The notes below the pieces were generated by a model, which made no database searches, had not been told where the DNA came from, and saw only the letters and a list, made by a program, of their open reading frames with translations. Shown one piece after another: positions 1 to 18,128 of a stretch of DNA of 18,128 nt (positions are counted from its first letter, which is position 1; each line of letters starts with the position of its first letter). Source of the DNA: Prasinococcaceae sp. CCMP 1430 (Eukaryota; Plantae; Prasinodermophyta); the NCBI GenBank assembly GCA_013416795.1, contig RQSC01000024.1:1-18128 (forward strand), given 5' to 3'. The position numbers and the translations under genes are program-made.

Positions 1-345
1 GACGCCGGCGACGCGCTGGCGCACCGCACGCGCGAGCTGGCGCGCCGCGACGCGGCGCTCGCCGAGCTCGAGGGGCGGTACCGCGTCGCCTCCGCCACGG
101 CGGCCCAGAAGGACGGCGCGATCGACTGCCTGCGCGGCGAGCTCTCCGCCGCCAGGGCGCGGCTCGACGACAGCGCGGACCTGCTGGGCGATCGCCAGGC
201 GCTCGAGGACACCGTGCGCCGGCAGGACGACGTCATCCTCCGCCAGAGAGAGGAGCTCGTGCGCCTGCGTGAGCTGGTCGAGCGCACGGACGCGCGCCTG
301 CTCGAGACGGAGGAGGAGGCCAGCGACCTGAGGGCCATGGCCCAG
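1..345 (+). CDS. 5'-partial exon of a coiled-coil/Kelch/FN3 protein (coiled-coil part)
   Basis: Frame 1 is open from base 1 with G/C-ending codons and an L/E/R/A-rich heptad-like translation (DAGDALAHRTRELARRDAALAELEG...EEEASDLRAMAQ). It ends at a CAG|GTGCGT donor at 345/346 and joins in frame (phase 0) to 581. Confidence 0.8.
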
Positions 346-580
346 GTGCGTGCGCTCGGAGTCGAGCGCGGGCCGGGGAAGGTTGGGAGGCAGAAAGAGA
401 CAGACTGACAGAAAGAGAGACAGAGCGCGCGCGCGTACACGCCTGCCTGTGCGCGCAAAAGAGAGAATGCCTTGTGCCCGCAAGCCTCACGCGCGCACGG
501 TGTGCATATGCTCGCGCGCGCATGTGTGTGTGTGTGTGCACATAAACTAATCCAAGCGCACAACGACCGCGCGCGCGCAG
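346..580 (+). other. spliceosomal intron (235 nt)
   Basis: GTGCGT donor at 346, ACTAAT branch-like site at 546-551, GCGCAG acceptor ending at 580; contains a short (TG)n. Removal gives a continuous ORF. Confidence 0.8.
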
Positions 581-2203
581 GCCACCACGCGCCTGGCGTA
601 CCTCTTCGGCGGTGCGCCGTGGCTGGTGCGCACCGAGCGACGGCGCCTGCGGGGCGACGCGCCGCGCGACCGCGCCGAGGGCACGCTCACCGCCGTCGGC
701 CGGCGGCTGGTATTGGTCGGCGGGGAGTGCGCGACGACGGGGACGGGTGCGAGCGCGCCCGTCCCCGTGGGCGGCGGTGGCGACACGCACTGTCTCGACC
801 TGGACGCCATGGCGTGGACGCTCGTGCCCGCTCAGGCCTGCAGAGGCGCAGGCGCCGCCCGCGCTGGCCACGCCGCGGCGGTGGGGGCCAAAGGCCGCCT
901 CGTTGTGGTGGGCGGGCGCGCTGTGGAGGCGCCCGCAGCAGCGGCCGCGCGCGCGAGCGAGAAATTGGAGAGTGCCGCCGACGCCGGGGACAGTGGCGGC
1001 GTTGGGGACGACGGCTCCGGCGACGCCCCCACGTCGGCCAGCGCGGGCGGTGCTCCGACGCATCGCGCGGACGCCGCCGTTATGGACTTGGACGCGTTGC
1101 GCTGGGGCGCTCCCCGCCTCAGCCCCCAGGGGGTGGCCGCCGCGCGCGAGGGCGCGGCCGCGTGCGCGGTGCGTGGGCGCTGCTACGCCTTCGGCGGATG
1201 GGATGCGCGCGCCCAGTGCCTCACCGCGGACCTCCTTCGCCTGGACTTTTCCGAGGCGGAAGCCTGGGCGACCGTGCCCACGCGCGGCGCGGCGCCGCCG
1301 CCGCGGCGCGACCACGCGCTGTGCGCGGCCCAGGATGGCCGCCGCCTGTGGCTCTTCGGCGGGCGCGGCGGCAACGGCGGCGCGCTCGCCGACCTGCACG
1401 TGCTCCACCTCGACATGGCGGTGCCGAGCTGGCAACACCTGGCGCAGCCGTCCGGTGCGCGATGGCCGAGCGCGAGAGAGGGCGCCAGCGTTGGGTTCGT
1501 CGATGGAAGGCACCTGGTGCTGGCGGGCGGCCAGGATGGCCAGGGGGCGCTCGAGGACGCGTGGGTCATGGACACCGAGACGCTCGAGTGGGTGCCACTC
1601 GAGGACGCCGCGAGCGAGGGCGTCCCCACGACGCCGGTGACGCCTTCGGCAGCGTCAAGGGCCGACTCTCCGTCCCTGCGGCGTCCCCGCGGCGCAGCGC
1701 AGGCAGCACGCCCGGGCGGCGGCGCGCCGCGTGCGGGGCAGGCGTCGGTGCTGAGCGCGAGTGGCCTGACGCACGCGCCGTATCGCGCCATGGTTGGCAG
1801 GCGGCTCTACGCGCTCCACTCCAGCGGCCCGGACCAGCTATTGAGCGAGCTGACGTGGATGGAGCTCACGCCGCCCGACGAGCTCGAGGCGCTGCGACCC
1901 GCGCGCAGCGACGCAGCCCGAGCCTCCGACCGCCCCGAGCTCGCCGACGAGGTGGCGGCGACCGCGCACACGCTCGAGGTCGCGTGGGGCGTGCCGCAGC
2001 GCAGCGCCGACCTCGTCGACCACTGCAAGCTCCTGATGGCCTCCACCGGCGGCGTGGTGCGCGAGGTCTGCTCGGGCCGCATGTCCAAGCACACGGTCAC
2101 CGGCCTGCGCGCCAACACGGAGTACATCTTCAGCGTCAAGGTGGTGTACGTGGACGGGCTGTGCAGGTGGTCGGAGAGCAAGGCGTACCGCACGCGCATG
2201 TAG
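581..2203 (+). CDS. last exon: Kelch-repeat beta-propeller plus C-terminal fibronectin type III domain
   Basis: Six Kelch-type hydrophobic-GG motifs (YLFGG, LVLVGG, LVVVGG, YAFGGWD, WLFGGRG, VLAGGQD) with P..R..H-type linkers (PPPRRDHALC). The C-terminus LEVAWGVP...TVTGLRANTEYIFSVKV...G...WSE fits the FN3 consensus. Stop TAG 2201-2203. Confidence 0.85.
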   Translation, partial: ATTRLAYLFGGAPWLVRTERRRLRGDAPRDRAEGTLTAVGRRLVLVGGECATTGTGASAPVPVGGGGDTHCLDLDAMAWTLVPAQACRGAGAARAGHAAAVGAKGRLVVVGGRAVEAPAAAAARASEKLESAADAGDSGGVGDDGSGDAPTSASAGGAPTHRADAAVMDLDALRWGAPRLSPQGVAAAREGAAACAVRGRCYAFGGWDARAQCLTADLLRLDFSEAEAWATVPTRGAAPPPRRDHALCAAQDGRRLWLFGGRGGNGGALADLHVLHLDMAVPSWQHLAQPSGARWPSAREGASVGFVDGRHLVLAGGQDGQGALEDAWVMDTETLEWVPLEDAASEGVPTTPVTPSAASRADSPSLRRPRGAAQAARPGGGAPRAGQASVLSASGLTHAPYRAMVGRRLYALHSSGPDQLLSELTWMELTPPDELEALRPARSDAARASDRPELADEVAATAHTLEVAWGVPQRSADLVDHCKLLMASTGGVVREVCSGRMSKHTVTGLRANTEYIFSVKVVYVDGLCRWSESKAYRTRM

Positions 2204-2407
2204 CCGGACCGCGGCGCGGCGCGCGGGCGCGCGCACGCACGCAATCCCCGCCTCCCCCGCCCTCTCTCCGCCGGGCTGTTGTACAAATATCCGCGATCGT
2301 CCTCTTACAAGGCAGACCACGGAAGGGCTGAAGTTGCTATGCATGCGCGCCCGCCCGCGGGCCGCCGCGCGCTCGCGGTGTTGAATTTGGCCGCGGTCCA
2401 ACGCGCG

Positions 2408-3133
2408 CTAGATGTCGAGGTCATCCTCGTCCTCATCCTCGCCGTCCTCCCCGGCGTCGAACATGCCCGCCGCGAGGTTGGCCGCCGAGCCGTAGCCCCC
2501 GTTCATGGCATTGACGTTCTCCATAAGGTCGACGCCGCACGCCTTGCCGGCGTTGCCAACCTCCGCGACGACGGCCTCACGCGCAGCCTTGCGCTCGGCC
2601 TCCTCGCGGGCGCGCGCCGCCTCCTCTGCCGCGCGCTCGGCGGCCTCCTTGGCCTCGCGCTGTGCGCGCGCGGCCTCCGCCTCGGCGGCAGCGCACGCGC
2701 GCCTCCTCGGCGGCACGCTCGGCCGCGCGGCGCTCCTCAGCCTTGCGACGCGCCTCGAACTCGCCGAAGAGCTCGTCCGTGCCGGTGGCGCCGCTCGCGC
2801 CCGCGCCTCCGCCCGCGGCAGCCGCCGCCGCGGGCGGCTCGTCATCGTTGGCGCCCATGTCCGCCCACGCGGACACGTCCGAGATGACGGCCTCCTTGCG
2901 CGCGCCGCCGGCCGATGGCCTCATGATGGCAGGCTGACCGGCGCCGCCGATGCCCGAGCACTCCACCTTGCTCTTCTCACCTCCGTTCTGCGCCGACGCG
3001 CCGCCTGCGCCCGCCCCCGGCGCGCCACCGGCGCCAACGAAGGTGCCCGCCGCGCCCACCTGCAGGCTGGCGCCGCCCTCGGACATGGGCGGCGCTCCCG
3101 CCGAGGCGCCCTTGCCCTGCGCGCCGGAGTCGT
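2408..3133 (-). CDS. last exon of BET/GTE bromodomain protein (Gly/Ala-rich linker, E/A/R coiled coil, acidic tail); apparent frameshift near 2696-2702
   Basis: TACGCAG acceptor ends at 3134 and phase 1 matches the donor at 3452 (G|AC = Asp). FEARRKAEERRAAERAAEEAR continues after a frame change as AAEAEAARAQREAKEAAERAAEE...DEDEDDLDI, stop TAG at 2410-2408. Resembles the coiled-coil C-terminus of plant GTE proteins. Confidence 0.7.
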
Positions 3134-3452
3134 CTGCGTACGCGTGGGGGGGGAGGGTGGGGGGAACAGGCTGCGGTGAGCGACTGCTGGCTTGGCACAA
3201 GCGGGGCACGGCGTGCGGAACGCTGTGCGAGGCCCCCCCTCCTCCCTCCCCCGCAAACCGCCAGCTCTTTTTCTGGTGCGTGTGTGTGTCTTTTTTTCTT
3301 TTGTTTTTGAAGATTTGCGCGCGACGCGCGGGCGCGGGCGTCTTCGGGGGGGACGTGCCCCCGCTGCAAACGCAGCAAGAGCGAGGGCGCTCGCTCGCGG
3401 CCGCGGGCCCACGCAGCTGTATGGTACAGGATAGGTCGCCCTACCTACTCAC
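3134..3452 (-). other. spliceosomal intron (319 nt)
   Basis: On the - strand: GTGAGT donor at 3452, GCTCAC branch-like site near 3176-3181, pyrimidine tract, TACGCAG acceptor; phases are compatible. Confidence 0.8.
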
Positions 3453-4906
3453 CGTCGTCGCTGTCGCTGCTGTCGCTGCTGTCTCCGTCGCTCGAGCTGC
3501 TCGAGTCGTCCGACGACGACGAGTCGGCGGGCTGCTGCTGTGGCGGCGCCGCGGCGGCGGGCGCGGCGCCCGCGTGGACCAGAGCGGCGGACGAGGACGC
3601 TGAGGGGGCGCGATGGGTGCTCGGCGTCCCCGAGGGGGGCGGCTCAACGTCCGCCGCGGAGGGCTTCCAGAACGAGTTCTTTGACGCCGCCGAGGCGGCG
3701 CTGGACGCCGCGCGCGCGCGCGGCGCCAGGAGGCCGGCGCGACTTCGGAGCTGCCGCCCGCGGGCGGTGCGGCGGCGGCGGCGGCGGCAGCGCCGCCGCC
3801 GTCGATGGAGTTGATGTGGCTGTCGAGCGTGCCGAGCTTCTCCTGCCCTTGGCGGATGGCAGCCTCGGTCTCGGCGAGCTTGGCGGCGGCCTTCTCGGCC
3901 TCGGTCACGGGCACGGGCGCGGCGGCCTTCTTCGTGCTCTTGACGAACGCGTCCAGGTCCCACAGCACCTTGGCGGGCAGCGTGTCCACGTCGAGCTCGA
4001 TCTCCTCCTGGTCATTGCCCACGCCGGAGAGAGCCGCGTGCCGCTGGATGATGCCCACCATCTCCTGAATCTGGTCCTCGTCGAGCTCGCCGAGCGAGTT
4101 GGTGAGCTGCTCCTTCTCGTCGTACGTCATGTCGCGCATGGGCTGCGCGGGCTCCGACTTGGCTGCCGTCGCTGCGGCGGCCTGCTGCGCCTGCATCTGC
4201 TCGAACTGCCTGCCGCTCGCGGCGAGGTGCTCCGCGCCGTAGGCCGCCTGCGACACCGGCGGCGCCGCGGGCGCCGCGCGCTGGCGCGGCGGCGCGGCGG
4301 GCAGCCTGCCCCCGCCCGCGCGGAGCATGGCGTCCTCCGCGGCGGTCTTGTCGACGTGCTCCTGGATCTTGAGCTCGGCGCCCGCCCACAGCTTCTCGAA
4401 CCTCGCGAGGAGCTCCGACGCGAAGCTCGAGACGACGTGGCCCGGGCCGTTGTACGTGATGGCGTTGTTGAATATGAGGCGCATGTCCACTGCGAACTCG
4501 TTCCAGTGGCTGTAGGACTGCTGCTCGAGGCGGTTGTTCACCGTCATCAGGTCCATGGGGCTCTTGATCACGTCGAAGTAGTTCGGGATGCCCAGCGCGA
4601 CGGGGTCGACGGGCACCTGGAAGGCGGTCGACTTCTTGTTCTGGCGAATCTGCCCGTGGATGCTCGCGCACTTCTTCCACAGCCGCCCCTCGCGCAAGTT
4701 GCGCTCCTTGCGGATCTTCGTCGCCATGTCGGCGGGGCCACCCGAGGCGCTCGGCCTCGGCGAGCGCGACGGCACCGGCGCGGGCGCGGGCGGCTTGCGC
4801 CCGCGCGACCCGCCAGCGGCGCCGCGATCGCGCTTGCGCGGCTTGTACTCGGGCGACACCTGGTAGTCGTCGTCGTCGAGGTACGACGACGCCTCCCGCC
4901 GGTAGG

Positions 4907-4939
<33 letters not shown>

Positions 4940-5837
4940 ACTGCGCCACCTGCTGCCGCGCCTTCTCGGCCTCCCTGCGCACCTTCTCCATCTCCTGCTG
5001 CATCTTCTGCTGCATTTCCATCTGAGCCCTGGCCTGGGCCTCCATGTGGGCCTGCGCCTGCGCCTGACTCGCCTGCTTCTGCATCTCGATCCGCTTCAGC
5101 TGCTCCTGGATCGCCGCGAGCTTGGCGGCCTTCTTCTTCTTCTTTGCCTCCTTCTTGCGCCTCTTCTCCTCGGCCGCCTTGTCGACGCCGCCCCCCGCGG
5201 CGCCCTTGCTCCCCTTGCTGCTCTTGCCGCCTTTGGCCTTGCCCGCGGCGCCGTCGGCGCCCGACCCCCCCGCCCCCGCTGCGATCCCGGGCTTGATCGC
5301 CTTGTCCATCTCCTCGATCCAGATGCTCGAACCGGGCGGCCCGCCGACGATCGGAGTGCCGTCGCGCGCGACGAAGTCGGGGAGCGGGATGAGGGGCTCG
5401 GGCAACAGGTTGCCTGTCGAGCCGGCCTTGCCCACGGCGGGCGGCCCCTTGGGCTTGCCGAGGCCCGCGCCCTTGCCCTTGCCCTTGCCCTCGGACTTCT
5501 GCTTCTTCTGTGCGCGCGCGCCCGCGTCGTACGCGGGGTCGTCCCGCGCGAATTTCATCGAGGGCTGGCGCGAGCGCTTGCCCAGCGCCGACACGGTGGG
5601 CGACACGGGCACGGCCGCGGCGCCGCCTGCGGCGGCGTCCGCCGCCTCCGCGCTGGCCGCTGGCAGCTGCGGGAACGGCAGGGCCTCCACGGGCAGCTCC
5701 TCAAACGTGTACCCCTTGGGAAGCTTGGGCTTCATGCGCCTGGCCTCCTTTCGCGACATCCACACGGACACCGTCGACGCGGGGCCCGGCGGCGCCGCGG
5801 GGGGCGGGCCCGCAGCGGCGGAAGTCGGCGCGGCGGC
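3453..5837 (-). CDS. BET/GTE-family bromodomain + extraterminal (ET) domain protein, 5' end lost in gap; apparent frameshift at 3709-3722
   Basis: Bromodomain ~4680-4380 (FQVPVDPVALGIPNYFDVIKSPMDL...FAVDMRLIFNNAITYNG). ET domain ~4143-3945 (RDMTYDEKEQLTNSLGEL...EEIELDVDTLPAKVLWDLDAFV). Also polyQ, K-rich and S/D-rich tracts typical of BET proteins. Confidence 0.9.
4908..4937 (-). repeat. (CAG)10 coding trinucleotide repeat (polyQ)
   Basis: Ten CTG units on the + strand, translated as Q10 in the bromodomain gene. Confidence 0.95.
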
Positions 5838-6697
5838 NNNNNNNNNNNNNNNNNNNNNNNNNNNNNNNNNNNNNNNNNNNNNNNNNNNNNNNNNNNNNNN
5901 NNNNNNNNNNNNNNNNNNNNNNNNNNNNNNNNNNNNNNNNNNNNNNNNNNNNNNNNNNNNNNNNNNNNNNNNNNNNNNNNNNNNNNNNNNNNNNNNNNNN
6001 NNNNNNNNNNNNNNNNNNNNNNNNNNNNNNNNNNNNNNNNNNNNNNNNNNNNNNNNNNNNNNNNNNNNNNNNNNNNNNNNNNNNNNNNNNNNNNNNNNNN
6101 NNNNNNNNNNNNNNNNNNNNNNNNNNNNNNNNNNNNNNNNNNNNNNNNNNNNNNNNNNNNNNNNNNNNNNNNNNNNNNNNNNNNNNNNNNNNNNNNNNNN
6201 NNNNNNNNNNNNNNNNNNNNNNNNNNNNNNNNNNNNNNNNNNNNNNNNNNNNNNNNNNNNNNNNNNNNNNNNNNNNNNNNNNNNNNNNNNNNNNNNNNNN
6301 NNNNNNNNNNNNNNNNNNNNNNNNNNNNNNNNNNNNNNNNNNNNNNNNNNNNNNNNNNNNNNNNNNNNNNNNNNNNNNNNNNNNNNNNNNNNNNNNNNNN
6401 NNNNNNNNNNNNNNNNNNNNNNNNNNNNNNNNNNNNNNNNNNNNNNNNNNNNNNNNNNNNNNNNNNNNNNNNNNNNNNNNNNNNNNNNNNNNNNNNNNNN
6501 NNNNNNNNNNNNNNNNNNNNNNNNNNNNNNNNNNNNNNNNNNNNNNNNNNNNNNNNNNNNNNNNNNNNNNNNNNNNNNNNNNNNNNNNNNNNNNNNNNNN
6601 NNNNNNNNNNNNNNNNNNNNNNNNNNNNNNNNNNNNNNNNNNNNNNNNNNNNNNNNNNNNNNNNNNNNNNNNNNNNNNNNNNNNNNNNNNNNNNNNN
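5838..6697. other. assembly gap (860 N)
   Basis: Run of N; probably hides the 5' end of the bromodomain gene. Confidence 1.
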
Positions 6698-6749
<52 letters not shown>

Positions 6750-6844
6750 CACACACGCACACACACGCACACACACGCGCGCGCGCAGCAGCGTAGCGCA
6801 GCGCCGCGCGCGCGCGCTGTGGCGCGCGCGCGCGCGCGCGCGCG
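6698..6844. repeat. (CA)n microsatellite followed by (GC)n tracts
   Basis: Direct reading of the sequence. Confidence 0.95.
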
Positions 6845-7363
6845 TGCCCCGCCCCCACGTGGATTCCATCTGAATACGCCCACATTCCTTCACTAAATAT
6901 GGTTTCCATTTCAACATCTGATGTCTTTATATGTATGTATTCGACTTTGGATTCGTTGAGTTGTTGGCACTCACGCGCGCATGGTATTGTTGGTATCCCG
7001 ATGTCGCCCGGCCGCCGCGCGCGTTTCGCCCGGCGGCCGCGCGTACGGAATCCATTCGTGAAATCCATTTTCATCTGCGGAATCCAGTTTGGGATGGTGG
7101 ATGTCATATTGAATGTAACGTGGGATGGTTCTTGGATTCCGAATGCGGCCTCGACGCGCGCCGATGTGCGATTTCACCTTCTGTACGTCAAATTGAACCT
7201 ATTCGTATCAAAATGAAAGCGCTCGTGGTGATACAAAAATGCGTGCATGACAAATTTTTAGATCAAAACGCACCGATCGGTCGCAGCGGGGCGGGCGGGA
7301 GGGGAGGCGCGCGCGCGCAGGCCCCTCCGGAAGGCGGGCCGTCTTTTTTCAAAAAAAAAAAAG

Positions 7364-7650
7364 ATGTTCGGAGCGCGCGGGGGATTTCTCCACTTTCGCA
7401 TCATTTCTCGCCTCCAGAAAGCAGACGCAGGCCGCTACCGCCATGGGTTGCACCTCCATTGCTATCATTGCCTGTGGTTCGGTCACGCAAAAGTCGATTA
7501 AAAAAAAATGTTCGGAGCGCGCGGGGGATTTCTCCACTTTCGCATCATTTCTAGGCTCCAGAAAGAAGACGCAGGCCGCTACCGCCATGGGTTGCACCTC
7601 CATTGCCATCATTTACGAGGGTTCGGTCACACAAAACTCGATAAAAAAAA
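7364..7650. repeat. two-copy tandem repeat, 144-bp period, units bounded by A-tracts
   Basis: ATGTTCGGAGCGCGCGGGGGATTTCTCCAC... starts at both 7364 and 7508. About 12 substitutions by hand count (~92% identity). A-runs at 7351-7362, 7500-7508 and 7643-7650. Confidence 0.9.
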
Positions 7651-7722
7651 GGGGAAAAGCGGGCGAGGAAAAAAAGGGGGCCGCGGGGAGCCGCCGGCGG
7701 CCGCCGCCTGTGCGCGCGCTGC

Positions 7723-7745
7723 GTGTGTGTGTGTGTGTGTGCGCT

Positions 7746-7788
<43 letters not shown>

Positions 7789-7820
7789 GCGTGTGCGTGT
7801 GTGCGTGTGCGTGTGTGTGT

Positions 7821-7851
<31 letters not shown>

Positions 7852-7904
7852 CGTGCGTGTGTGTGGGTGTTTGTGCTTGTGTGTGTGCTCGTGTGTGTGT
7901 GTGT
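7723..7904. repeat. compound (TG)n/(GC)n microsatellite
   Basis: Direct reading of the sequence. Confidence 0.95.
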
Positions 7905-7966
7905 ACGCGCGCCACACGGGGCGCCGCCCGCGCGGGGCCGGTGCCCGCGCCCGCCCGCCCTCTGCC

Positions 7967-8559
7967 NNNNNNNNNNNNNNNNNNNNNNNNNNNNNNNNNN
8001 NNNNNNNNNNNNNNNNNNNNNNNNNNNNNNNNNNNNNNNNNNNNNNNNNNNNNNNNNNNNNNNNNNNNNNNNNNNNNNNNNNNNNNNNNNNNNNNNNNNN
8101 NNNNNNNNNNNNNNNNNNNNNNNNNNNNNNNNNNNNNNNNNNNNNNNNNNNNNNNNNNNNNNNNNNNNNNNNNNNNNNNNNNNNNNNNNNNNNNNNNNNN
8201 NNNNNNNNNNNNNNNNNNNNNNNNNNNNNNNNNNNNNNNNNNNNNNNNNNNNNNNNNNNNNNNNNNNNNNNNNNNNNNNNNNNNNNNNNNNNNNNNNNNN
8301 NNNNNNNNNNNNNNNNNNNNNNNNNNNNNNNNNNNNNNNNNNNNNNNNNNNNNNNNNNNNNNNNNNNNNNNNNNNNNNNNNNNNNNNNNNNNNNNNNNNN
8401 NNNNNNNNNNNNNNNNNNNNNNNNNNNNNNNNNNNNNNNNNNNNNNNNNNNNNNNNNNNNNNNNNNNNNNNNNNNNNNNNNNNNNNNNNNNNNNNNNNNN
8501 NNNNNNNNNNNNNNNNNNNNNNNNNNNNNNNNNNNNNNNNNNNNNNNNNNNNNNNNNNN
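7967..8559. other. assembly gap (593 N)
   Basis: Run of N. Confidence 1.
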
Positions 8560-8637
<78 letters not shown>

Positions 8638-8727
8638 CACACACGCACACACACATGCGCACATGCACACACGCACACACACACACACACACGCACGCAC
8701 GCAAACACACACACACACGCACACACT
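8560..8727. repeat. (CA)n microsatellite (probably intronic)
   Basis: Direct reading; lies just before the candidate acceptor at 8735. Confidence 0.95.
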
Positions 8728-8735
8728 CATATTAG

Positions 8736-8960
8736 CGGCGGTGGCGGTGGCGGGCGTCGCCGCGCTGGCGTCGCCGAGGAGGCGTCGCTGCCGTGGCACG
8801 CGCAGCTGGCGGCGCTGCCGGCGCTGCCCCAGTCGGCGAGCTTCGCCAAGGCCGCCGAGGGCAGGCAGCCCTCCAGCCGCGCCGAGCTCGAGGCCGCGTC
8901 GGCGCGCGCGCTCGAGGCGAAGGAGGTCGGCGACAAAGCGCTCGAGATGGCGGCGAAGAG
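8736..8960 (+). CDS. CEBPZ: internal exon of CEBPZ/Mak21/Noc1 (N-terminal region)
   Basis: ...EEASLPWHAQLAALP...LEAKEVGDKALEMAAKR ends at AG|GTGCGA (phase 2) and splices in frame to FERDSGNAQDLRWLRKV at 10989. This matches the recalled W(Y/H)...KRELGERLM..F segment of plant Noc1. The 5' acceptor (ATTAG at 8735) is less certain. Confidence 0.6.
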
Positions 8961-9025
8961 GTGCGAGAGGGCGCGCGCGCCCGCGAGCGAGCGAGCGAGC
9001 GTGCGCGCGCGCGCGCGCGCGCATC

Positions 9026-9028
<3 letters not shown>

Positions 9029-9117
<89 letters not shown>
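9029..9117. repeat. (TG)n immediately followed by (CA)n
   Basis: TG repeat to 9060, GC at 9061-9062, CA repeat 9063-9117. Confidence 0.95.
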
Positions 9118-9119
<2 letters not shown>

Positions 9120-9368
9120 CGCGCGCTCACTGTACAGACTTGTCGTTACAGCGGCTGGCGCGTCTGCGTCAGGCGCGCGAGGCGAGCGGCGCCGCCGGCC
9201 TTGCCATCGGCGGACAGCATCTCGAGCGGCGACTGCATGCGCTCGGCGCCCTGCAGGCGCTCGGAGGCGGCCCTCGCGGCGCTCCACAGGCGCTCCCTCA
9301 GCCTCGCGCGCCGCAGCTCGCGCAGCCCCCTGCGCTGCCTCGCGCAGGCTCCAGTTCTTGCTGTACAG

Positions 9369-9476
9369 ACACGCTGCCAGCGAGCTCGGCCTCGCCGCCG
9401 CGCGCCCGGCCGGCAAGGCGGGCGCCAAGGCGGGCGGCAAGGGGGGGAAGCATGCCAAGGGGGCGAGCAGCAGCAG
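9369..9476 (+). CDS. CEBPZ: probable most N-terminal visible exon of CEBPZ/Noc1 (start 9348 or 9369)
   Basis: HAASELGLAAARPAGKAGAKAGGKGGKHAKGASSS uses AAG/GGC/GCG codons and ends at a typical AG|GTGCGT donor at 9476/9477. AASELGLA resembles the recalled FASSIGLA motif near the N-terminus of plant Noc1. Candidate acceptors at 9347 and 9368 both give phase 2. Confidence 0.4.
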
Positions 9477-9586
9477 GTGCGTGCGCGGGCGCGCGCGGGC
9501 GTACGCGCGTCGTCGGCTGCGCACACGCACTCAATAGCGCGGGCCTCCCCTCATACACACGCACGCACGCGCACTGCTACGCAAGC

Positions 9587-9721
9587 GCACACACACACAC
9601 ACGCACACACGCACACACTCTCTCACACACACTCTTACACACGTGCGCACACACACACACACACTCACTCGCATGTGCGCTCGCTTACACACACACACAC
9701 ACACACACGCACACACACACG

Positions 9722-9752
<31 letters not shown>

Positions 9753-9762
9753 GCACACACGC

Positions 9763-9800
<38 letters not shown>
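9587..9800. repeat. compound (CA)n microsatellite
   Basis: Direct reading of the sequence. Confidence 0.95.
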
Positions 9801-10726
9801 NNNNNNNNNNNNNNNNNNNNNNNNNNNNNNNNNNNNNNNNNNNNNNNNNNNNNNNNNNNNNNNNNNNNNNNNNNNNNNNNNNNNNNNNNNNNNNNNNNNN
9901 NNNNNNNNNNNNNNNNNNNNNNNNNNNNNNNNNNNNNNNNNNNNNNNNNNNNNNNNNNNNNNNNNNNNNNNNNNNNNNNNNNNNNNNNNNNNNNNNNNNN
10001 NNNNNNNNNNNNNNNNNNNNNNNNNNNNNNNNNNNNNNNNNNNNNNNNNNNNNNNNNNNNNNNNNNNNNNNNNNNNNNNNNNNNNNNNNNNNNNNNNNNN
10101 NNNNNNNNNNNNNNNNNNNNNNNNNNNNNNNNNNNNNNNNNNNNNNNNNNNNNNNNNNNNNNNNNNNNNNNNNNNNNNNNNNNNNNNNNNNNNNNNNNNN
10201 NNNNNNNNNNNNNNNNNNNNNNNNNNNNNNNNNNNNNNNNNNNNNNNNNNNNNNNNNNNNNNNNNNNNNNNNNNNNNNNNNNNNNNNNNNNNNNNNNNNN
10301 NNNNNNNNNNNNNNNNNNNNNNNNNNNNNNNNNNNNNNNNNNNNNNNNNNNNNNNNNNNNNNNNNNNNNNNNNNNNNNNNNNNNNNNNNNNNNNNNNNNN
10401 NNNNNNNNNNNNNNNNNNNNNNNNNNNNNNNNNNNNNNNNNNNNNNNNNNNNNNNNNNNNNNNNNNNNNNNNNNNNNNNNNNNNNNNNNNNNNNNNNNNN
10501 NNNNNNNNNNNNNNNNNNNNNNNNNNNNNNNNNNNNNNNNNNNNNNNNNNNNNNNNNNNNNNNNNNNNNNNNNNNNNNNNNNNNNNNNNNNNNNNNNNNN
10601 NNNNNNNNNNNNNNNNNNNNNNNNNNNNNNNNNNNNNNNNNNNNNNNNNNNNNNNNNNNNNNNNNNNNNNNNNNNNNNNNNNNNNNNNNNNNNNNNNNNN
10701 NNNNNNNNNNNNNNNNNNNNNNNNNN
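9801..10726. other. assembly gap (926 N)
   Basis: Run of N flanked by (CA)n on the left and (TG)n on the right. Confidence 1.
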
Positions 10727-10818
<92 letters not shown>

Positions 10819-10882
10819 GTGTGTGCTCGCGCGCATGTACGTGTGTGTGTGTGTGTGCGTGTGTGTGTGTGTGCGTGTGTGT
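10727..10882. repeat. (TG)n microsatellite (intronic)
   Basis: Direct reading; followed by a GCTGAC branch site (~10933) and the acceptor at 10988. Confidence 0.95.
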
Positions 10883-10988
10883 ATGCGTGCATGCGCTCGC
10901 GCGCGCGCAGCGACGACGGAGTGCGCCGCCGCGGCTGACGTCGGCATGCTCCCACGCGCGCGCGCCCCTGCTGCGCGTGCTCAACAAG

Positions 10989-11481
10989 GTTCGAGCGCGA
11001 CTCGGGCAACGCGCAGGACCTCCGCTGGCTGCGCAAGGTGCGCTCCTCCGGCACGAGCGCCGACCGCGTGGCGGCGGCGACGCTGCTGGTGCAGCAGTCC
11101 CCCGCGGCCAACCTGGCGCAGCTGGACGCGCTGCTGGGCATGGTGAGCGGCAAGGGCCACCGCGACACGGCGGCGGCCGTCGACGCGCTGCGCGAGCTCT
11201 TCGCGACGGCGCTGCTGCCCGACGACCGCACGCTGCGCCCGCTCGCCGCCAACGACCTCGAGGCGGCGCTGGCGGAGCTCGAGGCCGCCAAGGCCAAGGG
11301 CGTGGGCGCCGCCGAGCGCGCGAGGGAGAGGCTGGCGCTGTGGCGCCTCGAGGACGCGCTGCGCTCGCGCTACGCGCGGCTGGTGGCGGGCCTCGGCGAG
11401 CTCTCCACCGCGCAGCTGCCCTTCCTCAAGGAGCGCGCGCTGCGGGCGGCCCACGCGCTGCTGCTGCGCAAGCCCGAGCAG
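10989..11481 (+). CDS. CEBPZ: CEBPZ/Mak21/Noc1 exon
   Basis: The first AG after the GCTGAC branch site is at 10987-10988. WLRKVRSSGTSADRVAAATLLVQQSP...LDALLGMV...LLPDDRTL...LWRLEDALRSRY...LLLRKPEQ matches the conserved Noc1 N-terminal block. Donor CAG|GTGCGT. Confidence 0.92.
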
Positions 11482-11557
11482 GTGCGTCCGTCGGCGGCGC
11501 GCCCGCGCGCGCCGCGGCCAGTGCGAACGAGCGCGGCTCGGCACACACACACGCGCG

Positions 11558-11610
<53 letters not shown>

Positions 11611-11739
11611 GCGCACCGTACCATCGACGACCCCGACAGAGCAGCCTCGCGCGCGCACGAGCGCGTCGCCCGCGTCGCGCGCGCTCGGAGCCCGTGCTGA
11701 CGGCGCCCGTCGCATGTTTCCGCGATGCGGCGCGCGCAG
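11482..11739 (+). other. spliceosomal intron (258 nt) containing (CA)n
   Basis: GTGCGT donor, GCTGAC branch site ~11696-11701, GCGCAG acceptor. Removal gives RKPEQ|ERALLKLLVNKLGDP, the conserved Noc1 motif. Confidence 0.92.
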
Positions 11740-14037
11740 GAGCGCGCCCTGCTGAAGCTGCTGGTGAACAAGCTGGGCGACCCCGAGCGCAAGGTGGCCT
11801 CCAAGGCGGGCTACCTGCTGCACGGCCTGCTGGAGGAGCACCCGAACATGGCGCACGCCGTGGTGCTCGAGGTGGAGAACTTCTGCTTCAGGCCGGGCAT
11901 CTCGGCGCGCGCGCAGTACTACGCGGCGGTCTTCCTCAACCAGCTGGTGCTCACGCACAGGGGCGACGGCCCGCAGGTGGCGGCGCGACTCGTGAGGCTG
12001 TACTTCGCGCTCTTCTCCAGGCAGCTCGAGCGCGCCGGCAGCGACGCCAAGGAGCGCGCCGAGAAGGCCGCGAAGAAGACCGGGGAGAAGGCGCGCAAGG
12101 CGCGCGCGCGGGGGAAGAGAGCGCCGCGGCGCGCGACGGAGAACGCCAAGGAGCGCGCCAAGGAGGCCGCGGCGCCCCTGGAGGCCGCCGTGGACGCGCG
12201 CGTGCTCACCGCTCTGCTCACCGGCGTCAACCGCGCCTTCCCGTACGTGGAGGAGGCCGAGGCCGAGGCGCTCATCGAGGAGCACTCGCCCACGCTGTTC
12301 AAGCTGGCGCACTCGGCGAGCTTCGGCGCGGTCACGCAGGCGCTCGCGCTGCTCTACAAGCTCATGGAGGCGCGCTCGGCGGTGTCGGACAGGTTCTACC
12401 GCGCGCTGTACGCCGCGCTCGCCGCGCCGGCGCTCTCCTCCAGCGTCAAGGCGCCGCTCTTCCTCGCGCTGCTGCTGCGCGCGTGCGCCGCGGACGTGTC
12501 GCACGCGCGCACGGCGGCCTTCGCCAAGCGCTTGCTGCAGGTGGCCGCCGCCGCGCGCCCCGAGTTCACCTGCGGCTGCCTCCTGGTCCTCAGTGCCCTG
12601 CTGCAGAAGCGCCCCGCGCTGTGGACCGCCGTGCTGCAGAGCGAAGTGATGGAGGGCGACGAGGAGGAGCGATTCGCCGACGAGGACGACGAGGACGAGG
12701 AGGGGGACAAGGGCAAGAAAGGGGGATACGACAGCGACGGCAGCGACGGCAGCGGCGGCGACGCGAAGGACCCGGCGGACGCCGCGAACGCCGGCGCCGA
12801 CGCCGGCGCGCCGTCGGGCGCCGTCGTCCCGCGGGGGTCCGCGGGCGAGGGCGGCGAGGCGGAGAGAGACGCGGGCTACGACGCCTCGAAGCGCGAGCCG
12901 CTGTTCGCGCGCGCCGCCGGCGCGTGCGCGTGGGAACTCGCCGCGCTCTCGCGGCACGTGCACCCGAGCGTTGCGGCGATGGCGCGCACGCTGCTCGCTG
13001 GCGCGCCCATCTCGTACTCGGGCGACCCCATCGTCGACCTGAGCCTGGCGCCCTTCCTGGACAAGTGGCTGCACAAGGCGCCGCGGCTGCAGCGCGAGGG
13101 GCGCAGGCGCTTCCGCGGCGCCTCGCTCATGCAGCGCGTGACGGGCGCGGGCGACGGCGGCGGCGAGGGGGACGAGGGGGCTGGGGGTGACAAGAGGCGC
13201 GCCTTCGGCGGCGGCGTGTCGGCCGCTGACGGCGTGGAGGCGCTCGCGGCGGCCGCGCCCGAGGACGTCCTGCCCTCGGACCGCTTCTTCGCGCGCTTCA
13301 TCCAGCTCAAGCGCGGCGGGCAGCAGCAGGCGGCCGCGCGCAAGGCGCGCGTGCAAGCCGAGCTCGAGGAGCGCCAGAGGCGCGAGGACGGCGCCGAGGA
13401 CGGCCACGACGACTTCGCGCGCGATGGCAGCGACGATGACAGCGACGACAGCGACGAGGACGGTGACGTGGCCGTCGGCAGCGACGACAGCGACGACGAC
13501 GACGACGACGACGGCGTAGCGGTCGGCGCCGAGAGCGATGACGAGGATGACTACGACGTCGCAGAGGAGGAGGACGTCGAGAATGATTCCGAGGGCGGTG
13601 GCGATGGCGGCAGCGACTCCGAGTATGACGACGACGCCCTGCGCGCGGCCATCGAGATGGACGAGGACGCCATCGACGCGGGCGAGCAGGGCGACGGCTC
13701 CGACCTCAGCGACGTGGAGGACGACAGCGGCGCGGACTCGGACGCGGCGGAGGGGGACAGCGACGGCGAGGAGGACTCGGACTCGGACGGGGACGAGCCT
13801 TGGCTCTTCGGCGGCGAAGACAGCAGCGACGGGGACGGCGACGGCGCGTCGAGCGAGGACGACGCGAGCGCCGAGGGAGCCAAGGGCGGCAAGCGCGCGC
13901 GCGGCTCGAACCCGTTCGCGAGCGCTGACGACTACATGGAGGCCATCGAGGCGGACGAGTACATCGGCAAGGCCAAGGGCGGCGGCAAGGGCGGCGGCAA
14001 GAAGGGCGGCAAGCCCGCCAAGCGCGCGCGCAGGTGA
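11740..14037 (+). CDS. CEBPZ: CEBPZ/Mak21/Noc1 last exon (CBF/Mak21 domain, acidic C-terminal tract, basic tail)
   Basis: LVNKLGDPERKVASKA, HPNM, QYYAAVFLNQ, ALLTGVNRAFPY, DRFYRALY, AFAKRLLQ, YDASKREPLFA, HVHPSVA, YSGDPIVDLSLAPFLDKW, NPFASADDY are hallmark motifs of the family. Stop TGA 14035-14037. Confidence 0.95.
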   Translation, partial: ERALLKLLVNKLGDPERKVASKAGYLLHGLLEEHPNMAHAVVLEVENFCFRPGISARAQYYAAVFLNQLVLTHRGDGPQVAARLVRLYFALFSRQLERAGSDAKERAEKAAKKTGEKARKARARGKRAPRRATENAKERAKEAAAPLEAAVDARVLTALLTGVNRAFPYVEEAEAEALIEEHSPTLFKLAHSASFGAVTQALALLYKLMEARSAVSDRFYRALYAALAAPALSSSVKAPLFLALLLRACAADVSHARTAAFAKRLLQVAAAARPEFTCGCLLVLSALLQKRPALWTAVLQSEVMEGDEEERFADEDDEDEEGDKGKKGGYDSDGSDGSGGDAKDPADAANAGADAGAPSGAVVPRGSAGEGGEAERDAGYDASKREPLFARAAGACAWELAALSRHVHPSVAAMARTLLAGAPISYSGDPIVDLSLAPFLDKWLHKAPRLQREGRRRFRGASLMQRVTGAGDGGGEGDEGAGGDKRRAFGGGVSAADGVEALAAAAPEDVLPSDRFFARFIQLKRGGQQQAAARKARVQAELEERQRREDGAEDGHDDFARDGSDDDSDDSDEDGDVAVGSDDSDDDDDDDGVAVGAESDDEDDYDVAEEEDVENDSEGGGDGGSDSEYDDDALRAAIEMDEDAIDAGEQGDGSDLSDVEDDSGADSDAAEGDSDGEEDSDSDGDEPWLFGGEDSSDGDGDGASSEDDASAEGAKGGKRARGSNPFASADDYMEAIEADEYIGKAKGGGKGGGKKGGKPAKRARR

Positions 14038-14415
14038 TGGCCGGCGCCGCTCGTTCACCGCTCCTCCGTAATGCGTGTGCACTCGACGCACCACACGCAC
14101 GCACACGCGCTCATGCCGCGTTCGCGGGCGCGCTCGCGCGCGCCGCCGTGCGCCCACTCGTGCGTTGCCGCGGCAGCGTGCCACACGTCGCGGCGCCCCC
14201 GGGCGGTGGCCTGCCACGCCACATCGCCGCCGCCTCTGGCGGCGGCGCGGCAGCGGCATAGGACGTGCGAGCAAGGTGGGAGGGGGCGTTAGGGGGGGGT
14301 CCTCGGGTCGCGCGCGCGCGTCCCGCCGCCGACGCAACTCGCCGCCGGTGCTGACGCCCCCGGGCCTTGACCCTCCTCCTCTCCCTTCGCGTGACTCGGC
14401 GTGGAACTCCTGCAG

Positions 14416-14566
14416 AGGCGCGCAAGCAAAAGATGTCGGAAATTGACGAGGACATCAGCGAAGCAGAGTCGCTCATCCGCCGCATGGATCTCGAGGCGCG
14501 CACGACGACGCCGGACACCAAGACGGTGCTGCTCGGCAGGCTGCGCGACTACAAGGCGGACCTGAA
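14416..14566 (+). CDS. VTI1: single exon of a VTI1-type Qb-SNARE (N-terminal helical domain), truncated at an N
   Basis: After the CTGCAG acceptor: EARKQKMSEIDEDISEAESLIRRMDLEARTTTPDTKTVLLGRLRDYKADL, matching the recalled plant VTI1 KQKLSEI...AE.LIRKMDLEAR...KLREYKSDL segment. Confidence 0.8.
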
Positions 14567-14567
14567 N
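14567..14567. other. single N: probable scaffold gap of unknown size
   Basis: The VTI1 frame stops mid-domain at the N and an unrelated methyltransferase begins mid-domain, in another frame, immediately after it. Confidence 0.8.
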
Positions 14568-16421
14568 GGTGGTGCGCTGCGGCGACGGCCTCGCCGAGGC
14601 CGCCGCCGAGCGGTACGACGCCATCCACGTGGGGGCCGCCGCCGACGGCGGCGTCCCGGAGCCGCTGCTGGCGCTGCTGGCACCGGGAGGGCGCATGCTG
14701 GTGCCGGTGGGCGGCGGCACGCAGCAGGCGTGGCTGTGCGTCGACAGGGCAGCGGAGGCCGACGGCGCCGGCGTCAGCGCGCACGTCGTCACGCGCGTGC
14801 GCTACGTGCCCCTGCTGCCGGGCGTGGCCCAACAAGCGCGAAAGGACGGCGCAGCGGAAGGTTGGAGGCGGCGGCGGGGGCGGCGACGGGTGCGGGGGCG
14901 AGGCGAGGCGTCCGCTGGCGCGGAGGTCGGCGCCAACGCCGCGTCGGCACAGCGGCCCAGGGCCGGGCACGGCCGCGACGTCGTTGCCGGCCGCGTGGAC
15001 TACGACGCGCGCTACGCGCGAGGGTGGGCGTACGGGCGGGCGCCCAGCGCGCGCGTCGGCGCGTTCGCGCGAGGGGCGTCGGGCGAGCGGCTCGCGGCGC
15101 GCGGAGGGGCGGCGCTCGTGCTCGGGGCGGGCCAGGGGCGCAACGCCGTCTGCCTCGCCGAGGCCGGTTGGCAGACGGTGATCGCAGTGGACAGCTCATC
15201 AGTCGGCCTGGCCAAGTGCGAGGCGCTGGCGGCGCAGCGCGGCGTGTCCGAGCGCGTGGTGTGCGTACGGCACGACCTGCGCGCCGGGCTGCCCCCCGCC
15301 CACGCGCATGCGCGCTGCGCGGAGTGCTACGACGCGGTCGTGAGCGCGTTCTTCGCGCTGCCGCGGCGGGCCCGCGCGGCGCTGCACGCCGAGTGCAGCG
15401 CCGCCCTGGCCGACGGAGGGGCGTTCGTGTACGAGAACTTCTCGGCGGCGCACGCCGGGACGAGCGGGCCCCCGCGCGCCTGGCTGCCGACGCGCGAGGA
15501 GCTTGCCGCGGAGCTGCCGGGCGTCGCGTTCGAAGCCGGCGAGGACGTCTCTGAGCGCCTGGAGGAGGGTCGGTTCCACCACTGCGACGCCACGCTCACG
15601 CGCGTCGTGGGCGCCAAGCGCAGCGTTCGTGCCGTCGGCCGCGCGGGTGGCAATGGCGCAGCGCCCGCAGGGCTCGTCGCGGACGTCGATGCGGTGTTCG
15701 CCGAACACGCCGACTACAGCGCGAGCCTGCAGGCGAAAGCCGCGCGTGGGACCGTATGCGATGAGGAGGACGGCGTCGCCGCCACCGATGCCTTGCTGGA
15801 GCGCGCGCCTGACATCGTCGCTGTGGCGTGCCACGAGGCGACGCGCGCAAGCGTGTGCAGGTACTGCTGGATGCGCCCGCCCTGCGTGTGTCAGCGAGTC
15901 GCAGACGCGGCGCGCGCGGCGGCTGCAGCTGACGATGGCACGGGCGCCGCCGGAACGCCTCGCGAGATTCGCTGGGTGATCGCCACCCATGCGTGCGAGT
16001 TCCTGCGCTCAACGGCCAGTGCGCGCACGGCATCGTGCGCACTGGAGGCCCTGTGCGAGACAACGCTCGAGCGCGCGGAGGGGCGCGCGTGCACGCTCGC
16101 TGTGGTAGGGGGGTCGACGGCAGGGGACGCGGCGCTCGCCGAGGCACTCTCGCAGTGTCCCGAGGGGGCTGAAGGCGGTGCACCCGTGTGCGTGCTGTAC
16201 CCGAACGCGCCTGGTGGGCGGCAGTGCGTGTCTGTGCGCGAGGCGCTCGCGGCCTGCACGCGCGGGCGTGGCGTCGGCACGGCTTCGGCCACCGCAGAGG
16301 CGCTGACCGTCATCGTCCCCGATGGTTCGAGCGACAACGCCGCTGCTCTCGTCGACGAAATCGAGCGCCGGTGTCCAGGACGGCTGTCTTACGTCGCGTT
16401 GGACCCAGCGGAGGTCGCCAG
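14568..16421 (+). CDS. 5'-partial exon: PIMT/PCMT C-terminal half (14569-14820) + class I SAM methyltransferase (~15001-15621) + DTW domain N-terminal part (~15856-16421)
   Basis: GDG...YDAIHVGAAA..VPEPLL..LAPGGRMLVPVG...VRYVPL (PIMT); YDARY...AYGRAP...LVLGAGQGRNAVCLA...VIAVDSSSVGLAK...GGAFVYENF...EGRFH (methyltransferase); CRYCWMRPPCVC...THACEFLRST...VLYP...VIVPDGSS (DTW). One stop-free frame, ending at an AG|GTGCGT donor. Confidence 0.8.
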
Positions 16422-16539
16422 GTGCGTCACAGTCGCAGCGGCAGCGCCCCAGCCACGCGTTCATCCCCCGCCGCGCTCTCGCCGCCGATGCGCGCGCGTC
16501 AGTCCACGCGTGCGGCGCTGACGTCGCTTCGCCGCGCAG
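16422..16539 (+). other. spliceosomal intron (118 nt)
   Basis: GTGCGT donor, GCTGAC branch site 16517-16522, GCGCAG acceptor; phase 2 on both sides (AG|G = Arg). Confidence 0.85.
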
Positions 16540-16925
16540 GTCCCACTCTCCGCTGCTGAGCGCGCTCCATCCCGGTGCGGGGCGCGGGCGCCTGAGCACC
16601 CTGGAGGCCGTCGCCGCGTTCCACGGCGAGGCGGGGCTCCGCGCGCACGAGCGGGCACTGCGGGCCGCGCTCGGCGTGCTCACCGCGCGCGTCGCGGCGG
16701 ACCGCGAGGCGGCCAGTCCCTCCCATGCTGAGGACGGTGGCGAGCGGGACGCCCCGCCTGAGTGGGTGGGCGCCATCCGTGAGGCGGCCGCGCGCGCGTG
16801 CGCGCGTGCGGCCTNNNNNNNNNNNNNNNNNNNNNNNNNNNNNNNNNNNNNNNNNNNNNNNNNNNNNNNNNNNNNNNNNNNNNNGGGACGCGGGCGCGCA
16901 CGAGGCCAAGGGGCTGCGCTGGTGA
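16540..16925 (+). CDS. last exon of the fusion gene: DTW C-terminal motif and extension, interrupted by a gap
   Basis: SHSPLLSALHPGAGRGRLSTLEAVAAF matches the DTW (L/M)STxEA motif. After the 70-N gap, DAGAHEAKGLRW-TGA (16923-16925) is the likely end; the frame across the gap cannot be verified. Confidence 0.65.
16815..16884. other. assembly gap (70 N)
   Basis: Run of N. Confidence 1.
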
Positions 16926-16962
16926 CGCGCGCGAGGCCAGGGGGCTGCGCTGGTGACGCGCG
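16901..16962. repeat. 31-bp tandem duplication (two copies, one mismatch) spanning the probable stop codon
   Basis: CGAGGCCA(A/G)GGGGCTGCGCTGGTGACGCGCG at 16901 and 16932. Confidence 0.9.
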
Positions 16963-17505
16963 CGCGGACGGCGCGCTGGCTGGCTGCGCGCTGGCGTCGG
17001 CGCGGCACGTGTGTATGAAATATGAAATGTACTATTCCGTGCCCGTGGGTCATTGTGATGTGTGAAATGATGAGTGATGTGGTGAGGAAAAAGGAAGCAT
17101 ATCAGAACGCATTGAGAGCCGGGGCGCGCGCGCACGGCGGAGCGGAAGGCTCCTCGTGGCGATCGTCGCGGTCACGAACGAGCATACATGTAAGGGGTGC
17201 GGACGCGCGCCACGGCGTGTCCAAAACGACGGAACGGAAACCTAAATTGCGTGTTGACCGTTGGTGGCTCGCGTGCGGCCTGCAGCGCCCGGGGACGCGT
17301 TTCCGAGTAAAAAGCGACGGCAATATGTGTGCTCTCTCTCTCTCTCTCGGCATGCCCGTACGACTGATGCCATCGGCATAGCGTGTCGACACGAGCGATG
17401 GCCCCCTGAGATCATCAGAGGCGGTCCACTGCGCTTAGCAACGGGCGTGCTAGGATCCGCACCCCGTGCAAAACCGCGGCCAGGGCGCGCCGCCCACCAA
17501 CGATA

Positions 17506-17949
17506 CTATGTAGCACGTGAGCTACGTATCATCACAGTCACCATTCTCAAGGCTTGCGCTGCGAGTTGATCAAAGCAATCATTGTCGCGCACGACATCCC
17601 GACGCTTGGTAGAGGTCCGACCACTGAACACGGTCAAGCTCTTTGTTCAGTTTCCCTCCCTTGTTCTTCACAAGCAGCGTCATGACGACCTTGGCATGTC
17701 CATGTGGAGTTCCGTCTACGTGTTGAGGAGCAAGGAGAGCCGCGTCTCCGTCCAATCAGCCATCTTCATCCGCCGTCCCATCTCGCGCACGTAGCGCTCC
17801 CTGTACACGAGGTGGGCATTCTTCGGCATGCCCAGTTGTCGCTAGTAGCGCACGCCGCGGTTGTCGGCGGAGTAGGTGGCGTTAGAGGAGCAGGGCGCGG
17901 AGATTCAGGCGCTACACCCAATAAGGCCGTCCGGCGCCCAATGGTGCAT
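17506..17949 (-). pseudogene. possible decayed coding remnant of unknown origin
   Basis: Protein-like segments (LGMPKNAHLVYRERYVREMGRRMKMADWTETRLSLLLNT; HAKVVMTLLVKNKGGKLNKELDRVQWSDLYQ; DVVRDNDCFDQLAAQALRMV) are separated by in-frame stops at 17907, 17844 and 17718 and by two frame changes. GC content is lower than in the host genes. No family recognised. Confidence 0.3.
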
Positions 17950-17961
17950 GTAGCCTCCGGC

Positions 17962-18111
17962 GCGCGCCCGCGGCGCTCGCCCGCATCGCAGAACCCTAAA
18001 CCCTAAACCCAAAAGATCCGATGCACAGGGATTCATGTATTTTGACATTCATGTACGTTTGGGTTAGGTTCGGCGCCGGCGGCCCCGCGTCGCGGCGCCA
18101 CGCGGGCGCGC
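17962..18111. mobile_element. possible MITE-like/foldback element with telomere-like inner arms
   Basis: Perfect 11-bp inverted repeat (17962-17972 / 18101-18111) plus an imperfect inner inverted repeat (17999-18013 / 18058-18070) sharing about the same centre (~18035). No target-site duplication identified. Confidence 0.3.
17992..18010 (+). repeat. short interstitial plant-type telomere-like repeat (AACCCTA x2.7; telo-box-like)
   Basis: AACCCTAAACCCTAAACCC read directly. Confidence 0.8.
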
Positions 18112-18128
18112 TGCGGCGCTGCGGCGCG

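What the first reader, a model, noticed from the sequence alone, without database searches (positions are those of the whole stretch)
14568..16925. Three SAM-dependent enzyme domains in one reading frame: PIMT + class I methyltransferase + DTW
Seen: one stop-free frame of ~618 codons plus a correctly phased downstream exon carries, in order, the C-terminal half of protein-L-isoaspartate O-methyltransferase, a complete Rossmann-type methyltransferase and a DTW domain. Established: PIMT repairs isoaspartyl damage using SAM; DTW proteins (TapT/YfiP, DTWD1/2) use SAM to add the aminocarboxypropyl group of tRNA acp3U; PIMT and DTW enzymes are normally stand-alone. I know no described protein with this combination. 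Inference: a multifunctional SAM-consuming protein coupling protein repair, methylation and tRNA modification. Caveats: the 5' end is lost at the N, and long ORFs arise easily at this GC content, although three domains sharing frame and strand with no stop argues for fusion.
Basis: partly seen in the sequence, partly recalled or inferred. Interest (0 to 1): 0.8.

Follow-up and report, generated by a model that had tools for sequence, protein, structure and literature searches.

The report
PIMT–methyltransferase–DTW–zinc-finger fusion gene
The window holds most of a real green-alga gene (Prasinoderma coloniale PRCOL_00007239) that joins a protein-repair methyltransferase, a second methyltransferase, a tRNA-type aminocarboxypropyl transferase and an RNA-binding zinc finger in one protein; many marine protists share this layout, but I found no paper that studies it.

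Summary
Window 14569-16421 plus exon 2 from 16540 (118-nt GT..AG intron) encodes, in order, the C-terminal half of PIMT, a complete Slr1183-like class I methyltransferase and a TapT-like DTW domain.

Both gaps matter.
- The single N at 14567 hides the first 205 codons. The 235 nt to its left do not belong to this locus.
- The 70-N gap stands for about 294 nt. As written it breaks the frame. It hides a fourth module: a C2H2 (zf-met/JAZ-type) zinc finger and a conserved EPPD motif.

A 98%-identical ungapped TARA contig and the published gene model (1012 aa) give the whole protein.

The fusion is not a high-GC artefact. The same colinear layout occurs in about 20 protein clusters (50% identity), including complete choanoflagellate transcripts (Acanthoeca, Helgoeca) and Tetraselmis striata. 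A form without PIMT occurs in Prymnesium and Aplanochytrium. The layout is therefore already in sequence databases, but I found no paper describing it.

In P. coloniale alone the Trp of the D-x-S/T-W motif is Ser. Mutating that Trp cripples TapT and Tsr3.

The function is inferred, not shown: a multi-step SAM-dependent RNA-modification enzyme built around acp3U. Interest is moderate.

The parts
14332..14566 (+). Segment foreign to this locus. It holds the start of a Vti1-like SNARE ORF (14434-14565). It sits where the gene's first 205 codons should be.
   Evidence: No match in the 98%-identical contig L002, which has 617 nt there, including the ATG.
14567..14567 (.). Single N marking a non-continuous join. 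The PIMT N-terminal half (residues 1-205 of the gene model) is missing.
   Evidence: tblastn places only residues 206 onward of P0173 in the window.
14569..14820 (+). C-terminal half of the PIMT (PCMT) domain, ending in VRYVPL (14803-14814 encodes YVPL).
   Evidence: Pfam PCMT E 1.1e-13; coordinates.
14821..14994 (+). Linker 1: Arg/Gly/Ala-rich and about 58 codons long. It is species-specific in length (about 15 residues in the closest relative).
   Evidence: Alignment. Against L002: 4 synonymous and 1 non-synonymous change, no indel. It is included in gene model P0173.
14995..15620 (+). Slr1183-like class I SAM methyltransferase (VDYDARY... start; GAGQGRN motif I at 15121-15144).
   Evidence: Methyltransf_25 E 5.9e-8; PDB 2kw5/3mer E 2e-19.
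15621..15855 (+). Connector with a conserved VDAVF-E motif (15685-15708). It is helical in the model of a relative, so it is not a free linker.
   Evidence: Invariant columns in A4/A5; no substitutions against L002; helices with high pLDDT.
15856..16421 (+). DTW domain, first part. Cys4 zinc motif CRYCWMRPPCVC at 15856-15891; HACEFLRSTAS at 15988-16020; VLYP at 16192-16203; VPDGSS at 16315-16332, with Ser where relatives have Trp.
   Evidence: Alignment A3; TapT profile hit; fold match; coordinates.
16422..16539 (+). Intron: GT..AG, 118 nt, phase 2.
   Evidence: used by gene model P0173.
16540..16814 (+). Exon 2, readable part: the DTW C-terminal part (GRGRLSTLEA at 16580-16609) and a helical extension.
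16815..16884 (.). Assembly gap, 70 N written, about 294 nt in reality. It hides the C2H2 zinc finger (C-x2-C-x12-H-x5-H) and the EPPD motif.
   Evidence: L002 5544-5842; P0173 residues about 914-1012; motif alignment.
16885..16925 (+). Last codons (..HEAKGLRW) and the TGA stop at 16923-16925. They are in frame with exon 2 only once the gap length is corrected.

Best explanation
Shown. Window 14569-16925 is the 3' four-fifths of one gene of Prasinoderma coloniale (PRCOL_00007239, about 1012-1025 aa). Its product has four modules in a fixed order: a canonical PIMT domain; an Slr1183/TehB-like class I methyltransferase; a TapT-like DTW (SPOUT-type) domain with an N-terminal Cys4 zinc motif; and a C-terminal zf-met/JAZ-type C2H2 finger followed by a conserved EPPD motif. 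This is a conserved protein family, patchily spread among protists.

Inferred. It is an RNA-modifying multi-enzyme.
- The DTW module, helped by its two zinc modules, binds a tRNA and transfers the 3-amino-3-carboxypropyl group of SAM to a uridine, giving acp3U.
- The fused methyltransferase domain or domains then act in the same pathway. Their most likely target is the new amino-acid side chain: the amine for the small-molecule-type Slr1183-like domain, and the free alpha-carboxyl for the PIMT domain.
- Three known pathways set the precedent: TYW2 followed by TYW3/TYW4 in wybutosine; Dph2 followed by Dph5 in diphthamide; and acp3U followed by AcpA (acacp3U) in Vibrio.
- In P. coloniale itself the Trp that caps the SAM methyl group is Ser. 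Here the acp-transfer step may be weakened or altered, while the rest of the protein stays under constraint.
For: One gene.
- The gene model P0173 is identical to the window over exon 1.
- The ungapped TARA contig L002 gives a 1025-codon spliced ORF.
- There are no indels in 2247 aligned nt. The intron diverges about three times faster than the exons.

Conserved family.
- An exhaustive profile search found about 40 methyltransferase+DTW proteins. About 20 of them carry an N-terminal PIMT and most carry the zinc finger.
- Named sources: Acanthoeca and Helgoeca transcriptomes ('type:complete'), Tetraselmis striata, Prymnesium parvum, Aplanochytrium, Ectocarpus.
- P0173 and Acanthoeca P0151 are colinear over 1008 columns, E 3e-116.
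- Several apparent 'no-PIMT' members are truncated gene calls.

Domain identities.

Integrated rather than beads on a string.
- The full-length AlphaFold model of a relative has pLDDT 88.1 and pTM 0.71.
- The connector between the methyltransferase and DTW is conserved.

Side-chain chemistry.
- DTW+GNAT fusion proteins exist. The acp3U amine is known to be acetylated by AcpA (bioRxiv 10.1101/723049).
- Bacterial relatives of the middle domain are fused to FMN reductase, MatE or sulfotransferase. That points to small-group rather than nucleobase chemistry.

Trp role: W140 caps the SAM methyl in TapT (PMC12630136). W140A in TapT and W114A in Tsr3 strongly reduce activity (PMC7026641). The Trp is kept in every aligned relative whose sequence covers the motif.
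Against: - No activity, RNA target or product has been measured for any member.
- The PIMT domain looks fully canonical: human PCMT1 E 1.4e-49, with the SAPH, DVGxGSG, YDAIHVGAA and YVPL motifs kept. It may simply repair proteins.
- A PIMT-less form exists (Prymnesium, Aplanochytrium), so PIMT is dispensable for the core.
- No methylated acp3U is known; that statement rests on my own knowledge and on the absence of such a report.
- Stand-alone bacterial Slr1183-like genes show no DTW neighbours.
- The DTW of this species is below Pfam's cut-off and lacks the Trp.
- A pTM of 0.71 is suggestive only; I could not inspect inter-domain error estimates.
Confidence: 0.55

Rival explanations
1. Functionally unlinked fusion. 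The PIMT module is the cell's ordinary isoaspartyl protein-repair enzyme, and it happens to be translated together with a tRNA acp3U enzyme. The fusion serves co-expression or localisation only, and the middle methyltransferase has an unrelated small-molecule substrate.
For: - PIMT motifs and similarity to human PCMT1 are at ortholog level.
- PIMT-less members exist in annotated or transcript data.
- Bacterial relatives of the middle domain associate with detoxification-type partners.
- Linker 1 is long and low-complexity in P. coloniale.
Against: - The same order is kept across choanoflagellates, two green-algal lineages and many unnamed marine eukaryotes at 30-50% identity.
- Presence of PIMT is scattered over the methyltransferase-DTW tree, not confined to one recent clade.
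- pTM of 0.71 for the whole chain.
Confidence: 0.3
2. In P. coloniale the DTW module is a catalytically dead RNA-binding scaffold. With Trp replaced by Ser, it only delivers the two methyltransferases to an RNA or RNP.
For: - The motif is DGSS in both the window and the TARA relative. Every aligned relative whose sequence covers the motif keeps the Trp.
- Trp-to-Ala mutants of TapT and Tsr3 are strongly impaired.
- The P. coloniale branch is long in the tree (2.29 versus 0.56 for its sister) and the Pfam score is below the cut-off.
Against: - All other pocket and zinc motifs are intact: Cys4, HxxEFLRST, LYP, PDG, GRxSTLEA.
- The model folds confidently as TapT.
- Substitutions against L002 are about 1:1 non-synonymous to synonymous, which indicates purifying selection.
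- The Trp mutants retain residual activity.
Confidence: 0.2
3. The RNA substrate is ribosomal RNA or another structured RNA rather than tRNA, as for Tsr3 (m1acp3-pseudouridine in 18S rRNA).
For: - The JAZ/zf-met finger type binds double-stranded RNA in general (Pfam description).
- The neighbouring gene is CBF/Mak21, a ribosome-biogenesis factor.
- TDD-Noc2 fusions have been reported (PMC4275035).
Against: - The family profile and the fold both hit TapT, not Tsr3.
- The N-terminal Cys4 motif is the TapT type, which tRNA modification requires.
- The CBF neighbour is not seen in the distant relative L001.
Confidence: 0.1
4. Artefact. Separate neighbouring genes appear fused only because stop codons are rare at 75% GC, or because of misassembly.
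For: - Very long spurious ORFs do occur here (an 1118-codon antisense ORF).
- The window is misjoined at 14567 and gapped at 16815.
Against: - Independent ungapped contigs, transcript-derived complete ORFs and annotated models from unrelated taxa give the same colinear protein. Some of these have about 59% GC (L003).
- Linker substitutions are mostly synonymous and free of indels.
Confidence: 0.02

Closest known systems
E. coli TapT (YfiP/TuaA) and human DTWD1/DTWD2: tRNA acp3U transferases of the DTW/TDD superfamily
   Same: N-terminal C-x2-C-x6-C-x-C zinc motif, SPOUT-like fold and the D-G-S/T-W region. These are supported by a profile hit at E 1e-4 and by top Foldseek matches.
   Different: TapT is a stand-alone protein of about 230 aa. 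Here the domain is the third of four modules and has long inserts. In P. coloniale the Trp is Ser and the Pfam score is below the cut-off.
Protein-L-isoaspartate O-methyltransferase (PCMT1/PIMT)
   Same: A full-length domain with all signature motifs. Human 1i1n E 1.4e-49 for the relative; Pfam E 4.7e-42 for the gene model.
   Different: PIMT is normally a stand-alone protein of about 225 aa. Here it is the N-terminal module of a protein of about 1000 aa. The window keeps only its last 84 or so residues.
Slr1183 of Synechocystis (PDB 2kw5, 3mer), a structural-genomics methyltransferase of unknown function, TehB/TPMT-like
   Same: The closest solved relative of the middle domain: E 2e-19 for the window and 3.7e-38 for relative P0002.
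   Different: Slr1183 is a stand-alone bacterial protein. Its relatives sit in non-RNA contexts.
TDD proteins with a C-terminal U1-type C2H2 finger (kinetoplastid members of the AT1G03687 family; Burroughs and Aravind 2014, PMC4275035)
   Same: A DTW-superfamily domain followed by an RNA-binding C2H2 finger.
   Different: That paper mentions no methyltransferase or PIMT fusion. I could not test whether this DTW belongs to that subfamily.
Stepwise elaboration of a SAM-derived acp group: TYW2 then TYW3/TYW4 (wybutosine), Dph2 then Dph5 (diphthamide), acp3U then AcpA (acacp3U in Vibrio cholerae)
   Same: An acp transferase is followed by enzymes that modify the acp amine or carboxyl group. DTW+GNAT fusion proteins exist. 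The wybutosine and diphthamide pathways are cited from established knowledge.
   Different: These are functional analogies only. No methylated acp3U has been reported, and in those pathways the enzymes are separate proteins of other families.

Membership tests
PIMT / PCMT (PF01135) | Profile match above Pfam's gathering score | tested here: met
   Window ORF 51.9 bits against a cut-off of 20.3, C-terminal half only. Gene model P0173 144.6 bits over model positions 3-206.
PIMT / PCMT (PF01135) | Signature motifs (T-x-S-A-P-H pre-region, DVGxGSG, YDAIHVGAA, V-R-Y-V-P-L) | tested here: met
   All are present in P0173 and the relatives. In the window itself only YDAIHVGAA and VRYVPL survive; the rest is lost at the N.
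PIMT / PCMT (PF01135) | Methylates L-isoaspartyl residues | not testable with these tools
   Needs an enzyme assay.
Class I SAM methyltransferase, Slr1183/TehB-like | Profile match and glycine-rich motif I | tested here: met
   Methyltransf_25 33.7 bits against a cut-off of 27. GAGQGRN at 15121-15144. Slr1183 E 2e-19.
DTW / TDD superfamily (PF03942) | Profile match above Pfam's gathering score | tested here: not met
   20.4 bits against 33.7 for P0173; no hit on the window pieces. Relatives reach 60-76 bits.
DTW / TDD superfamily (PF03942) | SPOUT-like TapT fold | tested here: met
   AlphaFold model with pLDDT 86.8 and pTM 0.86. Foldseek top hits are TapT 9kz5/9kyt/9kza, prob 0.99-1.0, TM 0.63-0.68 normalised by target.
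DTW / TDD superfamily (PF03942) | N-terminal Cys4 zinc motif (C-x2-C-x6-C-x-C in TapT) | tested here: met
   CRYCWMRPPCVC at 15856-15891, with spacing C-x2-C-x5-C-x-C (one residue shorter). It aligns to TapT C31/C34/C41/C43.
DTW / TDD superfamily (PF03942) | D/E-x-T/S-W motif | tested here: not met
   DGSS at 16321-16332. Asp and Ser are kept, but Trp is replaced by Ser in both the window and L002. Relatives have DGSW or DGTW.
DTW / TDD superfamily (PF03942) | Transfers acp from SAM to uridine N3 in RNA | not testable with these tools
   Needs LC-MS or primer-extension assays.
zf-met / zf-C2H2_jaz (PF12874 / PF12171) | C-x2-C-x12-H-x5-H finger with a profile match | tested here: inconclusive
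   The pattern is present in P0173 and L002 but scores only 12 bits there. Relative P0015 reaches 29.3 and 24.6 bits, above the cut-offs. The Cys and His residues are invariant in 32 sequences. In the window it lies inside the gap.
AT1G03687 subfamily of TDD | Clusters with the Arabidopsis AT1G03687 protein | not tested
This is a lead from PMC4275035 only.

The most novel reading that the evidence does not exclude
The family is a single-chain assembly line that makes an undescribed hypermodified uridine in the tRNA of marine protists. The DTW module installs acp3U. The Slr1183-like module N-methylates the acp amine. A repurposed PIMT module methyl-esterifies the acp alpha-carboxyl. That would be the first case of the isoaspartyl-repair fold acting on an RNA side chain.
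Probability: 0.15. Interest if true: 0.85.

Novelty: new variant of a known kind. Interest (0 to 1): 0.55.

Why it matters
acp3U enzymes were identified only in 2019, and the role of acp3U is still unclear. A conserved protein that welds a TapT-like enzyme to two methyltransferases and a dsRNA-type zinc finger is a ready-made 'Rosetta stone'. It predicts either a new acp3U derivative or an unexpected link between protein repair and tRNA maturation. It also names culturable organisms in which to look: Tetraselmis, Prymnesium, choanoflagellates and Prasinoderma. For genome annotation, such proteins are currently named only 'PIMT' or 'DTW domain protein YfiP', after a single one of their modules.

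Tried and rejected
- Pfam and NCBIfam on the window pieces did not find DTW. Single-sequence PDB searches of the DTW pieces and of exon 2 gave nothing significant. The domain was established only through relatives, a profile and a fold.
- A word-based search with the DTW alignment returned mostly fragments.
- The Prymnesium locus could not be fetched, so I could not check whether a separate PIMT gene lies upstream there.
- Gene neighbourhoods of a stand-alone bacterial Slr1183-like gene showed no DTW or RNA link.
- I built a tree to ask whether the PIMT fusion arose once. The label is scattered (9 changes, no better than shuffles). The test is compromised by truncated gene calls (L003, P0031, P0036), so I draw no conclusion on origin.
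- Literature searches for the combination found nothing relevant: DTW + isoaspartate; aminocarboxypropyltransferase + isoaspartyl; DTWD + Prasinoderma; Slr1183; acp3U + methyl ester.
- I rejected the high-GC read-through artefact, and I rejected treating the two frameshifts in L001 as real, because P0179 is an uninterrupted copy.
- I could not determine the TDD subfamily, nor whether P. coloniale has a second, stand-alone PIMT.
Full report
**What is in the window**

The window is about 75% G+C and has five runs of N. On the + strand, frame 1 is open from 14569, the base after a single N at 14567, to 16521. Pfam places three things on this ORF:
- the last third of PCMT (residues 2-83, model positions 128-206 of 210, E 1.1e-13);
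- a complete Methyltransf_25 domain (residues 183-284, E 5.9e-8);
- no DTW.

The methyltransferase domain matches Slr1183 of Synechocystis, a structural-genomics protein of unknown function, at E 2e-19.

A GT at 16422 and an AG at 16539 bound a 118-nt intron. Splicing it shifts the frame by one and continues the protein as ...PAEVAR|SHSPLLSALHPGAGRGRLSTLEA....

**The two gaps, tested first as requested**

A TARA metagenome scaffold, L002 (7273 nt, ungapped), is 98-99% identical to the window on both sides of each gap.

(a) The N at 14567.
- L002 2680-3296 (617 nt, including the ATG at 2683) has no counterpart in the window.
- Instead the window carries 235 unrelated bases (14332-14566) with the start of a Vti1-like SNARE ORF.
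- The flanks of the N are therefore not continuous. 205 codons of PIMT are missing, and the piece to the left is a misjoin or misplaced contig.

(b) The gap at 16815-16884.
- The window-to-L002 offset is 11271 before the gap and 11047 at the stop codon. The real gap is therefore about 294 nt.
- Because 224 is not a multiple of three, the sequence as written puts exon 2 (frame 2) out of phase with the true stop, TGA 16923-16925 (frame 0).
- With the real length the frame is continuous. In L002 the spliced CDS is 3078 nt, 1025 codons plus stop.
- The hidden stretch encodes a C-x2-C-x12-H-x5-H zinc finger and a conserved EPPD motif.

**Identity of the gene**

The 90%-identity cluster of the L002 protein contains EukProt entry EP00793_Prasinoderma_coloniale_P001876, PRCOL_00007239-RA (P0173, 1012 aa). 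tblastn places its residues 206 to about 822 on window 14569-16421; the few mismatches of the hit lie in the residues that overlap the intron. The window is therefore P. coloniale, and the three-domain protein is already an annotated gene model that uses the same intron.

On that model Pfam gives PCMT 4.7e-42 and Methyltransf_25 1e-11. DTW reaches only 20.4 bits, below the cut-off of 33.7, although the match spans model positions 3-193.

**Is the third domain really DTW?**

Yes, by four lines of evidence.
- It is 41% identical (E 3e-32) to the matching region of P0179, which scores 75.7 bits on Pfam DTW.
- A 27-sequence alignment of this region (A3) conserves the TapT-type Cys4 motif, HPxEFLRSTS, LFP, VPDGSW and GRxSTLEA.
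- The profile of A3 finds the crystal structure of E. coli TapT at E 1e-4, with the Cys4 and DGTW/DGSW motifs aligned.
- An AlphaFold model of the P. coloniale region (pLDDT 86.8, pTM 0.86) has TapT entries as its top Foldseek matches, with probability 1.0 and TM 0.63-0.68 normalised by target.

One defining feature fails. P. coloniale, in both the window and L002, reads DGSS where every aligned relative whose sequence covers the motif has Trp. In TapT, W140 caps the methyl group of SAM (PMC12630136). W140A in TapT and W114A in yeast Tsr3 strongly reduce acp transfer (PMC7026641).

**Is the fusion real, or a by-product of 75% GC?**

ORF length alone is weak evidence here, since an 1118-codon antisense ORF lies next door. 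Comparative data settle the question.
- An exhaustive HMMER search with a methyltransferase+DTW profile, followed by local domain mapping, found about 40 proteins that match across both domains. About 20 clusters at 50% identity carry a PIMT domain in front, and most carry the same zinc finger behind.
- Named members with PIMT are the choanoflagellates Acanthoeca spectabilis and Helgoeca nana (transcriptome ORFs flagged 'type:complete', 908 and 892 aa) and the chlorophyte Tetraselmis striata (TSEL_022881, 1235 aa). One further PIMT-bearing member of unnamed origin (P0013, 1223 aa) is also held by NCBI under the name PIMT.
- Members without PIMT include Prymnesium parvum KAL1526855.1 (UniRef 'tRNA-uridine aminocarboxypropyltransferase') and Aplanochytrium stocchinoi. 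A partial copy comes from Ectocarpus fasciculatus.
- P0173 aligns colinearly with the Acanthoeca protein over 1008 columns, at 35% identity and E 3e-116.
- Between the window and L002 there is no indel in 2247 nt. Linker 1 has 4 synonymous and 1 non-synonymous change, the connector before DTW has none, and the intron diverges about three times faster than the exons.
- A relative with two frameshifts (L001, a polished long-read contig) has an uninterrupted copy elsewhere (P0179), so those shifts are assembly errors.

**PIMT-bearing versus PIMT-less forms**

On a tree of the methyltransferase-DTW-zinc-finger part, the PIMT label is scattered (9 changes, no better than shuffled labels). Several 'PIMT-less' entries are truncated gene calls.
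- In L003 a PIMT exon lies directly upstream of the called gene.
- P0031 and P0036 begin with the PIMT C-terminal ..FVPL motif.

The fused form is therefore at least as widespread as counted. I draw no conclusion about a single or multiple origin.

**What the parts say about function**

- The PIMT domain is canonical: human PCMT1 E 1.4e-49 for the relative, with all motifs kept.
- The middle domain belongs to a mainly bacterial family of about 200-aa proteins typified by Slr1183. Its other fusion partners are an FMN reductase, a MatE transporter and a sulfotransferase, and its gene neighbourhoods are unrelated to RNA. This fits small-group chemistry in the TehB/TPMT manner.
- The zinc finger reaches the zf-met and zf-C2H2_jaz (dsRNA-binding) thresholds in one member. 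Its Cys and His residues are invariant in 32 sequences.
- A full-length AlphaFold model of P0179 has pLDDT 88.1 and pTM 0.71, which hints at a defined inter-domain arrangement.
- DTW domains fused to GNAT acetyltransferases also exist. The acp3U amine is known to be acetylated in Vibrio by AcpA.
- From established knowledge, acp groups installed by TYW2 and by Dph2 are further methylated on nitrogen and on the carboxyl group by TYW3/TYW4 and by Dph5.
- PIMT's natural target is a free alpha-carboxyl next to a two-atom spacer leading to an amide nitrogen. This resembles the acp side chain on N3 of uridine; that resemblance is my inference.

**Best explanation and its limits**

I commit to a conserved multi-step RNA-modification enzyme centred on acp3U. 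DTW plus two zinc modules bind the tRNA and transfer acp. The fused methyltransferases work in the same pathway, probably on the acp side chain.

The architecture is shown. The substrate and the chemistry are inferred. The main rival is an unlinked fusion in which PIMT simply repairs proteins.

In P. coloniale the Trp-to-Ser change makes the acp-transfer step itself doubtful. The domain may be weakened or may serve only as an RNA-binding scaffold, although its other motifs and its fold are intact and substitutions suggest continued constraint.

**Novelty**

In those databases members are named after one module only. Full-text searches found no paper that describes the combination. The 2014 survey of the TDD superfamily reports zinc-finger, Noc2 and inactive-exonuclease fusions but no methyltransferase or PIMT fusion.

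I class it as a new variant of a known kind (DTW-type acp transferases with accessory domains), of moderate interest.

Noticed in passing
window 14332-14566: 235 nt absent from the 98%-identical contig L002. The segment holds the 5' end of a Vti1-like SNARE ORF (MSEIDEDISEAESLIRRMDLEAR..., 14434-14565) cut off by the single N. It is probably a misplaced contig or a chimeric join that begins 3 nt before the gene's ATG.
   Followed up: partly
window 11725-14037 (+): A CBF/Mak21 (Noc1-like) ribosome-biogenesis gene (Pfam E 1.1e-35) lies directly upstream on the same strand, as it does in L002. TDD-Noc2 fusions are reported in the literature, so the proximity may or may not be meaningful. It is not seen in the distant relative L001.
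   Followed up: partly
window 10981-14337 (-): A 1118-codon stop-free ORF runs antisense to the CBF gene. It shows that very long spurious ORFs arise in this genome.
   Followed up: no
window 16895-16964: A 31-nt tandem repeat (2.3 copies, 94% matches) spans the stop codon, so the ..EAKGLRW-TGA ending is nearly duplicated just downstream. It is also present in L002.
   Followed up: no
window 17992-18014 and 11566-11608: An interstitial telomere-like repeat, (AACCCTA) x 3.3, lies near the window's end. A (CA)21 microsatellite lies upstream of the CBF gene.
   Followed up: no
window 626-2200 (+): An ORF with Kelch repeats (E 2e-40) and a weak fibronectin type III match, unrelated to the finding.
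   Followed up: no
hidden in the window gap 16815-16884; seen in L002 about 5800-5830 and alignment A5: A family-wide C-terminal motif, (E/D)PPD(V/I)AL, lies about 35 residues after the zinc finger and has an invariant Asp. Its function is unknown.
   Followed up: partly
proteins P0203 and P0204 (metagenomic): DTW domains (138-155 bits) fused to a C-terminal GNAT acetyltransferase. This natural fusion mirrors the acp3U-to-acacp3U chemistry known from Vibrio.
   Followed up: partly
L001 about 9810 and about 10090: Two frameshifts in the DTW and zinc-finger part of the relative's gene, on a polished long-read contig. An uninterrupted copy (P0179) shows they are assembly errors.
   Followed up: yes
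L003 5181-5807: A PIMT exon lies directly upstream of a gene call (P0077) that looked PIMT-less. Prokaryote-style gene calling on eukaryotic metagenome contigs undercounts the fused form.
   Followed up: yes
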